The translations under genes were made by a program, and so were the position numbers. Below are positions 1 to 64,000 of a stretch of 64,000 nucleotides of DNA, one piece after another. Below the pieces are notes generated by a model. It searched no databases. It had not been told where the DNA came from and saw only the letters and a list, made by a program, of their open reading frames with translations. The stretch is taken from the NCBI GenBank assembly GCA_041665085.1, contig JBAYJO010000003.1, forward strand, positions 2,131 to 66,130, in the 5' to 3' direction. This DNA comes from Patescibacteria group bacterium (GTDB taxonomy: Bacteria; Patescibacteriota; UBA1384; JBAYJO01). Every line of letters starts with the position of its first letter. The first letter of the stretch is position 1.

Positions 1-156
1 TGTCCGACTGATTTATGCGAGAGTGAAATACCTAAATCTATAAGCATTGTAATTGATTCATTTACTGCTTTTGCAGTTAAATAAGTGCGTAGTTTTATCA
101 ATGTGAATTAGATATAAGGAATTTATAAAATTGAAAATTCATACTATTATATTTAT

Positions 157-1749
157 TTAGGTGATTAATCTGCTGATCAATTCTTTAGCTTTTTCTATTG
201 AAATATGGGCAGTATTGGCGATTTCTTCAATTGAGGCTGTTTTTATATTTTCAACAGATCCGAAATGTTGGAGAAGAGATATTCTTTTTTTAGGTCCGAT
301 ACCTGATATTTCTTCAAGAGATGATTTCGGTTTTCGAAGCGACTTTTGAAAAGTAACAGCAAATCTATGAGCTTCATTTCTAATTCTTTGGAGTAAAAAC
401 AGGGTAGGCGAGAGAGTGGGAAGTATAATTGGTTCTTTTGAATTCGGAACAAAAATAAATTCAATTTTTTTTGCCATGGCGGCGATTGGAATATTTAAAT
501 CATATTTTTTAAGAATTGCTTTGCCGGCTGATAACTGACCCTTACCGCCATCAAGTAAAATAAGATCGGGGAGTGGCCAGAATTCTGATTTAGAATGGAT
601 TCCAGATCCGGATTGTCCTTCGGACTTCCGGTCTGGAATGACATTAGGATGGAGACTTCGCTTTGAGTCTGGAATGACAATGATAGATTGCTTTGTCGTT
701 CGCCTGTTGGCGGATTCTTTGCGATGACAAAAAGAGGAACTCGCAATGACAGAGGAGGATCTTGAAAATCGTCGATCAAGAATCTCGCGCATCGAGGCAA
801 CATCATTTTGAATATTTACTTTTTTAATTTTAAACTTTCGATATTCTGATTTATCTGATTCGCCTTCTGTAAAAACTATCATAGATCCGACAATATTTGT
901 GCTTCCTAAATTTGAAATATCAAAACATTCTATTCGGTGTGGAATAGATTTTAAATTTAATTCTTTTTTTAACTGATCAAGAGCTGACATATTTAATCTT
1001 TTTTCAGATTCGTTATTATCGCTTGAAAAGATAAAAGTGTCTGGTTGGTATTTTATTCTTTGAAGTATTGAAATTTGATCTCTTAAAATTTTTGCCAGTT
1101 CAAATTCTTCATTTTTTGAAGCAAGATTCATCTCACGCGATAAGTTGCGAATTGTTTTTTGAGATTTTGACGAGAGAAAATCAATTGCTCTTGCAACTTG
1201 TTTCGCATAAACTTCTTTTGATACTTTGCCTATGCAAGCATCTGTACATTTACCGATTAAATATCCTGAATATGGGCGATGATTGTGTTTAATGTGGCAG
1301 GTTCTGATGCCAAAAACTTGTTGCAAGACTCTGATTGTCTGGCGCATTGAAGAAGCGTTAGTATATGGACCAAAGTATTTTGCTCCATCACTTAATATTT
1401 TTCTGGCAATATGAATTCGAGGAAAATCTTCGTTGGTTAATTTAATGAGTGGGTAATTTTTATCATCTCTCATTTTAATGTTGTAATAGGGGTGATAGAG
1501 TTTGATTAAATTATTTTCAAGAATTAATGCTTCATTTGCTGACTTTGTTTTTATGAATTCGATATTATCGATTTGCTCTAGCATTGAAATATTTTTAAGC
1601 TCCGTTGGTTTTTGAAAATGGGATTTTATTCTATTTTTAATTGAAATTGCTTTTCCAACATAAATAATACGGTCGTTGGAATTTTTAAAAAGATAGACGC
1701 CGGTTTCATTTGGAAGCGATTTAATTATTTTTTTTATTTTATCTTTCAT
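157..1749 (-). CDS. uvrC: Excinuclease ABC subunit C (UvrC). The likely start is the internal Met at 'MKDKIKKIIKSLPNETGVYLF…', so the ORF-track start at 1794 is probably too far upstream. It carries a ~55-aa in-frame repeat-derived insertion.
   Basis: GIY-YIG N-terminus (…GVYLFKN…IIYVGKA…NRIKSHF). UvrBC-interaction region, RNase H-like 'DISNLGS…FWPLPDLILLDGGKGQ', and a C-terminal HhH. Nucleotides 600-765 are GC-rich and palindromic, and differ from the rest of the gene. Confidence 0.85.
   Translation of the reverse strand: MKDKIKKIIKSLPNETGVYLFKNSNDRIIYVGKAISIKNRIKSHFQKPTELKNISMLEQIDNIEFIKTKSANEALILENNLIKLYHPYYNIKMRDDKNYPLIKLTNEDFPRIHIARKILSDGAKYFGPYTNASSMRQTIRVLQQVFGIRTCHIKHNHRPYSGYLIGKCTDACIGKVSKEVYAKQVARAIDFLSSKSQKTIRNLSREMNLASKNEEFELAKILRDQISILQRIKYQPDTFIFSSDNNESEKRLNMSALDQLKKELNLKSIPHRIECFDISNLGSTNIVGSMIVFTEGESDKSEYRKFKIKKVNIQNDVASMREILDRRFSRSSSVIASSSFCHRKESANRRTTKQSIIVIPDSKRSLHPNVIPDRKSEGQSGSGIHSKSEFWPLPDLILLDGGKGQLSAGKAILKKYDLNIPIAAMAKKIEFIFVPNSKEPIILPTLSPTLFLLQRIRNEAHRFAVTFQKSLRKPKSSLEEISGIGPKKRISLLQHFGSVENIKTASIEEIANTAHISIEKAKELISRLIT
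600..765. repeat. Palindromic repeat element (GTCTGGAATGACA / TCGCAATGACA modules) inserted in-frame in uvrC.
   Basis: Its reverse complement carries 'tgtcattgcgag', 'aagcaatctatcat' and 'tgtcattccagac(c)gga' modules shared with the repeats at 18811-18880, 52849-53000 and 53451-53651. Local GC is well above the gene average. Confidence 0.7.
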
Positions 1750-1915
1750 CAAACGATATAATAACACATTTATTAATATTTGAATATTCCACATCTATTA
1801 AAATAGTTATATGTGAACTATATTATAGATAAGTAAATATTTATTTAAGGAAGGGACAAAATATTCGGGCCTTGGTTTTAGTTAAGTTTTGCTAATTCTA
1901 TTTTTGGTTATATTT

Positions 1916-4900
1916 ATGATAAAACGAATAAAGCTTATTATTTTTTCCGGGCTGTTTGCGATATTATCACTTCAATTGATAATTTTTCAGGGTCTTTTTA
2001 AATACAATGCGAACACTAATGACAAGCTTTCTGTTACGCCGACTGAAATATCCTCTATTTTATTAGCTCCCGATCAAATTAAAGTAAAATGGTCATTTAA
2101 TTCATCTGACGAATTGGGTTTTAAGGTCGAAAGATCTTTATCATATGAGGATGATTTTGTTGAAATTGCAAGAACCGGTCCTAATATTACTTCATATATT
2201 GACAGCGGGATTGATCCAGAAAAAATGTATTATTATCGGGTTAAGGCATATAATCTCGCAGGAGATACTGACTATTCGATCCTTACTTCTCCACCAAAAG
2301 AAGTTAATTATGATTTTATGGCTGGTATTGGAGACATGAAAGAAAGCACCCATATTCATGGTAGCAGTTATTTTAATAGTAACGATGTAGTTGGTCCTTC
2401 GGTAGATGATCAAGTGGCTAATGGTTGGCGTAGACATACTAATATGGCTACTATTCCTAAAATTAATTCTATATTTAGAATCGATCAAGAGGGTGGGTTT
2501 AATAGTCAGTATATGGGTGTTTTGGGAACTAAAAGTAATGATGCCGATATTTCAATAAGCAATGAAATAAATGTTTCGAATATAGATTTACAACAAGGAG
2601 ATATTTTAAGATTTGAATTTGATTATGTTAAGTTTAGCGGGTATGAAGATTTGCCTAATGGAAGCAGCGTGCAGTATGGAATTAGACTCTATGGTCAGGC
2701 AGGCGAAAGTACTAATCCAGCTTTAAATTATGTAAATATGTTTTTTATTCAAAAGGATAATATTGATCCTACGAGTCAAGGACCGTTATATGTTGAAGGA
2801 ACAGTTGTTAGAGACCTTAATATTGAAGGAATATCATATCCAAATTATCCAATTTTACATCTTTATAGTTCTTTTAGGATGTTTGTTGACGGCGATATCG
2901 GTACAGCACAACCAGGAGTTAATTTCAGTGGAGCACATATTTTTATTAAAAAGAAAGATCAATCAAGCTTTCAAAAAATTATTGTTCCAGCGCCTCATAA
3001 TCGTAATGTGCAAACAGGTTTAGTATTTTATAGTCCTGCAAGGTATAATATTTACGATGTGGCATCAAATTTTGATTGGGTTTCAACAGATTATTTGTTT
3101 GATGATGAGGTTTCTAAATTGAAATATTATAATCCAAATGTTAAAGTATATTTTTATATGGCAGCAGCGGCTATGGCAGATTATCGTGATGAAAATTTCA
3201 ATGACTGGACAAATCCTGGTACTGAATTTCAATGGGCGCTTGATAATCATCCGGAGTGGTTTTATAGTCGTTATCGTGATCCTGTTAATAAAATTGGCGA
3301 TATGATTCCTTTGGTCAACGGTGAAGATCCAAGAAAAAAAGAGTATAAAAGATATTTTAATGAGGAGGATTATGCGGAGTACTTAGCCACAGGTGATGAA
3401 TCAAAGCAAATTCCATATTTTTTTGATATTCAGTACCCGCAAATATATTCAGTCAACCCATCTATTCCTTCCTACCAAGATTATTATTATAATTCAGTTG
3501 TAAAAGCACAGAATTTTTATAATTTTGATGGTGTTTTTGTTGATACGCTAGGAGCAACAGGGTCATGGAGTGTAGCAAATCCCTCTCAAGATCTGCAGAA
3601 GTTAGTTTTGCCGGATCAAATTCAAAAATTTCAAGAAAATGTTTTCCCGAGATTAAGAGAAGCAGGCATTACAACCATTCAAAATAATTGTTCTATGCAT
3701 TATTCTACATATGGATACGGTGGTATAACTGCCCTTAACCCATATTGGAAAAAAGATAGTTTATCGGTGGAAAATTTATTACTTGAAAATACACCAACAA
3801 TTGATTTGACTACTTTTGTTAACAATTATTATGGCGGTAGTTCACCAATAGCACTATTTGATGATAATAACCCCGATATGACGGCAGATTTCTTTTTTCA
3901 GGAACGGGCTTTTTTTGGGGGTTATGATCGAAATTATTATAGTACTTCAGAATGGTTAAATGCTTTAACTGATATGGATTTAGCGAGTGAATGGAACGCA
4001 AATTTGTCAGATGATAAAAAGAAAAAAATCTTTCAGTTGGTTCATGGAGTAGATAATGCCGAAAATCCAGCTTTAGGAATTAATGGATGGGCACAGTTTG
4101 GGCTGACTTCTTATTTATTGGGATCAAGCGATTATTCGTGGTTAGGAATTGATAAGGTTGGATCTTATGAACAAATATTTTCATTTTATTCTTTAACCTC
4201 GAAGCTTGGTGATCCGGTTTCGCGTCGTGTGGATTTAAAATCTGATACTGATCATTCGCTTCAATCAAGAAGATTTTCAGGTGGTCTTGTGGTTGTAAAT
4301 GGGGATAGTAATATAGCTCAAAAATATATTCTTAGCAAAGAGATGTTGGATGAAACAAACAGTGTTATTAGCGGTGAAATTACATTGCTTCCTCATACTG
4401 GTCGTATTTTTTATGATTTTCCTATTACAACTGCAAATTATAATCAAAATTATCAATCAAAAAACGGTTTTTTTAATAAAGAAGTAAAAGTAAATTTGTC
4501 GACTTCTGAAACAGTTCATGATAATTTGGTAACATATTATCGTATTGATGATGATGTTCAGAAAATATATAGTGGAGAAATTGTGATTCCGGAAGGCAGC
4601 CACACTCTTTATTATTGGTCGGAAGATACAGGTCCTGATTCGTCATCAGTTGAAGAAGAAAAATCGATTGATTTTAAAATTGACCTGACGGCGCCTCCTG
4701 TAGCTGTTCCTAAAAGTCCATTGTATACATTTAAAAATATTTTAACCTTAAAATTAGATAAAAATATAGATATTACTCAAATGTTTGTCAATGATTCTGA
4801 AATTATCTATAACTCTTCCGGACAATATTGGCATATGGATCAGCAATTAAATGTTGGTGAGACAAAAACTTTAATTATTAAAACAATGGATTTGGCAGGA

Positions 4901-5110
4901 AACAATTCAAATTCTGCGTTAGTAGTTACTCGAAGAAGAATAGGTGATGCAGTATCGAATTTACAAGCAGGTATCGACAAGGTTAATATTTATGATTTTA
5001 GTGCTCTTCTATCTTTTTGGGGAACAAATAATTATTCCACTGATTTTAATGGGGATGGTACAACAGATATTTACGATTTTTCAGATATGTTGTTAAATTG
5101 GACGAATTAA
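1916..5110 (+). CDS. Large surface protein: N-terminal TM anchor, FN3 domain, large uncharacterised (enzyme-like) domain, Ig-like domain and a C-terminal dockerin.
   Basis: 1073-aa ORF with an ATG at 1916 after the TTG-initiated track start. C-terminal 'DFNGDGTTDIYDFSDMLLNW' matches the dockerin Ca-binding loop plus helix. FN3-like 'VKWSFNSSDELGFKVERS…YYYRVKAYN'. Confidence 0.7.
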   Translation: MIKRIKLIIFSGLFAILSLQLIIFQGLFKYNANTNDKLSVTPTEISSILLAPDQIKVKWSFNSSDELGFKVERSLSYEDDFVEIARTGPNITSYIDSGIDPEKMYYYRVKAYNLAGDTDYSILTSPPKEVNYDFMAGIGDMKESTHIHGSSYFNSNDVVGPSVDDQVANGWRRHTNMATIPKINSIFRIDQEGGFNSQYMGVLGTKSNDADISISNEINVSNIDLQQGDILRFEFDYVKFSGYEDLPNGSSVQYGIRLYGQAGESTNPALNYVNMFFIQKDNIDPTSQGPLYVEGTVVRDLNIEGISYPNYPILHLYSSFRMFVDGDIGTAQPGVNFSGAHIFIKKKDQSSFQKIIVPAPHNRNVQTGLVFYSPARYNIYDVASNFDWVSTDYLFDDEVSKLKYYNPNVKVYFYMAAAAMADYRDENFNDWTNPGTEFQWALDNHPEWFYSRYRDPVNKIGDMIPLVNGEDPRKKEYKRYFNEEDYAEYLATGDESKQIPYFFDIQYPQIYSVNPSIPSYQDYYYNSVVKAQNFYNFDGVFVDTLGATGSWSVANPSQDLQKLVLPDQIQKFQENVFPRLREAGITTIQNNCSMHYSTYGYGGITALNPYWKKDSLSVENLLLENTPTIDLTTFVNNYYGGSSPIALFDDNNPDMTADFFFQERAFFGGYDRNYYSTSEWLNALTDMDLASEWNANLSDDKKKKIFQLVHGVDNAENPALGINGWAQFGLTSYLLGSSDYSWLGIDKVGSYEQIFSFYSLTSKLGDPVSRRVDLKSDTDHSLQSRRFSGGLVVVNGDSNIAQKYILSKEMLDETNSVISGEITLLPHTGRIFYDFPITTANYNQNYQSKNGFFNKEVKVNLSTSETVHDNLVTYYRIDDDVQKIYSGEIVIPEGSHTLYYWSEDTGPDSSSVEEEKSIDFKIDLTAPPVAVPKSPLYTFKNILTLKLDKNIDITQMFVNDSEIIYNSSGQYWHMDQQLNVGETKTLIIKTMDLAGNNSNSALVVTRRRIGDAVSNLQAGIDKVNIYDFSALLSFWGTNNYSTDFNGDGTTDIYDFSDMLLNWTN

Positions 5111-5147
5111 TAGTGTATAATAAAAATATATTTATTAGTGGGGAAAA

Positions 5148-6602
5148 ATGAAAAAAATTGTTAGTTTAGTTATTGGAATAATATTTTTTAGCTCATTTAA
5201 TATAGCTTATGCAGCTAATGTAAGTTTATCAATTTCCGGAGCAGGAAGTCATGATAATGGAACTGAATTTGATGTTTCAATAAATGTTGGAGCAAATGGT
5301 AATAATGTTTGTGCTGTTAGAGCAAATCTTAATTATCCATCAAATTTATTAGATGTAGTAAGCGTTGTAAAAGCAGGTCCATCAAGTGCATACTTAGAAA
5401 TTGACAACGATACAACTACAGCGGGAGTGGTCAAATATCTTGGTGGTTTTATGAATTGTACTACTAGTGATAAGCCGTTGTATATTGTAAAATTTAGAGC
5501 AAAAGCTGCTGGCAGTGGGCAATTTTCATTTGGTGAGACCCAAGTAGTGGGAGGATCAGGTGAAAATACTGTTGCTTTAGGTTTTTCTAAATCAACATCA
5601 GATATAAATATTAATCAGGTCAATAGTAGTGTTAGTTCAAGCGCTGATAGTAGCGGCGACGGTAGTGCTAGTAGTAGTTCTTCTGCATCAGGAGATAGTA
5701 GCAGCTCGTCATCTGATAGTAGCTCCAGCAGTACTGATTCGAGTAATACTTCAGGCAGCTCGGCTTCAACTGATAGTAATTCTAGAGCGAGAAATTCAAA
5801 TACCAACAATCAAAATTCTAATACTACTCCAGTGATTGTAGCTGTTAATCCATATTTAAAAACAGTTGTTTTTTCTAGTGATGCCTCTTTTGATACGGAG
5901 AACAAAAAAGTCAAAGGATTTACTTTTTCTGGTACGGCGGAACCAGATAGTAAAGTATATATTACAATAATGAGCTTTCCGATTTTAGCTGAAGCGCAAA
6001 CAAATTCAAGCGGCGTTTGGTCCTTTAGTATTACGAATTGGCTTGAAGATGGCGATCACACTTTGACTGCTTATTCTGAAAAAAACGGAATAAAATCAGC
6101 GGAAATTAAAGTTGGTTTTACTTTTCAAAGTGCCGATAAAAATAGTTTAAAAATAATTTCTGCTTCCGTAGTAAATAAAAATAGTAATTCAAACAATAAT
6201 TATAATACAAATACAAATTCTACCGCTAGCGCGGAAACAAATGCTACTAAAAGTAATTTTTGGACTATTTTAATGTATATCACTCTTGCAATCGTTGCGG
6301 TGATTGTTGTTTTTCTTGTTTTAATTATTAGGCGAAATAAAAATAATAATTCTATAAATCCAACTGCCGATATAAATAATAATCCAGTAATTAATCCAAA
6401 TCCGGTAAATAATGTTGAATCTATGCAACCCGAAAATCAGATTTCTGAAGAAAAAGTTTCAACTGAAGTGTATTCAGCTCCTTCAGTAATTAGCGAGCCT
6501 GTTGAAACTGGCAATACTAATCAAACAAATCAACAAAGTGAAGAGCCAGCAATAATTACTCCGTCTCAAGCTGAAGATGTGACCAAAGATACTAAAAATT
6601 AA
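5148..6602 (+). CDS. Membrane-anchored cohesin-domain protein (scaffoldin-like): signal peptide, cohesin, Ser-rich linker, Ig-like domain, C-terminal TM helix and cytoplasmic tail.
   Basis: Cohesin-like N-terminal module ('FDVSINVGANGNNVCAVRANLNYPSNLLDVVSV…LYIVKFRAKAAGSGQFSF'). Poly-Ser/Asp linker and TM 'FWTILMYITLAIVAVIVVFLVLII' near the C-terminus. RBS GGGGAAAAATG. Confidence 0.65.
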   Translation: MKKIVSLVIGIIFFSSFNIAYAANVSLSISGAGSHDNGTEFDVSINVGANGNNVCAVRANLNYPSNLLDVVSVVKAGPSSAYLEIDNDTTTAGVVKYLGGFMNCTTSDKPLYIVKFRAKAAGSGQFSFGETQVVGGSGENTVALGFSKSTSDININQVNSSVSSSADSSGDGSASSSSSASGDSSSSSSDSSSSSTDSSNTSGSSASTDSNSRARNSNTNNQNSNTTPVIVAVNPYLKTVVFSSDASFDTENKKVKGFTFSGTAEPDSKVYITIMSFPILAEAQTNSSGVWSFSITNWLEDGDHTLTAYSEKNGIKSAEIKVGFTFQSADKNSLKIISASVVNKNSNSNNNYNTNTNSTASAETNATKSNFWTILMYITLAIVAVIVVFLVLIIRRNKNNNSINPTADINNNPVINPNPVNNVESMQPENQISEEKVSTEVYSAPSVISEPVETGNTNQTNQQSEEPAIITPSQAEDVTKDTKN

Positions 6603-9405
6603 GAACTTCTCTTAAATATTGTCCGGTAAATGATTTTTCAACGCCTGCGATATTTTCTGGCGTGCCGGTAGCAACAATTTTACCGCCCTTGTCTCCTCCT
6701 TCGGGTCCAAGATCAATTATAAAATCCGCTGATTTTATAACATCTAAATTGTGTTCAATTACTAAAATTGAATTTCCTGCGTCAACTAAACGATTTAAAA
6801 CTAAAAGTAGTTTATTAATATCATCAAAATGAAGTCCTGTTGTTGGCTCGTCAAGGATGTAAAAAGTGTTTCCTGTTGCGGGCTTGGCAAGCTCCGAGGC
6901 AAGTTTGATTCTTTGAGCCTCACCTCCGGAAAGAGTTGTTGCAGATTGTCCTAGCTTGATATATCCAAGCCCCACATCCATTAATGTTTGTAATTTATCG
7001 GCTATTTTTTTAATTGGTGAGAAAAATTTTAAAGCTTCTTCAACAGTCATATTTAAAACATCAGAAATATTTTTTCCTTTATATTTTACTTCTAGTGTTT
7101 CGTGGTTATATCTTGAGCCGTTGCATACTTCACATGGAACATAAACATCCGGCAGGAAATGCATTTCAATTTTGATCAAACCGTCGCCATTACAATTTTC
7201 GCATCTTCCTCCTGTAACATTAAATGAAAATCTTCCCGGTCTATAACCCCTTTCGCGCGCTTCTTTTGTCATGGAAAAAATTTCACGAATAATGTCAAAA
7301 GTTTTTGTGTAGGTGGCAGGATTTGAACGCGGAGTTCGTCCAATAGGTGATTGGTCGATAATTAGTATTTTGTCAATTTTTTCTGCACCAATGATATCTT
7401 TATGTTCGCCCGGTTTTTCAAGATGGCGCATGATTTTGAATGCAAGGCCTTTATATAATATGTCATTGATTAAAGTTGATTTTCCTGACCCGGAAACTCC
7501 TGTAACGCAAGTAAATACGCCAAGCGGAATAAATGAATTAATGTTTTTTAAATTGTGTTCGCGCGCTCCTCTTATTTCTATAAAATCTTTTGGCGCTCGT
7601 CTTTTTTTAGGAACAATAATTTTTTTCTCGCCTCTTAAATATTGACCGGTAAATGATTCCGGACTTTCTAAAATTTCATTAAGTGAGCCTGAAGCAACTA
7701 CATTTCCACCGTGTTCGCCTGCTCCCGGTCCAATATCGACAATGTAATCAGCGGTTCTAATTGTTTCTTCGTCATGCTCAACAACAATAACTGTGTTTCC
7801 CAGTTCGCGCAAATATTTTAATGTATTGATCAATTTTAAATTGTCTCTTTGATGTAAACCGATTGACGGTTCGTCTAAAATATATAACACGCCCATAAGT
7901 TTACTGCCTAGTTGAGAAGCAAGTCTGATTCTTTGAGCTTCACCGCCGGCAAGTGTCAGTCCCATTCTGTCTAAAGATAAATAGTCTAAACCAACATTCA
8001 TTAAAAATTCTAATCTGTTCATAATTTCTTTTAGGACTTGACCAATTATGGTTTTTTCTCGATCGGTTAATGGTAAATTATGAAAAAAATCATATGCATC
8101 TTTAACTGATTTTGAAGTAAGTTCAGAAATATTTATTCCGTTTACTTTTATTGATAATGATTCTTTTTTTAGTCTTGCGCCTTGGCAGTCCGGACAATTA
8201 TTGACTGAAAAATATTTTTCAATTTCTAATCTTACGGCGTCTGATTCAGTTTGTTTGTATCTATCTTCAAGCATTCTGACAATGCCTTTCCAATTCAGAT
8301 TAAAGACATGCGAACCTGTTGCTGTGCGATGATGTATTTTAATTTTTTCATTTGATCCGTTTAATATTATGTCGAACTGTTCTTTTTTCAAATCTTTAAT
8401 TCTAACATTTGTTGGAATTTGATGATGTTCGCAAACTGCTTTTAATATTGCAGTTAAATATCCATTTTTATTAAAACTCCAAGGTACTATTCCTCCTTGA
8501 TCAATGGTTTTATTGTGATCCGGCATGATTAAATCAGCGTCAATTTCTCTTTTTACTCCAAGCCCTTGGCAAGTAGGGCAGGCACCAAAAGGGGAATTGA
8601 AGGAAAAGAGTCGAGGTGAAATTTCAGAATAAGAAAACCCGCAGGTTGGACAGGAAAGTTCTTCAGAAAAAGTAAAATCTTCGCCTGTTTCAAGGTTGTG
8701 AATTATGACAAGATGATCTGACAAATGAAGAGCTTGTTCAATTGATTCAGCCAATATTTTTCTATTTTCTAAATTTACAGTTGTTTCTGTAATTACGGCG
8801 TCAATATTTTGAGTTTTATATCTTCCAAGCTCAATTTTTTGATTTAAATCAACAAATTTACCGTTAATTCTAACCCTTAAATATCCATCTTGATATAGGT
8901 CGTTTAAGAGTTGGTGATATTCACCTTTTCTTCCGATAACAATTGGAGATAGAATTATTATTTTCTTATTATTTAATAGATCGGCAACGAAATCTATAAT
9001 TTGATCAATGGTTTGTTTTACAATCGGAGTATTGTCGTTTGGGCAAAACGGTTTTCCAACTCTGGCGTAAAAAACTCTTAAATAATCATATATTTCTGTA
9101 ATGGTTCCGACAGTTGAGCGGGGGTTATGGCTGGCTGATTTTTGGTCAATTGAAATTGCAGGGGAAAGTCCATCGATTAAATCTACATCCGGTTTGTCCA
9201 TTGTTCCTAGAAATTGCCTAGCATAAGAGGAGAGAGATTCTATATATCTTCTTTGTCCTTCGGCGTAAATGGTATCAAAGGCAAGCGATGATTTGCCCGA
9301 ACCGGATATACCGGTAATAACAACAAGCTTGTTGCGTGGTATATCAAGATTAATATTTTTTAAATTGTGGGTTTTTGCACCGCGAATTATAATTTTATTT
9401 TCCAT
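6592..9405 (-). CDS. uvrA: Excinuclease ABC subunit A (UvrA).
   Basis: 937 aa, two ABC ATPase modules ([14 protein letters not shown]…, [11 protein letters not shown]…), zinc-finger Cys pairs and LSGGE signature motifs. Confidence 0.95.
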
Positions 9406-9406
9406 T

Positions 9407-11383
9407 TTAAAACTTAAATTTTCTTAATTCTTTGATTTCATCTCTGATTCTTGCTGCTGTTTCAAATTCCAAATGTTTGGCAGCTTCTCTCATGGCAATT
9501 GTTTTCTGTTTAATAATTTCCGGTACTTGCTCTAGATCTAAAACTAAATCTTCTGCTTTTTCTGCAATTTCTTCGTTTTTTTCATAAATTGAATATATTT
9601 CTTTTTTAATTGTTTGAGGTGTGATGTTGTGATCGGTATTATATTTTTGTTGGACTTTTCTTCTTTTTTCCGTGACTGAAATTGCTTTTTTCATTGAATC
9701 TGTGATTGTATCTCCATATAATATCACTCTTCCGGCTGAATTTCTAGCTGCTCGGCCAATTGTTTGAATAAGTGATCTTTCTGATCTTAAAAATCCTTCT
9801 TTATCTGCATCTAGAATTGCAACAAGTGAAACTTCGGGCAAATCTAGCCCTTCTCTTAAAAGATTAATTCCGACCAAGACATCAAATTCGCCTTTTCTAA
9901 GTCCGGCTAAGATTTCAAGTCTTTCGAGTGTATCTACTTCGGAGTGAATATATCTTGTTTTTACTCCTGCTTCGGTTAAAAATTCAGCAATATCTTCAGA
10001 CAAGGATTTTGTAAGTGTGGTTACTAAAATTCTTTCTTTTTTAACCTGTCTTAATCTAATTTCATGCAAGATATCATCGATTTGATTTTTTGTTGGACGA
10101 ACTTCAATTTCAGGATCAACAAGACCGGTTGGACGAATGACTTGTTCCACAATTTGAGTTGAGTTTTCCTCTTCAAAATGACTTGGTGTGGCTGATGTAA
10201 AAATTGCTTGAGAAACTTTTTTTTCAAATTCGTCAAATTTTAAAGGTCTATTATCAAGGGCTGATGGAAGTCTAAATCCATGTTCAACTAAAACTTCTTT
10301 TCTGGCGCGATCACCATTATGCATTCCGTTGATTTGAGGTATGGTAATGTGTGATTCATCGATTATGGTTAAAAAATCTGCAGGCCCGCCTTCAGTCGAG
10401 GCAGGAAAATAATCAAGTAAAGTTGCAGGAGGAGATCCGGCTGGACGATCTGACAAAATTCTTGAATAATTTTCAATACCATTACAATAACCAATATTTT
10501 CAAGCATTTCCATATCAAATTTTGTGCGCTGCTCCAGTCTTTGAGCTTCGAGCAATTTATTATGTGATTTTAAATCTTTAAGCCTTGATTCTAATTCAGA
10601 TTTTATTTCATTTAATGCTTTTTTGAGTTTTTGCGGTGAGATTAAAAAATGTTTTGCTGGGAAAATTGTAATATATCCAATATTTTCTGATTGTCGTCTT
10701 GAAATCGGATCAACTTCAAAAATATTAATTATTTTATTTCCCTGAAGTTCTACGCGAACAATTACATTTGCGTTAACCGGCATAATTTCAATTACTTCTC
10801 CTTTAGCTTTGAATGTTCCGCGTGTCAAATTTACATCGTTTCTCACAAAAAGCATTTCTATCAATTTTTTAATAATTTCATCTCGTGAAATTTTTTGAGC
10901 TGTGTAAATATTTAAAACCGTTTGTTTATATTCAATAGGGGATCCAAGACCATAAATGCAAGAAACGGAGGCAATTATAATTACGTCTTTGCGAGAAAGT
11001 AATGCTGAAGTGGCAGCATGTCGAAGTCTTTCAATTTCGTCATTTATTGTTGCTTCTTTCTCAATATAAGTGTCGGTTGTGGGTAAATATGCTTCCGGCT
11101 GATAGTAATCATAGTATGAAACAAAATATTCTACGGCATTTTTTGGAAAAAATTCGCGATATTCAGCGCAAAGTTGAGCCGCTAGAGTTTTATTTGGAGC
11201 AATTACAAGTGTTGGCTTTTGAATTTGGGCAATAATATTTGCAGCAGTGAATGTTTTTCCTGATCCGGTTACACCTAAAAGAGTCTGGTATTTTTGTTTT
11301 TCTTTGAGCCCTTTAACCAGCTTTTTTATTGCTTGTATTTGATCGCCTTTTGGCAAATATTTTTGTGATAATTCAAATTTCAT
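9407..11383 (-). CDS. uvrB: Excinuclease ABC subunit B (UvrB).
   Basis: 658 aa, helicase motifs ([12 protein letters not shown]), UvrB beta-hairpin region and C-terminal UVR domain '[13 protein letters not shown]'. Start is 2 nt downstream of the uvrA stop. Confidence 0.95.
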
Positions 11384-11507
11384 TGCGGGTATATAATAAC
11401 CTATTTTGATACTTTTTGAAAGGTCAAACTATTTAATTTAGTTTTTTTAATTGAAAATATTTGGTTTAGGATTATAATAGAATTAAGCAAATAATAAGGA
11501 GGCTCTA

Positions 11508-12440
11508 ATGTATATGTCGAAAAGAAAAACATTTAATGTGGCTGTTTATTCAATTGGGTTATTATTTCTTTTGGGGGCGATTTCATTTTCCTCATATAAT
11601 TTATTCTACAAAGCAGATGAACTTCCTTCTGCAAATTTGGCTCTAACTACTTCAAGCGCGGGTGGACAGGTTTCCAATAATGCTAATTTTAATTTATATG
11701 TCAATTTTATCCCCAGTGGAAATACAATTTGTGCTATTAGTTTCACAATAAATTATCCAACTGATACTATTCAATTAGCAGGTGAACCGGTTCTTGGAGA
11801 AGTATACGATTTGGCAGTAGAGGCAGATACTAGCGTCCCCGGTATTATTAATTACGCCCTTGGAGTAAAAGGATGCAGCACTAGCAGCGCTCAACTTTTA
11901 ACGGTTCCGTTAAAAGCGATTTCGCTTGGAACAGCAAATATTACAATATCAAGCTCCGAAGCGGTTACTGATATTGATGGTCAAGTTGTGCCGTTTTCCA
12001 ACGTGCCGACGGTTATTAATATTATTCCTTTGGCTAAGCCGGTAGTAACAACATCCAAAACTTTTACTTACAAGTCTACTTTGTCATTAGCCGGTACTAA
12101 ATCAGCTGAATTAACCAAGATAGTGATCGGTGGAGTTACAACAGATGTTTCCGCTATTGCAACAACTTGGGCTGTATCTGTTAATTTAACGATTGGAAAT
12201 AATAATTTATCAGTTGTTGGAAAGGATAACTTAAATAATTTAAGCGACGCGGCAAGTTATAGTATTGTCAGAAGAAAAATGGCTGATGCGGATAATGATG
12301 GTTTTGTTAATATTAATGATTTTGGATCATTGATGTTAAATTGGAAAAAAACAGGAGCTGACAATGTTGCTGATTTCAACGAAGATTTAACAGTTGATAT
12401 TAAAGATTTTGGTAATTTGATGCTAAATTGGAATAAATAG
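11508..12440 (+). CDS. Cohesin-like plus dockerin protein (adaptor-type scaffoldin component) with an N-terminal TM or signal anchor.
   Basis: Cohesin-like 'NFNLYVNFIPSGNTICAISFTINYPTDTIQLAG…LLTVPLKAISLGTANITIS'. C-terminal duplicated dockerin segments 'DADNDGFVNINDFGSLMLNW' and 'DFNEDLTVDIKDFGNLMLNW'. Strong RBS AAGGAGG. Confidence 0.7.
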   Translation: MYMSKRKTFNVAVYSIGLLFLLGAISFSSYNLFYKADELPSANLALTTSSAGGQVSNNANFNLYVNFIPSGNTICAISFTINYPTDTIQLAGEPVLGEVYDLAVEADTSVPGIINYALGVKGCSTSSAQLLTVPLKAISLGTANITISSSEAVTDIDGQVVPFSNVPTVINIIPLAKPVVTTSKTFTYKSTLSLAGTKSAELTKIVIGGVTTDVSAIATTWAVSVNLTIGNNNLSVVGKDNLNNLSDAASYSIVRRKMADADNDGFVNINDFGSLMLNWKKTGADNVADFNEDLTVDIKDFGNLMLNWNK

Positions 12441-12442
12441 TT

Positions 12443-13366
12443 TTATTTAGACCATCTATCTTCGATTCTAGCGATAAAATATGGTAGATCGTTATCAATA
12501 TGCATTCGGCCTAAAATAAATAAATCATTTTTATTATGATCAATTTCTTTATTGACCGAGGACGCGGATTGATATCCAAATTCAGAAACTTTTGCGATCG
12601 CTCGCGCTCCCATGCTGCCGCCGGGATAAGCATAATTTTTAATTTTGATTTCTAGCTTTTCTTCTAGGATTTTTTTAGATTCAGAAAGTTCGTAATTAAT
12701 TTCGTCATCTGTGGCTGCATTCATGTCGCGGTGAGTCATGTTGTGCGATCCGATTATCATGCCGTATTTTGCCATTTCTAGGGCATTGTTCCAGCTCATA
12801 TAATCGCTGCCTGTACCGACTGATCCTTTGTCTAACCACGAGGGAACCATAAAAAATGTTGCATTGTAATGATATTGTTTTAAAATAGGAAAAGCGTTTT
12901 GATATTGCCCGATTGTCCCATCGTCAAAAGTAATAACAATTGATTTGTCCGTTGGTTTATTTTTCCCTGTTGTTAAATAATTTACTAAAGCGTCAAGACT
13001 AATTACGCGATAATTATTTAAAGCTAGCCATCGCATTTGAAGTTCGAATTTTTCAGGGGAGACATAGTAGGATGTCTCTTCGCCTTCTTTTGGGGTGCCG
13101 ATTTTATGATAAAGAAGAATCGGGACTCTAATGGACCCTTTTTCTATTGGTTTGACTGGTAGTGTGCTCAAATATTCTTGGTCTTTTTTTTCCTCATCTG
13201 TAAATTCAATTGTTTTTTCTGTAATATCTGGTGCTTGCCAAGAAGTATCTTCATTATTTATTATATTTTGATCTGATTTTATTCGAGCATTTCTGATAAA
13301 TCCAAAAAAACAAATTCCGATGAATATTATTATAATAATTAAAAAAACGCTTTTTGTTGCTTTCAT
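12443..13366 (-). CDS. Polysaccharide deacetylase (NodB-homology, CE4) with an N-terminal TM anchor.
   Basis: 'SIVITFDDGTIGQYQNAFPILKQYHYNATFFMV' NodB motif and His-containing motifs (HNMTHRD). Confidence 0.8.
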   Translation of the reverse strand: MKATKSVFLIIIIIFIGICFFGFIRNARIKSDQNIINNEDTSWQAPDITEKTIEFTDEEKKDQEYLSTLPVKPIEKGSIRVPILLYHKIGTPKEGEETSYYVSPEKFELQMRWLALNNYRVISLDALVNYLTTGKNKPTDKSIVITFDDGTIGQYQNAFPILKQYHYNATFFMVPSWLDKGSVGTGSDYMSWNNALEMAKYGMIIGSHNMTHRDMNAATDDEINYELSESKKILEEKLEIKIKNYAYPGGSMGARAIAKVSEFGYQSASSVNKEIDHNKNDLFILGRMHIDNDLPYFIARIEDRWSK

Positions 13367-13491
13367 TTATTATATTATAACTTATTTGGAACTTAAGCTA
13401 AATGGTCCTAATGGATAAAATCATAATGATATTTTAGAATTAATGAAATATTATAGGGTTGTAATAAAAGAAATTGAAAGGGGGTGATAAT

Positions 13492-13842
13492 ATGTTTTGG
13501 TTATATGCATTAATAGCAGGTTTAATTGTTGGGTGGATTGTGAGTGCGGCAACAAAAGAAACAAGAGGTCAGAGTATTTTTGGATATATACTTATGGGAG
13601 CTGTAGGGGGGTTGGTTGGAAACTGGTTTTTTGCAGATTTACTTAAAATTGGAGTTCATTCAAGTGTTGCATTAAGAGATGTTTTGGCAATAGCTTGGGG
13701 AGGAATTGGATCGTTGGTTTTTGTTGCGGTAATCAGCGCAATCTGGCCGGAAAAGTATGTGTCTGATCGTGAAGAAAAATTTGGACGAGGTTATGCTCAT
13801 GAATATAGAGATCATGAAAAAGATAAAGATAAGGATGAATAA
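13492..13842 (+). CDS. GlsB/YeaQ/YmgE-family transglycosylase-associated small membrane protein.
   Basis: Two TM helices with Gly-rich 'GxxGGxxG' motifs. Start set at the ATG after RBS AAAGGGGGTGA; the track start at 13474 lies inside the RBS. Confidence 0.7.
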   Translation: MFWLYALIAGLIVGWIVSAATKETRGQSIFGYILMGAVGGLVGNWFFADLLKIGVHSSVALRDVLAIAWGGIGSLVFVAVISAIWPEKYVSDREEKFGRGYAHEYRDHEKDKDKDE

Positions 13843-13850
13843 TATGGCAA

Positions 13851-13878
13851 GTCCGTCTACCGGGGATGATAGACGGAC
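13851..13878. terminator. Perfect 9-bp stem hairpin (gtccgtcta…tagacggac) at the left edge of the GC-rich island, between convergent genes.
   Basis: Inverted repeat read directly; sits between the YeaQ stop (13842) and the island-gene stop (13879). Confidence 0.5.
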
Positions 13879-15093
13879 CTAGAATTTGAGGGTTGGGTGG
13901 GTGATTGTGATAATCTCCGGTTTAGGAGAGCTTTTCCTGTTCTTAGGAGGTCGTATCTTGTCGTTCGGAGAAGTTCCAATTGCATCCCGATCCAGTATCT
14001 GATGCTGTCTGATCTTAGTATCCTGTATTGAGACTAAGCGTGCTCCTTTCTTGGAAACTGTGATATTTCGGAAGTTGTTGGTTGCGTATTCTCTGTAGGA
14101 CATGCCATTATACATGGATCCAAGATCAAGTGTGGGATGAGGTACTGCTAGATCATAACACATTGAACCTCGAGAATGGTTCTCTTTGTTGGGCGGAACA
14201 TGGCATTGACAAAGTTCATAGCTTGGGCAAACCAAAGCGCAGTGCCTTTCGGCTGCTAAAGCGCTTGTTTTGGGTCGCCATTGACAGAGTCCGTTTCCAA
14301 TATGCCATGCACCTTGGTTGGAGTCGTAGCAGGACAATCCTGCATTATGGCAAGCAAGCGATAGATCTTCCGATAAGTCTTCGCTTATACCGTCTCTTTT
14401 GTCATAAGTGAAGCTTTTGATCATACCAAATTGGTAGACCAACCTCATGATCCAGATATCCACACAATAGAACGGTATTTGACGGAAGAATTCCCACTCC
14501 CTATCGTTGCCTTTCCATTGGATATCTTGAAGCCAGAGCAAGATTAGTTGAGCGATCTTGTGCTTCATCCCAACAGGTTTATCACGATGCTTGCCAGCGA
14601 GCGTCATTACCTTGATCAATCGGTCTCTGTTTTCCATCGGACTCTGATCAAGATTGAGATTCCGAAGAATCAAAATCCTAGGATCACCATCGTATTTCTC
14701 AAGGAGCTTAAGAGTGTTTCGCCACCAGTTGATTCTCTTTGGATCAGTGTGAGCAAAGGGAATGATTGGGGTTAGAATTCTCCGCAGCTCGTCTTGATAA
14801 CTCTCTGCCAGTCCAGTTGCAGGATTGAGTACTTCAGGGTGATCCAGACATACTGTGCTGCATTGGCTGATAGCTTTTTCAGCTGTTTTGCCAGATCTGT
14901 TGTTCCAGCCGACAAAGAAGAGATACATGGCATGCATTAGGCTGCCATATTCTATTTCTTTGGGTTGATGGCGAATTTCCGGGGGGTGCATATTGGCAAA
15001 ACCATAAGTACGGTTTTCCCATGCATCTGCCCAGCTTTTGCATACAACTGCTGCAGTATCGCAGTCAAACTCGTACTTTTTGATTCTGGCCAC
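13879..15093 (-). CDS. Hypothetical Cys-rich protein of the GC-rich island. There is a possible HhH-like 'FYCVDIWIMRLVYQFGMI' segment. Function unknown.
   Basis: Long ORF at ~48% GC. Likely GTG start at 15093, which lies 9 nt after GAAAGGAGG; the track gives TTG at 15129. Antisense ORFs over it are composition artefacts. Confidence 0.55.
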   Translation of the reverse strand: MARIKKYEFDCDTAAVVCKSWADAWENRTYGFANMHPPEIRHQPKEIEYGSLMHAMYLFFVGWNNRSGKTAEKAISQCSTVCLDHPEVLNPATGLAESYQDELRRILTPIIPFAHTDPKRINWWRNTLKLLEKYDGDPRILILRNLNLDQSPMENRDRLIKVMTLAGKHRDKPVGMKHKIAQLILLWLQDIQWKGNDREWEFFRQIPFYCVDIWIMRLVYQFGMIKSFTYDKRDGISEDLSEDLSLACHNAGLSCYDSNQGAWHIGNGLCQWRPKTSALAAERHCALVCPSYELCQCHVPPNKENHSRGSMCYDLAVPHPTLDLGSMYNGMSYREYATNNFRNITVSKKGARLVSIQDTKIRQHQILDRDAIGTSPNDKIRPPKNRKSSPKPEIITITHPTLKF

Positions 15094-15213
15094 TTGTGGC
15101 ACCCTCCTTTCAGATTGATCAGAATTCAAAAGAGAGCGTTCCTTGCTCCCTCATTTTCAATATAGATTATTTGTAAAAATAAGGCAAATGCAAAGGGGCA
15201 GCTATATTTCAAG

Positions 15214-16518
15214 CTACCCCGAGTTAGTCTGGCCTGTGCCAGCCAATACTGCTGGTTGTGATTCTTCAGCAGTCAGTTCGTCGATAGCGTCAAGTAGACG
15301 CCGAGTTTGTCGAGTCAGTCGTTTGACTTTCTTAGGATCAAGACTGATCAGGTGTCGCGCGAGTTTGGCTAGATGTGGTAGACCAATTCCCTCGAGACTA
15401 TTGATTACCATTTGGACTTGGCCAAGACATGAGTCAAGATGATCTAGTACTTTACCAAGTCTCTTACGGTTTTCAGGGTCGGTCATAGGTGAATCAGCTG
15501 TTGATAATAGGTGTTGTTCGCAGAGCCACTTCATTCCTTCGAATGTTAGTATAATGCCCTGCAAGCCATCGCCTGTCAAGCTCTTGATAGCATTGCGAAA
15601 TGCCTTTTCAGTATCAGCTTGGACAGAATAATCCATTGCTGCAGCTAAGTCCATTTGGACTAGACTGGCGATTCTTTCAGTGATGCGTCTGCGGTACTTT
15701 GGAATCGACAATCGTGGCCCTTGGCTTATGACATAACGCAATTCAGTTTCTAGCGTTTTTTCGCCGAACTTATGATCTGCCAATCGAGCCATCTCTATGG
15801 CAAAACCATACTTCATCTTGCTGTTTTCAACAGCTTTGCGCAAACGATCCGGCAAGCCGCAGAACTTGATCATGCGACTGACTTTGTTAGGGGAGCAACC
15901 AAGTTCTTTGGCCAATTTGGCATACGAGAATTGCGCATCTCTCTTGCGGTACATCTTAAGCATTGATTCGACAAAGTATGCCTCCTCATGTGCCGGTACT
16001 GTACCGTGGATGTTTTCGGAGACTTGAATGCATCTGGCGTAGAAAGGATCAGGATTGACATAGATGTCGCACCACCTGATTGCGCTTTTTGGAAACTGTA
16101 TCTCAAAGCAGTGGCATTCAGATGATTCTTCTCCATCAACCTTGCAACGCGAGCATCCTTTTTCACGGAGTTCGATCATTGCTCGAATTCTACATTCTCC
16201 TGCGATCAAGACATAGTATTTGCCTTTTCGCGCGTAGGATTTGTAGTCATCAAACTCGAGGGTTGCTCCATGAAGGTCTGCCGAGAAAAGCAAATACTCG
16301 ATGAACTTTGCTTTGCTGGTAAAAACAGCCAGCTTAATGTTGGTCAAAAGTCCCATTCGGCCGATATTCTCAGCCAAGTCAGTGATCTTGAGGGGATCAA
16401 AGGTGTGCCTTTCCTGTGGTAAGATAATCACATCTTCGATCGGGATTTCTCGACTTCGCATGAGCGATTCGAACTGTAGTCTCTCAACAACATTGTTTTC
16501 TGGTCCAGACTTTGTCAT
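15214..16518 (-). CDS. ParB/Srx-like nuclease-domain protein with an HTH domain.
   Basis: 'YVLIAGECRIRAM' resembles the ParB 'LIAGERRxRA' box. HTH 'SYAKLAKELGCSPNKVSRMIKF'. ATG at 16518 is preceded by AAAGGGGGTGA. GC ~50%. Confidence 0.65.
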   Translation of the reverse strand: MTKSGPENNVVERLQFESLMRSREIPIEDVIILPQERHTFDPLKITDLAENIGRMGLLTNIKLAVFTSKAKFIEYLLFSADLHGATLEFDDYKSYARKGKYYVLIAGECRIRAMIELREKGCSRCKVDGEESSECHCFEIQFPKSAIRWCDIYVNPDPFYARCIQVSENIHGTVPAHEEAYFVESMLKMYRKRDAQFSYAKLAKELGCSPNKVSRMIKFCGLPDRLRKAVENSKMKYGFAIEMARLADHKFGEKTLETELRYVISQGPRLSIPKYRRRITERIASLVQMDLAAAMDYSVQADTEKAFRNAIKSLTGDGLQGIILTFEGMKWLCEQHLLSTADSPMTDPENRKRLGKVLDHLDSCLGQVQMVINSLEGIGLPHLAKLARHLISLDPKKVKRLTRQTRRLLDAIDELTAEESQPAVLAGTGQTNSG

Positions 16519-16609
16519 TTCATCACCCCCTTTTGTCCAGACTAATTTAATCATTAAAATAAATACGAGACTTGTCAAATGGTACATGTTAATAAATATG
16601 TGGAAAAGT

Positions 16610-16648
16610 ATATATTAAAAAGGTTAAGGCAGGCGCAAGCGCCTGCCT
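16610..16648 (-). terminator. Rho-independent terminator downstream of purA (minus strand).
   Basis: Perfect hairpin 'aggcaggcgc aa gcgcctgcct', followed on the minus strand by TTAACCTTTTTAATATA. Confidence 0.7.
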
Positions 16649-16680
16649 AATAAGTCAATATTCAGTTTTGGGTCAATCCG

Positions 16681-17952
16681 CTATTTGCGGAGGATGATCT
16701 TGTCTCGATGAGCACCGTTGGTCACGATGACGATCGGAACTCCGAGAAGCTGCTCGATGTGATCGATGTAGCTGCGTGCTGCTTCGGGAAGTTCATCCAT
16801 GCTTGTTGCTCCTGTGATGTCTTCCTTCCAGCCGGGTAATGTCTCGTATTCTGGTTCGACTTTGCCTAGCAGATCCGTGGTCGGGTAGCTGGCAAGGATC
16901 GAATCCCGGTACTTGTAAGCGATGCAGATCTTGATCTCATCAAGCTGACTCAAGATATCAAGCTTGGTCATGATGAGACTGGTGAATCCGCCAACCATCA
17001 TAGCGTACTTGAGCGCTACGATATCGAGCCATCCGCATCTTCGTTTCCTGCCGGTAGTAGCGCCGTACTCGTTGCCAGATGTTCGGAGTTGTTCGCCGAT
17101 CTGGTCTCGCAATTCGGTGGGAAAAGGACCAGCACCAACAGCAGTGGTGTATGCTTTCATAACTCCGTAGATCTCGATGATTTCGAGCGGTGAAATTCCG
17201 GCTCCTGCAATAATACCAGCAGGGCTAGGGCAGGAGCTGGTAACGAATGGATAGGCACCTTCATTGAGATCCCGCATAAGGCCAAGTTGTCCTTCGAGCA
17301 AGATCTGCTTGCTGCCAGATACTGCAGTGTGGATCAGCTCAATTGGATTCATGACATGTGGAGCAATGAATCGACATGCTCCTTCAATCTCATCCATGAT
17401 CTGACTCAAGCTAAGCCCACTGTGACCATAGAGCGAGAGTCGATCATTGATCCATTCAAGTTCTTGGCTTATGTGGTTGCTAAATTGCCCAAGGTCAAGG
17501 ACCTCCTCGACTCGGAATCCGCTCCTGTTTGCCTTGTCGGCATAGCACCACGCAATGCCTTGATGGGTCGATCCAATCTCTTTGCCATTGCCCATGCGCC
17601 GCTTTTCATCTAGCATGTCGAAAAGGACGTGATAGGGCATGACGAGATGGGCAAGTGGGGAAATGATGAGCTTGCTGGTGTTGATTCCTACTTTCTGCAA
17701 CTCTCTGATTTCAGTTTCAACACCAACCGGATTGACGACGCAACCATTTCCGATGATGCAGGTGGTCTCGGGGTTGAATATCCCAGATGGGATAGCATGC
17801 AATTTGAAGACTCGGCCGTCGCGTTCAACAGTGTGGCCGGCATTGGCTCCACCTTGACCACGAATAACCATATCAGCTTCAGTGGCAAGATAATCAACCA
17901 CTTTGCCTTTGCCTTCATCTCCCCATTGTGTTCCGGCTACGATATCGACCAT
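16681..17952 (-). CDS. purA: Adenylosuccinate synthetase.
   Basis: 'VAGTQWGDEGKGK', 'GGANAGHTV', 'GTTGRKRRCGWLD' canonical motifs. Start at the internal 'MVDIVAG…'; the track ORF extends 25 codons upstream. GC ~52%, atypical for this window. Confidence 0.9.
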   Translation of the reverse strand: MVDIVAGTQWGDEGKGKVVDYLATEADMVIRGQGGANAGHTVERDGRVFKLHAIPSGIFNPETTCIIGNGCVVNPVGVETEIRELQKVGINTSKLIISPLAHLVMPYHVLFDMLDEKRRMGNGKEIGSTHQGIAWCYADKANRSGFRVEEVLDLGQFSNHISQELEWINDRLSLYGHSGLSLSQIMDEIEGACRFIAPHVMNPIELIHTAVSGSKQILLEGQLGLMRDLNEGAYPFVTSSCPSPAGIIAGAGISPLEIIEIYGVMKAYTTAVGAGPFPTELRDQIGEQLRTSGNEYGATTGRKRRCGWLDIVALKYAMMVGGFTSLIMTKLDILSQLDEIKICIAYKYRDSILASYPTTDLLGKVEPEYETLPGWKEDITGATSMDELPEAARSYIDHIEQLLGVPIVIVTNGAHRDKIILRK

Positions 17953-18087
17953 AGTAGAATTATCCTCTCTTGTGAAGTAGTGTAAGGCAATCGGTTGCTT
18001 ATCTTCACAACCATAAGAATAGTACAATTTAATAAATAAAAAATCAATCTATTTTAAAAAATATTTTAGAACTGTGTCAATTATTGT

Positions 18088-18795
18088 TTAGTCGTTTAGG
18101 CCGTCTTTTAGTTTTATTCGGTTTTTGCAGGCATCAGCAACTTCGGTATTGTGAGTAACAATTAAAAATGTTTGGTTGTTTTCTTTGTTTAATTTTTTAA
18201 GCATCTCAATAATTTCAAGTGAAGTTTTGCTATCAAGCTCGCCTGTTGGTTCGTCTGCTAAAATGACAGCAGGATTATTCATCAATGCACGAGCAATGGC
18301 AACTCGTTGTTGTTGTCCGCCGGATAGTTCATTTGGCTTGTGGTTAATTCTATCTGTAAGTCCAACCAATGTAAGCAGTTCTTTTGCTCGCTCTTTTCTG
18401 ACTTTTGCCTTCATGCCGCCATATTTTCCAGCTAGCATCACATTTTCAATAGCTGTCAAAGAGGGAATTAGATTAAATCCTTGAAAAATAAAACCAATTT
18501 TTTTTGCTCTGATTTTGTGAGCTTTTTTTTCATTGATTTTACTCATATCATCACCATCAATGATCAAAGTGCCTTCATTTGGTTTATCAAGGAGCCCAAG
18601 GATGTGCATCAATGTTGATTTTCCACAGCCTGATGGCCCGACAATAGCAGAAAAATCTCCTTCATTTACTTCAAGATCAATTCCTTTTAATGCCTCGACA
18701 ATATTTGTTTTAGACATTTTATATGTCTTTTTTAAACCAGTTGCTTTAATAATTGTTTTATTTCCACCCAAGGCGGACTTTATTTCATTTTGCAT
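18088..18795 (-). CDS. ABC transporter ATP-binding protein (MacB/LolD-type).
   Basis: Walker A 'GPSGCGKST', signature 'LSGGQQQRVAIARAL', Walker B 'ILADEPTGELD'. Confidence 0.9.
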   Translation of the reverse strand: MQNEIKSALGGNKTIIKATGLKKTYKMSKTNIVEALKGIDLEVNEGDFSAIVGPSGCGKSTLMHILGLLDKPNEGTLIIDGDDMSKINEKKAHKIRAKKIGFIFQGFNLIPSLTAIENVMLAGKYGGMKAKVRKERAKELLTLVGLTDRINHKPNELSGGQQQRVAIARALMNNPAVILADEPTGELDSKTSLEIIEMLKKLNKENNQTFLIVTHNTEVADACKNRIKLKDGLND

Positions 18796-18810
18796 ATTTA
18801 TCCTTTATGT

Positions 18811-18880
18811 TGTCATCCTGAACTTGATTCAGGATCTAATTATTATTTATATAGATTCCGGATCAAGTCCGGAATGACAT
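18811..18880. repeat. Intergenic palindromic repeat (two hairpin modules), same family as the uvrC insert.
   Basis: 'tgtcatcctgaacttgattcaggatc' and 'attccggatcaagtccggaatgacat'. Lies between the permease stop and the ATPase start. Confidence 0.6.
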
Positions 18881-18885
18881 TTGAA

Positions 18886-20172
18886 CTATAATTCTCTAAT
18901 TGCGTCAACAACTTTCATTTTTGAAGCTCGTATAGCAGGAATAATTCCGGCGATTATTCCTATTACAAATGAAAATACTACGACTCCAGCAAGGAAATTT
19001 GGTGAAAGTAAAAATATTTCCGCACCTTTGCTTGCCATTTTTGAATTGATTATTATAATTGCTAGAGCTCCTAGCCCCATGCCAAGCAATCCTCCAAAAA
19101 AGCTGATAACTCCTGCTTCAAGAGTGTATTCTAGAGCAATTGATCTACCTGAAGCGCCAAGAGCTTTTTTGATTCCGATTTCTTTTGTTCTTTCTGAAAT
19201 TGACATAACCATCGTGTTTGTTATTGAAAATATTCCTACGATCAAGGCTAGCATGGCCGCGCCATAAATAATTGCATTCATTGTGGCTGATGCTTTATCA
19301 ATTTGTTCTCCCATTTTTTTTGGAGATAAGACCACAACTTGGTCTTTAAATTGGTTTTTTATTTTTGCTACTATTACTTCCGGGTCGGCGCCATTTTTCC
19401 ATGAAACTGCTCCCATTGTTGAAACATCCTCAACATTAAATGTTTTTGCTTGGATTATTTGATTTCTGGTTTCGGGTGAAAGTTTTGCTAATTCAACATC
19501 TGAAATATTTGATGCTTCAGCAGCACGGTCTTTTAACGATTTTAAAAATGGATTTGAATCAATATACATTTCTCGTGCAACCGGTAATTTCATAAAGACA
19601 TAACTATCCGGACCAGTCATGGTTTTATCGAGTATGCCAACAACATTAAATTCTTTTTCTCGAATTTTAACTTTATCATTCACTTTCCAATTTTTGTCTA
19701 ATGCAACTGTTGAGCCGATCGAAATGTCATTATCTGCGCTATCTTTATTTATTAGTTTTCCTTCTTTCATATCCAGCGTTTCCCAGTTTTTGTTTTTAAA
19801 ATTAGAACTGGTGTCAAGCGAGTTGATTGTTGGAGGTGTGCTCATGCTAATTGAAACTGGTTCATCCGGATTTGGTTCATTAACGGCTAAACTGACCGAT
19901 CCTTCAACAGCTTCAATTCCATCAATTTTAGCGATATTATTTAATGTATCAACAGGCAACATTCCGCTCATTTGGCCGGTAGCAAAGTCGGTTCCTTTTG
20001 GCATAATCGTAATCTGACCGGTAATGTATTTTTTGCCGCCATCAATCATTTTATTTAATTTAAGCGCCATTGACCCCATTACTGTAAATGCAAAAATTCC
20101 AACAACAATTCCGACTATTGTTAAAAATGTGCGAAACTTTCGTCGCCACATATTTCGCAAAATTTCTATCAT
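18886..20172 (-). CDS. ABC transporter permease (FtsX/MacB-type with a large extracytoplasmic domain).
   Basis: N-terminal TM, ~250-aa periplasmic MacB_PCD-like domain, and C-terminal FtsX 4-TM bundle. Confidence 0.8.
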   Translation of the reverse strand: MIEILRNMWRRKFRTFLTIVGIVVGIFAFTVMGSMALKLNKMIDGGKKYITGQITIMPKGTDFATGQMSGMLPVDTLNNIAKIDGIEAVEGSVSLAVNEPNPDEPVSISMSTPPTINSLDTSSNFKNKNWETLDMKEGKLINKDSADNDISIGSTVALDKNWKVNDKVKIREKEFNVVGILDKTMTGPDSYVFMKLPVAREMYIDSNPFLKSLKDRAAEASNISDVELAKLSPETRNQIIQAKTFNVEDVSTMGAVSWKNGADPEVIVAKIKNQFKDQVVVLSPKKMGEQIDKASATMNAIIYGAAMLALIVGIFSITNTMVMSISERTKEIGIKKALGASGRSIALEYTLEAGVISFFGGLLGMGLGALAIIIINSKMASKGAEIFLLSPNFLAGVVVFSFVIGIIAGIIPAIRASKMKVVDAIREL

Positions 20173-20303
20173 CTTACTCCTTATATTTATTTTTATCTTT
20201 ATTGATTATAACAAAAAAATAGATATCAAACAATATTTTTATTAAATAATGATATAATATAAATATATTTATTTTATTTGCCGTTTGGCAAAATGGAGGA
20301 AAA

Positions 20304-21080
20304 ATGGAAGAAAAATTTAAAAGGTTAAAAACCTTGAATGCGTGGGCGTGTTTGCTTCATTTGGTCTCGGGAATATTAATGGTAGCGTTATCAACTAACC
20401 TAGAAGTGCCTATTACGGCCTCTTTTTTGCATTTTGACAGATTTAGTCAGACTCTGGTTCCGCAGATGGAAACATTATTTTCAATTAAACTTGGACTACT
20501 TGTAGCATCATTTTTGTTTATGTCTTCAATCGCTCATTTTTTAATTGCTTTTCCACTTAATAGTTGGTACAACAAAAACCTTAAGAATAATATAAATATT
20601 GCAAGATGGATTGAATATGCTTTTTCGTCATCTGTTATGATGGTTGTTATTTCATTTTTAGTTGGTATGAGCGATATTGCAACTTTAATTGTAATATTTT
20701 TTCTAAATGCAATGATGATACTTTTTGGATGGATGATGGAGCTTCATAACCAAACCCTTCGACAGTGTTCGGAACAGGCCGAAAAGGTAAACTGGACAGC
20801 ATACATTTTTGGTTGTATTGCTGGAATTGGTCCATGGATTGCTGTTGCGATATATTTAGCAAGTCCGGGAGTAGCTGATAATCCACCAACTTTTGTGTAT
20901 TGGATTTTCTTTTCAATTTTTATTTTCTTTAACATTTTTGCTGTAAACCAGATACTTCAATATAAAAAATTCGGTAAATGGAATGATTATCTTTATGGAG
21001 AAAAAGTATATATTATTTTAAGTTTTGTGGCAAAATCGCTTCTTGCGTGGCAAGTTTTTGCTGGTACACTAAGACCATAG
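20304..21080 (+). CDS. Heliorhodopsin (7-TM retinal protein, inverted topology).
   Basis: Full-length similarity to characterised heliorhodopsin 48C12: 'RWIEYAFSSSVM', 'FGWMMELHN', 'FGCIAGIGPWIAV', 'KFGKWNDYLYGEKVYIILSFVAKSLLAWQVFAGTL'. TM7 has the Schiff-base Lys in 'SFVAKS' and TM3 the counterion Glu in 'WIEY'. Confidence 0.9.
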   Translation: MEEKFKRLKTLNAWACLLHLVSGILMVALSTNLEVPITASFLHFDRFSQTLVPQMETLFSIKLGLLVASFLFMSSIAHFLIAFPLNSWYNKNLKNNINIARWIEYAFSSSVMMVVISFLVGMSDIATLIVIFFLNAMMILFGWMMELHNQTLRQCSEQAEKVNWTAYIFGCIAGIGPWIAVAIYLASPGVADNPPTFVYWIFFSIFIFFNIFAVNQILQYKKFGKWNDYLYGEKVYIILSFVAKSLLAWQVFAGTLRP

Positions 21081-21085
21081 GAAGT

Positions 21086-21454
21086 ATGAAAAAGATAAAC
21101 AAAAATTTAATTGCTTCGTGTGGAATGAACTGCGGAGTTTGTAGAGCATATTTGCGAGAGAAAAATAAATGTCCGGGCTGCCAAAAAGGTCCGACTATGA
21201 TTTCGTGCCAGCGTTGCAAACTTATGAACTGTCCTGATAGAAAGGGTGAATTTTGTTTTGAATGTGAGAAATTTCCATGTGATAGGCTTAATCATTTAGA
21301 TAAACGATATCGCGAAAAATACGGCATGAGTGAAATTGAAAATCTTGAAAATATTAGAGATAATGGGATTGATGAATTTATGAAAAGCCAGCGAAAAAAA
21401 TACCAATCAGAAAAAGGAACTTTTTGCGTGCATGATAAAAAATATTATAAATAA
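21086..21454 (+). CDS. Cys-rich DUF3795-family protein, translationally coupled to heliorhodopsin.
   Basis: CGMNCGVC…CPGCQ…CQRC…CPDR…CFEC…C pattern. ATG is 5 nt after the heliorhodopsin stop, preceded by AGGAAG. Confidence 0.65.
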   Translation: MKKINKNLIASCGMNCGVCRAYLREKNKCPGCQKGPTMISCQRCKLMNCPDRKGEFCFECEKFPCDRLNHLDKRYREKYGMSEIENLENIRDNGIDEFMKSQRKKYQSEKGTFCVHDKKYYK

Positions 21455-21466
21455 AAAGGAGAAAAA

Positions 21467-21790
21467 ATGGATCATAATAATATTACTACAGCACTCGAAT
21501 TGCCAGATTTAAAAATTGAAAAAAATTTAGGTGTTGTAAAAGGGATTACTGTTAGATCAAGATCATTATTTGGAACTATTGGAGCAGCATTTCAGACACT
21601 AGCAGGTGGAAATATTTCACTTTTAACAACACTTTGTGAAAAAACTCGAGCCGAAGCTTATGAATTAATGATTAAGCACGCAGAAGAAATTGGGGCAAAT
21701 GCTGTTGTGGCGGTAAAATATGACGCTACTGAAGTGATGAGTGGCGTGACTGAAGTATTGTGCTACGGCACTGCCGTTGTGGTGAAATAA
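21467..21790 (+). CDS. YbjQ/UPF0145 (DUF74) family protein.
   Basis: 107 aa, 'GVVKGITVRSRSLFGTIGAAFQTLAGG…ANAVVAVKYD' typical of YbjQ. Confidence 0.7.
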   Translation: MDHNNITTALELPDLKIEKNLGVVKGITVRSRSLFGTIGAAFQTLAGGNISLLTTLCEKTRAEAYELMIKHAEEIGANAVVAVKYDATEVMSGVTEVLCYGTAVVVK

Positions 21791-21802
21791 TAAAAAAAGG
21801 AG

Positions 21803-22597
21803 TTGATGATGAATCTTGTAGACAAGATAATTTTGGTTACGGGTGCTGGAAGCGGCATTGGCAGAGAGCTTACTTTGTCTTTATTAAAAAAAGGTACAAA
21901 AGTTATAGCTGTTGATATTGATAATGAATCTTTAGAAGAAACTAAAAAACTGGCAGGGTTAAATAGTGAAAATATTACAACTCAAATTATAAATATCGCC
22001 GATAAAAAAGCAGTTGAAAATTTGCCCGAAAAGATCAAAAATATTGATGGTATTGTTAATAATGCTGGAATAATTCAACCTTTTGTCAAAATAAATGATC
22101 TTGATTATGAATCAATTGAAAGAGTTATGAATATTAATTTTTACGGTACACTTTATATGACCAAGGCGTTTTTGCCACTTTTATTAAAACGTCCAGAAGC
22201 GTATATTGTAAATATTTCCAGTATGGGAGGATTTTTGCCAGTGCCTGGTCAAAGCATTTATGGCGCATCAAAAGCGGCAGTAAAACTTATGACAGAGGGA
22301 TTGTATGCGGAGTTGGCGGACACTAATGTTCATGTTACGGTTGTTTTTCCGGGAGCTACTAAAACAAATATTACTGTAAATTCTGGTTTAGATCAGCCAA
22401 AAGGCGGTTCGGAAAATAATTTTCCAATGTTGCCGGCGAAAAACGCAGCAAATTTAATTGTTAAAGGTATTGAAAACAATAAATTTCAAGTATTTTTGGG
22501 TAAAGACTGCAAATCAATGAACTTTTTATACCGTCTGAATCCTCGCTTTGCCACCAATTTTATTGCCAAGCAAATGCGTTCTTTGTTGACCAAATAA
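21803..22597 (+). CDS. Short-chain dehydrogenase/reductase (SDR).
   Basis: 'VTGAGSGIGRE' Rossmann motif, 'NNAG', catalytic 'YGASKAA'. Confidence 0.85.
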   Translation: MMMNLVDKIILVTGAGSGIGRELTLSLLKKGTKVIAVDIDNESLEETKKLAGLNSENITTQIINIADKKAVENLPEKIKNIDGIVNNAGIIQPFVKINDLDYESIERVMNINFYGTLYMTKAFLPLLLKRPEAYIVNISSMGGFLPVPGQSIYGASKAAVKLMTEGLYAELADTNVHVTVVFPGATKTNITVNSGLDQPKGGSENNFPMLPAKNAANLIVKGIENNKFQVFLGKDCKSMNFLYRLNPRFATNFIAKQMRSLLTK

Positions 22598-22612
22598 TTC
22601 AAATCTTATACT

Positions 22613-22657
22613 AAAATTGTCCCGACGAATAATGTCGGGACAATTTTAGTTAGAGAG
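22613..22657. terminator. Bidirectional intrinsic terminator (15-bp perfect stem).
   Basis: 'aaaattgtcccgacg aataa tgtcgggacaatttt', flanked by A- and T-runs. Confidence 0.75.
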
Positions 22658-22659
22658 TT

Positions 22660-22869
22660 CTACTTTCCGATCAAACCTGCTAAATGAAGCAGGTAGAGAA
22701 ATACTCCTACACAAACAAGTCCTGGTGCCCAAGCGAGCATTAGCCCAACTGGCGAGCCCCATTCATCCCAATGCGATCTGCGATACAATGGATAATCCAC
22801 ATTTCTGGTGCTTCTCAAAACCGATTCTTCGATTTCTTTGTTGAATCGCTTTGTTTCTTGTTTGTCCAT
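22660..22869 (-). CDS. Hypothetical small membrane protein (69 aa), GC-rich. Coding status is uncertain.
   Basis: Single ORF in a locally GC-rich patch with a C-terminal hydrophobic stretch. No recognisable family. Confidence 0.3.
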   Translation of the reverse strand: MDKQETKRFNKEIEESVLRSTRNVDYPLYRRSHWDEWGSPVGLMLAWAPGLVCVGVFLYLLHLAGLIGK

Positions 22870-23275
22870 AATGTGTACCTCTTTTAGTTCATAAGATGAC
22901 TATCCGATCGACCCTTCGACAAGCTCACCATTCGATCCCGAGCAACTCATGGTCGAGGGATGGCAAGCCGAATTTTAGGATAGTTTTTGGGGCCCTTGAG
23001 TTTTCTCGTTTGGACTCCTTTAATTGCTTCAAGGGTAAAGCAGGAGTATCTAATCCAACGAGTTTATTATAATAAATTCAGGCAAAAAAACAACACCACT
23101 CTTGCTTGTCATTCCTTAATTTTACGCGAAGGAGAAACTTTTCCTTAATATTTTTGGCACTATAATAGAGGTGGTAAATACCATTTACTCTATGAGCTGA
23201 ACGACCTTGAGGTAGACGGCCTATTTGTTCTATAAGATGGAAAGACTGGGCGGAAGAAATAAATATATATTCATA

Positions 23276-23304
23276 TTGACATCAATAATGTATGGGTATA
23301 TATT
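23276..23304 (+). promoter_or_regulatory. Sigma70-type promoter (TTGACA-17-TATATT) upstream of the DUF5320 gene.
   Basis: Exact consensus -35 and a near-consensus -10 with a 17-nt spacer, ~40 nt upstream of the RBS AAAGGAGGTGA. Confidence 0.55.
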
Positions 23305-23346
23305 TATAGTATAAGGTAAAATTATCACCGAAAGGAGGTGAGAAAT

Positions 23347-23586
23347 ATGCCAGGATTTGATCAAACAGGTCCTCAAGGACGAGGTCCAATGACAGGAAGA
23401 GGGTTGGGACCATGCGGGAGAGGTATGGGCTGGGGCAGAGGTTACGGACAAGGTTGTGGGAGATTCGCAGGACGATCCTATCTCTCAAAAAGAGAAGAAG
23501 TGGAAGATTTAGAAGAAGAAGCCAAAGATCTTGAATCAGATCTTAAAGCTTTAAAAGAAAGAATTGCTGAGATCAAGGGAGAATAA
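23347..23586 (+). CDS. DUF5320-family protein (Gly/Arg-rich N-terminus, C-terminal coiled coil).
   Basis: 'MPGFDQTGPQGRGPMTGRGLGPCGRGMGWGRGYG' followed by an acidic coiled coil. ATG after AAAGGAGGTGA. This family typically accompanies NifB/NifX-like and MinD-FeS genes. Confidence 0.7.
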   Translation: MPGFDQTGPQGRGPMTGRGLGPCGRGMGWGRGYGQGCGRFAGRSYLSKREEVEDLEEEAKDLESDLKALKERIAEIKGE

Positions 23587-23686
23587 AAAAGCCGCTCCGG
23601 CGATCCAGTCTTTCTGGACGCTGGGGCGACCCTGCATTTTCAATTTTACTGAAAAATAAATATTTATCAATAAGAGAGGGAGTAAA

Positions 23687-24418
23687 ATGAGATTGGAAAA
23701 TAAAGTAGCGATTGTAACGGGTGCAGCATCCGGTATCGGCAAAGCGATCGCTGAAACATTTATTAAAGAAGGGGCCAAGGTTGTCTATTCCGATATTAAT
23801 GCGCCGGATAATTTTGAAACAACCGACAGAACATTATTTATAAAATGCGATGTTTCAAATTCAAAAGATGTGGATGCGTTGATTGGTGGAACAATCGATC
23901 ATTTTGGTAAAATTGACATTATGGTAAATAATGCCGGAATCGGCGGTTTGGGCGGTATTCTTGATGTTACTGATGAGAATTGGGATAAAACAATCGGGAT
24001 AAATCTTTCCGGCGTGATGTACGGCATGAGAGCAGTAGCCAATAAGATGAAGGAGTCGAACATCAAGGGCGCTATCATTAATATGAGTTCTATCTTGGGA
24101 AGTGTTGGTTTTAATGGAGCTATTGCATACTGCGCGGCAAAAGGCGGAATTGTTCAACTAACGCATGCCGGTTCTCTTGATCTTGCTCAATATAATATTA
24201 GAGTAAACGCAATTGCCCCGGGATTTATCCAAACCAATATGACAAAAGATATTTTGAAAGATGAACAATTTAATCAATTAGTAACCGGATCAACACCGCT
24301 GGGGCATGTTGGTGAGCCAGATGACATTGCCAATGCTGCTGTTTATTTGGCATCAGACGAGGCCAAATATGTCACAGGTAACATTTTATATGTTGACGGT
24401 GGGTGGACAGCTAAATAG
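23687..24418 (+). CDS. SDR-family oxidoreductase (FabG-like 3-oxoacyl-ACP reductase type).
   Basis: 'VTGAASGIGKA', 'NNAGI', 'YCAAKGG', 'YVTGNILYVDGGWTA'. Confidence 0.85.
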   Translation: MRLENKVAIVTGAASGIGKAIAETFIKEGAKVVYSDINAPDNFETTDRTLFIKCDVSNSKDVDALIGGTIDHFGKIDIMVNNAGIGGLGGILDVTDENWDKTIGINLSGVMYGMRAVANKMKESNIKGAIINMSSILGSVGFNGAIAYCAAKGGIVQLTHAGSLDLAQYNIRVNAIAPGFIQTNMTKDILKDEQFNQLVTGSTPLGHVGEPDDIANAAVYLASDEAKYVTGNILYVDGGWTAK

Positions 24419-24428
24419 AAAGGAAGAA

Positions 24429-24767
24429 ATGAAAATAGCAATCGGAATAAAAGACAAAGAGAGCAAAGAAATAAATGAGATGTTTGCTAGATCTTCGTAT
24501 TTTTTATTTATAGAAGTTGAAAATAAAGAAATTGTCAATGAAAAAATTGAAGAAAATACATTTACCGATCAAATGAGCGGCGCTGGGATTGCCGTAATTG
24601 AACATTTGGCAAAAAAGGAAGTCGAGACAATAATTTGCGCTAATCTTGGACCACGTGCGCTTGATCTTTGTAAACAACTTCAAATTAAAGCCTACAAAAC
24701 AAATGATTCTACCTATGAAAAAACTATAGAATTATTTTTGAAAAATGATTTAGTTGAGATCAAATAA
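24429..24767 (+). CDS. NifX/NifB-C-terminal-like (dinitrogenase FeMo-cofactor-binding fold) protein.
   Basis: 112 aa, 'MKIAIGIKDK…MFARSSYFLFIEV…GAGIAVIEHLAKKEVETIICANLGPRALDL'. Start placed after RBS AGGAAG; the track ORF runs on from the upstream gene. Confidence 0.7.
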   Translation: MKIAIGIKDKESKEINEMFARSSYFLFIEVENKEIVNEKIEENTFTDQMSGAGIAVIEHLAKKEVETIICANLGPRALDLCKQLQIKAYKTNDSTYEKTIELFLKNDLVEIK

Positions 24768-24768
24768 T

Positions 24769-25116
24769 ATGAAAATAGCAATACCAACAAACGACAAAAA
24801 AACTGTTGCAGACCATTTTGGACGTTGCCAAACATACTTGTGTTTTGACGAAAAAGGCAATAGTTTGGCCGAGATTAACAATACTTCCGAGCATATGGGC
24901 GGACAAGGATTGCCTCCGGAATTACTAAAAAATAACGGTGTGGATGTTCTTTTGTGCAAAGATTTAGGACCCTACGCTATCTCACTTTGCAGTGAAAATA
25001 ACATAAAGGTTTACAAACATTCTGAAGCAGAATTGATAAATAGCCTTTTTAATTTATGGCAGTCTAATAAATTAAAAGAAATCGCTATCGGTGAAGGCTG
25101 TGAAAGCCATCAATAA
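24769..25116 (+). CDS. NifX/NifB-like FeMo-co-binding-fold protein (second paralog).
   Basis: 'MKIAIPTNDKKTVADHFGRCQTYLCFD…GVDVLLCKDLGPYAISL', with the characteristic HFG motif. Confidence 0.7.
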   Translation: MKIAIPTNDKKTVADHFGRCQTYLCFDEKGNSLAEINNTSEHMGGQGLPPELLKNNGVDVLLCKDLGPYAISLCSENNIKVYKHSEAELINSLFNLWQSNKLKEIAIGEGCESHQ

Positions 25117-25125
25117 GGAGAAAAT

Positions 25126-25995
25126 ATGAAAATTGCAGTCGCCGGAGGAAAAGGTGGAACCGGAAAATCTACTATCGCGACAATAATTGCGGCAGAATTG
25201 GGCGTAAAAGCAAAAACTATGCTCATTGATTGCGATGTAGAATGTCCCAATGATCATTTGCTTTTGAATACTAAGCTTAAATTCTATAAAGATGTTTTTC
25301 AAGTTATTCCTAAATGGGATCAAGACATCTGCAACAAATGTGGCAAATGCGCTGAAATTTGTAAACAAGATGCTATAATTTTTGTCGAAGGCAAATTTCC
25401 CGCGTTTTTAGCGGAAAGATGCATTGGTTGTAAGGCATGCTTAGCTGCCTGTCCGCTCCATGCAATAAGCACTGATCAAAGGCCTGTTGGAAAAATTTAC
25501 CTGTCGGATAGCAAAAAATATAATATTACTTTAGTCACCGGAGAGTTAAATATTGGAGATTTGGCTTCCGGAGAAATTGTAGCCGAATTACGAAAAGAGT
25601 CAAAAAAAATTAATCTTGATAAAAAATGCGAGCATATTGTTACTGATGCGGCCGCCGGAATCGGTTGTCCTGTTATCGCTTCAATATTGAACAATGATTA
25701 TATGATCGCGGTTACCGAGCCAACTCCTTCTGCTTTTAGCGACTTAAAGAGAGTAATCAGCTTGGCAACTCATTTTAATATTCCCATTGGAATTGTAATA
25801 AATAAGTATGATATAAATGAAAAATTTATTAAGGAAATTGAAAAATTTGCCGATTGCTATAAAATTAAAATAGTCGGAAAAATCCCTTACGATAAAAATC
25901 TGATAAAATTAAATGTGGAAGGAAAAATAAGCGACAAGAGCAAATATAAAGAAATTATTAAAAAATTATTAAGCAATATTGAAGAAACCATATGA
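25126..25995 (+). CDS. MinD/ParA-superfamily P-loop ATPase with a 2x[4Fe-4S] ferredoxin insert (CooC/Mrp-like).
   Basis: 'AGGKGGTGKST' deviant Walker A and two CxxCxxCxxxCP motifs (CNKCGKCAEIC, CIGCKACLAACP). Confidence 0.8.
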   Translation: MKIAVAGGKGGTGKSTIATIIAAELGVKAKTMLIDCDVECPNDHLLLNTKLKFYKDVFQVIPKWDQDICNKCGKCAEICKQDAIIFVEGKFPAFLAERCIGCKACLAACPLHAISTDQRPVGKIYLSDSKKYNITLVTGELNIGDLASGEIVAELRKESKKINLDKKCEHIVTDAAAGIGCPVIASILNNDYMIAVTEPTPSAFSDLKRVISLATHFNIPIGIVINKYDINEKFIKEIEKFADCYKIKIVGKIPYDKNLIKLNVEGKISDKSKYKEIIKKLLSNIEETI

Positions 25996-27263
25996 AAATG
26001 AACGCCAAAATAATTTCATTAATCTCAGCCATTACCAATATTATATTGTCGGCGGCAAAATTGATTGCCGGTTTTGCTTTTGGTAGCATTACATTGATTG
26101 CATCAGGTATAGATTCATCCCTAGACATTGTGTCTTCTCTTATAACTTTCTTTGGAATTAAAATCTCTGAAAAACCTGCCGACAAAGAACATCCTTATGG
26201 TCATGCAAGATATGAAAGTTTGGCTAGCTATACCGTAGTAATGCTTATTTTTGCTTCGACGCTTTGGATTATTTATGAAGCTTTCATTGAATTATTCAAA
26301 GGCGGTTACAATGTGCAGTATTCAATAATTTCTATAATAGTAATTATTGCTGCCATAATTATTACAGAAGTGCTAGCACGGCTTAAGTACTACTTTGGCA
26401 ATAAGTTTTCCTCGCTTTCTCTTGTTGCGGACGCACAACATTCAAGAGCCGATGTTCTATCGCAGATTGCCGTTTTAACCGGTCTTTATATAACAAAATA
26501 TTTTTCTGTCGCAGACAATATTTTAGCAATTCTAATTGCTTTTTATGTTCTCTGGAGTACATATAATCTTGCTAAGGAATCGGTTGATTCGCTAGTCGAT
26601 AAGGCAAATAATGAACTTGAAAAAAAGATTGATGATTGGCTTAAAACCAATGATTATCATTTTTCCGATATAAAGACTCGAAAAATAGGATCTCAAAATT
26701 TTGCTGAAATATTCTTAGTATTGGAAAAAAAATTAGAAACAGAAGAAATAACTGAATATCTTCGAAAACTCGAGCATCAGATATTAAACAGTTTTAACGA
26801 ATTGACTCAAGTCACTTTGTCCATTGATTCGCATAATATTTCGGACTCTTCGACCAGAAATTGGCTTGGCGGAAGAATGCATTTTCGATTTGCCAATTCT
26901 AATATGAAAGGCACAGCAATCAGCCCCAAAGAAACAGATGCTTACCGTATTGTAATTCCGTATCAAGATGGCAAAATATCTTCAGATTTTGGTTCTAAAG
27001 AGTACATGCTAATCGACCGTTCCTCTAAAAAAGAAGGGTTTAAGAAAGAAATTACAGCCAATCCTTTTTTTGACAATGGAGAAAATTCAGGTCACGGAGT
27101 TCGTTTTATAAAATCCGTCGATGCGGATGAAATCATTGTTAGATCGATCGGTCACGGAGCATTGAACAATTTAAAGTCACAAAATGTTAAGATTACTATC
27201 CTTAAGAAGGATATTAGTTTAGATGAATTAGAAAGAGAAAAGTATGAAACCGAGAAAATGTAG
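25992..27263 (+). CDS. Cation diffusion facilitator (CDF) transporter fused to a C-terminal NifX-like domain.
   Basis: N-terminal 6-TM CDF core ('HPYGHARYESLAS', 'HSRADVLSQ'). C-terminal ~110 aa 'RIVIPYQDGKISSDFGSKEYMLID…GHGVRFIKSVDADEIIVRSIGHGALNNL' resembles the upstream NifX-like proteins. Confidence 0.7.
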   Translation: MKMNAKIISLISAITNIILSAAKLIAGFAFGSITLIASGIDSSLDIVSSLITFFGIKISEKPADKEHPYGHARYESLASYTVVMLIFASTLWIIYEAFIELFKGGYNVQYSIISIIVIIAAIIITEVLARLKYYFGNKFSSLSLVADAQHSRADVLSQIAVLTGLYITKYFSVADNILAILIAFYVLWSTYNLAKESVDSLVDKANNELEKKIDDWLKTNDYHFSDIKTRKIGSQNFAEIFLVLEKKLETEEITEYLRKLEHQILNSFNELTQVTLSIDSHNISDSSTRNWLGGRMHFRFANSNMKGTAISPKETDAYRIVIPYQDGKISSDFGSKEYMLIDRSSKKEGFKKEITANPFFDNGENSGHGVRFIKSVDADEIIVRSIGHGALNNLKSQNVKITILKKDISLDELEREKYETEKM

Positions 27264-27528
27264 AAAAATCGAATTTGAACCAAGCGTTTTTTATTTTAAA
27301 CCGCAGGGAGTCCCGCTTCGTTTTTTGGATGAGGTTGATCTTTCAGCTGAAGAATTAGAAGCAATGAGGCTAAAAAATATTGAGGATATGGATCAGATCG
27401 AAGCAGCAGAAAAAATGCATACTTCGCAGAGTACCTTCCAACGAATCTTGTCTTCCGCATACAAAAAGATTTCCATTGCCTTGATAGAAGGCAAAGCAAT
27501 AAAAATTCATGAAATTGAGCGTCCATAA
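27244..27528 (+). CDS. DUF134/UPF0251 predicted DNA-binding protein.
   Basis: 'KPRKCRKIEFEPSVFYFKPQGVP…LSAEELEAMRLKNIEDMDQIEAAEKMHTSQSTFQRIL…ALIEGKAIKI' matches the family hallmark. Confidence 0.7.
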   Translation: MKPRKCRKIEFEPSVFYFKPQGVPLRFLDEVDLSAEELEAMRLKNIEDMDQIEAAEKMHTSQSTFQRILSSAYKKISIALIEGKAIKIHEIERP

Positions 27529-27588
27529 AACATTTTGCGTGTCAATAAACCAATGTCTTGTTAAAAAATAGCTTTAGCTTTAGCTTTA

Positions 27589-28354
27589 GGGGACGCTTCA
27601 CTTTCACTCAATGCTTTAGCGATAACTTAAATTTTGGTATAGTATAGTTATGCCACGACAACCAAGATTTCTTCCACCGGACAACTACTATCATATAATG
27701 AACCGCGGTAATAACGGCCAGCAGATTTTTACTTGTGATGAAGATTATCAATATTACCTCGACAAATTATTAGAACTTAAATATGAACATCCATTTAATC
27801 TCTCTCACTATTGTCTGATGCCTACTCATGTTCATTTTTTACTAAAAATAATCAAAGAAACTGATTTTTCCATCTTTTCAAAACGGTTGAACTTAAGTTA
27901 CGCTATTTATTTTAAAAGAAACTATGGCTCTATAGGCCATTTCTGGCAGGGTAGGTTTAAAAGCCAGTTAATAAGCAATGATATCTATCTTATGCAGTGC
28001 GGAAAATATATTGAATTAAATCCAGTCAGAGCAGACATGATAACAATGCCAGAAGACTATTCCTGGTCAAGCTATCAATATTATGCCTTTGGTAAAAAGA
28101 ACAGTTTGATTACCGAAGATATTTTTTACAATGAATTTGGAAATGATCAAAAAGAAAGGCAAAAAAATTATTCCCAATTTATGATTGATGAGGCTATTGC
28201 GACTACGATGAGTAGTAAGAAGCTAGCTATCGGAGCTAAAGATTTCGTGTATAATATAAATAGAAAAAATAAATACCACTTAGAAAATAAAGATGCTTCC
28301 TACCATTCAAAAAATACTTATCGCTAAAGTATTGAGTGAAAGTGAAGCGTCCCC
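27589..28354 (+). mobile_element. REP-associated tyrosine transposase (RAYT)/IS200-like element bounded by 33-bp perfect inverted repeats.
   Basis: Left inverted repeat 27589-27621 'ggggacgcttcactttcactcaatgctttagcg' and right inverted repeat 28322-28354 (its exact reverse complement). Short tandem repeats (tagcttt)x3 and (ccccgaaag)x2 lie just outside. Confidence 0.75.
27650..28327 (+). CDS. Y1 HUH tyrosine transposase (RAYT / TnpA-REP family).
   Basis: 'YHIMNRGNNGQQIF…HYCLMPTHVHFLLK…' has the HxH (HVH) motif, and there is a downstream Tyr region ('YSWSSYQYY'). Confidence 0.75.
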   Translation: MPRQPRFLPPDNYYHIMNRGNNGQQIFTCDEDYQYYLDKLLELKYEHPFNLSHYCLMPTHVHFLLKIIKETDFSIFSKRLNLSYAIYFKRNYGSIGHFWQGRFKSQLISNDIYLMQCGKYIELNPVRADMITMPEDYSWSSYQYYAFGKKNSLITEDIFYNEFGNDQKERQKNYSQFMIDEAIATTMSSKKLAIGAKDFVYNINRKNKYHLENKDASYHSKNTYR

Positions 28355-28397
28355 GAAAGTCCCCGAAAGACTATGATTTAGAGGGCGGGTATAATAC

Positions 28398-29141
28398 ATG
28401 GACGGTGCAATGAGCAGTATTAATATTTTAATTTTAGCTTTTCTTTCCGGATTGGCTACATTTTTCGGTGTTTACCTTGGAGACAAAAGCAATAAAAGCA
28501 CTGCAAATATTGCTTTCGGCACTAGTTTTGCGGCTGGTATTATGATTTTAATATCATTTTTTGAGCTTATTCCGGAAGCTTACCATAGTGCTGGTGCAAG
28601 GTCTTTATTTTGGGTAGTTTTAGGTTTATTGGCAGTTTGGTTGATAAATAAAATCTTGCCGCATATTCACTCAATAAAAGGGATTGAAAATTGTGAACAA
28701 AAATGTTCTCTAAAATTATCTTATCTTTTAGCGATCGGCTTAATTCTTCATGACTTTCCGGAAGGATTTGCCATCCCAAGCTCATTTACAAGTTCTTCAG
28801 AGCTAGGATTGCTTCTAGTAATTGCTACATTTATTCACAATATTCCAGAAGGATATGTTTTAACTGTTGCCTCGGCTAAATACAAGAGCAAAGGGTTCTT
28901 TTATAAATTGGCACTATTTTCAGCAGTTTCGACACTGTTAGGGGCTACTCTAGGCGTAATTTTAATTCATTACTTTAGTTTTCTTAACCCAGTCTTTCTT
29001 TCGATTGCCGCAGGAGCGATGATATTTATATCTATTCACGAACTCATTCCAGCGAGTTTAAAGAATGGCAGGAAACTGACTTTTCTTCTCGGAACTAGTA
29101 CTTCGCTGGCTGTTTACTTCGGACTTAATTTAATATTTTAA
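28398..29141 (+). CDS. ZIP-family metal (Zn/Fe) transporter.
   Basis: 'HDFPEGFAI' and 'HNIPEGYVL' metal-binding TM motifs, ~8 TM. Confidence 0.85.
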   Translation: MDGAMSSINILILAFLSGLATFFGVYLGDKSNKSTANIAFGTSFAAGIMILISFFELIPEAYHSAGARSLFWVVLGLLAVWLINKILPHIHSIKGIENCEQKCSLKLSYLLAIGLILHDFPEGFAIPSSFTSSSELGLLLVIATFIHNIPEGYVLTVASAKYKSKGFFYKLALFSAVSTLLGATLGVILIHYFSFLNPVFLSIAAGAMIFISIHELIPASLKNGRKLTFLLGTSTSLAVYFGLNLIF

Positions 29142-29208
29142 TTTTTGTTAGATTTAGATTTACTTTTTTGTGGTATGATAAAATTATATAAATAACTAAA
29201 GGAGAAAA

Positions 29209-29937
29209 ATGAAAATTACACATGTTTTATTAACAGCGGTGATCGTCGCTATGCCAAATGCTATCTTAGCGGTATCGAGCAATAGTCAAGGGCAGGGATC
29301 GGTTTCATCAAATAGTTCATCGAGTACATCGGTAAACTCAAACAGCGCAAATTCAAACAGTCAGTCCGGTACCGGTATTCAGACGCAAAACCAAACTCAG
29401 ACGAACAACGCTGGGGCTTCAACACAGATTCAAACTCAAACAGAGGAGGAAACTCAAGCTGCAGCAAAGGTAAAAGAAACTGCTCCGAAATATATCCCGA
29501 CTAATTCAAAATCTGTCGAACACAAAAGCGTGGTTGCTAATGCGGTTCAAAGTTTAATTCAAGCCTCTTATCAACTTGAAAACACTGGTCTTGGTGATCA
29601 AGTTAGAACTATCGCTCAAACTCAGTCGCAAAATCAAGATAAAATTGGTCAGGCTGTAGATAACGCAGACAAACGAACTGGCTTTGCCAAATTTTTTATC
29701 GGTGTAAATTACAAAGAGTTAAGACTTGCCAAGACGGCCATGGAGCAAAATCGAACGCAGATTCAAGAGTTAGAACAACTAATGGCTCAAATTGATAATG
29801 AGGGCGACAAGTTGGAAATTGCCAACCAAATTATAGTTTTGCAAAATCAACAAATCGAACTTAAAGATCAACTAGCAGAAGAAACTTCGGGTTTTTCGCT
29901 CTTTGGCTGGCTCGCACGATGGCGTAATAGCTACTAA
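29209..29937 (+). CDS. Secreted S/N/Q-rich protein with a C-terminal coiled coil. Hypothetical.
   Basis: Signal peptide, low-complexity Ser/Asn/Gln region, heptad-like C-terminus. RBS AAGGAG. Confidence 0.5.
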   Translation: MKITHVLLTAVIVAMPNAILAVSSNSQGQGSVSSNSSSSTSVNSNSANSNSQSGTGIQTQNQTQTNNAGASTQIQTQTEEETQAAAKVKETAPKYIPTNSKSVEHKSVVANAVQSLIQASYQLENTGLGDQVRTIAQTQSQNQDKIGQAVDNADKRTGFAKFFIGVNYKELRLAKTAMEQNRTQIQELEQLMAQIDNEGDKLEIANQIIVLQNQQIELKDQLAEETSGFSLFGWLARWRNSY

Positions 29938-29996
29938 AATTTTCTCAGTATTTTTTCAGCACAATATAATATTGTAAGGTCAAGGAGTTTGCAAAT

Positions 29997-30626
29997 ATGA
30001 AATTTTTAATCAAACTTGATCGGTTTTTTGCGTGGGTTCTGTTCGGTGGGATGTTACTTTATTTTGTCTCCGGTTATGGCATGACTAAAGGTATAATTGA
30101 TGTATCTTTTGCAACTAAAATTCATCTCAACTTTTTGACGTACATTATTCTGATGGCTTTCACCTTTCATACTTTTTATGCCATTCACTTGGCTTTTAAA
30201 CGATGGCGAATTTGGGGTGGGCCAGCGAAGGTTTTACTGGTCAGTTTTTTCGTTGCCTTTTTCGGATCTTTCGTCTATATCGATCGATATTATCAAATCT
30301 CTAAGCAAATACCCGTAGAGTCTAGCCCTAGTGAAAGTGTGAGCAACACAAATTCTGAAGCAATAACACTGACAAACTCAAACAGCAATAGTGCTTTGTC
30401 TACCGAAGAGACTTTTACCATCTCACAGCTTTCGAAGTATAATGGCAAAAATGGTCAGAGCGCCTATGTAGCTGTTGACGGTAACATTTATGATCTAACT
30501 TCGGTTTTTAATAATGGTAGTCATTTTTCTCATTATGCCGGAACCGAATTAACTAATGCATTTTACACTCGTCATGCTAAAAGTGCTCTCTCTAAATTTC
30601 CAATTGTGGGAAAATTGGTAAAATAA
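29997..30626 (+). CDS. Membrane protein with a C-terminal cytochrome b5-like heme/steroid-binding (MAPR-type) domain.
   Basis: 4 TM, then 'FTISQLSKYNGKNGQSAYVAVDGNIYDLT…HYAGTELTNAF'. Confidence 0.6.
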   Translation: MKFLIKLDRFFAWVLFGGMLLYFVSGYGMTKGIIDVSFATKIHLNFLTYIILMAFTFHTFYAIHLAFKRWRIWGGPAKVLLVSFFVAFFGSFVYIDRYYQISKQIPVESSPSESVSNTNSEAITLTNSNSNSALSTEETFTISQLSKYNGKNGQSAYVAVDGNIYDLTSVFNNGSHFSHYAGTELTNAFYTRHAKSALSKFPIVGKLVK

Positions 30627-30811
30627 TTTTTTTGAATATTTAATTTGCTGAGTTTTAACTGTAGTTTTTTTATGATAAAATATTAGTTAGTTAAGATAGA
30701 AGATTTGTTATTAAATTTGGGTTGAAAATTGTTATTTAACATAAGAATTTTTTTCAATAAATAATCTTTTATTAGAAAACATAGCTCAAATAATATTAAA
30801 TGGAGGGGAAA

Positions 30812-32272
30812 ATGAATGATTCAAACCAACCCAAGAAGAAATTGGTTATATTTATTGTAATTCTTATTCTAATTATCGCGGGGATAGTTGTAAGTGGCTA
30901 TTGTCTGTATTGTTCTATAACCAAAACCAGTACCAACTTTGATACTAGTTCTATTTCTAGCATCGATGAGATGGCTTCATCGTGGCCGAAAAGTGATTCG
31001 CCTTGGCCGATGTTTCATGGCAACTATAATCATACCGGATTTGTTAATGTTTCAGGACCGGCTACTAATCAATTAAAATGGAAATATTTAATCGGGGCAA
31101 CTGCGGGTAATTTTCCTAACAGTGTGATTGTTGCTAAGGATGGAATCATATTTGTGGCTGGCAATAATAAGATAACGGCTTTAAATACCGATGGTTCTTT
31201 AAGGTGGGTTAAGGATTATAATTCAACGCAAGGTCCGTCTTTGTCTGCAGATGGAAAAACCTTATATTTTGTTTCTATGTCTTCGATCATTGCTACTTCC
31301 TCGCTTGACGGCAGTAAAATTTGGGAATTTAAAGCAGATGGTAATATGGTTTTTGGTCCGACGATCGGACCGGACGGGGTGATCTATCAGGGTTCTTGGG
31401 ATAAATATTTTTATGCCATTAATCCCGACGGCACACTCAAATGGAAATATTTGACCAAGGGCACAATCTCATATCCATCAAGTATTGATAAAAACGGTAA
31501 TATTTATCTTGGCGGCGGCGATGCTCACTTTGGTCCGGACGGCAATATTTACGCTTTTGACAAAGATGGCAAATTGCTTTGGACTTATGATACGAAAATG
31601 CTGCGAGTCGGTTCTCCTGCTATCGGTTACGATGGTTTGCTCTATTTCCCGGCCTCACCGGATTTGTTTGTATTGAATGTAAAAGGAGAACTGGTTTGGA
31701 AAAAAGGACCGGAAGCGGTTGTGACAGCGGCTCCAGAAAGTGAAGCTTCGAACGTCACGCCTGTTGGAACGACAAGCGAACCACAAAGCGGGGCACCGGC
31801 AACAGATTGTCCTCCGCCACCAGCACCTTGCGGTAATGTTCCCAGTGAAGCCGATGGAGGTGCGCAAGGAGGACCGTCGGGCATGGAAATTGAAGCTGGT
31901 GTGGAAGTAATTGCCGGTATTATTTCACCGGCCTTAACACCGGAAGGACTGATTTATATCGGTAACCCGCAAGGCAAATTAATGGCTATTGATTCAAAGA
32001 CTCAAGAAATTAAATGGTCATATCAAACCGGTAAAAATCCGGATCCAAAAGGCATTGATTTTGGTCTGCCAAGTTTTATTATTACAGATAAAGATGGAAC
32101 AGCTTATCTGGGTGCGTTTGATCATAAATTTTATGCTATTAGTAAAGACGGTAAAGAGAAATGGAGTTATGAAACGGGCGACAAGATTACCGAAGCGGCT
32201 CCTGCCATTGGCGCTGATGGCACAATTTATTTTACTTCGGAAGACGGATATGTTTATGCGATAGGGAAATAA
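30812..32272 (+). CDS. PQQ-like beta-propeller repeat protein (BamB-like) with a TM anchor and an internal Pro/Gly-rich GC-rich insertion.
   Basis: Repeated '…DG..YF.S.DG.LYA…G...W.Y.T' blades. The insertion at ~31715-31900 encodes 'TAAPESEASNVTPVGTTSEPQSGAPATDCPPPPAPCGNVP…'. Start follows RBS GGAGGGGA. Confidence 0.7.
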   Translation: MNDSNQPKKKLVIFIVILILIIAGIVVSGYCLYCSITKTSTNFDTSSISSIDEMASSWPKSDSPWPMFHGNYNHTGFVNVSGPATNQLKWKYLIGATAGNFPNSVIVAKDGIIFVAGNNKITALNTDGSLRWVKDYNSTQGPSLSADGKTLYFVSMSSIIATSSLDGSKIWEFKADGNMVFGPTIGPDGVIYQGSWDKYFYAINPDGTLKWKYLTKGTISYPSSIDKNGNIYLGGGDAHFGPDGNIYAFDKDGKLLWTYDTKMLRVGSPAIGYDGLLYFPASPDLFVLNVKGELVWKKGPEAVVTAAPESEASNVTPVGTTSEPQSGAPATDCPPPPAPCGNVPSEADGGAQGGPSGMEIEAGVEVIAGIISPALTPEGLIYIGNPQGKLMAIDSKTQEIKWSYQTGKNPDPKGIDFGLPSFIITDKDGTAYLGAFDHKFYAISKDGKEKWSYETGDKITEAAPAIGADGTIYFTSEDGYVYAIGK

Positions 32273-32291
32273 TCGGATCCAAGGAGATAGT

Positions 32292-33473
32292 ATGGCGGAG
32301 CAACAATACAAACAAGCGCTAGCTACTCAAGACCAAGATATTGAGGAGAAAGTAATAAAGCCGAAAAAATGGTGGCGTTGGTGTTGTGGCATTCCGGCGA
32401 TTATTTGCGTATTGATATTTATCGCATTGATTATTTTTGTATTTATAATCGAAAAGAAACAAGCAGACAGGATGTCTAATCGTAATAAGCCGGAAACTTA
32501 TTCCGAAATATTTAATATCAATATCTTGCCTGACTATACAGTTAGTGAAACTGATGAAAAAGAGTTTAATAAGAAAATTGTAATTTTGTTTCAGAAAAAT
32601 GATTCAGAAATTGGTAACTACACTGAAAACGGAGACACAAAATTACTTCCTTTACTAAATAAAGACAAAAAGTTAGCTAAAGCCATATCGGATATGAAAT
32701 TTCTCAAAGATTATTATCCAGAAGGATACTATTTGGTAGTAAACTCCGTCCTTAAAACTCCTGAAAAAGAACAACAATTTCCAAATTTTTATCGTCATTC
32801 TACAGGGGAAGTAGACAGGGTGAATTTCCTTGTTCACGAGCTTTCTCACCTTAGTATTATTGTTAATGCATTAGGATGCGATGATTTTGGATATCTTGTT
32901 GAGGATAAATTTGTCAATTTCAATAAATTAACAAATGCACCCAAGGGCGATGAACTATTAAAATACATTAGCGAGTTGACTGCTTTAGACAATAAATACT
33001 TAAAAGAAAGTAAACATAACATTTACGCTACGCTTGATGAAATTGTTGCATATACAAAAAGTGTCAGATTGTATAGGGCTTTTGCCTATAAGAATAAAGT
33101 TACAATTGATGAAGACGCACCGCAGGGATTATCCAGACAGCTATATTATTTATCTTTGCATCTTAAAAATATTAAGGAAAACCACCCTGCTTTTTGGGAA
33201 AACTTAAAAAAAGAAAAGGGATTTGCCTATATAGTTTCTCGCGAAGTAACTATTGTTAAAACCGAGATAAAAGCAGCAAAGGATGAAGGTGTATGGAGTT
33301 CGACCAATACCGATTTTGCCGGTTCGATAGATAATAATCTATTGTCATTCGATCAGAATCAATCCGTGTTAGACGAATTATTTGACGCTGCTGGTTTAGA
33401 CTCTATGAACAATTTGCAAAATCTTACAGAACAGAAACTAATGATACTTGGCCTCAAGATTAAGAAATTTTGA
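32292..33473 (+). CDS. Membrane-anchored hypothetical protein with an HExxH motif (possible zinc metalloprotease).
   Basis: N-terminal TM 'WWRWCCGIPAIICVLIFIALIIFVFII' and 'LVHELSHLS'. Confidence 0.4.
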   Translation: MAEQQYKQALATQDQDIEEKVIKPKKWWRWCCGIPAIICVLIFIALIIFVFIIEKKQADRMSNRNKPETYSEIFNINILPDYTVSETDEKEFNKKIVILFQKNDSEIGNYTENGDTKLLPLLNKDKKLAKAISDMKFLKDYYPEGYYLVVNSVLKTPEKEQQFPNFYRHSTGEVDRVNFLVHELSHLSIIVNALGCDDFGYLVEDKFVNFNKLTNAPKGDELLKYISELTALDNKYLKESKHNIYATLDEIVAYTKSVRLYRAFAYKNKVTIDEDAPQGLSRQLYYLSLHLKNIKENHPAFWENLKKEKGFAYIVSREVTIVKTEIKAAKDEGVWSSTNTDFAGSIDNNLLSFDQNQSVLDELFDAAGLDSMNNLQNLTEQKLMILGLKIKKF

Positions 33474-33501
33474 GAGTTAATAATTGTTTCAATAAGATAA
33501 T

Positions 33502-34491
33502 ATGAAGAGAAAATATATTTACGATTTAATAATAATAGTGTTTCTAGGATTAACATTTTTGTATTTTCAATTTTATACTCCGCGATCGGCAATCAAACTA
33601 AGCCAAAGGATCGATGAAACGCAAGCTGGCAATTATGATTCCGATCGGATCACATTATCAAAAAAATATGAAACATATCTAGCCAAATGGTTGCCTAAGG
33701 GCGACAAAACTCCAACCATCGGACATTATTATATTGGCCAGCAAAGAAAGCTTTTAGATTTGAGGATTGAAAAAGCGATTGATGAGGTTAAAACTATAGT
33801 CATACCAACACGAAAAGTGCGGATTTGGAGTTTGTTGAATATGGGGGTAGTTGTTAAAACTCATGATAAAATAATTTCCATCGATACTGCCAATATTCCT
33901 TTTGTTTCTATTGCTCACAATGAACTGACCAGCATTGCCGATATTTTTCTTGTTACTCATGCTGATGCTGATCACTACGATAGGCAACTTTTAGCAGAAG
34001 CTTTAAAAAATAAAAAAACAATAATTTTTCCGGAGGGATTTTACTTTACTGGAGAAGATAATAACCCCAATATTTATAAATTAAAAAGCGGCCAAAGAAC
34101 AAATATTGATGGTATTTATGTTACTGCGTTTAAAACCGATCATCGCGGTGATGGAAATTTTCAAATTCCAAACTGTTGGTTTTTGATCGAAGTTGACGGC
34201 TTTAAAATATTGCACACTGGTGATGGCTTAGCTTTTCAAAATCCGACCGAAAGCCAGTATTTGCGGGATCGTCGCGATATCGATATTATGCTGACCAATC
34301 TAATGTTAAGTGATGAGAATATTCGAAATATTAAGCCAAATGTAGCAGTACCGCTTCATTTATTTAAATATATACACAGTCGTGAACAACTCAAAGAAAG
34401 TACTTTTGAATCTGCGATAGCTAAATATGATCAAAAAATATCCGGTATAGATATGAAAATGTTGTTTGCTGGAGAAGGTTTTGAATATTGA
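33502..34491 (+). CDS. Metallo-beta-lactamase-fold hydrolase with an N-terminal TM anchor.
   Basis: 'IFLVTHADADHYD' HxHxDH motif. Downstream His and Asp residues. Confidence 0.65.
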   Translation: MKRKYIYDLIIIVFLGLTFLYFQFYTPRSAIKLSQRIDETQAGNYDSDRITLSKKYETYLAKWLPKGDKTPTIGHYYIGQQRKLLDLRIEKAIDEVKTIVIPTRKVRIWSLLNMGVVVKTHDKIISIDTANIPFVSIAHNELTSIADIFLVTHADADHYDRQLLAEALKNKKTIIFPEGFYFTGEDNNPNIYKLKSGQRTNIDGIYVTAFKTDHRGDGNFQIPNCWFLIEVDGFKILHTGDGLAFQNPTESQYLRDRRDIDIMLTNLMLSDENIRNIKPNVAVPLHLFKYIHSREQLKESTFESAIAKYDQKISGIDMKMLFAGEGFEY

Positions 34492-34571
34492 GAAAATTTT
34501 AATCATTTTAATAATAAATGTTGTGTTTTTACTTGGTAAAATATGATAACATAATTATATAAGGAGGAAAA

Positions 34572-35663
34572 ATGAAAAGAATTTTAACAATAGTATCTGT
34601 GTGTTTAGTATTTTTTTCGGCTGTACCGGTATTGGCAGCGAATGAAAATCAATTACCGTCAAAATTTACCTATGCTAAAGAATGGGTTGTATTAAATTTG
34701 TTTACTTGGAAATATGAGTCAAAATTGACTGTCTTAGATCGTTATGCCACCGAACGAGTGGGTAATATTGAAACTACTAGTCGAAATGGCTCTGATGGTG
34801 AAATTCAAGAATTGGTTGATAGATATTTGCGAATTAATGGAAAAGAAAACAACCTGATTCAAACAAAAAACATATCGGATAAAAAGATAAATATGGTAAT
34901 GGAGCAAGAGTTAGAAAGACAAAGAATTTTGTCGACAATAAGGCAAGAAACTAAATCTGAAGATGTTAAAAACAAAATGGTTGAGACACAAGAGAGAGTT
35001 GTGAACAATATTAAAACAGCCTTAAAGAATAATAAGAATGATGACGATATAAATGAATTTCAGAATAATATTGTAGCTTCTTGGCGTGATCCTAAAGGTG
35101 AACTGAACCAAAATCAGGAAAGAGAAACTCGTGTTTATACTACTGGTACGACGGAAAATGGCACAATTGACGATGGGGTAATTATTGATGGCGGCGAGGC
35201 AAAAATCAGTAAAGACAATGGCGGCAATTTAAAAATTGAATACGCACCTGGCACTGGGCCATCTTCAACTACTACCGAGAGTGGTTTGAGAATATGGAAA
35301 ATCGTTCAAAGCGACGGCACAACCATAGATAGTTATCAGGCGGCAGGTAGAGTAGTAATTGGACAAAGTACGGGAGTATCTGGGAATGTTGTGGTTAATA
35401 CTGTTGCGGACGGAACAAACACTACTTCATCAGAAGCTAATGTTGTTGCTGGAAATAATAGTGCTGCGAGCGGTGTAACGGTTGTTGGCGGTAAGCCGAT
35501 AATAAAAACAGGACAAGCAGGAATGGAATCCGACGATTCAGTTTCCGATCCTTCACAAGCTACCAGAAACGAAATCAATTCCTCCAATGGTGCCAATTTA
35601 ATAAACGGAACAAATAGTGGTGGACAAAATGTAGAGCAGGCTACTCCGGTTTCCCCACAATAA
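34572..35663 (+). CDS. Secreted hypothetical protein.
   Basis: Signal peptide 'MKRILTIVSVCLVFFSAVPVLAA'. RBS AAGGAGG. No family recognised. Confidence 0.5.
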   Translation: MKRILTIVSVCLVFFSAVPVLAANENQLPSKFTYAKEWVVLNLFTWKYESKLTVLDRYATERVGNIETTSRNGSDGEIQELVDRYLRINGKENNLIQTKNISDKKINMVMEQELERQRILSTIRQETKSEDVKNKMVETQERVVNNIKTALKNNKNDDDINEFQNNIVASWRDPKGELNQNQERETRVYTTGTTENGTIDDGVIIDGGEAKISKDNGGNLKIEYAPGTGPSSTTTESGLRIWKIVQSDGTTIDSYQAAGRVVIGQSTGVSGNVVVNTVADGTNTTSSEANVVAGNNSAASGVTVVGGKPIIKTGQAGMESDDSVSDPSQATRNEINSSNGANLINGTNSGGQNVEQATPVSPQ

Positions 35664-35696
35664 TTTACTATTTTTGATTTATACTGGGAGAGACAA

Positions 35697-36929
35697 ATGA
35701 AAGATGGATTAAACCAGCCCAATCTGTCGGAGCAAAAAAATAAGAAAAAAATATGTTTTTGGGTTATATTGATTATTATAATTTCAGCTATTGGTCTATA
35801 TTGTTATCTGGATTGGCAAAGTAGCCGACCGGTGGATGATTTTATTTCTCCATTAGGTCCAATAGTGGATACTAACACAACGCCGAAAATAATTCCGCAA
35901 CAGATTTTGGATAATAAGTTTGGCTGGCTTGGCGGAGGAATAGAGGATTCAGGGGATGGAATCGTAGAGAAAGAAGGCGGATGGATGAGACCGCATCCGG
36001 GTGCGTTTGTTTGGGATATGATGCAGAAATCAAAAGATGGTGAAATTGATTTTTCGCTAGCTGACACAGAAGTTAAAAATATTCAAAAAAACAACCTTGG
36101 AATATTAGCAACTATTTGGCCGTTTGCTGACTGGGATCAAAAAAACTTATCTGATGCGGAAAATTGTAAAGTTTCTGAAAATGACGAATTTTTACCAAAA
36201 AATGATAAAAAAGGGCGCGGAGTTTATTTGCCGGAATGTCGATGCAATCCAAGCGATTGGGCTAGCTATCAAAAATTCGTAGAGGCAGTTGTCGAGCGGT
36301 ATGATGGTGATGGAATTTCTGATATGCCGGGACTAATTATTCCGATCAAATATTGGGAAGTAATGAATGAACCGGACCTGCAATACGGAAGTAATGCGCC
36401 AATTGGCGATTCTGATCGCTTGACTTTTTACAAACAGGGCCCAACTGAATATGGAGAACTACTCAAAAAAAGTTATTTTTCAATCAAAAGCGCAGACTCT
36501 ACCGCAAGTGTGTTAATCGCTGGCGCCGCTGGAGCGGATGAGAGAATGCTTGGTTTTTATGAAGAAGTTTTTGCCGATCCGGAAACAAAAACATCTTTTG
36601 ACATTGGCAATATCCATTGCATTTCCAACGATCAACAGACACATGATTTTAATGTTACGGCATATAAAAAAATGCTGGCCAGTTTTGGTATTACGAAGCC
36701 AATCTGGGTTACAGAAGCAGAGGCAATGTATGGCACAACCGGTGAGACAAATTTTCAAAGCACAAAAACAAGCACTACCGGCGCCATCGCTGCCGGAGCT
36801 GAAAGAATATTTTTTACGCGAGACGATTTTGGCGACACTAGAACAGATATGTCAAAAATAAATACGGCAAGCGACTATCCAAGTGCGGAAAAGTATCGAG
36901 AAATTATTAAGAGCTATTTAAATAAATAA
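35697..36929 (+). CDS. Membrane-anchored glycoside-hydrolase-like protein (GH5/GH39-like TIM barrel).
   Basis: 'IWPFADWDQ' and 'YWEVMNEPD' (NEP acid/base motif) with a later 'WVTEAE' nucleophile-like motif. N-terminal TM. Confidence 0.55.
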   Translation: MKDGLNQPNLSEQKNKKKICFWVILIIIISAIGLYCYLDWQSSRPVDDFISPLGPIVDTNTTPKIIPQQILDNKFGWLGGGIEDSGDGIVEKEGGWMRPHPGAFVWDMMQKSKDGEIDFSLADTEVKNIQKNNLGILATIWPFADWDQKNLSDAENCKVSENDEFLPKNDKKGRGVYLPECRCNPSDWASYQKFVEAVVERYDGDGISDMPGLIIPIKYWEVMNEPDLQYGSNAPIGDSDRLTFYKQGPTEYGELLKKSYFSIKSADSTASVLIAGAAGADERMLGFYEEVFADPETKTSFDIGNIHCISNDQQTHDFNVTAYKKMLASFGITKPIWVTEAEAMYGTTGETNFQSTKTSTTGAIAAGAERIFFTRDDFGDTRTDMSKINTASDYPSAEKYREIIKSYLNK

Positions 36930-37011
36930 ATTTTTCGTATTTTTAAGCCTATGAAAAGAATATTTTTAGTTATATAATAAATACACATGTTAATAACTAT
37001 CTTGGATAAAT

Positions 37012-37620
37012 ATGGAATTATTTAGTGGAGAATCATTAACGAATTTAGTTAGAACTGCTGGCTATTTAGGACTTTTTGCGATTATTTTTGCTGAGTCGGG
37101 ACTGTTTATCGGTTTTTTCTTGCCGGGGGATAGTTTGCTGTTTACAGCCGGTTTATTAGCTTCTCAAGGTATTCTTAATATTTATTGGTTGATATTAGTA
37201 TTATTTGTTGCTGCTGTTACTGGCGATAATGTTGGATACACTTTTGGTCGTCGAGTAGGCCATAGGATATTTAAAAGAGAGGATTCTCTTCTTTTTCATA
37301 AAAATAATTTAATTAGAGCGGAGAATTTTTATAAACAGTATGGTTCCATGACAATAATTATTGCCAGATTTATTCCAATTGTTAGAACGTTTGCTCCAAT
37401 TGTTGCAGGCGTTGGAAAAATGGAGTATAAAAGATTTTTTACTTATAATCTGATTGGTGGGTTTCTGTGGACTATCGTGATGACTTTGTCGGGATTTATC
37501 TTGGTGAAAATATTTCCAAATATTGAACATAATCTTTCACTAGTGGTGTTAATAATTATTATAGTTTCGGTTATACAACCGGCTTATCATATTATTAAAG
37601 AGAGATCAAAAAAGAGTTAG
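37012..37620 (+). CDS. DedA/SNARE-associated family membrane protein.
   Basis: 'FLPGDSLLFTAG…VTGDNVGYTFGRRVG' DedA signature. Confidence 0.85.
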   Translation: MELFSGESLTNLVRTAGYLGLFAIIFAESGLFIGFFLPGDSLLFTAGLLASQGILNIYWLILVLFVAAVTGDNVGYTFGRRVGHRIFKREDSLLFHKNNLIRAENFYKQYGSMTIIIARFIPIVRTFAPIVAGVGKMEYKRFFTYNLIGGFLWTIVMTLSGFILVKIFPNIEHNLSLVVLIIIIVSVIQPAYHIIKERSKKS

Positions 37621-38288
37621 AACTTTTTGTTTTTAAGTTCATTTAATGCGTTTGCAGCAATCCATTTTGCGGCTTTGTTTTCTTTAGGTTGTATTTTTTT
37701 AGCCAGCTCTATTGCTTCTATATTTAATTTTTTATTTCTCTTACCAATTTGTCTTAAGGCCCAATTTACTGCTTTTTTAACAAAATTTCTCTCATCAGTT
37801 GAATATTTTTCTATCAGTGGAAAAAATGAAGTATATACTTTATCTTCAGCTTTTTTGTTATGAACTGCTAGCCAAGCAACCATCACAAAACCTGCTCGTC
37901 TAGTATATTCTTTTTCAGATAGTATATACTCTTTAATTTTTTTGTAAGCAAATGGAGTTTTGTCGAACAGTGAACCACAGACACTATCGCAAATATCCCA
38001 TGAATTAAAACTATTTACCCATTCATCCATTTGATTTTCTGTTACATTTTTTGGATCCTCAATAAATGCTGCAATCATTCGTGCTTCATGGATTTCGCTA
38101 TTCCAAAGTTCCATTGCTAGCTCGTGATTATTTGTTGTGGATTTTTTGATTTCTTTTGCCATTTGTCTAAGAATTGGCATAGAAACTCCATAGGTATTTT
38201 TAGTGTTTATTCCAAATCTAGCCATTCCTGCAATATTTTTCTCATTTTTTAAAGATTTTATTTTTGTAATTATATCTTCTTTTTTCAT
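37617..38288 (-). CDS. DNA alkylation repair enzyme (AlkD/AlkC-like HEAT-repeat glycosylase).
   Basis: '…ARFGINTKNTYGVSMPILRQMAKEIKK…ELWNSEIHEARMIAAFIEDP…' matches the AlkD-family pattern. Confidence 0.7.
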   Translation of the reverse strand: MKKEDIITKIKSLKNEKNIAGMARFGINTKNTYGVSMPILRQMAKEIKKSTTNNHELAMELWNSEIHEARMIAAFIEDPKNVTENQMDEWVNSFNSWDICDSVCGSLFDKTPFAYKKIKEYILSEKEYTRRAGFVMVAWLAVHNKKAEDKVYTSFFPLIEKYSTDERNFVKKAVNWALRQIGKRNKKLNIEAIELAKKIQPKENKAAKWIAANALNELKNKKF

Positions 38289-38377
38289 ATTTAAATAATA
38301 ACATAAATCACTAATCCTTTGACAATTTTAGCAAATTGGAGTATTATTAATAAGTTATACACTTTAATTTTATCTTT

Positions 38378-40189
38378 ATGGAAATTAGAAATGCCGCCAT
38401 TATTGCCCATGTAGATCATGGAAAAACTACACTGGTTGATGGCTTACTAAAACAATCAAAAACATTTCGCGACAATGAAGCAGAGATGAGTCAAGATTTA
38501 ATTATGGACTCAAATGATCAGGAAAGAGAGCGTGGAATTACGATTTTAGCTAAAAATACTGCTATTAATTATAATGGTGTCAAAATTAATATTATTGATA
38601 CGCCAGGGCATGCGGATTTTGGCGGTGAGGTTGAGAGAACTTTAAATATGGCTGAAGGTGCTATTCTTTTAATTGATGCTCAAGAAGGCCCTATGCCTCA
38701 AACAAAATTTGTACTAAAAAAAGCTTTAGATTTAGGTTTAAAAATTATTGTTGTAATTAATAAAATCGACAAATCTAATGCAAATATTCAACAAACGCTT
38801 GATCGAACCTACGAGTTATTTTTGGAGCTTGCTCAAAAAGATGATCATTTAGATTTCCCAATTTATTACTGTATTAGTCGAGAAGGAAAATCATGGAATG
38901 AAATGCCGGATGATCCATCAGAAACTGCCGATTTAACCCCAATTTTAGATGCAATCATCGAGCATATCCCTACTCCTAAAAAAGATATTAATAGTCCATT
39001 TAAAATGCTTGTTTCAGCACTTGATTGGGATAATTTTATGGGGAAATATGTTATTGGAAAGATTACATCTGGTACTGCAAAAGCTGGTATGGCGACAAAT
39101 GTATTAAATGAAAATGGTATATTCGAAAATGGAAAAATTGAAAAAATATATATTACACAAGGACTTAAGAAAAATTCAGTTATAGAAGCAGAATCTGGTG
39201 ATATCGTTTCAATCGCTGGATTTAAAAATGCATCAATTGGGGATACGCTTGCCGATTTAGAAGTTAAAGAAGCTTTGCCTTCGATTGCAATTGAAGAACC
39301 GACATTAAGTATTTCAGTATATACTAATACTTCTCCTTTTGCCGGAAATGAAGGCAAATATGTTACGGCAAGACATTTGCTTGAAAGAATCAAAAAAGAA
39401 CTTGAAACCAATATTTCAATGAAACTTGAAATTGCCGACAATGGAGAGTATATACTTTCCGGTAGAGGAGAACTGCATTTATCAGTATTTATTGAAACTT
39501 TAAGACGAGAAGGTTTTGAACTGCAAGTTGGTAAACCGAAAGTTATTGAGAAAAAAATTGATGGTGTTTTGTGCGAACCAATCGAAGAGCTGACTGCTGA
39601 TGTTGCACCGGCTTATGTTAATACAATTATTGGCGAGGTAAACAAAAGACGAGGAATTCTTTTGAGACAGGATTCAAATGCTGATAATTCAACCAGAATT
39701 GAATTTGAGATCTCGACTCGCGGCACACTTGGTCTTCGAAATGTTTTAATGACAGCATCAAAAGGTACGGCTGTAACAAATTCGTTATTTTTAAGATATG
39801 ATCCGGTTGGAGGAACTATTCCAAAACTAAGAAATGGAGTTTTGGTTGCTTTTGAAGCAGGTAAAGCAGTTTCTTACGGTTTAAATATTGCTCAACAAAG
39901 AGGAACCACTTTTATTGCGCCGGGAACTATTGTTTATGCGGGAATGATTATCGGATCAAATACACGTGAAGAAGATATTGAAATAAATGTTACAAAAGAG
40001 AAAAAATTAACAAATGTTAGATCTTCAAATGCTGATATTGCTACTATTTTATCACCTCCAACTATTTTATCGCTTGAACAATGCATCGATTTTTTGGAAG
40101 ATGATGAGCTGCTTGAAGTAACACCTAAAAATTTAAGGCTTCGAAAAAGAATACTTGATTCTGTTGCTCGAAAACGAGCAAATAAATAA
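38378..40189 (+). CDS. typA: Translational GTPase TypA/BipA.
   Basis: 'AIIAHVDHGKTTLVD', 'DTPGHADF', 'NKIDK'. 603 aa with BipA-type C-terminal domains. Confidence 0.9.
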   Translation: MEIRNAAIIAHVDHGKTTLVDGLLKQSKTFRDNEAEMSQDLIMDSNDQERERGITILAKNTAINYNGVKINIIDTPGHADFGGEVERTLNMAEGAILLIDAQEGPMPQTKFVLKKALDLGLKIIVVINKIDKSNANIQQTLDRTYELFLELAQKDDHLDFPIYYCISREGKSWNEMPDDPSETADLTPILDAIIEHIPTPKKDINSPFKMLVSALDWDNFMGKYVIGKITSGTAKAGMATNVLNENGIFENGKIEKIYITQGLKKNSVIEAESGDIVSIAGFKNASIGDTLADLEVKEALPSIAIEEPTLSISVYTNTSPFAGNEGKYVTARHLLERIKKELETNISMKLEIADNGEYILSGRGELHLSVFIETLRREGFELQVGKPKVIEKKIDGVLCEPIEELTADVAPAYVNTIIGEVNKRRGILLRQDSNADNSTRIEFEISTRGTLGLRNVLMTASKGTAVTNSLFLRYDPVGGTIPKLRNGVLVAFEAGKAVSYGLNIAQQRGTTFIAPGTIVYAGMIIGSNTREEDIEINVTKEKKLTNVRSSNADIATILSPPTILSLEQCIDFLEDDELLEVTPKNLRLRKRILDSVARKRANK

Positions 40190-40206
40190 AAAAATTAGTA
40201 ATAAAA

Positions 40207-40240
40207 AAAGCGAGAGCTAATGCTCCCGCTTTTCTTTTTT
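40207..40240. terminator. Bidirectional intrinsic terminator between typA and the RRM gene.
   Basis: 'aaagcgagagc taat gctcccgcttt' plus TTTTCTTTTTT. An A-run upstream serves the opposite strand. Confidence 0.75.
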
Positions 40241-40251
40241 GATTTCGATAT

Positions 40252-40572
40252 TTATCTTCCAGATTGGAAGTTTCGATTTCCGCCTCTGAATCTATCGTTT
40301 CTCTCGGTTTGAGGTCGTGAAATATTTACGATGATACTTCTACCATCAATTTCTTTGTTGTTCATTGCATCAATAGCTTTTTGGGCCATTTCTTGATTCT
40401 CAACTTCAACAAATCCGAAACCTCTTGGTCTACCTGTTTCACGATCATTAATGATCGTGGTTTTAACTACGGTAACACCTTCGACAGCACTGAATAGTTC
40501 AGAAAGTTGTTCTTCGTTAACACTATATGGTAGGTTTCCGACGAATAACTTATTGTTTGCTTCTTCTTGCAT
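40252..40572 (-). CDS. RRM-domain RNA-binding protein (glycine/arginine-rich tail).
   Basis: RNP motifs 'KLFVGNLPY' and 'RGFGFVEV'. C-terminal RGG-like 'RNDRFRGGNRNFQSGR'. Confidence 0.85.
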   Translation of the reverse strand: MQEEANNKLFVGNLPYSVNEEQLSELFSAVEGVTVVKTTIINDRETGRPRGFGFVEVENQEMAQKAIDAMNNKEIDGRSIIVNISRPQTERNDRFRGGNRNFQSGR

Positions 40573-40767
40573 AGGATTTCCTAATATTATTTTTTCGACC
40601 CGTTTGAGTTCTCGATCACCTAATATATCCTATTAGAAAGAAAGCGAGTTCCAAACTACTGTCTATATATTAGCATGATTCGTCAAAATAGTCAATGCAA
40701 TAATTGTGTATATTTCAAAATTTGTCATAATATAATAAGTAAATATTTTAAATATTGCGAGGGGATA

Positions 40768-42441
40768 GTGAACCATGTTTTTTTAGAGATAAGTTTAGTA
40801 ATACTATTGGCTACAGCTATTTCCGGTTTAATGCAGTTTCTTCGTCAGCCGTTAATAATTGGTCATATCATTACTGGTTTGATTGTCGGACCATATTTAT
40901 TAAATATTGTAAGTTCAAATGAGACTTTTGAAGTTTTTTCTCAAATGGGAATCGCGCTTTTATTATTTATTATTGGACTAAGTTTGAATCCAAAAGTAAT
41001 TAAAGAAGTGGGAAGAATATCTTTAATTACAGGTGCTGGCCAAGTGATATTTACAGCAATTGTCGGTTATTTAATTTGTCATTTTTTGGGTTATTCTAGT
41101 ATTGAATCGATGTATATTGCAATTGCGTTGACTTTCAGTAGCACAATTATTATTATGAAACTTTTAACTGATAAAAAAGATACAGGAAGACTTTATGGTA
41201 AAATATTAATCGGATTTTTACTGGTTCAGGATATTATAGCAACCCTGATTTTAATTGCGATTTCATCGTTTAGTAAAGGCGGGGATATTGCAACTCTTGC
41301 TTCAGCAGCTTTAATAAAAGGTGTTGTTTTGTTTTTACTTTTAATTTTGACCAGTATTTATATTGTTCCAAAATTAAGTTATTTTTTTGCAAAATCACAA
41401 GAATTCTTATTTTTATTTTCAATTGCATGGGGACTTGGAATTGCAACGCTTTTTCAATATTCCGGTTTTTCAATTGAGATTGGAGCATTATTTGCTGGAG
41501 TTGTTTTAGCAACTTCTCCTTATCATCTTGAAATAAGTTCGCGCCTCAAGCCGCTAAGAGATTTTTTTATAGTTTTGTTTTTTATTCTTATTGGATCACA
41601 AATCGCAATTGTCAACCTGTCAAGTATTTTACTGCCGGCATTATTATTATCGTTATATGTTTTGGTGGGAAATCCAATAATTTTTATTATTGTAATGACA
41701 TTGCTTAAATTTGATATGAAAACCAGTTTTAAAGCTGGTCTTGCTATTGCACAAATTAGTGAATTTTCTTTGGTTTTAATTACGCTTGCAGGACGACTTG
41801 GACATGTTGATCAATCGATCGTATCTCTTGTTACGTTAGTCGGACTTGTAACGATTTTAGTTTCAACATATTTTATAATTTATTCTGATGAGTTATATCA
41901 TTTTTTTGAACCTTATTTGAGAATATTTGAAAGAAAGACAACGAGAAAAGATCAAAGGACGAAATTATCAACAGAAATTGTTTTATTTGGATTTGAGAAA
42001 ATTGGTTATGATTTATTAAATGCTTTTAAAAAGATGGGGAAAACCTTTACGGTTGTTGATTATAATCCGGAGACAATTGCCAATTTGGAAAAAGAGGGGA
42101 TTAATTGCATTTATGGTGATGCCGATGATAATGAGCTTTTGAGTCAATTAAATCTAGAGGATGTTAAAATGGTGATTTCAACCATTACTGATATTGAGGC
42201 TAGCACCATGATTGTAAGTCAATCTAGAAAAGTAAATAAAAAAATGATTATAATTGCAAAAACCGATGAAATTGAAGAGGCAATTAATCTTTATGATAAA
42301 GGCGCTTCATATGTAATGATGCCTCATTATCTGGGAGTTGAGCAGATAATTAATCTTATAGATAAGCATGAATTAAATTTTGATAAATTTGTAAGAGAAA
42401 AAGAAGGACATTTGTCTTTACTAAAGGAAAAGTCTGTTTAG
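40768..42441 (+). CDS. Monovalent cation:proton antiporter (CPA2/Kef-type) with a C-terminal TrkA-N (RCK) domain.
   Basis: 12-13 TM Na+/H+-exchanger core. C-terminal 'IVLFGFEKIGYDLLNAFKKMGKTFTVVDYNPE' Rossmann. GTG at 40768 after GAGGGGA is preferred over the track ATG at 40675, which has no RBS. Confidence 0.7.
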   Translation: MNHVFLEISLVILLATAISGLMQFLRQPLIIGHIITGLIVGPYLLNIVSSNETFEVFSQMGIALLLFIIGLSLNPKVIKEVGRISLITGAGQVIFTAIVGYLICHFLGYSSIESMYIAIALTFSSTIIIMKLLTDKKDTGRLYGKILIGFLLVQDIIATLILIAISSFSKGGDIATLASAALIKGVVLFLLLILTSIYIVPKLSYFFAKSQEFLFLFSIAWGLGIATLFQYSGFSIEIGALFAGVVLATSPYHLEISSRLKPLRDFFIVLFFILIGSQIAIVNLSSILLPALLLSLYVLVGNPIIFIIVMTLLKFDMKTSFKAGLAIAQISEFSLVLITLAGRLGHVDQSIVSLVTLVGLVTILVSTYFIIYSDELYHFFEPYLRIFERKTTRKDQRTKLSTEIVLFGFEKIGYDLLNAFKKMGKTFTVVDYNPETIANLEKEGINCIYGDADDNELLSQLNLEDVKMVISTITDIEASTMIVSQSRKVNKKMIIIAKTDEIEEAINLYDKGASYVMMPHYLGVEQIINLIDKHELNFDKFVREKEGHLSLLKEKSV

Positions 42442-42581
42442 TTCTAATGTATAAAATCGCTGGCAGGACGCTAAGCGTCCTTGTTGCCAAGCTAAACTTG
42501 TTAGGGCTTGGTGGCTGTGCCCTTCCGTAGCCTTGGCGAAGGAGGGAGGATGTTGGAACCTGTTGGATAAATAAATTACTA

Positions 42582-43151
42582 TTAGATTATTAATTTTTTA
42601 TCTAGTTTAAAAATAATTTGTTCCGTAATTTTTTCGGGAGATTCATAGGAAAAAATAATTAAATCATAGTCATATTTCAAATATATTTGATACCTCGATT
42701 GAAATTTTAATTCTTCTTTGGTTTTATTGAGTCCAAAACCTCTTTTTAATTGTCTTGATACAACTATTTTTTTGGATAATTCCATATTTTCAGAGGGTAA
42801 AAGTAAAATCTTTGTTCCATAATTTTTGATTTCTTGATAATTAGCTAAAACAATATCATTTAGTCCTTCATGTGCTAAAAAACCCGAAGATAATACAATT
42901 ACAGTATTTTTAATGATCGCTTTCTTTAATTTTTTAAATAAAAAAGAATTTTTAATGCAATAATCAGCATATCCATTTTTTTTAATGTATGTGCCAATAT
43001 TTTCTATTTTGTCACAAAATGATTGATCTAGATCGACAAAAGCATAGCCAATCTTTTCGGCTAAAACTTTCCCAGTAGTTGTTTTTCCTACGCCTCCCGG
43101 ACCTAATAAAATTATAATTTTTGATTGTTCCATCTGATTTAATTTTAACAA
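42582..43151 (-). CDS. P-loop NTPase / shikimate-kinase-like small kinase.
   Basis: 'IIILLGPGGVGKTTTGKVLAEKIGYAFVDLD'. Confidence 0.55.
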   Translation of the reverse strand: MLKLNQMEQSKIIILLGPGGVGKTTTGKVLAEKIGYAFVDLDQSFCDKIENIGTYIKKNGYADYCIKNSFLFKKLKKAIIKNTVIVLSSGFLAHEGLNDIVLANYQEIKNYGTKILLLPSENMELSKKIVVSRQLKRGFGLNKTKEELKFQSRYQIYLKYDYDLIIFSYESPEKITEQIIFKLDKKLII

Positions 43152-43206
43152 AAAAATACATCATATAATAATTAAAATTTATAACAAAAAAACCTACTAA
43201 CAGGTT

Positions 43207-43280
43207 TGGCAGGAGATAGAGGAGTTGAACCTCTGACTAGGGTTTTGGAGACCCTTATTATACCGTTTAACTAATCTCCC
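43207..43280 (-). tRNA. trnW: tRNA-Trp (anticodon CCA).
   Basis: Cloverleaf folded by hand: acceptor GGGAGAT/ATCTCCT, D stem GTTA/TAAT, anticodon stem AGGGT/ACCCT, loop CTCCAAA, T-loop TTCAACT. 3' CCA is encoded. Confidence 0.8.
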
Positions 43281-43392
43281 TGATAATCATATTTTATACT
43301 ATATTCATGGTTTATTCAATCATTATTATAACATTTGATCGAAAATTCGGTTGATGATAGAATGAATATTGCCATATTAAAAAAGGAGACTA

Positions 43393-45027
43393 GTGCCAGT
43401 AAGAAGTAATGAACAATTATCAAGATTTAAAAAAGTAGCAATTATTTTTGTATTGAGCTTGGCTCTTGCGATTATAATTATTGATGCAACGCTTCTTAAT
43501 GTCTCTTTGTCATATTTAATTCGCGATCTCAATACCGATATAAAGAGTTTGCAGTGGGTAATTACCGCTTATGCACTGACAATCGCGGCATTTACCGTAA
43601 CTGGCGGACGATTGGGAGATCTATTTGGTCGCAAAAAAATGTTTAAATTGGGAGCCGTTTTATTTGCTATTGGATCGCTTATGGCTTCATACAGTCATAC
43701 TGTCGGTCAGATGATAATCGGTGAATCGATTATTGAAGGAATCGGTGCTGCTTTAATGATGCCTGCAACAGCGTCTCTTTTAACCTCAACATTTAGAGGG
43801 CCGTCTCGAGCTATGGCAATGGGTATTTGGGGTGGTATTGCCGGAGCAGCATCAGCAGTTGGTCCTATTTTAGGTGGATATCTTACTACTAACTATAGTT
43901 GGAGGTGGGGATTTAGAATAAATGTTGTTGTGGCTATTATTTTGCTTATTGGTTCAGTAATTATTAAAGAATATAGAGATGAAGAAGAAAAGCCCGCACT
44001 TGATTGGCGCGGAGTGATATTATCATCTGTCGGGCTTTTTACTTTAGTTTTTGGTATTATCGAATCTTCAAGTTATGGCTGGATCAAAGCCAAAGAAATA
44101 TTTTCAATTGCCGGTCATACCGTTGATCTTGGTTCAATTTCAATTGTTTTGCCGTCTCTCATTTTAGCAGCGATTTTACTTGTATCTTTTGTAATATGGG
44201 AAATCAAAATTGAAAAAAGAGGACTTACTCCAATTGTCTCAATGAGCATATTTAAAAATAAACAATTTACCTCAAGTTCGATTACCACAACGGTTATGGC
44301 TCTGGGTCAGTCGGGATTGATATTTGCTATGCCGATATTTTTTCAATCTGTTAGAGGACTTGACGCATATCATACCGGACTCGCGATTTTGCCGGTTTCG
44401 GTCGCAGCAATTGTAGTTGCGCCGATTGCAGCAATATTGAGTCGAAAAATTATGCCAAAAAGATTGATTCAAGTTGGATTATTTTTAAATTTATTGGCTA
44501 TGCTGCTTTTGTATAGAAAACTAAATATTGATACCATTCCTCGTGATTTGATTTTTGAGCTAGTTATTTACGGAATTGGTATGGGGCTTGTGATGGCACA
44601 GATTAGCAACATGGTGATGTCTTCTGTTTCTGTTCAAAAGGCGGGGGAAGTTTCAGGAGTGAATAATACAATGCGTCAAATTGGCTCATCTCTTGGGTCG
44701 GCTATTATTGGTGCAGTTTTGTTGACATCTTTAGCAACTGGAATTAAAGATGGTATCGCAAATAGTACGGTTATCCCAAATAATATAAAGCAAAAAGTTG
44801 CAACAGATGTTGCTGCTGAATCAACCAATATTGAATTTAAAGGCGGGGCAGTTGCTTCAAAGGAAATACCGGCAAGTATTGTTAAGGAAATAAACACAAT
44901 TGCTCATCAGTCAACAACTGATTCTGCGAGAAAATCTTTATTATATGCTTCTTTATTTGTTTTAATTGGCTTATTTGCTTCGATTGCTTTGCCAAACAAA
45001 AGAGATCTTGAAGAAGGTCAAACTTAA
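43393..45027 (+). CDS. MFS transporter, DHA2 (EmrB/QacA) 14-TM drug:H+ antiporter family.
   Basis: 'GGRLGDLFGRKKMFKLGAVLFAIGSL' motif A. 544 aa, ~14 TM. Confidence 0.8.
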   Translation: MPVRSNEQLSRFKKVAIIFVLSLALAIIIIDATLLNVSLSYLIRDLNTDIKSLQWVITAYALTIAAFTVTGGRLGDLFGRKKMFKLGAVLFAIGSLMASYSHTVGQMIIGESIIEGIGAALMMPATASLLTSTFRGPSRAMAMGIWGGIAGAASAVGPILGGYLTTNYSWRWGFRINVVVAIILLIGSVIIKEYRDEEEKPALDWRGVILSSVGLFTLVFGIIESSSYGWIKAKEIFSIAGHTVDLGSISIVLPSLILAAILLVSFVIWEIKIEKRGLTPIVSMSIFKNKQFTSSSITTTVMALGQSGLIFAMPIFFQSVRGLDAYHTGLAILPVSVAAIVVAPIAAILSRKIMPKRLIQVGLFLNLLAMLLLYRKLNIDTIPRDLIFELVIYGIGMGLVMAQISNMVMSSVSVQKAGEVSGVNNTMRQIGSSLGSAIIGAVLLTSLATGIKDGIANSTVIPNNIKQKVATDVAAESTNIEFKGGAVASKEIPASIVKEINTIAHQSTTDSARKSLLYASLFVLIGLFASIALPNKRDLEEGQT

Positions 45028-45044
45028 TAGTTAGAACTAAAAAA

Positions 45045-45233
45045 TTATTTTGTTTCTTTGTGGGCTGTGGCTTTTTTGCATTTTTTGCAATATTTGTTCA
45101 TTTCTAGTCTGTCTGGGTGGTTGATTTTATTTTTTTTGCTGACATAGTTATGTTCTTTACATTCTGTGCATTGCATAGTAACGATAATAACCTTATCTTT
45201 TTTCTTTCCACCACTTTTTTTTGTTTCTGCCAT
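45045..45233 (-). CDS. rpmG: 50S ribosomal protein L33.
   Basis: 62 aa, CxxC…CxxC zinc ribbon ('CTECKEHNY…[12 protein letters not shown]'). Confidence 0.8.
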
Positions 45234-45274
45234 ATTTTCATTTCCTTTCGGTTTTTTTTATCTAATTTAATTAA

Positions 45275-45351
45275 TGGAGCCCACGAGGAGGGTCGCACTC
45301 CTGGCCTCGATCTTACCAAGATCGCGCTCTAACTACCTGAGCTACATGGGC
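45275..45351 (-). tRNA. trnT: tRNA-Thr (anticodon GGT). The T-loop is atypical.
   Basis: Acceptor GCCCATG/CGTGGGC, D stem GCTC/GAGC, anticodon stem CGATC/GATCG, loop TTGGTAA, 3' CCA encoded. The unusual T-loop TGCGACC lowers confidence. Confidence 0.6.
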
Positions 45352-45543
45352 TAATTATATTTTAACAGATCTATCTGTTCGTCAATCCATTGGCGTAACT
45401 TGGAATTATGGCAATAAATTTGTAATACACCATATTTAGTTTTATTTTTTTTTAAATATATCCATCATCGAATAGCCGCTATTGTAAAGTGTGGCTAATT
45501 CTTCTTTTGTAAGCATATCCCTCTTTGCTTGAAAGATAATAAA

Positions 45544-45629
45544 TGGTGCCGGGTGAAGGATTCGAACCTCCGTAGCCGTAAGGCGCCAGATTTACAGTCT
45601 GGAGCAATTGACCGCTCTGCCAACCCGGC
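45544..45629 (-). tRNA. trnY: tRNA-Tyr (anticodon GTA), class II with a long variable arm.
   Basis: Acceptor GCCGGGT/ACCCGGC, anticodon stem CCAGA/TCTGG, loop CTGTAAA, T-arm GGAGG-TTCGAAT-CCTTC, discriminator A plus CCA. Confidence 0.8.
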
Positions 45630-45671
45630 ACAGTATTTACTTTATCACAAACAGCTGGTTTTATCTATGGA

Positions 45672-45746
45672 TGGAGCCGGGAAGAGGAATCGGACCTCCG
45701 ACAAGCTGTTTACAAAACAGCTGCTCTACCACTGAGCTATCCCGGC
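45672..45746 (-). tRNA. trnT: tRNA-Thr (anticodon TGT).
   Basis: Acceptor GCCGGGA/TCCCGGC, D stem GCTC/GAGC, anticodon stem GCTGT/ACAGC, loop TTTGTAA, T-loop TCCGATT, CCA encoded. Confidence 0.8.
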
Positions 45747-45915
45747 ATATTCATACTTTAATCTTAATATATTATATGTTTTTTTAGGTCTATTGTCAAA
45801 GGTAAAATAGTTATTCTCAATAAATAGATTTGCCTAAAATCTTATAAGTATGTAAAATTAGTATAGAATATAGTATGATAAATATATCAAAGCCAACTAA
45901 GATAACAGGAGGGGA

Positions 45916-46629
45916 ATGCCTGATATTCAACCGCCAGCTGTGGAAAAATTTACTCCCACGCAGCATCAACAATTTGTTCCAAACACAGGACTTAACTCTG
46001 TAGAATCTCGTAGTTATACTTCGGGCGGTTTGGGTATTGGCACATATGCATTTTTAGTTGCAGTTTTAGTTGTTGCATTAGGCGTAGGTTGTTTTTATGT
46101 ATTTTTAACTCAAATAAAATCTCAATCAACTGCTTATGAAGCAAAAAACAATGATTTGAAAAATCAACTTTCAACTGGTGATTATGCAAAAATGGAAAAA
46201 ACTCTCGAGGATCTTACGGTTCAAGTCAGTTCTTTTAACTCCGTAGTTCGAAGTCAAAAACCTTTTCAAAAAATGTTTGATGCAATCAAGAGTACAACTT
46301 ATAAAAAAGCAAAATATTCCAGTTTTTCAGTTGATAAAAATGGAAAAATTGCAATTAGTGGAATAACTGATACTTATACTGATTTAGGAATAGTTCTTGC
46401 TGTTTTTTCTTCATCAACCGATATTACAAATTTTACAGTTGGAACTTTTTCAGGAGGAGTTAATTCTCCTTCAGACTCGTCCAAACCTGCTTTAGCAAAT
46501 GCGGCCAAGGTTAATTTTTCAGTAAGTTTTGATTATATTTTTGCCAGTACTCCAGTGGTTCAAAATACTAATACAAATAATACTAATGTAAATGCTAATT
46601 CTAACTCTTCAACCGGAGGTACCAAATGA
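45916..46629 (+). CDS. Type IV pilus assembly membrane protein (PilN/PilO-like bitopic).
   Basis: Single TM after a ~40-aa N-terminus, coiled-coil then periplasmic domain. Strong RBS AGGAGGGGA. First gene of the pilus operon. Confidence 0.45.
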   Translation: MPDIQPPAVEKFTPTQHQQFVPNTGLNSVESRSYTSGGLGIGTYAFLVAVLVVALGVGCFYVFLTQIKSQSTAYEAKNNDLKNQLSTGDYAKMEKTLEDLTVQVSSFNSVVRSQKPFQKMFDAIKSTTYKKAKYSSFSVDKNGKIAISGITDTYTDLGIVLAVFSSSTDITNFTVGTFSGGVNSPSDSSKPALANAAKVNFSVSFDYIFASTPVVQNTNTNNTNVNANSNSSTGGTK

Positions 46630-47231
46630 AAGAAGGCAAAAGCTCTCTTGGTTTAGCGGCTTTAATTATATTTTTGTCGCTTTTTGGTATTGGCTATGGT
46701 TTTTATTATATGAATATTCAAAGCGCGGATCTTAAGGATGCAAAACAAAAACTTGAAATTACTAAAATTGAAAACAAAGCCTTAACTGATAAAAAAGTTG
46801 CTCTTGACGCGGCTGCTAAAAAATTAATACAAAAAGACGGCGATCTAAAACTTCTCAAACTTGCAATGCCAAAAGGACCCAATTTGTCCGAAGCATTAAT
46901 TGAATCTGACAGTCTTTTTAGGTCTCTTCAGTCCAATGCCGTTCCCGGAGTTCAAGCAAAATCATTTTCAGTTGGATTACCGGTTTTAACTGATGGCAAA
47001 ATTCCGGTAAATATATCAATCGATTCCGATGTTAATAGTTTAATCGCGATGATTGCAAAATATTATAATAATATTAGACCATTTACTGTAGAGTCAATTA
47101 ATATTACTTCATCTGAAACGCCGATTTTTACTTCTAATCTTCAGATGAATTTATCATTTGTTCCGACAACAGGAGCTGTTAGTACTGAAAAAAAACAAGA
47201 AAATTCTAATCAAAATAGCGCTACAGAGTAA
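46626..47231 (+). CDS. Type IV pilus assembly protein PilO-like.
   Basis: TM plus coiled coil 'LKDAKQKLEITKIENKALTDKKVALDAAAKKL'. Overlaps the upstream gene by 4 nt. Confidence 0.45.
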   Translation: MKEGKSSLGLAALIIFLSLFGIGYGFYYMNIQSADLKDAKQKLEITKIENKALTDKKVALDAAAKKLIQKDGDLKLLKLAMPKGPNLSEALIESDSLFRSLQSNAVPGVQAKSFSVGLPVLTDGKIPVNISIDSDVNSLIAMIAKYYNNIRPFTVESINITSSETPIFTSNLQMNLSFVPTTGAVSTEKKQENSNQNSATE

Positions 47232-47245
47232 TAGCAGGAGGATCA

Positions 47246-47512
47246 ATGAATAAGCAATCATCACAATTAATTATCGGTATAAGTTTAATTGTCATTTGCC
47301 TTGGTGTAATTGGATGGTTTTATTATTCCAGTTCAAAGATTTCAACAAATATTGTATCGTCTGTTGTTCCTGCGAAAGTAGAAGTGCTTGAAACAAATTT
47401 TAGTAAATTATTTGAAAATAGAGAAATTCCGACTGTCTCAATCCAACAGCAACAACAACAAAAAGTTGATCCGTCGCAATTGGGTAGAGACAATCCGTTT
47501 GCTCCATATTAA
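47246..47512 (+). CDS. Small bitopic pilus-associated protein (PilP-like?), poly-Q, ending in a DNPF motif.
   Basis: 88 aa, one TM. RBS AGGAGGA. Its position between pilO-like and pilB is the only functional clue. Confidence 0.35.
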   Translation: MNKQSSQLIIGISLIVICLGVIGWFYYSSSKISTNIVSSVVPAKVEVLETNFSKLFENREIPTVSIQQQQQQKVDPSQLGRDNPFAPY

Positions 47513-47518
47513 TTTGCT

Positions 47519-50125
47519 ATGATAAATAACCAAACAATAAATTCAGGAGCAGCTGTTAGTTCTCAAAAGAGAACTATTTTAGATGTGATGCTTGAATGGA
47601 AAGTTGTTGATCAGAAAAAAGTTGAATTGATGTCTAATTTAACCAATAATCTGGATATTGAAAATTTTTTACTTGGTCATAAACTTACTGATCGAGTTGT
47701 AATAAATAGGGCATATGCGCATTTATTTAATTTACAATATATTAATTTGCAAGATCAGACAGTAGATTTGAAAGTAGTTAAACTGATAAAAGAAGAGTTT
47801 TGCCGAAAATATTTTTTATTGCCTTATAGCTATTATGTAAATTCAGTTACAAAGCGAAAAGTAATTAGAATTGCTCTTGGTATGCCCGGCATGCTAAGAG
47901 GTGGCAATGGCCAAAATAGTCCTGGTGTGATTAGTAACTTAAAAAAATCTCAAAATGCTGATATCGAAATGGTCATTGCAAGTCCTGATGAAATAATTTC
48001 AATTCTAAATGATGTTTATCAAAAAAATAATTTTGTAGTTGAAAAAAAAGTTGATTTAAAAAAAGTTACAGTTCCTGTCAATATACTTTCCAGATTTCCC
48101 GAAGAAGTTGCGCGAAAATATCGAATGGTTGTTTTTGAAAACTCAAATCCATTAAAAATTAATGTTGCAGCAGAAAATCCGAAAGATAAAAAAGTTATTG
48201 ATATTTTAAATTTTATAAAAAAAAGAAGTAAATTTGACATTGATTTATTTCGAACGGACAGAGATAGCATTGATCATGTTTTGATGCAATATAATCCGCA
48301 AGTCAAGGGTGATCTAAATTTAATCAAAGAAGACACTTTAAAAAATATTAATAGTGTTGCGCCTGGAAAAGCAGAAGAATTATTTTCGTCTTTTGGTTCT
48401 ATAGGTCAACCAAACAGCCAAGTTATTTTTCCAAAACCGCAAGTGGATAATATTCCGCTAAAACCTAATGCGAATCAAGATATTGATTCTAAAAAAAATA
48501 TTAAGACCAATGATTTTTGGTCAGATGATAAACCAGAATCAGCACAAAAAAATCAAACAAAAACTTCGCGTGATTTATTGTCGGTTGATCCGCATTTGAT
48601 TGAAATAGATAAAAATGCAAGCAAAAAGACAGTTGATGAGACAGAGACGTCAGAAGAAGAAAAACGACAAAAAGAGCTTGATAGATTTAATTCTTTAGGT
48701 GGCCAGCTTGTAAAATCTAATCAAGCAGCACAAAAAAATATTGTAAAGCCGGAAATGGCTGCTGCACCTACGCAGGATATGCAAAATGATGAATTAGTTG
48801 TTAAAGACGAACATGAAATGCAAGTTGCAGAAATGAAAAGTCTTGAAAAAGAGCTAACTTTAAGATCAGAATCTGATTTATCATCTGTTCTAAAAGAAGA
48901 GGTATCATCTGAAGATCAGCTTAAGAAGATTATTGATAGTGCAACCATACCAGTCATTGTTGCGGCAATGATAAATTTTGCTTTACACAAAAGAGCTTCG
49001 GATATTCATATTGAACCTACTGAAAAAGAAGTGAGACTTCGATTTAGAATTGACGGAATTTTATACGACATTATGAGTATGCCAAGATATTTTAGGAGCG
49101 CTTTGATCTCTAGAGTAAAAATTATGTCAAAGTTAAAAATTGATGAGCAAAGAGTTCCGCAAGATGGTAGATTTGATGTTGTTTTTAGCAAGCAAAAGAT
49201 TGATGTTCGTGTTTCTACCTTGCCAACAATTTTTGGGGAAAAGGTAGCAATGAGGCTTCTTGATAAATCTGCCGGACTTTATACTTTGGAAGAACTTGGA
49301 CTTTCCGGTTCGAATTTAAAAAGACTTGAGGAAAATATTTTAAAACCTTACGGAATTATCTTAGCAACCGGTCCGACTGGTTCAGGAAAATCTACAACTC
49401 TTTATGCGATTTTGAAAAGAATTTCCAATCCGTCGGTTAATATTATTACTCTTGAGGATCCAGTTGAATATGAAATACCCGGTGTGAATCAGTGTCTTGT
49501 TAAACCGAAAATTGGTTTTAGTTTTGCCGAGGGACTTAGATCGGTTTTAAGACAAGATCCAAATATTATTATGGTTGGTGAAATTCGTGATTCTGAAACT
49601 GCCAATTTAGGTGTTCAGGCTGCAATGACAGGACATTTAGTGCTTTCAAGTTTGCATACAAACAATGCTTCAGGTGCCATTCCGCGTTTGGTTAATATGA
49701 AGGTTGAACCGTTTTTAATTACCTCAACAGTTAGCGCAATTATTGCTCAAAGACTTGTGCGACGCATTTGCCAACATTGCAAGCAAGAAGTAAAATTACA
49801 TCAGGAAGTAGAAATGAAAGTTCGTTCTGCTTTGGAAAATTTACAGGGTACTGATAGCTTGCCAGCGAATTTAGAATATAAATTTTATCAAGGTAAAGGT
49901 TGCTCTGAATGTCATCTTGGTTATGCCGGCAGAATCGGTTTATATGAAATTATGGTTATGAGCGATGAGCTTGAAAAGTTGACTGTTCAAAATAGACCAA
50001 CAAGCGAGATTGAAGCGCAAGCTGTAAAAGAAGGTATGATCACAATGTTTCAAGACGGTTTAATTAAAGCAATGAAGGGGATTACAACGATTGATGAAGT
50101 ATTTAGAGAAACGAAATTAGATTAA
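47519..50125 (+). CDS. pilB: Type IV pilus assembly ATPase PilB (GspE family) with a long N-terminal extension.
   Basis: C-terminal 'ILATGPTGSGKSTTLYA', Asp box, His box, tetracysteine 'CQHC…C…CSEC'. About 450 aa of N-terminal N1/N2 plus a low-complexity acidic region. Confidence 0.85.
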   Translation: MINNQTINSGAAVSSQKRTILDVMLEWKVVDQKKVELMSNLTNNLDIENFLLGHKLTDRVVINRAYAHLFNLQYINLQDQTVDLKVVKLIKEEFCRKYFLLPYSYYVNSVTKRKVIRIALGMPGMLRGGNGQNSPGVISNLKKSQNADIEMVIASPDEIISILNDVYQKNNFVVEKKVDLKKVTVPVNILSRFPEEVARKYRMVVFENSNPLKINVAAENPKDKKVIDILNFIKKRSKFDIDLFRTDRDSIDHVLMQYNPQVKGDLNLIKEDTLKNINSVAPGKAEELFSSFGSIGQPNSQVIFPKPQVDNIPLKPNANQDIDSKKNIKTNDFWSDDKPESAQKNQTKTSRDLLSVDPHLIEIDKNASKKTVDETETSEEEKRQKELDRFNSLGGQLVKSNQAAQKNIVKPEMAAAPTQDMQNDELVVKDEHEMQVAEMKSLEKELTLRSESDLSSVLKEEVSSEDQLKKIIDSATIPVIVAAMINFALHKRASDIHIEPTEKEVRLRFRIDGILYDIMSMPRYFRSALISRVKIMSKLKIDEQRVPQDGRFDVVFSKQKIDVRVSTLPTIFGEKVAMRLLDKSAGLYTLEELGLSGSNLKRLEENILKPYGIILATGPTGSGKSTTLYAILKRISNPSVNIITLEDPVEYEIPGVNQCLVKPKIGFSFAEGLRSVLRQDPNIIMVGEIRDSETANLGVQAAMTGHLVLSSLHTNNASGAIPRLVNMKVEPFLITSTVSAIIAQRLVRRICQHCKQEVKLHQEVEMKVRSALENLQGTDSLPANLEYKFYQGKGCSECHLGYAGRIGLYEIMVMSDELEKLTVQNRPTSEIEAQAVKEGMITMFQDGLIKAMKGITTIDEVFRETKLD

Positions 50126-50160
50126 GATTTTTTCACATTTTACTAAATTAAGGAGGGTAT

Positions 50161-51225
50161 TTGCCGGTTTTATCTGAAAGAATGAAATCATTACTTGACC
50201 AAGTACTGACGCGAAATGCCAGCGATTTACATATGATGGTTGGAACAGCGCCTATTTTAAGGATAGATGGCAAATTAGCAACTATTCCGGATGAAGCGGT
50301 GCTTTCGGAAGCTGATTGCGAAGAACTGATTGGCAGTATGTTGCTAGAAACACATATGGAAATTTTAAAACATCGAAAAGAGTTGGATTTTTCATTTGGA
50401 TATAAAGATTTAAGATTTAGAACTAATGTTTATTATCAAAAAGGAACTCTTGCGGCTTCGCTTCGTTCTATTTCCAGTGTAATTAGAAGTTTTGCTGAAC
50501 TTGGACTCCCGCCGATAATTGAAAGATTTGCAACTAATTCCCAAGGTTTTGTTCTGATTACCGGTCCAACCGGACATGGGAAAACAACTACGCTTGCATC
50601 AATGATTGAGCATATTAATATTACTCGAAGTGAGCACATAGTTACAATTGAAGATCCGATTGAATATGTATTTAATAATAAAAAAAGTATTATCTCGCAA
50701 CGAGAGGTTGGTTCAGATACAAATACATTTGCTCGTGCTTTAAGGGCTTCGCTTCGTGAAGATCCGAATGTTGTTTTAATTGGTGAAATGAGAGATCTTG
50801 AAACAATCGAAACCGCGCTTACTATCGCTGAAACAGGACATTTGGTTTTTGCAACGCTTCATACCAATAGCGCTTCTCAAACTGCCGATCGAATTATTAA
50901 TGTTTTTCCTCCACACCAACAACAACAAGTCAGACAACAACTTGCATCGGTTCTTTTGGGTATTGTTTCACAAAGATTAATGCCTCGGGTGCAGGGTGGA
51001 AGAATTGTTGCTTCTGAAATAATGCTTGCATCAACTGCTGTTAGGAGTTTAATTCGCGAAGGTAAAACATATCAATTGCCTAATGTGATTCAAACTTCTG
51101 CTTCCGAAGGAATGATTAGTCTAGATAAGGTTTTGGCTGAACTTGTAAGTAAAGGTGAGATAACAATTGATGATGCTTTGACTTGGGCAACTGATCCAAA
51201 AGCATTTAAAATGATGATTTACTAG
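50161..51225 (+). CDS. pilT: Twitching-motility ATPase PilT.
   Basis: 'ASDLHMMVG', 'VLITGPTGHGKTTTLASM', 'VVLIGEMRDLETI', 'GHLVFATLHTN'. The TTG start at 50161 lies 3-4 nt after AAGGAGGG. An alternative ATG is at 50182. Confidence 0.85.
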   Translation: MPVLSERMKSLLDQVLTRNASDLHMMVGTAPILRIDGKLATIPDEAVLSEADCEELIGSMLLETHMEILKHRKELDFSFGYKDLRFRTNVYYQKGTLAASLRSISSVIRSFAELGLPPIIERFATNSQGFVLITGPTGHGKTTTLASMIEHINITRSEHIVTIEDPIEYVFNNKKSIISQREVGSDTNTFARALRASLREDPNVVLIGEMRDLETIETALTIAETGHLVFATLHTNSASQTADRIINVFPPHQQQQVRQQLASVLLGIVSQRLMPRVQGGRIVASEIMLASTAVRSLIREGKTYQLPNVIQTSASEGMISLDKVLAELVSKGEITIDDALTWATDPKAFKMMIY

Positions 51226-51283
51226 AGATAGCTAAAAACTTAAAACTGAAAGATTAAAATCACAACTTAAAATTTATATTAAA

Positions 51284-51646
51284 ATGATTAAAACAAATAC
51301 TGATTTAAAATCACGTTCATACAAATTCTCATTAGATATTATTAGTTTTATTCAAAATATATCAAATTCTAAAATAAGTTTAGTTTTGATAAATCAGCTA
51401 TTAAGGTCAGCTACTTCAATAGGTGCTAATATTTTTGAAGCAAAATCATCTTCATCAAAAAGAGATTTTATTAAGTTTTTTGAAATTTCATTAAAATCTG
51501 CTAATGAAACAGAATATTGGTTAAATTTATTCAAAGATAGTAGGATCAGTAGCGTCAAAGAGGTTGATATTTTACTTGATGAATTAGTTGAATTAAGCAA
51601 AATGATTGCCGCAAGTTTATTAACAATGAAAAACAAAAGGAATTAA
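51284..51646 (+). CDS. Four-helix-bundle protein ('23S rRNA intervening-sequence protein' family, homologous to the DGR Avd protein).
   Basis: 120 aa, 'SYKFSLDIISFIQNI…LINQLLRSATSIGANIFEAKSSSSKRDFIKFFEISLKSANETEYWL' matches the family pattern. Flanked by AT-rich (T)TAAAACT-type repeats. Confidence 0.65.
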   Translation: MIKTNTDLKSRSYKFSLDIISFIQNISNSKISLVLINQLLRSATSIGANIFEAKSSSSKRDFIKFFEISLKSANETEYWLNLFKDSRISSVKEVDILLDELVELSKMIAASLLTMKNKRN

Positions 51647-51649
51647 AAA

Positions 51650-51687
51650 GGATTTAAGTTTTAAACTGTGGATTTAAGTTTTAAACT
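51650..51687. repeat. Tandem direct repeat 2 x 'ggatttaagttttaaact', followed by 'ttaaacttta aactttaaat'.
   Basis: Read directly. Sits between the four-helix-bundle gene and pilC. Confidence 0.6.
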
Positions 51688-51708
51688 TTAAACTTTAAAT
51701 TAAAAACA

Positions 51709-52779
51709 ATGGATAATATAATTCATTACATAAATAAATACATTAAGCATGTGAGCGTTAAGGAAAAGGCGTTTTTTTCTCGTCAGTTGGCAACCATGCT
51801 TAGCTCTGGCTTGCCATTGACCCAGTCGCTATATATTTTAGCTGTTCAGAGTACCAATGAATATTTTAAAAGTATTTTAAATGATGTGATTTTTGATCTT
51901 GAGGCTGGATATAATTTTCACAATGCTCTTTCAAAACACCCTAAAGTATTTAATAAAGTTTTTGTCAGTCTTGTTAAGGCAGGCGAATCATCCGGTAAAT
52001 TAGAGCAAATTTTAGATGATTTAGCTACGCAAATTGAAAATGACGCTGCTTTTTCATCAAAAATAAAAGCTGCTTTGCTTTATCCGGTTTTTATTTTAGT
52101 TGTATTAATTGGAGTTTCTGTAATGATGATGGTTAAGGTTATTCCTCAACTCGAGGATGTTTTTAAAGAATCCAATGCCAAATTACCATGGATTACTACA
52201 ACTTTAATGTCCATGAGTCGTTTTATGGTTCATTATTGGTGGATTTGTATTTTTGCAATTGTAGGCTTGGTTATTTTGGTTCGAGTTTTGCTTAAAACAG
52301 ATGGTTTTGAATATTTTTGGAATAAATTTAAAATTAAAGGTCCGATTATTGGAAAAATTGTTACCGGTATTTATATGCATAGATTTACCAATACTTTAAG
52401 TTTACTTACATCATCAGGAATTCCAATTATTGAATCTTTGGATATTGTGGGCGATGTGATGAATAATCGCATTTATATTGAAGAGCTGCAAAATGTGGCT
52501 GTTCAAGTAGAGCGAGGTGTTCCGATATCTGTGCCTTTAAGTAAAAATTCAAATTTTCCGCTCATTGTTTCGCAGATGATTATGGTGGGGGAACAAACTG
52601 GAAAATTAGATAAAGTGCTAAAGGGGCTTGCAAAATATTATTATGAAGAAACCGATAATAAGATCAAAGGTATTTCGAGTCTTTTTGAGCCGGTTATGAT
52701 TGTTTTTATTGGTGGAGGAGTAGCATTTTTGGTTTTTGCGATTTTAATGCCGATATACAACCTAGCCCAGATTCAGTAA
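51709..52779 (+). CDS. pilC: Type IV pilus inner-membrane platform protein PilC (GspF family).
   Basis: Two GspF repeats ('FSRQLATMLSSGLPLTQSL' and 'FTNTLSLLTSSGIPIIESL') and 3 TM. Confidence 0.85.
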   Translation: MDNIIHYINKYIKHVSVKEKAFFSRQLATMLSSGLPLTQSLYILAVQSTNEYFKSILNDVIFDLEAGYNFHNALSKHPKVFNKVFVSLVKAGESSGKLEQILDDLATQIENDAAFSSKIKAALLYPVFILVVLIGVSVMMMVKVIPQLEDVFKESNAKLPWITTTLMSMSRFMVHYWWICIFAIVGLVILVRVLLKTDGFEYFWNKFKIKGPIIGKIVTGIYMHRFTNTLSLLTSSGIPIIESLDIVGDVMNNRIYIEELQNVAVQVERGVPISVPLSKNSNFPLIVSQMIMVGEQTGKLDKVLKGLAKYYYEETDNKIKGISSLFEPVMIVFIGGGVAFLVFAILMPIYNLAQIQ

Positions 52780-52848
52780 ATAGTATTGAGTATTTAGTAT
52801 TGGGTATTGAGTATAAAAAATAATTTGTAAAGCTTAAAGTCAAACTTT

Positions 52849-53000
52849 GTCATTGCGAGGTGTTTCCCTTTCCGTCATTGCGCCTGCCCGCCTTGGGAGG
52901 GAGGTCATCCGAAGCAATCTATCATATACAGATCGCCACAGCGCTGACGCTTCGCGATGACTACTTCTGTCATTCCAGCGTAGGCTGGAATCCAGAAGCA
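52849..53000. repeat. Composite palindromic repeat, copy A of a ~150-bp direct repeat.
   Basis: 'gtcattgcgaggtgtttccctttccgtcattgcgcctgcccgccttgggagggaggtcatccgaagcaatctatcatatacagatcgccacagcgctgacgcttcgcgatgactacttctgtcattccagcgtaggctggaatccagaagca'. Confidence 0.8.
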
Positions 53001-53035
53001 TTGATTTTGCAAAGAAATAAAATTAAACTTAAAGT

Positions 53036-53446
53036 ATGAAGAAAAAAGATTTTACAATTGATGATTTAGCAGTTATGGTGCAAAGTGGTTTTTTGGAGTT
53101 AAGAGATGAGATGCATGACGGATTTAATTCCCTTGATAAGAAAATTGACAATGAAGTGGGTAATCTTAGATCTGAAATGCAAGAAGGTTTTAATGAGGCT
53201 AGTAAGGAATTGCATAATGAAATAGACAAATTAAGAACCGAGATGCACGATGAGTTTAGGCGAGTTCACGAAGAGATAAGTGTATTAAAAGAGAGAATCG
53301 AATCCTTGGAAAACAGAATTAAGGATGATTTTAGTGTTTATGATGATGAAATAAGCGAGTTTCGTCGAAGAATCGATATGTTGGAAAAAGAGGTTGCAAG
53401 ATTAAAAAAGGATAATCCGTACATTCCAAAAAGGACTGTCCTTTAA
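53036..53446 (+). CDS. Coiled-coil protein (136 aa) with an N-terminal 'TIDDLAVMVQSGFLEL' motif. Paralog of 54522-54869.
   Basis: Repetitive 'LR.EM.EGF.E' heptad-like units. RBS absent or weak. Bracketed by the direct repeats. Confidence 0.55.
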   Translation: MKKKDFTIDDLAVMVQSGFLELRDEMHDGFNSLDKKIDNEVGNLRSEMQEGFNEASKELHNEIDKLRTEMHDEFRRVHEEISVLKERIESLENRIKDDFSVYDDEISEFRRRIDMLEKEVARLKKDNPYIPKRTVL

Positions 53447-53450
53447 ATAA

Positions 53451-53651
53451 GTCATTGCGAGGTTGTTTCCCATTGGTCGCTTTGGAAACAGGCTCTGTCA
53501 TTGCGAGGTGTTTCCCTTTCCGTCATTGCGCCTGCCCGCCTTGGGAGGGAGGTCATCCGAAGCAATCTATTATCATATACAGATCGCCACAGCGCTGACG
53601 CTTCGCGATGACTACCTCTGTCATTCTAGCGCAGGCTAGAATCCAGAAGCA
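53451..53651. repeat. Composite palindromic repeat, copy B. About 97% identical to copy A over ~150 bp, plus an extra 5' module.
   Basis: Nucleotides 53498-53651 align with 52849-53000 with ~5 mismatches and 1 indel. The extra 'gtcattgcgaggttgtttcccattggtcgctttggaaacaggctc' hairpin module sits at the 5' end. Confidence 0.8.
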
Positions 53652-53796
53652 ATCCCACGAGTTATCCCCAGTTTTGATTATGTCTGAAAGATAGTATTAT
53701 ATAGATAATAAATATTAATTATATCCTTTGTTTGAGTAGGTCGATCAGGGGATAGTATGTTTATTAAGTCGATTATTCATATTAAGGAGGTTTAAA

Positions 53797-54309
53797 ATGA
53801 GAAAAATTAAAGGTTTCACACTTATTGAACTTTTGGTTGTGATTGCCATTATTGGTATTCTAGCAGCCATGATTTTGGTAGCTCTTGGTGGCGCACGAGC
53901 CAAAGCACGAGATGCCACGAGAAAGTCAGATTTAAGATCGGTAAAGACAGCTTTAGAAATGTTTGCTACAGATGATCCAGCAGGTAAGTATTCAACAGCA
54001 ACTGTTAATATAACAAGTAGCTTTTTGGTATCAGGTGGATATATGAAAGTTGCGCCTACTGAGAAAAAATGGACTACATCACTATATGCTTATCTTACCG
54101 ATGCTAGCGCGTCTAACTATGTTCTTGCTGCTTTATTGGAAAATCAATCAGATCCTGGAATAAATGGTGTATTAAATACATTGCCTACTGGTTCTACTTG
54201 GATAGCTGCAACCCCAACAGCTATTGCAGCATCAACTAACACAAATTGGAGTGACAAAACAGAAGCTCCTGCAGACGGAAATTATAATTATTATTTAGGT
54301 AATAATTAA
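53797..54309 (+). CDS. pilA: Type IVa major pilin (PilA-like).
   Basis: Class III signal '[24 protein letters not shown]' with Gly(-1)/Phe(+1)/Glu(+5). RBS AAGGAGG. Confidence 0.85.
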
Positions 54310-54400
54310 TAGTATTTTAAGCTAAAGCTATATAAGAATACCTTGTCTTGCTGATGAGGTATTTTTATATTTATACTTAGAGGTAGAGGACGCATCACTT

Positions 54401-54424
54401 CTGCCTGCCGTCAGGCAGGTTTTA
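54401..54424 (+). terminator. Intrinsic terminator after the major pilin gene.
   Basis: 'ctgcctgcc gtc aggcaggt' plus TTTT. An additional AT-rich hairpin plus T-run lies 40 nt upstream. Confidence 0.65.
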
Positions 54425-54521
54425 ACCTGTTATATTCCATAAGCTATTAGATATTGTTTTATTGTCTTTTTAAATAAATAATTGTTGCTATAATATAGAT
54501 AAGAAGTAAAAAAGGAGAAGG

Positions 54522-54869
54522 GTGGCAAAAACAACAATTGATGATTTGGCAATAATGGTTCAGAAAGGTTTTCTGGAGATAAACGATAGGTTTAATGATT
54601 TTGATGAAAGGTTCAATCAGGTTGATGCAAGATTTGATCGCATTGAAGCTCGTCTTGATCGTGTGGAAAAACGCCTTGATCATATCGAAGCTCGTCTTGA
54701 TTTGATTGAAACCGATGTTGCAATTATCAAAAAAGATGTTGCTAGTATAAAAACTCGTCTTGATGCGACGGGTCAAAGAGATTCCGAAGACATTGAAGTT
54801 TTGTCAAGAGATATGCAGAAAGCGGAGCTTCGTTTAGATAAACTGGAAAAGCAGTGTTATGGCAAATGA
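54522..54869 (+). CDS. Coiled-coil protein (115 aa), paralog of 53036-53446. GTG start. The 3' end overlaps pilD by 11 nt.
   Basis: 'TIDDLAIMVQKGFLEI' then 11-residue repeats 'ARFDRIEARLDRVEKRLDHIEARLDLIETD'. RBS AAGGAGAAGG. Confidence 0.6.
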   Translation: MAKTTIDDLAIMVQKGFLEINDRFNDFDERFNQVDARFDRIEARLDRVEKRLDHIEARLDLIETDVAIIKKDVASIKTRLDATGQRDSEDIEVLSRDMQKAELRLDKLEKQCYGK

Positions 54870-55632
54870 TATTTTTTTCAATTTAATAATATTTATCTTC
54901 GGGCTCTGTATCGGGTCGTTTTTAAATGTGGTAGCTTTGAGATTTCCGGAATTTGTCTCGATTGCAACTACCCGAAGCCACTGTCCTTCATGCAAGAAAA
55001 ATCTCAAATGGTATGATCTTTTTCCTTTGTTCAGTTTTTTGTTTTTATGGGGTAAATGTCGATATTGCAAAGTTAAAATATCATGGCAATATCCTTTGGT
55101 TGAACTAGCGACCGGAATAATTACACTTGGCGTAATATATTTTTTCGGATTTACTTTTCAAAGCATTATTTTAATTCTTTTTTCTTGGATTTTGATAATA
55201 ATTTCAATTTTTGATTTGGAATCAATGGAGATTCCCGAATTTTTTCTGCGCATGGGGATAATATTTGCATTAATTTATCTTGTCTTTGGTTATTTTAATT
55301 TTGGTTATAATACGGATTTGTTATCTGCCATATATGGCGTATTGGTTTTTGCCGGCGTGCCGCTATTTATTTATCTTATTACAAAAGGCAAGGGGATGGG
55401 GGAAGGGGATTGGAAAATTGGATTTTCTCTTGGTTTGATTTTGGGTTTTCCACAGGCAGTTGTTGGATTTATTTTTTCAGTAGTTATCGGATCTTCGGTC
55501 GGCTTGATTTTAATAGCTTTAAAAATAAAATCTTTAAAAAGCGCTATCCCATTTGGTCCCTTTCTTGTGTTGGGATTTTTTATTGCATTATTTTGGGGAG
55601 AATATTTATGGCGGGTGTATTTCGGTTTATGA
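54859..55632 (+). CDS. pilD: Prepilin peptidase PilD (A24 family).
   Basis: N-terminal CxxC…CxxC ('CPSCKK…CRYCK'), catalytic Asp regions ('IFDLE', 'GMGEGDWK'), 8 TM. Confidence 0.85.
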   Translation: MANDIFFNLIIFIFGLCIGSFLNVVALRFPEFVSIATTRSHCPSCKKNLKWYDLFPLFSFLFLWGKCRYCKVKISWQYPLVELATGIITLGVIYFFGFTFQSIILILFSWILIIISIFDLESMEIPEFFLRMGIIFALIYLVFGYFNFGYNTDLLSAIYGVLVFAGVPLFIYLITKGKGMGEGDWKIGFSLGLILGFPQAVVGFIFSVVIGSSVGLILIALKIKSLKSAIPFGPFLVLGFFIALFWGEYLWRVYFGL

Positions 55633-55729
55633 TATAATAAGAATAAGTTGAAAGTTCGTAAAGCGCCTCATCGGCGCTCGCCGTAGAGGCGAGTTTATAA
55701 AATTTAAGATTTATAAATAGCGAGGGAAA

Positions 55730-56224
55730 ATGATTTTTAATTATAAAAAAAGAGCTTTTACATTAATTGAGCTTTTGGTTGTAATTGCAATTATAGGTAT
55801 TTTAGTTGCTTTGGCAACATTTAGTTATACAAGAGTAAGAAAACAAGCGCGTGATGTGAAAAGAAAAGAAGATATTGCGGCTATTGCCGGAGCATTGCAA
55901 CTTTATTATCAGGATAATTATAAGTATGTAAACATGTCTGGTAGTGTAACTGTGTTTACTTCTACTGCTACGACTTTGGGTGAGTTATCAACAGGAAAAT
56001 ATATTGATCTTCCATCAGCTGCTATGGATTCTTATCCTTATGAATATTGCACAGTCGAAGGTTATAACTACGCGTTAAGAGCAAAATTAGAAATTACAAA
56101 AGAAAGTGTTTTAGAAGAAAGTGGCGGTCTGTGTTCAATCCCGGGTTATTATATTTCCGGTGAATATATCGATGATAATGGTTTAGGAGATAGTTATACC
56201 TCGAAAAGTACCGGATTTGAATAA
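55730..56224 (+). CDS. Type IV pilin-like protein.
   Basis: '[23 protein letters not shown]' prepilin signal. Confidence 0.8.
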   Translation: MIFNYKKRAFTLIELLVVIAIIGILVALATFSYTRVRKQARDVKRKEDIAAIAGALQLYYQDNYKYVNMSGSVTVFTSTATTLGELSTGKYIDLPSAAMDSYPYEYCTVEGYNYALRAKLEITKESVLEESGGLCSIPGYYISGEYIDDNGLGDSYTSKSTGFE

Positions 56225-56236
56225 ATAAGGAGAGAT

Positions 56237-56866
56237 TTGAAAAAAGGCTTTACTTTAATTGAACTTTTAGTAGTTATGGTAATTATTAGTGTTTTGATTT
56301 CTATTTCCATTGCCAGCATTACAAAATCGCAAAAAAACAGCCGCGATACACGAAGAAAAGCGGATATTGGCATTATTCAATCAGCTCTTGAGTCTTTTTA
56401 TAATCAGAACAAAACATATCCAGATACATCAGGAAAAAAATGTGGTGGTACTGTAAATGATTGGGAGTGTGATTATACAACATCAAACCCTGTTTGGATT
56501 TCTGGTTTAACTGGTGTTGTGGATAAAATTGGCAAAGATCCTAAACCAGTTGATTCCGATTATCCATCAACTGCAAATGGACCGCTTGCTGCTAGTGAAT
56601 TTGGTGTAAACTATTACGGGTATCGTTCTGTGAATTATTCATCAGCGTGTGTTTCTCCGGTCAGCGCTTGTCCGTACAAAGATATTTGTATTAATCCTTA
56701 TGCGCAAGGTAAATATTATATTTTAACAGCAGTTTTAGAAAACAATAATGACATCGAAACAATTGGTAACAGCGCTGTTCCGAAATATTTTCTAAATTGC
56801 GACAACATGAAAAGTTTGACCACTGTTTATAACAAAAACGCTTATGTTAAAATTAATGCTTTTTAA
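56237..56866 (+). CDS. Type IV pilin-like protein (TTG start).
   Basis: '[22 protein letters not shown]'. RBS AAGGAGAG 5 nt upstream of TTG. Shares its C-terminal 'YVKINAF' with the next pilin. Confidence 0.75.
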   Translation: MKKGFTLIELLVVMVIISVLISISIASITKSQKNSRDTRRKADIGIIQSALESFYNQNKTYPDTSGKKCGGTVNDWECDYTTSNPVWISGLTGVVDKIGKDPKPVDSDYPSTANGPLAASEFGVNYYGYRSVNYSSACVSPVSACPYKDICINPYAQGKYYILTAVLENNNDIETIGNSAVPKYFLNCDNMKSLTTVYNKNAYVKINAF

Positions 56867-56885
56867 AGACATTTGGAGGATAAAA

Positions 56886-57575
56886 ATGATGAAATTTATT
56901 CAAGTCAAAAATAAGGGTTTTATGCTGGTCGAGCTGGTTGTGGCGATTTTGATTATTGGCATTTTAACTTCTGTTACTTCAATTAGTATTATAAAATCAC
57001 AAAAAGTTAGTCGCGATACGCAGAGAAAATCTGATATTGCTCAAATCGAGAAAACCTTAGAGTCGTATTATTCTGTGAATCATAAGTATCCTGTATCTGA
57101 TACATCTGGTGCTGAATGTAAGGAAGGCAGTCTAGGCTGTACAGGTGTTTCTAGTTGGCAGACTGATGCTACAACTAAAATTCCTATAGCAAAAACTGAT
57201 ATGTGGATAGTTGATTTAGCTAAGTATGCCGATAAATTGCCAAGCGATCCAAGAGGAAATAACGATACTACTCCTGGATTTGCACCAGTTTTTAAAGGTT
57301 CTGAATCGACTTATTTTTACGCGTATTATTCAAAAAGTTGTACCGAGTTGATGGTTAGCTATGTTAGTAAAAATTGTCCATATTATAAAGAGGGATCTAC
57401 TGAAGATACTAAGAGTTATGTAGTTGGATCTTACTATATTTTAGCAACTTCTCTTGAAAATAGGTCCGATCCTGAAGCTATAAGTAATTCTGATATATAC
57501 TATACAAACTGCGCAAGAATGAAACAAGATATTAATTACAATCAAAATGCTTTAGTTAAAATTAAGGTATTTTAA
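56886..57575 (+). CDS. Type IV pilin-like protein.
   Basis: 'KGFMLVELVVAILIIGILTSV'. ATG after GGAGGA; the track ORF starts upstream at 56844. C-terminus 'LVKIKVF'. Confidence 0.75.
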   Translation: MMKFIQVKNKGFMLVELVVAILIIGILTSVTSISIIKSQKVSRDTQRKSDIAQIEKTLESYYSVNHKYPVSDTSGAECKEGSLGCTGVSSWQTDATTKIPIAKTDMWIVDLAKYADKLPSDPRGNNDTTPGFAPVFKGSESTYFYAYYSKSCTELMVSYVSKNCPYYKEGSTEDTKSYVVGSYYILATSLENRSDPEAISNSDIYYTNCARMKQDINYNQNALVKIKVF

Positions 57576-57576
57576 A

Positions 57577-58221
57577 ATGATACTCAAGAGGGACTCATCT
57601 TTTACTTTAATCGAGATGGTTATCTCTCTTTTTATAATTATGGTTTTAATGGTGATCGGTTTTTACAGTTTTAATCAACTTGATAGAAATACTTATCTTC
57701 AAAAATCTGCCGAAGAGATTGCCGGTGCGATTGAAACGGCGCGGGGATATTCCATGAGTCTGCCAAGTATAATTCCAAATCCAGAAATAAAAGATATTAC
57801 TTATACCGGAATTAAATTTAATAAAAATTCTGATGATGATTCAGCTCTAAGTTATGAATATTTTTATACAAAGTGTGATGATCTAGATTCATTTAATCCT
57901 GATAGCCTTAGCACAGATGATGATTGCTTGAAAGATAGTATTATTAGAATTGGGGATGATCAAACATTTTCTAAAAATATATTTATTCGAGATGACAATT
58001 CTAGTGATCCAGACTTGCCTGATTACCCTATTCTATTATTTAATAAAAACAAGATCGTTTTTTGGTGCAATAATGATGGAAGTTGTAACTCAAACAAATT
58101 AGATTTAAGTGGTTTGGCGCCAGCTTACGAAAAAACAATTTGGTTGACAAAAAGATTATCAACAACTGAAGGTAAAGCAATTATTATTAATGTAAATTCA
58201 GGAATACCAAGTGTTGAATAA
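57577..58221 (+). CDS. Minor pilin/pseudopilin (GspH/FimT-like).
   Basis: 'SSFTLIEMVISLFIIMVLMVIGF' N-terminal prepilin helix. Confidence 0.7.
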   Translation: MILKRDSSFTLIEMVISLFIIMVLMVIGFYSFNQLDRNTYLQKSAEEIAGAIETARGYSMSLPSIIPNPEIKDITYTGIKFNKNSDDDSALSYEYFYTKCDDLDSFNPDSLSTDDDCLKDSIIRIGDDQTFSKNIFIRDDNSSDPDLPDYPILLFNKNKIVFWCNNDGSCNSNKLDLSGLAPAYEKTIWLTKRLSTTEGKAIIINVNSGIPSVE

Positions 58222-59191
58222 GGATTTAAACAAAATTAAAAGTTTTGGGTTAATCGAGGTAATGCTTTCGGTTTCTATATTTGTGATTCTTCTGACCGGC
58301 ATTACAGGTTTAACTCAAAAAACAATGAGTGCTTCCACTAGAACAATTGAAAGACAATATGCCTTGGGGTTGGCGCAAGAAGGAATTGAAGTAATATTGC
58401 ATAAAGGAGTTGATGGTCTTCCAGCGGCAGAGTCGTTTCATGATTATGAATGGTTAGGGTATGTAGAGTTTGTGGATGGAAGTTGGATATTGAAAGATAA
58501 TGATAATATGGTAAATGATGATCCTTGTGGTTTTGATGAAAACAAAGTGCATTTAGATGATGTAGATTGGATGTGCGCTGAAGATTTTGTTAGTCCCTAT
58601 GGGGATGATTCAACTCGTTTCTCAAGAATAATTAATATCAAAAAAGATGCAGCAAGTACTGAATTTATAATTACAGTAAAAGTTGCGTGGGATACGATTA
58701 TTCCTGATGAAGCAAGCTCAATTGATCCGAAAAATTCCGTTATACTTTCAACTATATTAGTTAGCGGCGGTCTTAGCGGAGGTGATTTGATTCCACCAGC
58801 TTTTCCTATCGGTTCGATTATCAATGTAGCTAATCCATGGGGAAGTACTGATTTTGTACGACTACCACTAGTATTAACATGGCCAAGTGCAGTTGATAAT
58901 TCAGGTGGCAGTGGTGTTGCTTATTATAAAATTAGTGCTACCGGTGTAGGTTATGGCTGCGGGGGCGATGATGAATATCAGGAAGCAATTAATTTTCCTA
59001 ATGAGGGTGAAATTGTTGATGTTCAGACGGCTACAATAGAATATAGTTATTTATCCGGTAGATTTTGGGAAAATACTTGTGGTGGTGATACGGATTTTAT
59101 CAATTTGACAATTACTGCTTATGATGGAGCTAATAATCCTAGTAAAAGTTTGATTATTCCTGAAGGAAGATTATCAGGTATTATTTATTAA
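58211..59191 (+). CDS. Minor pilin (PilV/GspI-like).
   Basis: 'SFGLIEVMLSVSIFVILLTGI'. Overlaps the upstream gene. Confidence 0.65.
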   Translation: MLNKDLNKIKSFGLIEVMLSVSIFVILLTGITGLTQKTMSASTRTIERQYALGLAQEGIEVILHKGVDGLPAAESFHDYEWLGYVEFVDGSWILKDNDNMVNDDPCGFDENKVHLDDVDWMCAEDFVSPYGDDSTRFSRIINIKKDAASTEFIITVKVAWDTIIPDEASSIDPKNSVILSTILVSGGLSGGDLIPPAFPIGSIINVANPWGSTDFVRLPLVLTWPSAVDNSGGSGVAYYKISATGVGYGCGGDDEYQEAINFPNEGEIVDVQTATIEYSYLSGRFWENTCGGDTDFINLTITAYDGANNPSKSLIIPEGRLSGIIY

Positions 59192-59201
59192 TATTAGTAA
59201 A

Positions 59202-59828
59202 ATGAAAAAGAACAAAAGTTTTTCTTTAATTGAAATATTGATTGCAAGTACAATTTTTTCAGTAGTGATTTTAGTTGTATTAAGTACGGTTGCTATGCTT
59301 TCGAGTGTAGAATCAGGTTTAAAATCAGCAAAAGTTGTAAACTCAACAAGCAGCTATGTTTTGGAATCAATGTTTCGCGACATAGCTGAAGCAGATGAAA
59401 GTTTGTCAATTAATGGAGGAATTACATATCACGCTTTTACTCTTTCTAATTCAATACCAAGCAGCATTATATATTCTGGAGGAACGCTACCAAATGATTT
59501 TTGTGAAGATGCATCTATACCAAAAAGTGGGATTTTACTCCATGTAAATGATGAGTATAAGTTTTATTATTTAGATACTAATAATAAAATAAATTTAAGA
59601 ACAGATTCAGATCTTGTAGACTTATTTAGTCCTTCAGGTTCTTATAGAGAATTTGTGATTGCCGGGTCTGACAAAGTGATAATTAGTAAATTTGCAGTAA
59701 CTGGAATTGCAAGTACCAGTAATCCTTGGGCGAAAATTGATATTGAAATTAAAAGTAGTAATTTTATCAAATCAGAAGAAACATTTAAATTTAGCACAAT
59801 GGTTTCAACAAGGAAAATAACATGGTAA
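59202..59828 (+). CDS. Minor pilin (PilW/GspJ-like).
   Basis: 'SFSLIEILIASTIFSVVILVVL'. Confidence 0.65.
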   Translation: MKKNKSFSLIEILIASTIFSVVILVVLSTVAMLSSVESGLKSAKVVNSTSSYVLESMFRDIAEADESLSINGGITYHAFTLSNSIPSSIIYSGGTLPNDFCEDASIPKSGILLHVNDEYKFYYLDTNNKINLRTDSDLVDLFSPSGSYREFVIAGSDKVIISKFAVTGIASTSNPWAKIDIEIKSSNFIKSEETFKFSTMVSTRKITW

Positions 59829-60166
59829 AAAATAATTCAAATAAAGGTTCTGCGCTTCTAATTACTTTAATAATTATGAGTATTGCTTCAGTTTTAATTT
59901 TTAGTATAAGCAAATTATCAATGTTTCAGCAATTAAGACAAGGATCTTACGAATCATCGCTTGGCGCCTATTATGCAGCTGAAGCAGGGTATAATTTAGC
60001 ATTGAAAGCTGCCGATGGTTCAAGTACAGACGCTCCCATAGAGTTGCCAAATGGTGCAAAATACGAATATGATAGAAATGATGCTAGTGATATTATTTCG
60101 ACCGGAACATTCGGTAAGGTGAAACATCAGATAATTTGGGACGGGACAACTAAAATAATCAAATAG
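59822..60166 (+). CDS. Minor pilin (PilX/GspK-like).
   Basis: 'GSALLITLIIMSIASVLIFSI'. No Glu5; typical of PilX-type. Confidence 0.6.
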   Translation: MVKNNSNKGSALLITLIIMSIASVLIFSISKLSMFQQLRQGSYESSLGAYYAAEAGYNLALKAADGSSTDAPIELPNGAKYEYDRNDASDIISTGTFGKVKHQIIWDGTTKIIK

Positions 60167-60172
60167 GAACAT

Positions 60173-60613
60173 ATGAACTTAAAAGTATATACTGATGGGG
60201 GAGCGAGAGGAAATCCCGGGCCGGCTGGAATTGGGATAATAATTAAAAATGATGATAAAATTATCGCTAAAATTAAAAAATATATTGGAGAGGCAACAAA
60301 TAATCAAGCAGAATATCAAGCGATTTTATCTGCCCTTGAATTTATAAAAGCAAATTATGTTGGTAAAATTGATTCTTTACTGTGCAGTCTTGATTCACAA
60401 CTTGTTGTTGAGCAATTAAGAGGTAATTATAAAGTCAAAAATCAAGATTTGGCTATTTTGTTTTTAAAGATAAAAAAAATATGCGAAGATTTAGATTTAA
60501 AAATAGAGTTTGTTCATATTCCTCGTGAGCAAAATAAATTAGCGGATAAGCTGGTAAATATTGCGATTGATGAGAAAAGTGATTTCTCTGTTGAATTACC
60601 TCTTGAAAAGTAG
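60173..60613 (+). CDS. rnhA: Ribonuclease HI.
   Basis: 'VYTDGGARGNPGPAGIG' and 'NNQAEYQAILSALE' catalytic DEDD residues. Confidence 0.85.
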   Translation: MNLKVYTDGGARGNPGPAGIGIIIKNDDKIIAKIKKYIGEATNNQAEYQAILSALEFIKANYVGKIDSLLCSLDSQLVVEQLRGNYKVKNQDLAILFLKIKKICEDLDLKIEFVHIPREQNKLADKLVNIAIDEKSDFSVELPLEK

Positions 60614-60625
60614 TAATATTTATTT

Positions 60626-60847
60626 GTGTTAGTAAATATAAATGTAAAACCCGGATCTAGTAAAATTGAAGTCCAAAAAGATGACCAAGGATTACTAGTT
60701 TATTTGACCGCTTTACCGGTAAAAGGTATGGCAAATAAACAATTGATAGAGGTTTTATCAGATTATTATAATGTATCAAAATCATCCATTGATATTATCA
60801 GAGGATGGAATTTTCATAAAAAAGTAGTAGAGGTTAAAAATGTTTAA
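60626..60847 (+). CDS. DUF167/YggU (UPF0235) family protein.
   Basis: 'VKPGSSKIEV…ALPVKGMANKQLIEVLSDYYNVSKSSIDIIRGWNFHKKVVEV'. Confidence 0.65.
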   Translation: MLVNINVKPGSSKIEVQKDDQGLLVYLTALPVKGMANKQLIEVLSDYYNVSKSSIDIIRGWNFHKKVVEVKNV

Positions 60848-63812
60848 ATCCATTAATCAAAGACAAAATTTTGTTGAACTTGAAAAAGAGATTTTAGAAT
60901 TTTGGAACAGTAACAAAATTCTAGAAAAATATTTAAATCGAAATAATGGTAGTAGCAAAAAATTTAGTTTTTTAGACGGACCGATCACCGCAAATAATCC
61001 TATGGGAGTTCATCATGCTTGGGGTAGGACATATAAAGATGCTTGGCAAAGATATAAAGCAATGAATGGTTTTGACCAAAGATTTCAAAATGGTTTTGAT
61101 TGTCAGGGACTTTGGGTTGAAGTTGAAGTTGAAAAAGAGCTAGATTTTAAAACAAAAAAAGATATTGAAACTTATGGACTTGAAAAATTTACTAATAAAT
61201 GTAAAGAAAGAGTTGTAAAATATTCTGCAATTCAAACAGAACAATCGAAAAGACTTGGTATGTTTATGGATTGGGACAATTCTTATTACACCATGAGTGA
61301 AGAAAATAATTACGCTATTTGGCATTTTTTAAAAAAATGTTCTGAACTTGGTTATTTATATAAAGGTGAAGATGTGGTGCCGTGGTGCCAGAGGTGTGGA
61401 ACAGCAATTTCACAGCATGAAATATTAACTGAAGAATACAAAGAGCTTACGCATGCTTCTTTTTATGTTAAATTCCCACTAAAAGATGAGAAAAATATAT
61501 ACTTTTTAGTTTGGACAACCACACCGTGGACTTTGCCAGCAAATACTGGTCTTGCTGTTGGAAAAGATATTAAATATTCAATTTATAAAAATATTGAAAC
61601 TGATGAAAAGTATATACTAGCTGAAGAGATTGCAGAAAAATTATTAAAAGAAAATTTTGAAAAAATTTGTTTTTCCGATGGATCAAAAACAAAAACCGGT
61701 AATGAGCTACTTGGTCTTGAATATAATTCCATATTGCCTGAAATTCAAAATAGTTTAGATTTATCTGAAAATAAATTTAAAGTTTGGGTTGGTGATTTTG
61801 TAAATACTGAAGAAGGAACAGGGATTGTTCATATTGCTCCGGGATGCGGTAAAGAAGATTTTGAACTTGCTAAAGAAAATAATATTCCTATTATTAATCC
61901 GATAAAAAATGATGAAGGTGATTACGCGGATTATATGGGAATATTATCTGGAAAAAATGTAAGTCATATAAATTCAGAGATAAAAGATTTGCTTGGAATT
62001 TTATTATTTAAAGAACAGAGCTATACTCATCGCTACCCAACTTGTTGGAGATGCAAATCAGAATTAATATTTCGCTTAGTTAATGAGTGGTATATAAAAA
62101 TGGATGAGATTCGTCAGAAAATGATGGAAGTAACTAAAAAAATCAAATGGTTACCATCATTTGGACTTGAAAGAGAGTTGGATTGGCTTAAAAATATGGA
62201 TGATTGGCTGATTTCTAAGAAAAGGTATTGGGGATTGGCTTTGCCTATATTTGAGTGTGAATGCGGACACTATGAAGTAATTGGAAGTAAAGAAGAGCTG
62301 AAAGAAAAGTCAGTTGAAGGCTGGGAAAAATTTGAAGGTAATACGCCTCATAGACCTTGGGTTGATAATATTATAATTCAATGTTCTAAATGCGGTAATT
62401 TGGTCTCAAGAATTAAGGATGTGGGAAATCCTTGGCTTGATGCCGGCATTGTTCCTTTTTCAACAATACCCGGAAATAAAACTGATAAAGAAAATAAACC
62501 AACCTCGTATTTTAATGACAGAGAAAACTGGGAAAAATGGTTTCCGGCCGATTTTATTACAGAATCTTTTCCAGGACAGTTTAAAAACTGGTTTTATTCA
62601 TTAATTGCTATGAGTACAGTTCTTGAAAACGAGCCTTCATTTAAAACAGTTTTAGGTTTTGCGTCAGTTAAAGATGAAAAAGGCGAAGAGATGCATAAAA
62701 GTAAAGGTAATGCAATTTGGTTTGATGAAGCTGCTGATACTATTGGTGTTGATACAATGAGACTTTTGTATTGTTTGCAAAATCCATCCAACAATTTACT
62801 TTTTGGATACAGGGCAAATGAAGAGGTTAGAAGGAAGTATATACTAATTCTATGGAATGTATATTCGTTTTTTGTAACTTATAGTAATATTGATAATTTT
62901 AAACCTGAAAAATCTACTAAATCAGAAAATTTGATGGACATGTGGATAATGGCGGATCTTCAAGAAACAATTGAGATTACTAGAAAAGGATTTGATGATT
63001 ATAATTTGCAAAAATCAACGCAGCAATTGGTTAAATTTATTGAAGATTTATCGACCTGGTATTTGCGAAGATCGAGAAACAGAAAAACATCAGAATTTTA
63101 TCAAACCATGTATGATGTTTTGAAAAATCTTGTAAAACTTCTTGCACCAATTACGCCATTTTTATCTGAAAGTATATATCAAAATTTGAAATTTGAAAAT
63201 GAGCCAGAATCTGTTCATTTGTGCGATTATCCTGAAGTAAATGATACTTTTGTAAATAAAGAATTATTAAGTGAAATGAGTATGATTCGCGATATCGTTG
63301 AGCTTGCTCATAGTGCTCGAGAAGAAGCAAATATAAAAATTAGACAACCACTATCTGACATTAAAGTATATACTTCGATAAAATTAAATTATAATTTTAA
63401 TGATATTTTGATTGACGAATTAAATATTAAAGAAATTACATTTATACAAAATACAGAAATTGAGTTAATGGACAAAAATAATGATTATATAATGAAACAA
63501 AATAATGATTTTAAAGTATATACTAATATTAAAATCACTCCTGAATTGCTTGAAGAATGTACATTTCGAGATTCGGTACGAAAAATTCAAGATTTGCGAA
63601 AAAATGTCGATCTTAAGCCCAATCAAATTGTTGATATATACTATTTTGCTGAAAATAATGAAATTGAAAAATTTATTGATAAACATACTTCCGAGTTATC
63701 TGCTAAAACAAATTGTAAATTAATACCGCTTGATATTAAGGACGGCAAAATAGAATCGTCTTTAAAAGTTGAAAATGGAACTATTAGCTTTTACATTAAT
63801 CAAAAAGATTAA
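60840..63812 (+). CDS. ileS: Isoleucyl-tRNA synthetase (class I aminoacyl-tRNA synthetase, divergent HIGH region).
   Basis: 990 aa. HIGH-like 'PMGVHHAWG', KMSKS 'HKSKGN', Zn fingers 'CWRCKSEL' and 'CECGH…CSKCGN', and an editing-domain-sized insertion. The N-terminal 'FVELEKEILEFW' is IleRS-typical. Confidence 0.7.
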   Translation: MFKSINQRQNFVELEKEILEFWNSNKILEKYLNRNNGSSKKFSFLDGPITANNPMGVHHAWGRTYKDAWQRYKAMNGFDQRFQNGFDCQGLWVEVEVEKELDFKTKKDIETYGLEKFTNKCKERVVKYSAIQTEQSKRLGMFMDWDNSYYTMSEENNYAIWHFLKKCSELGYLYKGEDVVPWCQRCGTAISQHEILTEEYKELTHASFYVKFPLKDEKNIYFLVWTTTPWTLPANTGLAVGKDIKYSIYKNIETDEKYILAEEIAEKLLKENFEKICFSDGSKTKTGNELLGLEYNSILPEIQNSLDLSENKFKVWVGDFVNTEEGTGIVHIAPGCGKEDFELAKENNIPIINPIKNDEGDYADYMGILSGKNVSHINSEIKDLLGILLFKEQSYTHRYPTCWRCKSELIFRLVNEWYIKMDEIRQKMMEVTKKIKWLPSFGLERELDWLKNMDDWLISKKRYWGLALPIFECECGHYEVIGSKEELKEKSVEGWEKFEGNTPHRPWVDNIIIQCSKCGNLVSRIKDVGNPWLDAGIVPFSTIPGNKTDKENKPTSYFNDRENWEKWFPADFITESFPGQFKNWFYSLIAMSTVLENEPSFKTVLGFASVKDEKGEEMHKSKGNAIWFDEAADTIGVDTMRLLYCLQNPSNNLLFGYRANEEVRRKYILILWNVYSFFVTYSNIDNFKPEKSTKSENLMDMWIMADLQETIEITRKGFDDYNLQKSTQQLVKFIEDLSTWYLRRSRNRKTSEFYQTMYDVLKNLVKLLAPITPFLSESIYQNLKFENEPESVHLCDYPEVNDTFVNKELLSEMSMIRDIVELAHSAREEANIKIRQPLSDIKVYTSIKLNYNFNDILIDELNIKEITFIQNTEIELMDKNNDYIMKQNNDFKVYTNIKITPELLEECTFRDSVRKIQDLRKNVDLKPNQIVDIYYFAENNEIEKFIDKHTSELSAKTNCKLIPLDIKDGKIESSLKVENGTISFYINQKD

Positions 63813-63840
63813 TTTAAAGTATATATTTTAAGGAGTATTT

Positions 63841-64000
63841 TTGCTTAAGAAACTTCGAATGTTTGATTGGGTATTGTATGGTTTAGTGTTAATTTTACTT
63901 TCTATTAGTATTATTTTGATATATACAATTACTTTTGGCAATCAAGTAAATTTAGCTCTAAGACAAGGAATTTTTGCTGGAATAGGTTTAGTTTTTATGT
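63841..64000 (+). CDS. N-terminus of an FtsW/RodA (SEDS)-like membrane protein (partial, runs off the window). TTG start.
   Basis: 'MFDWVLYGLVLILLSISIILIYTITFGNQ…' matches the SEDS N-terminal pattern. RBS AAGGAG upstream. Confidence 0.4.
   Translation, partial: MLKKLRMFDWVLYGLVLILLSISIILIYTITFGNQVNLALRQGIFAGIGLVFM

Follow-up and report, generated by a model that had tools for sequence, protein, structure and literature searches.

Introduction

Thousands of anaerobe genomes encode stand-alone NifX-like (IPR003731) proteins together with MinD-type ATPases that have a ferredoxin insert. We know of no role for these sets beyond the partly characterised Desulfovibrio orange-protein (ORP) complex and IssA, and the roles proposed for the ORP-type cluster are cell division or Fe-S maturation. 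The ORP cluster holds the MinD-like proteins Orp3 and Orp4 with two 4Fe-4S motifs, the single-domain IPR003731 protein Orp8, and Orp5, a homologue of a [2Fe-2S]-binding protein; the complex of Orp3, Orp4 and Orp8 receives Fe-S clusters from MrpORP (Orp9) (PMC6345978). More generally, the ligands of IPR003731 domains are Fe-S, thioferrate or Mo-Cu-S species, coordinated by few cysteines or none (PMC6345978, PMC5524996). A gene for a cation-diffusion facilitator (CDF) is listed beside 4Fe-4S, NifX-family and P-loop genes in an ANME-2a genome (PMC12622379). Here we describe a gene that joins a CDF transporter to a NifX-like domain, found in a window of 64,000 nucleotides from a Patescibacteria group bacterium (contig JBAYJO010000003.1), and compare it and its neighbours with the ORP cluster, with IssA and with the YiiP/FieF transporters.

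A CDF transporter with an intact single-ion site

The fusion gene (25992–27263, + strand) is an uninterrupted open reading frame of 423 codons with its stop codon at 27261–27263, exactly as the initial annotation placed it, and the two motifs singled out there, DFGSKEYMLID and GHGVRFIKSV, lie at residues 332–342 and 367–376. The NCBI model of the identical protein from a metagenome-assembled genome (P0001, "Patescibacteria group bacterium", 100% identical) starts two codons later and has 421 residues. From the N-terminus, the protein consists of a CDF transmembrane domain, a CDF cytoplasmic domain, a cationic linker and a NifX-like domain.

Residues 1–205 (25992–26606, +) make up the transmembrane domain. 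Its description as a canonical CDF is borne out by PF01545 (residues 10–202, 4e-40, 138 bits against a cut-off of 26.6) and TIGR01297 (residues 9–281, 2e-59, 201 bits against 82.35), and the AF2 model contains six long helices (5–30, 33–59, 73–103, 112–138, 142–168 and 174–201). Among solved structures the nearest is E. coli YiiP/FieF (3h90/2qfi, 5e-26), with which the residues of both metal sites align: in site A, D41 and D45 (TM2) and H150 and D154 (TM5) pair with YiiP D45, D49, H153 and D157, and site B comprises D64, H67 and H71. With the YiiP/FieF proteins of E. coli and Shewanella (compare also the magnetosome CDFs MamB and MamM) the fusion shares the six transmembrane helices, a DD-HD site A quartet exactly as in E. 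coli YiiP, the D/H/H of site B, the alpha-beta-beta-alpha-beta cytoplasmic domain and, as homology suggests, the architecture of a dimeric exporter. It differs from YiiP in the addition of a ~30 residue linker and a fourth domain of ~105 residues after the C-terminal domain, in the loss, judged from the alignment, of most histidines of the binuclear site C, and in its location within an Fe-S/NifX-type operon. D45, H150 and D154 are kept in all of the 83/83 orthologues, of which 63 have H and 20 have D at position 41; taken together, the residues of sites A and B vary little or not at all among these proteins. By these alignments, the CDF part is of the YiiP/FieF type with an intact single-ion transport site, and transport activity is predicted.

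The normal CDF cytoplasmic C-terminal domain (ZT_dimer) follows at residues ~207–283 (26610–26840, +). PF16916 matches residues 223–279 (1e-5, 25.9 bits, slightly under the cut-off of 26.7, which many orthologues pass), and the AF2 model places the alpha-beta-beta-alpha-beta order of the metallochaperone-like CDF cytoplasmic fold across residues 207–278. The possibility that the C-terminal extension is merely this normal domain is thereby removed, since the ZT_dimer region is present besides the tail. Between the two lies a flexible cationic linker (residues 284–316, "...RNWLGGRMHFRFANSNMKG...", 26841–26939, +), which is disordered in the AF2 model (pLDDT <50 at residues 290–310) and averages 29 residues, 25% R/K, 13% G and 10% aromatic residues across the Patescibacteria family. 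Because the linker is disordered, AF2 does not place the NifX-like domain relative to the transporter with confidence. By homology to YiiP, we infer that the tail lies on the cytoplasmic, substrate-entry side of the membrane.

The additional domain belongs to the NifX/IssA/ORP superfamily

The C-terminal domain (residues 317–420; 26940–27251, +) was assigned to the NifX/IssA/ORP superfamily (PF02579/IPR003731) from Pfam, PDB profile matches, a fold model and hhalign. For the protein in the window, PF02579 matches residues 326–403 with a score that is marginal relative to the cut-off of 26.3 bits: the full-length protein reaches 22.5 bits and the isolated domain 26.2 bits. All 25 of the 25 orthologous C-terminal domains tested match it at E < 0.01 (best 5e-13), and a profile of the orthologous tail domains matches six solved PF02579 members, among them 1o13/1t3v (4e-8), PH0822 (1.6e-7) and MTH1175 (3e-7). 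The AF2 model of the domain alone (pLDDT 88.2) superposes on the beta-beta-beta-alpha-beta-alpha-beta-alpha (RNase-H-like) fold of solved members. In a Foldseek search of the PDB with this model, the top 13 matches are all NifX-family structures, including PH0822, Ta1041m, TM1816, NifX in NifEN, NafY, ORP, TM1290 and MTH1175 (probability 1.00, TM 0.54–0.66), and the next match has E > 0.05. The NifX-like identity proposed for the tail is therefore backed by sequence profiles and predicted fold alike, and on these grounds the extra domain is a member of the superfamily that includes NifX, NafY, NifB-C, orange protein and IssA.

The resemblance to NifX itself is more distant. The fold is that of NifX, NafY and the NifB C-terminal domain (Foldseek 9ian_F, NifX in NifEN, 4e-5; 1p90, NafY, 6.5e-4), but the fusion protein has no match to TIGR02663 (NifX), no nif genes occur in the 12 kb examined, and the histidine of the HFG motif is replaced. 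The stand-alone gene at 24769–25116 likewise reaches 21.6 bits of the 112 that TIGR02663 requires. As there is neither a TIGR02663 match nor nif context, "NifX-like" is valid at the superfamily level only. Patescibacteria are not known to fix nitrogen.

The initial annotation also likened the tail to the two small proteins encoded just upstream. Both are PF02579 proteins and so relatives of the tail. BLASTP aligns the tail with the first (24429–24767; 28% identity over 76 residues, E 2e-5) and gives no match to the second (24769–25116); hhalign probabilities are 81% and 69%, respectively. A neighbour-joining tree places the fused domains in a clade of their own, nested in neither of the two stand-alone groups, and an origin of the tail by fusion with the adjacent gene "a" is not borne out.

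Several positions are conserved among the tails: R319, P323, F333-G334, Y338, N357, H368-G369, F372, K374, D379 and G387. N357 and G369 are kept in 83/83 and H368 in 64/83 orthologues, and K374, R/K371 and R319 are also conserved. The conserved polar residues fall on loops that correspond, in the alignment, to the HFG and H-G motifs found elsewhere in PF02579. The F-G and the second-loop H-G are retained in the fusion; the HFG histidine is not, the window's protein having DFGS, and among orthologues the residue before F-G is D, E, H, R, I or L. There is no conserved cysteine: 58/83 orthologues have none after residue 284, and the window's own domain is cysteine-free. The DFGS sequence without the histidine and the absence of cysteine make ligand binding by this particular tail less than certain.

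These losses, together with the marginal Pfam score, would fit a ligand-free structural module, in which a degenerate NifX fold serves only extra dimerisation or stability of the transporter's cytoplasmic part and has no tie to clusters or neighbouring genes. Fewer than four cysteines, and no defined ligand, is the usual state of IPR003731 proteins (PMC5524996), and some fusions lie outside the operon described below, as such a module would allow. Set against it are the strong conservation of N357, G369, H368, K374, R/K371 and R319 on the motif loops, an operon linkage that holds across two domains of life, and archaeal fusions that keep the canonical HFGRA motif. On balance we consider a purely structural module unlikely.

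Distribution of the fusion in Patescibacteria and archaea

The fusion was initially described as an unusual architecture. It is real, and it has gone unstudied without being rare. Some 80 Patescibacteria clusters carry it, with 82 full-length relatives at 35–84% identity, and a second, larger set, from DPANN and other archaea, comprises at least 120 clusters at 90% identity that contain all three Pfam domains, PF02579 being in canonical form. In most fusions all three domains are already recognised by Pfam, so that the architecture is visible in domain databases, though unremarked; all CDF::NifX-like fusions are labelled just "CDF family transporter". No description of the fusion was found in the literature searched on CDF with NifX, NifX in Patescibacteria, the domain architecture of CDF proteins, DUF134 and DUF5320.

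The archaeal proteins, from DPANN and Thermoplasmatota (for example P0266, P0267 and P0316), have the same CDF, ZT_dimer and Nitro_FeMo-Co domains in the same order and lie in the same operon, which reads DUF134, NifX-like, fusion, NifX-like and two MinD/Fer4 genes. The fused domains of the Patescibacteria and archaeal proteins match with an hhalign probability of 94%, including an NPY motif; their CDF parts are ~24% identical. The archaeal domain is canonical, with HFGRA and Pfam E values of 1e-11 to 1e-19, whereas the window's subfamily has DFG, a linker and a marginal Pfam score. The linker is specific to the Patescibacteria subfamily, and in archaeal fusions the NifX-like domain is joined straight to the CDF C-terminal domain.

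The stand-alone NifX-like gene that directly follows a non-fused CDF gene in several archaeal loci (L018, L022 and L023) could suggest that the fusion is an assembly, frameshift or gene-calling artefact that merged two such genes. The frame, however, is uninterrupted, the fusion recurs in ~80 independent Patescibacteria and at least 120 archaeal clusters, including two complete genomes (CP179888 and CP179890) among many assemblies, and the linker itself is conserved (G293 in 76/83 orthologues). The probability of an artefact is negligible, and the conservation of the fusion rules it out.

A search with the C-terminal profile found no stand-alone orthologue of the fused domain. It returned three proteins, of which two had been considered as stand-alone copies and were rejected: P0122 is a fusion cut short by the end of its contig, and P0121, on a ~1 kb contig, contains part of the CDF cytoplasmic domain and is a fusion fragment.

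The non-fused CDF proteins of these clusters carry a CxCPxC...CPxC ribbon, a putative metal-binding element, where the fusions have the NifX-like domain. Their tails had been considered DUF5320-like, which was rejected; Pfam gives weak zinc-ribbon matches only. The exchange of ribbon and NifX-like domain at the same place suggests that selection favours a cytoplasmic module for binding or docking. A crude neighbour-joining tree of the CDF part, which is not robust, hints that the fused state came first and that the Zn-ribbon tail replaced it later. Judged from the 82 relatives and the archaeal set, the fusion is under selection.

A conserved operon resembling the ORP cluster

The fusion gene lies in a run of genes on the + strand. 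The first encodes a DUF5320 protein with a Gly/Arg-rich N-terminus and a coiled-coil C-terminus (23338–23586; PF17253, 2e-13), also found in related loci, and is preceded by a promoter-like site at 23276–23304 that matches the consensus, and the consensus only, at 11/12 positions. A short-chain dehydrogenase/reductase gene follows (23687–24418, +; adh_short_C2, 1e-70). Its link to the cluster is weaker: a 48% identical copy adjoins the cluster in one related locus (L002), on the opposite strand. Next are two stand-alone NifX-like proteins with orthologues in related loci, "a" of 112 residues (24429–24767, +; PF02579, 1.2e-16) and "b" of 115 residues (24769–25116, +; PF02579, 4.9e-14), the latter with an HFGRC motif, 33% identity to "a" and orthologues at 50–57% identity. 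Positions 25126–25995 (+) encode a P-loop ATPase of the MinD/ParA type, similar to Orp3/Orp4, into which a 2x[4Fe-4S] ferredoxin module is inserted (CbiA 3e-18, ParA 2e-13 and several Fer4 families). The end of this gene and the CDF start codon overlap (ATGA; sequence 25990–25996), and this gene adjoins the CDF gene in many loci. Downstream, a 94 residue DUF134 protein with a sigma-70 region-4-like HTH (27244–27528, +; PF02001, 9e-21) begins 20 nt within the end of the CDF gene; DUF134 is the most consistent gene neighbour of this CDF clade and is presumed to be the cluster regulator. A ZIP-family metal importer is encoded further downstream (28398–29141, +; PF02535, 5e-25). Elsewhere in the window, the GC-rich stretch at 14–18 kb had been a candidate rRNA operon, which is ruled out as Rfam detects tRNAs only.

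At least one cluster gene occurs within ~6 kb in 31/44 loci with a CDF that shares 33% identity or more with that of the window, versus 1/45 loci with more distant CDF genes, and cluster genes flank the fusion in Patescibacteria and in archaea alike. The conserved operon comprises DUF5320, one or two NifX-like proteins, MinD-type ATPases with two 4Fe-4S motifs, the CDF and DUF134. Some fusions (P0072, P0120, L013 and L014) are found outside it.

Genes 24429–25995 share with the ORP cluster the joint presence of a MinD-like protein with two 4Fe-4S motifs and single-domain IPR003731 proteins. MrpORP of Desulfovibrio vulgaris likewise joins an IPR003731 domain to another protein of this kind of cluster; the partner is an Mrp/NBP35 ATPase there and a membrane transporter here. 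Other differences from the ORP cluster are the DUF134 protein in the regulator slot in place of sigma-54/OrpR and the absence of the CxHFGHCE Cys/His motif from the fusion. The MrpORP model NF041136 gives 26 bits on the fusion and at most 51 bits on any protein of the window, versus a cut-off of 450. By gene content and profile scores, the cluster is ORP-like and is not an orthologous orp locus.

Which metal, and what the tail may do

The top NCBIfam equivalog models for the CDF part are FieF, MntE, MamB and MamM, each far under its own cut-off, and Zn-specific models score lower still (ZitB is also far under its cut-off). We favour Fe2+ over Zn2+ as the predicted ion, by a small margin. HD-HD at site A is the classical Zn2+ (ZnT-type) signature among CDFs; with this arrangement in the majority of the family, the Fe2+ identity is not secure.

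The CDF could instead be a detoxifier of Zn2+, Cd2+ or another thiophilic metal that shields the exposed Fe-S or Mo-S carriers of the operon, with the NifX-like domain as a decoy or sensor. This would agree with the HD-HD site A in 63/83 orthologues, with the ZIP importer near the fusion in several loci (L002 and L004/L005) and with the Cys4 ribbon of the non-fused relatives, which would bind Zn; the orange protein, moreover, binds a Mo-Cu-S cluster (PMC6345978). The lower scores of the Zn-specific models, however, point the other way, the ZIP linkage is weak (4/44 close loci), and the sequence does not discriminate Zn from Fe. A detoxifying role of this kind seems improbable to us.

The initial annotation suggested that a metal cluster might be handed to or taken from the transporter. 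For a whole cluster this is mechanistically unlikely because the CDF site, (H/D)xxxD plus HxxxD, takes single ions; the tail, moreover, has no conserved cysteine and is placed on the cytoplasmic side. A looser version is plausible, and the conserved operon speaks for it: the tail may bind a metal or Fe-S species, or dock the soluble NifX-like and MinD/Fer4 partners, and so feed or gate ion export.

In the explanation that we prefer, the fusion would be a homodimeric YiiP/FieF-type CDF that moves a single divalent transition-metal ion out of the cytoplasm by proton exchange. A labile metal or Fe-S species would bind to its tail, or the tail would be a docking site for the soluble NifX-like and MinD/Fer4 proteins of the operon; in both cases the loading state of the cluster-handling machinery might feed or gate ion export or be coupled to it. 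In this view the operon is a conserved one of anaerobes and the CPR/DPANN counterpart of the Desulfovibrio ORP cluster. The data above establish the domain identities, the intact ion site and the conservation of fusion and operon; the topology, the metal and a role of the extra domain in sensing the metal or Fe-S pool, or in docking carriers at the exporter, are proposed. The marginal Pfam score of the window's tail, its lack of the HFG histidine and of cysteine, the fusions without the operon and the HD-HD site A in 63/83 family members count against this explanation, and taken whole, exporter and coupling through the tail together, we regard it as somewhat probable.

A more specific role is suggested by IssA of Pyrococcus furiosus, in which an IPR003731 domain is combined with a disordered, cationic, Gly- and aromatic-rich segment and linked to iron handling in anaerobes; this tail is proposed to wrap anionic thioferrate (PMC5524996). 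The cytoplasmic tail of the fusion could similarly be a membrane-anchored Fe-S store, in which the linker and the domain nucleate or hold anionic thioferrate-like species and the CDF bleeds off or balances the released Fe2+. The Patescibacteria linker is of similar chemistry, some archaeal fusions end in "...YRVRRGGPWWRRW", the DUF5320 protein of the same operon is also Gly/Arg-rich, and the CDF part scores best, though far under the equivalog cut-offs, against FieF, MntE and MamB/MamM. The likeness of the linker to the IssA tail, however, is one of composition and not of homology, and such a segment is missing from most archaeal fusions. IssA is a soluble protein with a cationic Gly/Trp/Arg tail of ~70 residues at its C-terminus; the element order of the fusion is reversed, with a segment of ~30 residues only that lies ahead of the domain and links it to a transporter. 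We give such a store little credence.

Implications

The fusion is an uncharacterised variant of known parts and changes no established concept so far. The conserved joining of a NifX-like domain to a single-ion exporter, within one and the same operon in Patescibacteria and in DPANN archaea, is nevertheless direct genomic evidence that links the cluster machinery to transmembrane metal flux, and it offers a testable handle: one membrane protein with a tail that can be expressed and assayed. For CDF biology, the NifX-like domain represents a cytoplasmic appendage of a new class. In sister lineages a Cys4 ribbon can take its place, which bears on how CDF transporters are regulated or loaded.

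It is conceivable, at a rather low probability, that the fusion with its linker and the DUF5320, NifX-like and MinD/Fer4 proteins form a membrane machine that couples transmembrane Fe2+ flux directly to a protein-bound inorganic (IssA/thioferrate-like) Fe-S pool in CPR bacteria and DPANN archaea. If such a coupling to the Fe-S pool exists, it would represent an unrecognised route of Fe-S buffering or trafficking in organisms without most canonical metal-homeostasis systems, and the fusion would be a "Rosetta stone" for assigning function to the ORP-type clusters of anaerobes.

Domain architecture and transport site

The 25992–27263 (+) open reading frame of the AT-rich window (~33% GC) codes for 423 residues, with the same boundaries as in the initial annotation, which described a cation diffusion facilitator (CDF) metal exporter fused to a NifX-like cofactor-binding domain. 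An identical deposited protein from a ‘Patescibacteria group bacterium’ MAG, 421 residues long with a start two codons later, carries no annotation beyond ‘cation diffusion facilitator family transporter’. Domain scans identify a canonical CDF in the N-terminal part, as proposed (PF01545 Cation_efflux, residues 10–202, 4e-40; TIGR01297, residues 9–281, 2e-59), a marginal ZT_dimer match (PF16916, residues 223–279, 25.9 bits against a cut-off of 26.7), and a weak PF02579 (Nitro_FeMo-Co) match (residues 326–403, 22.5 bits against 26.3). Because the ordinary CDF cytoplasmic domain (CTD) is itself detected, the NifX-like region is additional rather than the normal end of the transporter, the reading that would have overturned the initial annotation. 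The full-length AF2 model (pLDDT 81.6) contains, in order, six long helices, an alpha-beta-beta-alpha-beta CTD, a disordered stretch (residues 290–310, pLDDT < 50) and a NifX-like fold. The protein thus combines a YiiP-type CDF with a true additional domain of the IPR003731 fold, joined to it by a flexible tether.

The solved structure nearest to the transporter part is E. coli YiiP/FieF (3h90/2qfi, 5e-26). Residues D41, D45, H150 and D154 align with YiiP D45, D49, H153 and D157, which form the tetrahedral transport site, and D64, H67 and H71 align with site B. D45, H150 and D154 are kept in 83/83 orthologues, and position 41 holds H in 63 of them and D in the other 20; judged by these residues, the single-ion transport site is intact. 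From the homology with YiiP, the two termini are probably cytoplasmic, which would place the extra domain where the substrate ion enters the exporter. Of the NCBIfam models, those for FieF, MntE, MamB and MamM score best and the Zn-specific Cdf31 and ZitB lower; every one of these scores is far below its equivalog cut-off. Fe2+ would be the favoured exported ion, with Zn2+ as the main alternative because HD-HD is a Zn-type CDF site. A rival reading casts the protein as a Zn/Cd detoxifier that guards the cluster carriers.

Identity of the C-terminal domain

Four agreeing lines of evidence, from sequence comparison and structure prediction, indicate that the C-terminal domain is NifX-like, as proposed, at the superfamily level. 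First, relatives were aligned (33, then 95 sequences) and their C-terminal domains excised to give alignment A2; all 25 of 25 excised domains match PF02579 on their own (best 5e-13), and the window’s domain, scored alone, reaches 26.2 bits (cut-off 26.3). Second, an A2 profile search of solved structures returns six PF02579 proteins: 1o13/1t3v (4e-8; labelled inconsistently in the search output as TM1290 or TM1816), PH0822 (1.6e-7), MTH1175 (3e-7), 1rdu and MJ0327. Third, the AF2 model of the domain alone (pLDDT 88.2) has a beta-beta-beta-alpha-beta-alpha-beta-alpha order, and its top 13 Foldseek matches in the PDB are exclusively NifX-superfamily members (PH0822, Ta1041m, TM1816, NifX bound to NifEN, NafY, orange protein, TM1290 and MTH1175), followed by a clear gap and then generic RNase-H-like folds. 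Fourth, the domain resembles the genes just upstream, both of which encode clear PF02579 proteins in Pfam scans. The similarity that the initial annotation saw to both holds in pairwise BLASTP for ORF 24429–24767 (28% over 76 residues, E 2e-5) but not for ORF 24769–25116, which gives no match; hhalign of the family profile assigns them probabilities of 81% and 69%, respectively.

The fused domain is a divergent superfamily member. It has DFGS in place of the HFG motif and holds no conserved cysteine, 58 of 83 orthologues being without any Cys after residue 284; the majority of IPR003731 proteins contain three cysteines or fewer (PMC5524996). Polar and loop residues are strongly kept across the 83 orthologues, namely N357 and G369 (83/83 each) and H368 (64/83), with further strong conservation at K374, R/K371, R319 and D379. 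Two rival readings concern this domain: that it is a ligand-free structural module, and that it makes the protein a membrane-anchored IssA-like Fe-S store.

Distribution of the fusion

That the fusion is an artefact is refuted by its recurrence. An initial database search gave 82 full-length relatives (375–439 aa, 35–84% identity), about half with a precomputed PF02579 match; those with a named source are all Patescibacteria (Nealsonbacteria, Portnoybacteria, Parcubacteria). A scan of one genome per GTDB species yields nine loci matching most of the query, apparently all from Patescibacteria (residues 1–3 to 404–423 in L006–L010 and L012–L014; 8–388 in L059), even though the automatic titles of some records read, for example, ‘Saccharibacteria’ or ‘Bdellovibrionales’. 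Complete genomes carry the fusion as well: CP179888, among these nine, and CP179890, from a separate look-up. When 1.84 billion representatives were searched exhaustively by HMMER, the C-terminal profile matched 310 at E < 1e-3, the best being fusions or fusion fragments; the search also revealed a second set of proteins (380–445 aa) with Cation_efflux, ZT_dimer and a canonical Nitro_FeMo-Co domain (Pfam, E 1e-11 to 1e-19). A further search, started from P0266 of this set, yields at least 120 clusters (90% identity), each with all three domains. Their sources are Aenigmarchaeota, Woesearchaeota, Diapherotrites, Thermoplasmatota and one ‘Microgenomates’ bin, and their database names do not go beyond CDF transporter or hypothetical protein.

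The archaeal fusions keep HFGRA and join the domain directly to the CTD, whereas in the Patescibacteria subfamily the motif reads DFG and a linker of ~30 residues (25% Arg/Lys, 13% Gly, 10% aromatic) is inserted; the two versions of the domain are related by hhalign with a probability of 94%. Some archaeal fusions, such as P0283 and P0304, bear a further C-terminal tail ending ‘...YRVRRGGPWWRRW’; in its Trp/Gly/Arg make-up it is reminiscent of the tail proposed to bind thioferrate in IssA. Also among the profile matches are many tandem double-NifX-like proteins of ~230–280 aa with two PF02579 domains (P0154, P0158, P0159 and others) and a 561-residue Mrp/ParA protein with two such domains (P0262), so domains of this superfamily are often duplicated or fused. 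The CDF fusion has been selected in two domains of life, and the window’s protein belongs to a divergent Patescibacteria subfamily barely recognised by Pfam. No description of a CDF plus NifX-like architecture was found in searchable papers; its components are known and domain databases can already reveal it, yet it is unannotated and undescribed in that literature.

Gene cluster and its conservation

The fusion gene is sixth in a tightly packed same-strand run comprising DUF5320 (23338–23586, +), SDR (23687–24418, +), two NifX-like genes (24429–24767 and 24769–25116, both +), a MinD/ParA-type ATPase with a 2×[4Fe-4S] insert (25126–25995, +), the fusion, and DUF134 (27244–27528, +). Its start overlaps the MinD stop (ATGA), and DUF134 starts 20 nt inside its 3’ end. 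A ZIP importer (28398–29141, +) lies 3’ of an IS200-like Y1 transposase gene (27650–28327; PF01797, 2e-12) that separates it from DUF134 and is preceded by a short intergenic (GCTTTA)×3 tandem at ~27572–27590; another Y1_Tnp gene occurs near the fusion in locus L088. Further downstream are a Ser/Asn/Gln-rich, secreted-looking protein with no Pfam match (29209–29937) and a membrane protein with a C-terminal cytochrome-b5-like heme/steroid-binding domain (29997–30626, +; PF00173, 2e-7).

Just upstream of the operon, 21047–21790 (+) holds two small putative metal-related genes, encoding a Cys-rich DUF3795 protein (21047–21454, +) and a YbjQ_1 ‘putative heavy-metal-binding’ protein (21467–21790, +; 1.5e-27). 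On this Patescibacteria-type contig a full-length heliorhodopsin gene (20304–21080, +; PF18761, 1e-96, 258 aa) lies ~2.3 kb upstream of the first operon gene and ~5 kb upstream of the fusion. Positions 14001–18000 reach 45–47% GC against ~33% in the window; the stretch is not rRNA. It holds adenylosuccinate synthetase (16681–18027, 1e-158) and two large ORFs, one with no Pfam match (13879–15129) and one with only a sub-threshold ParB HTH match (15214–16587). It may have been acquired horizontally.

Orthologues at 40–50% identity are flanked by the same cluster genes in L001, L002, L004 and L089, and archaeal fusions in L091 and L092 are flanked as DUF134, NifX-like, fusion, NifX-like, MinD/Fer4 ×2. 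When the window’s cluster proteins were compared by tblastn with all fetched loci, one or more cluster genes lay close by in 31 of 44 loci with a CDF at least 33% identical to the window’s, and two or more in 26 of them; of the 45 loci from that scan with more distant CDFs, only 1 had any. A few fusions stand outside any cluster. Operon structure ties the fusion to soluble IPR003731 proteins, MinD/Fer4 ATPases and DUF134. Insertions beside it include SfLAP/DsbD_2-like and YibE_F membrane protein genes in L002 (6266–6991, 8253–9425) and a carboxymuconolactone decarboxylase-like (CMD) gene in L001 (9067–9582); the L091 cluster contains a TrmO_N gene.

The nearest non-fused CDF relatives (340–360 aa; P0092–P0117, loci L016–L036) occupy the same gene cluster in Woesearchaeota, Aenigmarchaeota, Methanosarcinales, Bathyarchaeota and other Patescibacteria. 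Where the fusions have the NifX-like domain, these proteins carry a conserved Gly/Arg/aromatic segment, FGxGFGWQRxG, and a CxCPxC...CPxC four-cysteine tail with weak zinc-ribbon matches only and no Pfam family above threshold. Two putative metal-binding modules have therefore replaced one another at this position.

Comparison with known systems and proposed function

The gene cluster is similar to the orange-protein (ORP) system of Desulfovibrio, in which Orp3 and Orp4 are MinD-like with two 4Fe-4S motifs each, Orp8 is an IPR003731 protein whose homologue binds a Mo-Cu-S cluster, and MrpORP, which joins an Mrp/NBP35 ATPase and an IPR003731 domain in one protein, delivers Fe-S clusters to the ORP complex (PMC6345978). 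However, the window’s proteins score far below the cut-off of the MrpORP model and its cluster has DUF134 instead of sigma-54/OrpR, so it is ORP-like, not orthologous. In a 2025 analysis of an ANME-2a genome, a CDF gene is listed together with 4Fe-4S, NifX-family and P-loop genes under near-consecutive locus tags (PMC12622379), which agrees with the linkage observed for the fusion; the functional reading is that paper’s own.

The initial annotation suggested that a metal cluster might be handed to or from the transporter. Since a CDF pore cannot pass a cluster, this idea is narrowed to ion hand-over or regulation. The fusion protein would move a single divalent metal ion out of the cytoplasm in each cycle, and the tethered domain may bind a labile metal or Fe-S species, or dock the operon’s carriers, such that export would be gated by, or fed from, the operon’s cluster-handling machinery. 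The value of the fusion lies in the Rosetta-stone evidence that it offers for a connection between transmembrane metal flux and the NifX-like/MinD-Fer4/DUF134 clusters of anaerobes, which are poorly understood.

Follow-up and report, generated by a model that had tools for sequence, protein, structure and literature searches.

CGTC-tagged REP sequences are built from an unpaired CGTC, TGTC or CCTC tag, a stem of 8–9 bp starting with AT, a loop of 4–5 nt, and a CCA-like tail (Di Nocera 2013, PMC3733652). They form inverted dimers, occur as in-frame copies in DNA-repair genes, and have no dedicated transposase (PMC3733652). Neisseria dRS3 (CGTC-1) and Rickettsia RPE-6/RPE-4 have been equated with families of CGTC-tagged REPs, and the superfamily was reported from five phyla, with CPR not among them (PMC3733652). 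CGTC hairpins are also known under the names NTS, used in Neisseria, and SRM, used in general (Chenal 2025, PMC11893778). NTS hairpins flank ssnA, a small GIY-YIG gene, and SsnA binds the hairpin as single-stranded DNA only, does not act on RNA, and cleaves the tagged strand alone, a few bases upstream (PMC11893778). An NTS-gene-NTS arrangement in transforming DNA lowered integration in Neisseria (PMC11893778). For an SRM, a cognate small single-domain GIY-YIG (cd10448) gene, usually itself flanked by the motif, is expected in the same genome, and Patescibacteria are unmentioned in the same paper (PMC11893778).

Here, we analysed a 64,000-nucleotide stretch of DNA from a Patescibacteria group bacterium, hereafter the window, in which two composite repeats enclose a small coiled-coil gene, ORF136, within a type IV pilus operon (Table 1). 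The genomes of Patescibacteria are very small, and these bacteria are believed to depend on DNA uptake driven by pili. We conclude that the repeats are mosaics of the known, very widespread CGTC-tagged REP/SRM hairpins, and this identity is well supported. The first-pass annotation of the window had grasped the anatomy of the repeats but did not recognise the known cross-phylum superfamily (CGTC-tagged REP/SRM) to which they belong, and this recognition shifts the likeliest explanation of the locus.

The near-identical direct repeats that had been described around ORF136 are real. Two copies of 153 and 156 nt, both on the forward strand and 648–651 nt apart from start to start, share 97.4% identity over the ungapped columns of the core. 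In the pairwise alignment, they differ by four substitutions (left to right: 52965 T>C, 52976 C>T, 52981 T>C, and 52987 G>A) and by one 3-nt indel (TAT, in the AT-rich spacer). Their G+C content of 53–54% compares with 34.8% for the window. The description of each copy as a chain of hairpins also holds: RNA folding, which had been proposed as a check, gave better folds than shuffled sequences for both composite repeats (z −3.9 and −2.9), and the terminal hairpins folded better than shuffles as single-stranded DNA (z −6.9 and −4.6). The same arrangement is present base for base in ENA ERZ27249449 (112-kb contig) and JGI 3300037810 (3.3-kb contig), and an assembly artefact of one pipeline could thus be rejected, because two assemblies carry it identically. 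No further copy of the composite repeat was found in the 64-kb window or in the next 9.8 kb of the source contig. Rfam at gathering thresholds returned only tRNAs, and no family for the repeats, for the window and nine element-carrying loci. The literal repeat sequence gave only chance primer matches in the literature, where we also found nothing on palindromic elements in Patescibacteria. For annotation purposes, the ORFs of 53–59 aa that overlap the composite repeats are spurious.

Table 1. Repeat units, hairpins, and associated genes in the window. Positions are counted from the first nucleotide of the window.
Feature	Position	Strand	Description
Diverged unit cluster	~598-750	-	in frame inside uvrC; ~57 extra residues in the RNase H-like domain
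Tail-to-tail pair of simple tagged hairpins	18812-18878		GTCATCCTGAACTTGATTCAGGATC + inverted GTCATTCCGGACTTGATCCGGAATC
Left composite repeat	52848-53000	+	inverted unit pair, 6-nt linker, canonical tagged hairpin
Unit A	52849-52919	+	GTC-ATTGC-GAGG ... CGAA-GCAAT-C; head/tail regex with complementary closing pairs
Nested unit in unit A	52874-52919	+	GTCATTGCGCC...GGTCATCCGAAGCAATC; CGTC precedes the nested unit at 52873
AT-rich spacer between units A and B	52920-52930		11 nt
Unit B, inverted	52931-52961	-	GTC-ATCGC-GAAG ... GTG-GCGAT-C
Left canonical hairpin	52968-52995	+	TGTC, ATTCCAGC, GTAG, GCTGGAAT, CCAG; 6 nt past unit B
ORF136	53036-53446	+	136 aa, all coiled-coil, between the repeat copies
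Extra half-unit	53451-53495	+	GTCATTGCGAGG plus hairpin TGTTTCC...GGAAACA
Right composite repeat	53496-53651	+	unit pair 53497-53612, linker 53613-53618, hairpin 53619-53646
Right canonical hairpin, variant	53619-53646	+	TGTC, ATTCTAGC, GCAG, GCTAGAAT, CCAG
ORF115, ORF136 paralog	54522-54869	+	115 aa; Shine-Dalgarno-like site; overlaps the prepilin peptidase gene start

Units A and B, together with the spacer between them, make up a tail-to-tail heterodimer of GTCAT(T/C)GCGA(G/A)G units; the unit calls were aligned with 56 family representatives. An extra half-unit next to the right copy had been overlooked in the first-pass annotation. Its ATTGC can pair with GCAAT at 53649–53653, across the right copy, so that an older unit seems to enclose the right composite. 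Two of the substitutions between the copies, C>T at 52976 and G>A at 52987, fall on both sides of one hairpin base pair, and the hairpin has therefore been kept since the two copies diverged.

The terminal hairpins display the features of CGTC-tagged REPs one after the other. The tag is TGTC in both (52968–52971 and 53619–53622), and the stems, ATTCCAGC/GCTGGAAT and ATTCTAGC/GCTAGAAT, comprise 8 bp each, start with AT, and are predicted to form hairpins in single-stranded DNA. The loops are GTAG and GCAG, and a CCA tail follows in both copies. We also searched the 64 kb of the window with the SRM pattern HGTCWYN(0-2)YYVSBRHN(0-5)WNVSBRGN(0-2)RNCYNB (Chenal 2025, PMC11893778). It had exactly two matches, 52968–52995 and 53619–53646, both of them the terminal hairpins, compared with 0.04 expected by chance (mean of 100 dinucleotide shuffles). 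Of the 28 positions of the NTS consensus, the left hairpin fits 24 and the right one 23. Units of the GTCATTGCGAG type have no match to the SRM pattern, which the terminal hairpin alone matches. In units of the ATTGCGAG type, the stem is reduced to a closing stem of 5 bp, and the 8–9 bp stem is absent in that form.

Two more clusters of related units in the window had gone unnoticed before (Table 1). The diverged cluster inside uvrC is read through in frame, which fits the habit of CGTC repeats reported for DNA-repair genes (PMC3733652). The RNase H-like domain of this UvrC has 204 residues vs 159 positions in the profile, and the extra segment should be annotated as repeat-encoded. The second cluster, the pair of simple tagged hairpins, occupies the entire spacer between two co-directional genes. 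Tagged-unit sites occur in this genome at low density, with four in 73.8 kb.

Set against the known CGTC-tagged REPs, the locus shares the tag, the AT-starting stem, the 4-nt loop, the CCA tail, and the inverted dimers of two different units, as well as in-frame copies in DNA-repair genes and the lack of an adjacent transposase. However, the known families have simple stems of 8–9 bp, whereas the units here combine the 5-bp closing stem with conserved internal-loop bases and a variable inner hairpin. The locus also resembles Neisseria intergenic mosaic elements (NIMEs), which are likewise mosaic arrays of tagged hairpins and short repeats, intergenic, near surface or pilus genes, and with nested and partial units. 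In contrast to NIMEs, the locus has no more than a tiny array of two 150-nt mosaics, units are few in the genome, and there is no sign of a role in sequence exchange. As for the features of MITEs, the inverted ends GTCATTGCGAGG and CTTCGCGATGAC are present, two copies occur in 74 kb, and no target-site duplication was found at the borders of either repeat copy, nor any other footprint that would reveal the origin of the second one.

The architecture of the unit pair is distributed over many phyla. The combination GTCATTGCGAGG-N75-105-CTTCGCGATGAC gave 133 matches in 109 stretches from more than 15 phyla among species-representative genomes, where about 0.1 would be expected. Internal blocks that the search did not force were conserved, with G[CA]AATC in 124 and GATCGC[CG] in 112 of the 133 matches, and the closing bases of the central stem were fully complementary in 33 members vs 9.2 in shuffles. 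The hosts include Oscillospiraceae/Faecousia, Opitutales, Chloroflexi, Actinobacteria, Chlorobiota, and Acidobacteriota, together with three CPR lineages, namely Saccharibacteria, Gracilibacteria, and Daviesbacteria. Two Holosporaceae genomes contain dozens of unit-pair copies, some of them in tandem arrays, and the architecture reaches high copy numbers in Oscillospiraceae genomes, too. Exact copies of the simple hairpin GTCATTCCAGCGNAGGCTGGAATCC are present in IMG/VR contigs with 43–62% G+C, where they are oriented either way relative to the neighbouring genes.

Such units repeatedly flank genes of the Ssn type. A small GIY-YIG gene, 46–56% identical across phyla, is located between inverted units in CPR (L004), Oscillospiraceae (L037), and Alphaproteobacteria (L117), and between two whole elements in Holosporaceae (L036). 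GIY-YIG homologs flanked by tagged units of the host's own kind were also found in Azospirillum lipoferum (between sufB and sufC) and Sinorhizobium meliloti, and likewise in Novosphingobium aromaticivorans, Neisseria gonorrhoeae, Planktothrix, and two viral contigs. This association of GIY-YIG genes with CGTC repeats reproduces the published Ssn/SRM link and is not new. The published SRM pattern, on the other hand, misses a large class of units of the ATTGCGAG type found on either side of Ssn-like genes in several phyla. The pilus operon of L004 contains its ssn-like gene between the pilin and peptidase genes, with copies of a 132-nt direct repeat (95% identical, built of tagged units) on both sides. 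L004 is a second case of a gene bracketed by unit-built direct repeats.

The locus in the window therefore shares with the SRM/NTS-SsnA system a terminal hairpin that fits the SRM pattern, a tag that orients the hairpin, and the repeat-gene-repeat configuration, and a homologous small GIY-YIG gene sits among such units in the pilus operon of the related CPR locus L004. It differs from that system in three respects. First, tblastn searches with four homologs detected no Ssn homolog in the 73.8 kb of the genome that were read (the window and 9.8 kb beyond). Second, most of each repeat is made up of units of the ATTGCGAG type with long variable inserts, outside the SRM pattern. Third, the host belongs to Patescibacteria, a phylum that the description of that system does not mention.

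The pilus operon around the repeats, recognised as such in the first-pass annotation, comprises pilB, pilT, a gene of the 23S-rRNA-IVP family, pilC, and the genes for pilin, prepilin peptidase, and pseudopilins, with the repeats and ORF136 placed between pilC and the pilin gene. ORF136 has a native composition (33.6% G+C) and, as pilB and pilC, no Shine-Dalgarno-like site. Its paralog ORF115 (30% identity, E 8e-11) indeed has no flanking repeats, as had been observed. A homolog search with ORF136 returned nothing; searches with ORF115 and with a profile of the two paralogs recovered a diffuse family of coiled-coil proteins of 85–150 aa. The three family members that we inspected were found in unrelated contexts with no tagged units, and nothing specific was seen that would tie the family to the repeats, so that the gene itself offers no explanation.

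Comparison with related operons indicates that ORF136 is not a constant component. The closest relative found, L003 (PilC 75% identical), has an otherwise collinear operon that lacks the IVP gene, ORF136, and ORF115, and its spacer between pilC and the pilin gene contains neither a tagged unit nor a solo repeat. In three more distant relatives, pilC is directly followed by the pilin gene. L004 alone has a 136-aa coiled-coil gene at this place, which is nearer to ORF115 (35% identity) than to ORF136. Because ORF136 is absent from four of the five related operons, it looks like an accessory gene. Genes for DprA and RecR lie a few kb downstream, and the organism therefore probably processes incoming single-stranded DNA.

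The differences between the two copies are distributed unevenly. All four substitutions are confined to the last 36 nt, and the first 117 nt have none, the indel apart (P about 0.003), implying that the two parts of the repeat differ in age. The unit pair appears to have been copied, possibly recently, beside two older hairpins that had slightly diverged; alternatively, gene conversion might have homogenised the 117-nt part alone. We consider it likely that the repeats are near-identical CGTC/SRM mosaics, either selfish or domesticated, which might be a target of a single-stranded DNA nuclease in a repeat-gene-repeat configuration. According to this explanation, the repeats would be elements acting at the level of DNA that spread or were homogenised locally, and the two copies would form the known configuration around the accessory coiled-coil gene. 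If the genome encodes a cognate Ssn, the forward strand would be cut near 52962–52967 and 53613–53618 when the locus becomes single-stranded, and the cutting would modulate recombination around ORF136. Functional statements of this kind draw on experiments in Neisseria, and any function of the repeats at this locus, which we infer from there, is not well supported.

The enclosed gene could also be part of an excisable or duplicable cassette, as had been suggested from the direct repeats. RecA-type recombination between the repeats might delete or amplify ORF136, leaving one repeat, or a circle consisting of ORF136 and one repeat might have integrated at a resident repeat. The 153 nt of direct homology with 97% identity make such an event physically plausible, and the accessory nature of ORF136, missing in most of the related operons, together with a different small gene bracketed likewise in L004, points in the same direction. 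Nevertheless, we find this reading unlikely. Comparison with related genomes, as had been proposed, showed that ORF136 is absent from L003 but revealed no strain without the cassette and no one-repeat product of recombination, a solo repeat being missing from this closest relative. The cassette is retained in the ENA contig and the JGI contig of the strain alike, and we found no variant contig. A pattern for the deletion junction had no match in metagenome contigs, which is weak evidence as this strain is absent from the collection. For a 20-mer of the composite, the metagenome contigs yielded a single chance match plus a related unit from a different organism, a similarly weak result for a collection without the JGI contig of the strain. 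Moreover, the uneven divergence makes it less likely that all 153 nt were duplicated or integrated in one event.

Still less likely, in our judgement, is an element acting at the RNA level in the operon, such as a 3' stabiliser, a processing site, or a partial terminator in the pilB-pilT-pilC transcript that would decouple pilC from the pilin gene, which is highly expressed. Both clusters form good RNA folds, the positions used by the outer stem of the unit pair are G-U-compatible on the forward strand, and REP/BIME clusters have been credited with such roles in other bacteria (PMC3733652). However, no single RNA strand is favoured, because a mismatch in the middle stem reads A-C on the forward strand and G-T on the other. 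The hairpin unit is found elsewhere in either orientation relative to genes, units also occur inside a coding region (uvrC), and SsnA is inactive on RNA (PMC11893778). The idea of the first-pass annotation that the repeats serve as terminators or insulators between pilC and pilA was not borne out, as neither a terminator-like site nor a T run follows the hairpins and the orientation of the units varies elsewhere. An intrinsic terminator was rejected by a scan of 51200–55000, which placed terminator-like sites after the pilin gene but in neither of the repeats.

The inverted unit pair also resembles a REPIN, and as in the REPIN/RAYT system (REPtron), it might be the non-autonomous partner of a single-copy nuclease gene with the same flanking units. 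It is very improbable, however, that a REP-associated tyrosine transposase mobilises the repeats as REP doublets. A Y1 transposase gene at 27650–28327 does match the NCBIfam model of REP-associated tyrosine transposases with 64.9 bits, below the cut-off of 80, but it carries 42-nt terminal inverted repeats of its own that bear no relation to the GTCAT units and are confined, within the window, to this gene. The tags here are (C/T)GTC and not GTAG, the sole GTAG in the repeat being a hairpin loop, the enzyme would be of the GIY-YIG rather than the HUH Y1 type, and CGTC repeats are not associated with RAYT genes (PMC3733652). An integron-type gene cassette with attC sites, brought to mind by a small ORF that has no promoter and is enclosed by directly repeated imperfect palindromes of similar size (130–150 nt), is hardly credible given that the core sites RYYYAAC and GTTRRRY are missing from both strands of both copies, that no integrase is among the called genes across the window, that there is no array, and that a related cluster lies in frame inside a gene, uvrC.

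If our preferred reading of the repeats as CGTC/SRM mosaics in a repeat-gene-repeat configuration is right, both the SRM/CGTC-REP superfamily and this configuration extend to Patescibacteria. With two oriented hairpins around one gene, the locus represents a compact substrate that could be used to probe the effect of Ssn on recombination outside Neisseria. To our knowledge, no mobility mechanism has yet been shown for CGTC/SRM repeats. The identical 117-nt unit pair lies 6 nt upstream of the two older, diverged SRM hairpins, which is the Ssn cut zone by analogy. As a speculation to which we assign little probability, the position of the unit pair might be the footprint of copying targeted to the cut site, a process by which CGTC/SRM repeats could move, and in CPR, the mosaics acting with Ssn might mark or protect small accessory genes of the competence-pilus operon, or shuttle them.

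In the pilus operon of a related CPR genome (L004), a gene for a small GIY-YIG nuclease resembling Ssn is flanked by GTCATTGCGAG units in inverted orientation and is enclosed by a 132-nt direct repeat, the two copies of which (10566–10697 and 11147–11278) are 95% identical. Further spacers of the same operon are filled with unit arrays (12205–12276 and 15560–15782). Ssn-like genes in other genomes are accompanied by hairpin units as well: those in L037 (Oscillospiraceae), L117 (Alphaproteobacteria), and two further loci, L135 and L136, are flanked by ATTGCGAG-type units, which the published search pattern for the Ssn-related motif (Chenal et al. 2025, PMC11893778) does not match, and the gene on the Azospirillum plasmid has one directly oriented GTCATCCCCGCGAAGGCGGGGATCC hairpin dimer on either side.

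Coordinates of the features discussed (window positions unless another sequence is named)
Feature	Position	Strand	Context
Ssn-like GIY-YIG gene (98 aa) and surroundings	L004 (GCA_030647355.1), 10433–11278		Pilus operon
Ssn-like GIY-YIG gene	L139 (Azospirillum lipoferum 4B plasmid AZO_p3), 254909–256390		Between sufB and sufC
Tagged hairpin unit cluster	598–750	minus	Inside uvrC (157–1794)
Two different simple tagged hairpins, tail-to-tail	18812–18878		Fill a 90-nt spacer between two co-directional genes
Y1 transposase gene (IS200-like, RAYT-like; 225 aa)	27650–28327		With its inverted repeats, 27584–28359
23S-rRNA-intervening-sequence-family gene	51284–51689 (including tandem 20-mer)		Between pilT and pilC; 24% G+C
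Repeat-overlapping ORFs (53–59 aa)	52860–53039; 52840–53001; 53463–53639	second, minus	

We also identified a ~105-nt element of such ATTGCGAG-type units, with the layout GTCATTGCGAGG ... GGCAATCC ... GGATCGCCACAG ... CTTCGCGATGAC, among matches in genome contigs (L018–L126), where its internal blocks are conserved across more than 15 phyla. Two MAGs of Holosporaceae, as well as Oscillospiraceae genomes, carry it at high copy number.

Within the window, the tagged units are also found away from the pilus operon. The cluster in uvrC is translated in frame, contributing ~57 extra residues (SSSVIASSSFCHRKES...SGIHSKSEF) to the RNase H-like domain of UvrC, which is reminiscent of the Rickettsia palindromic elements and of the REP-decorated repair genes described by Di Nocera et al. 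(PMC3733652). The tail-to-tail hairpin pair has an ssDNA folding z of −4.4. The Y1 transposase gene is flanked by its own 42-nt inverted repeats (27584–27625 and 28318–28359, 95% complementary), which are unrelated to the GTCAT units and have no other copies in the window.

In the pilus operon of the window, the 23S-rRNA-intervening-sequence-family gene, followed by a tandem 20-mer (51650–51689), is missing from the operon of the closest relative. The three short ORFs overlapping the repeats, one of which is annotated as a gene in the JGI contig, represent translated repeat sequence and are probably spurious. ORF136 and its paralog ORF115 share 75% DNA identity over their first ~22 codons (53054–53118 versus 54534–54598), with the motif TIDDLAxMVQxGFLE, beyond which the proteins have diverged, leaving an overall identity of ~30%. 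A few kilobases 3′ of the operon, on the source contig past the window end (L142, 16775–20841), lie dprA, topA, and recR, which is consistent with uptake and processing of single-stranded DNA by the organism.
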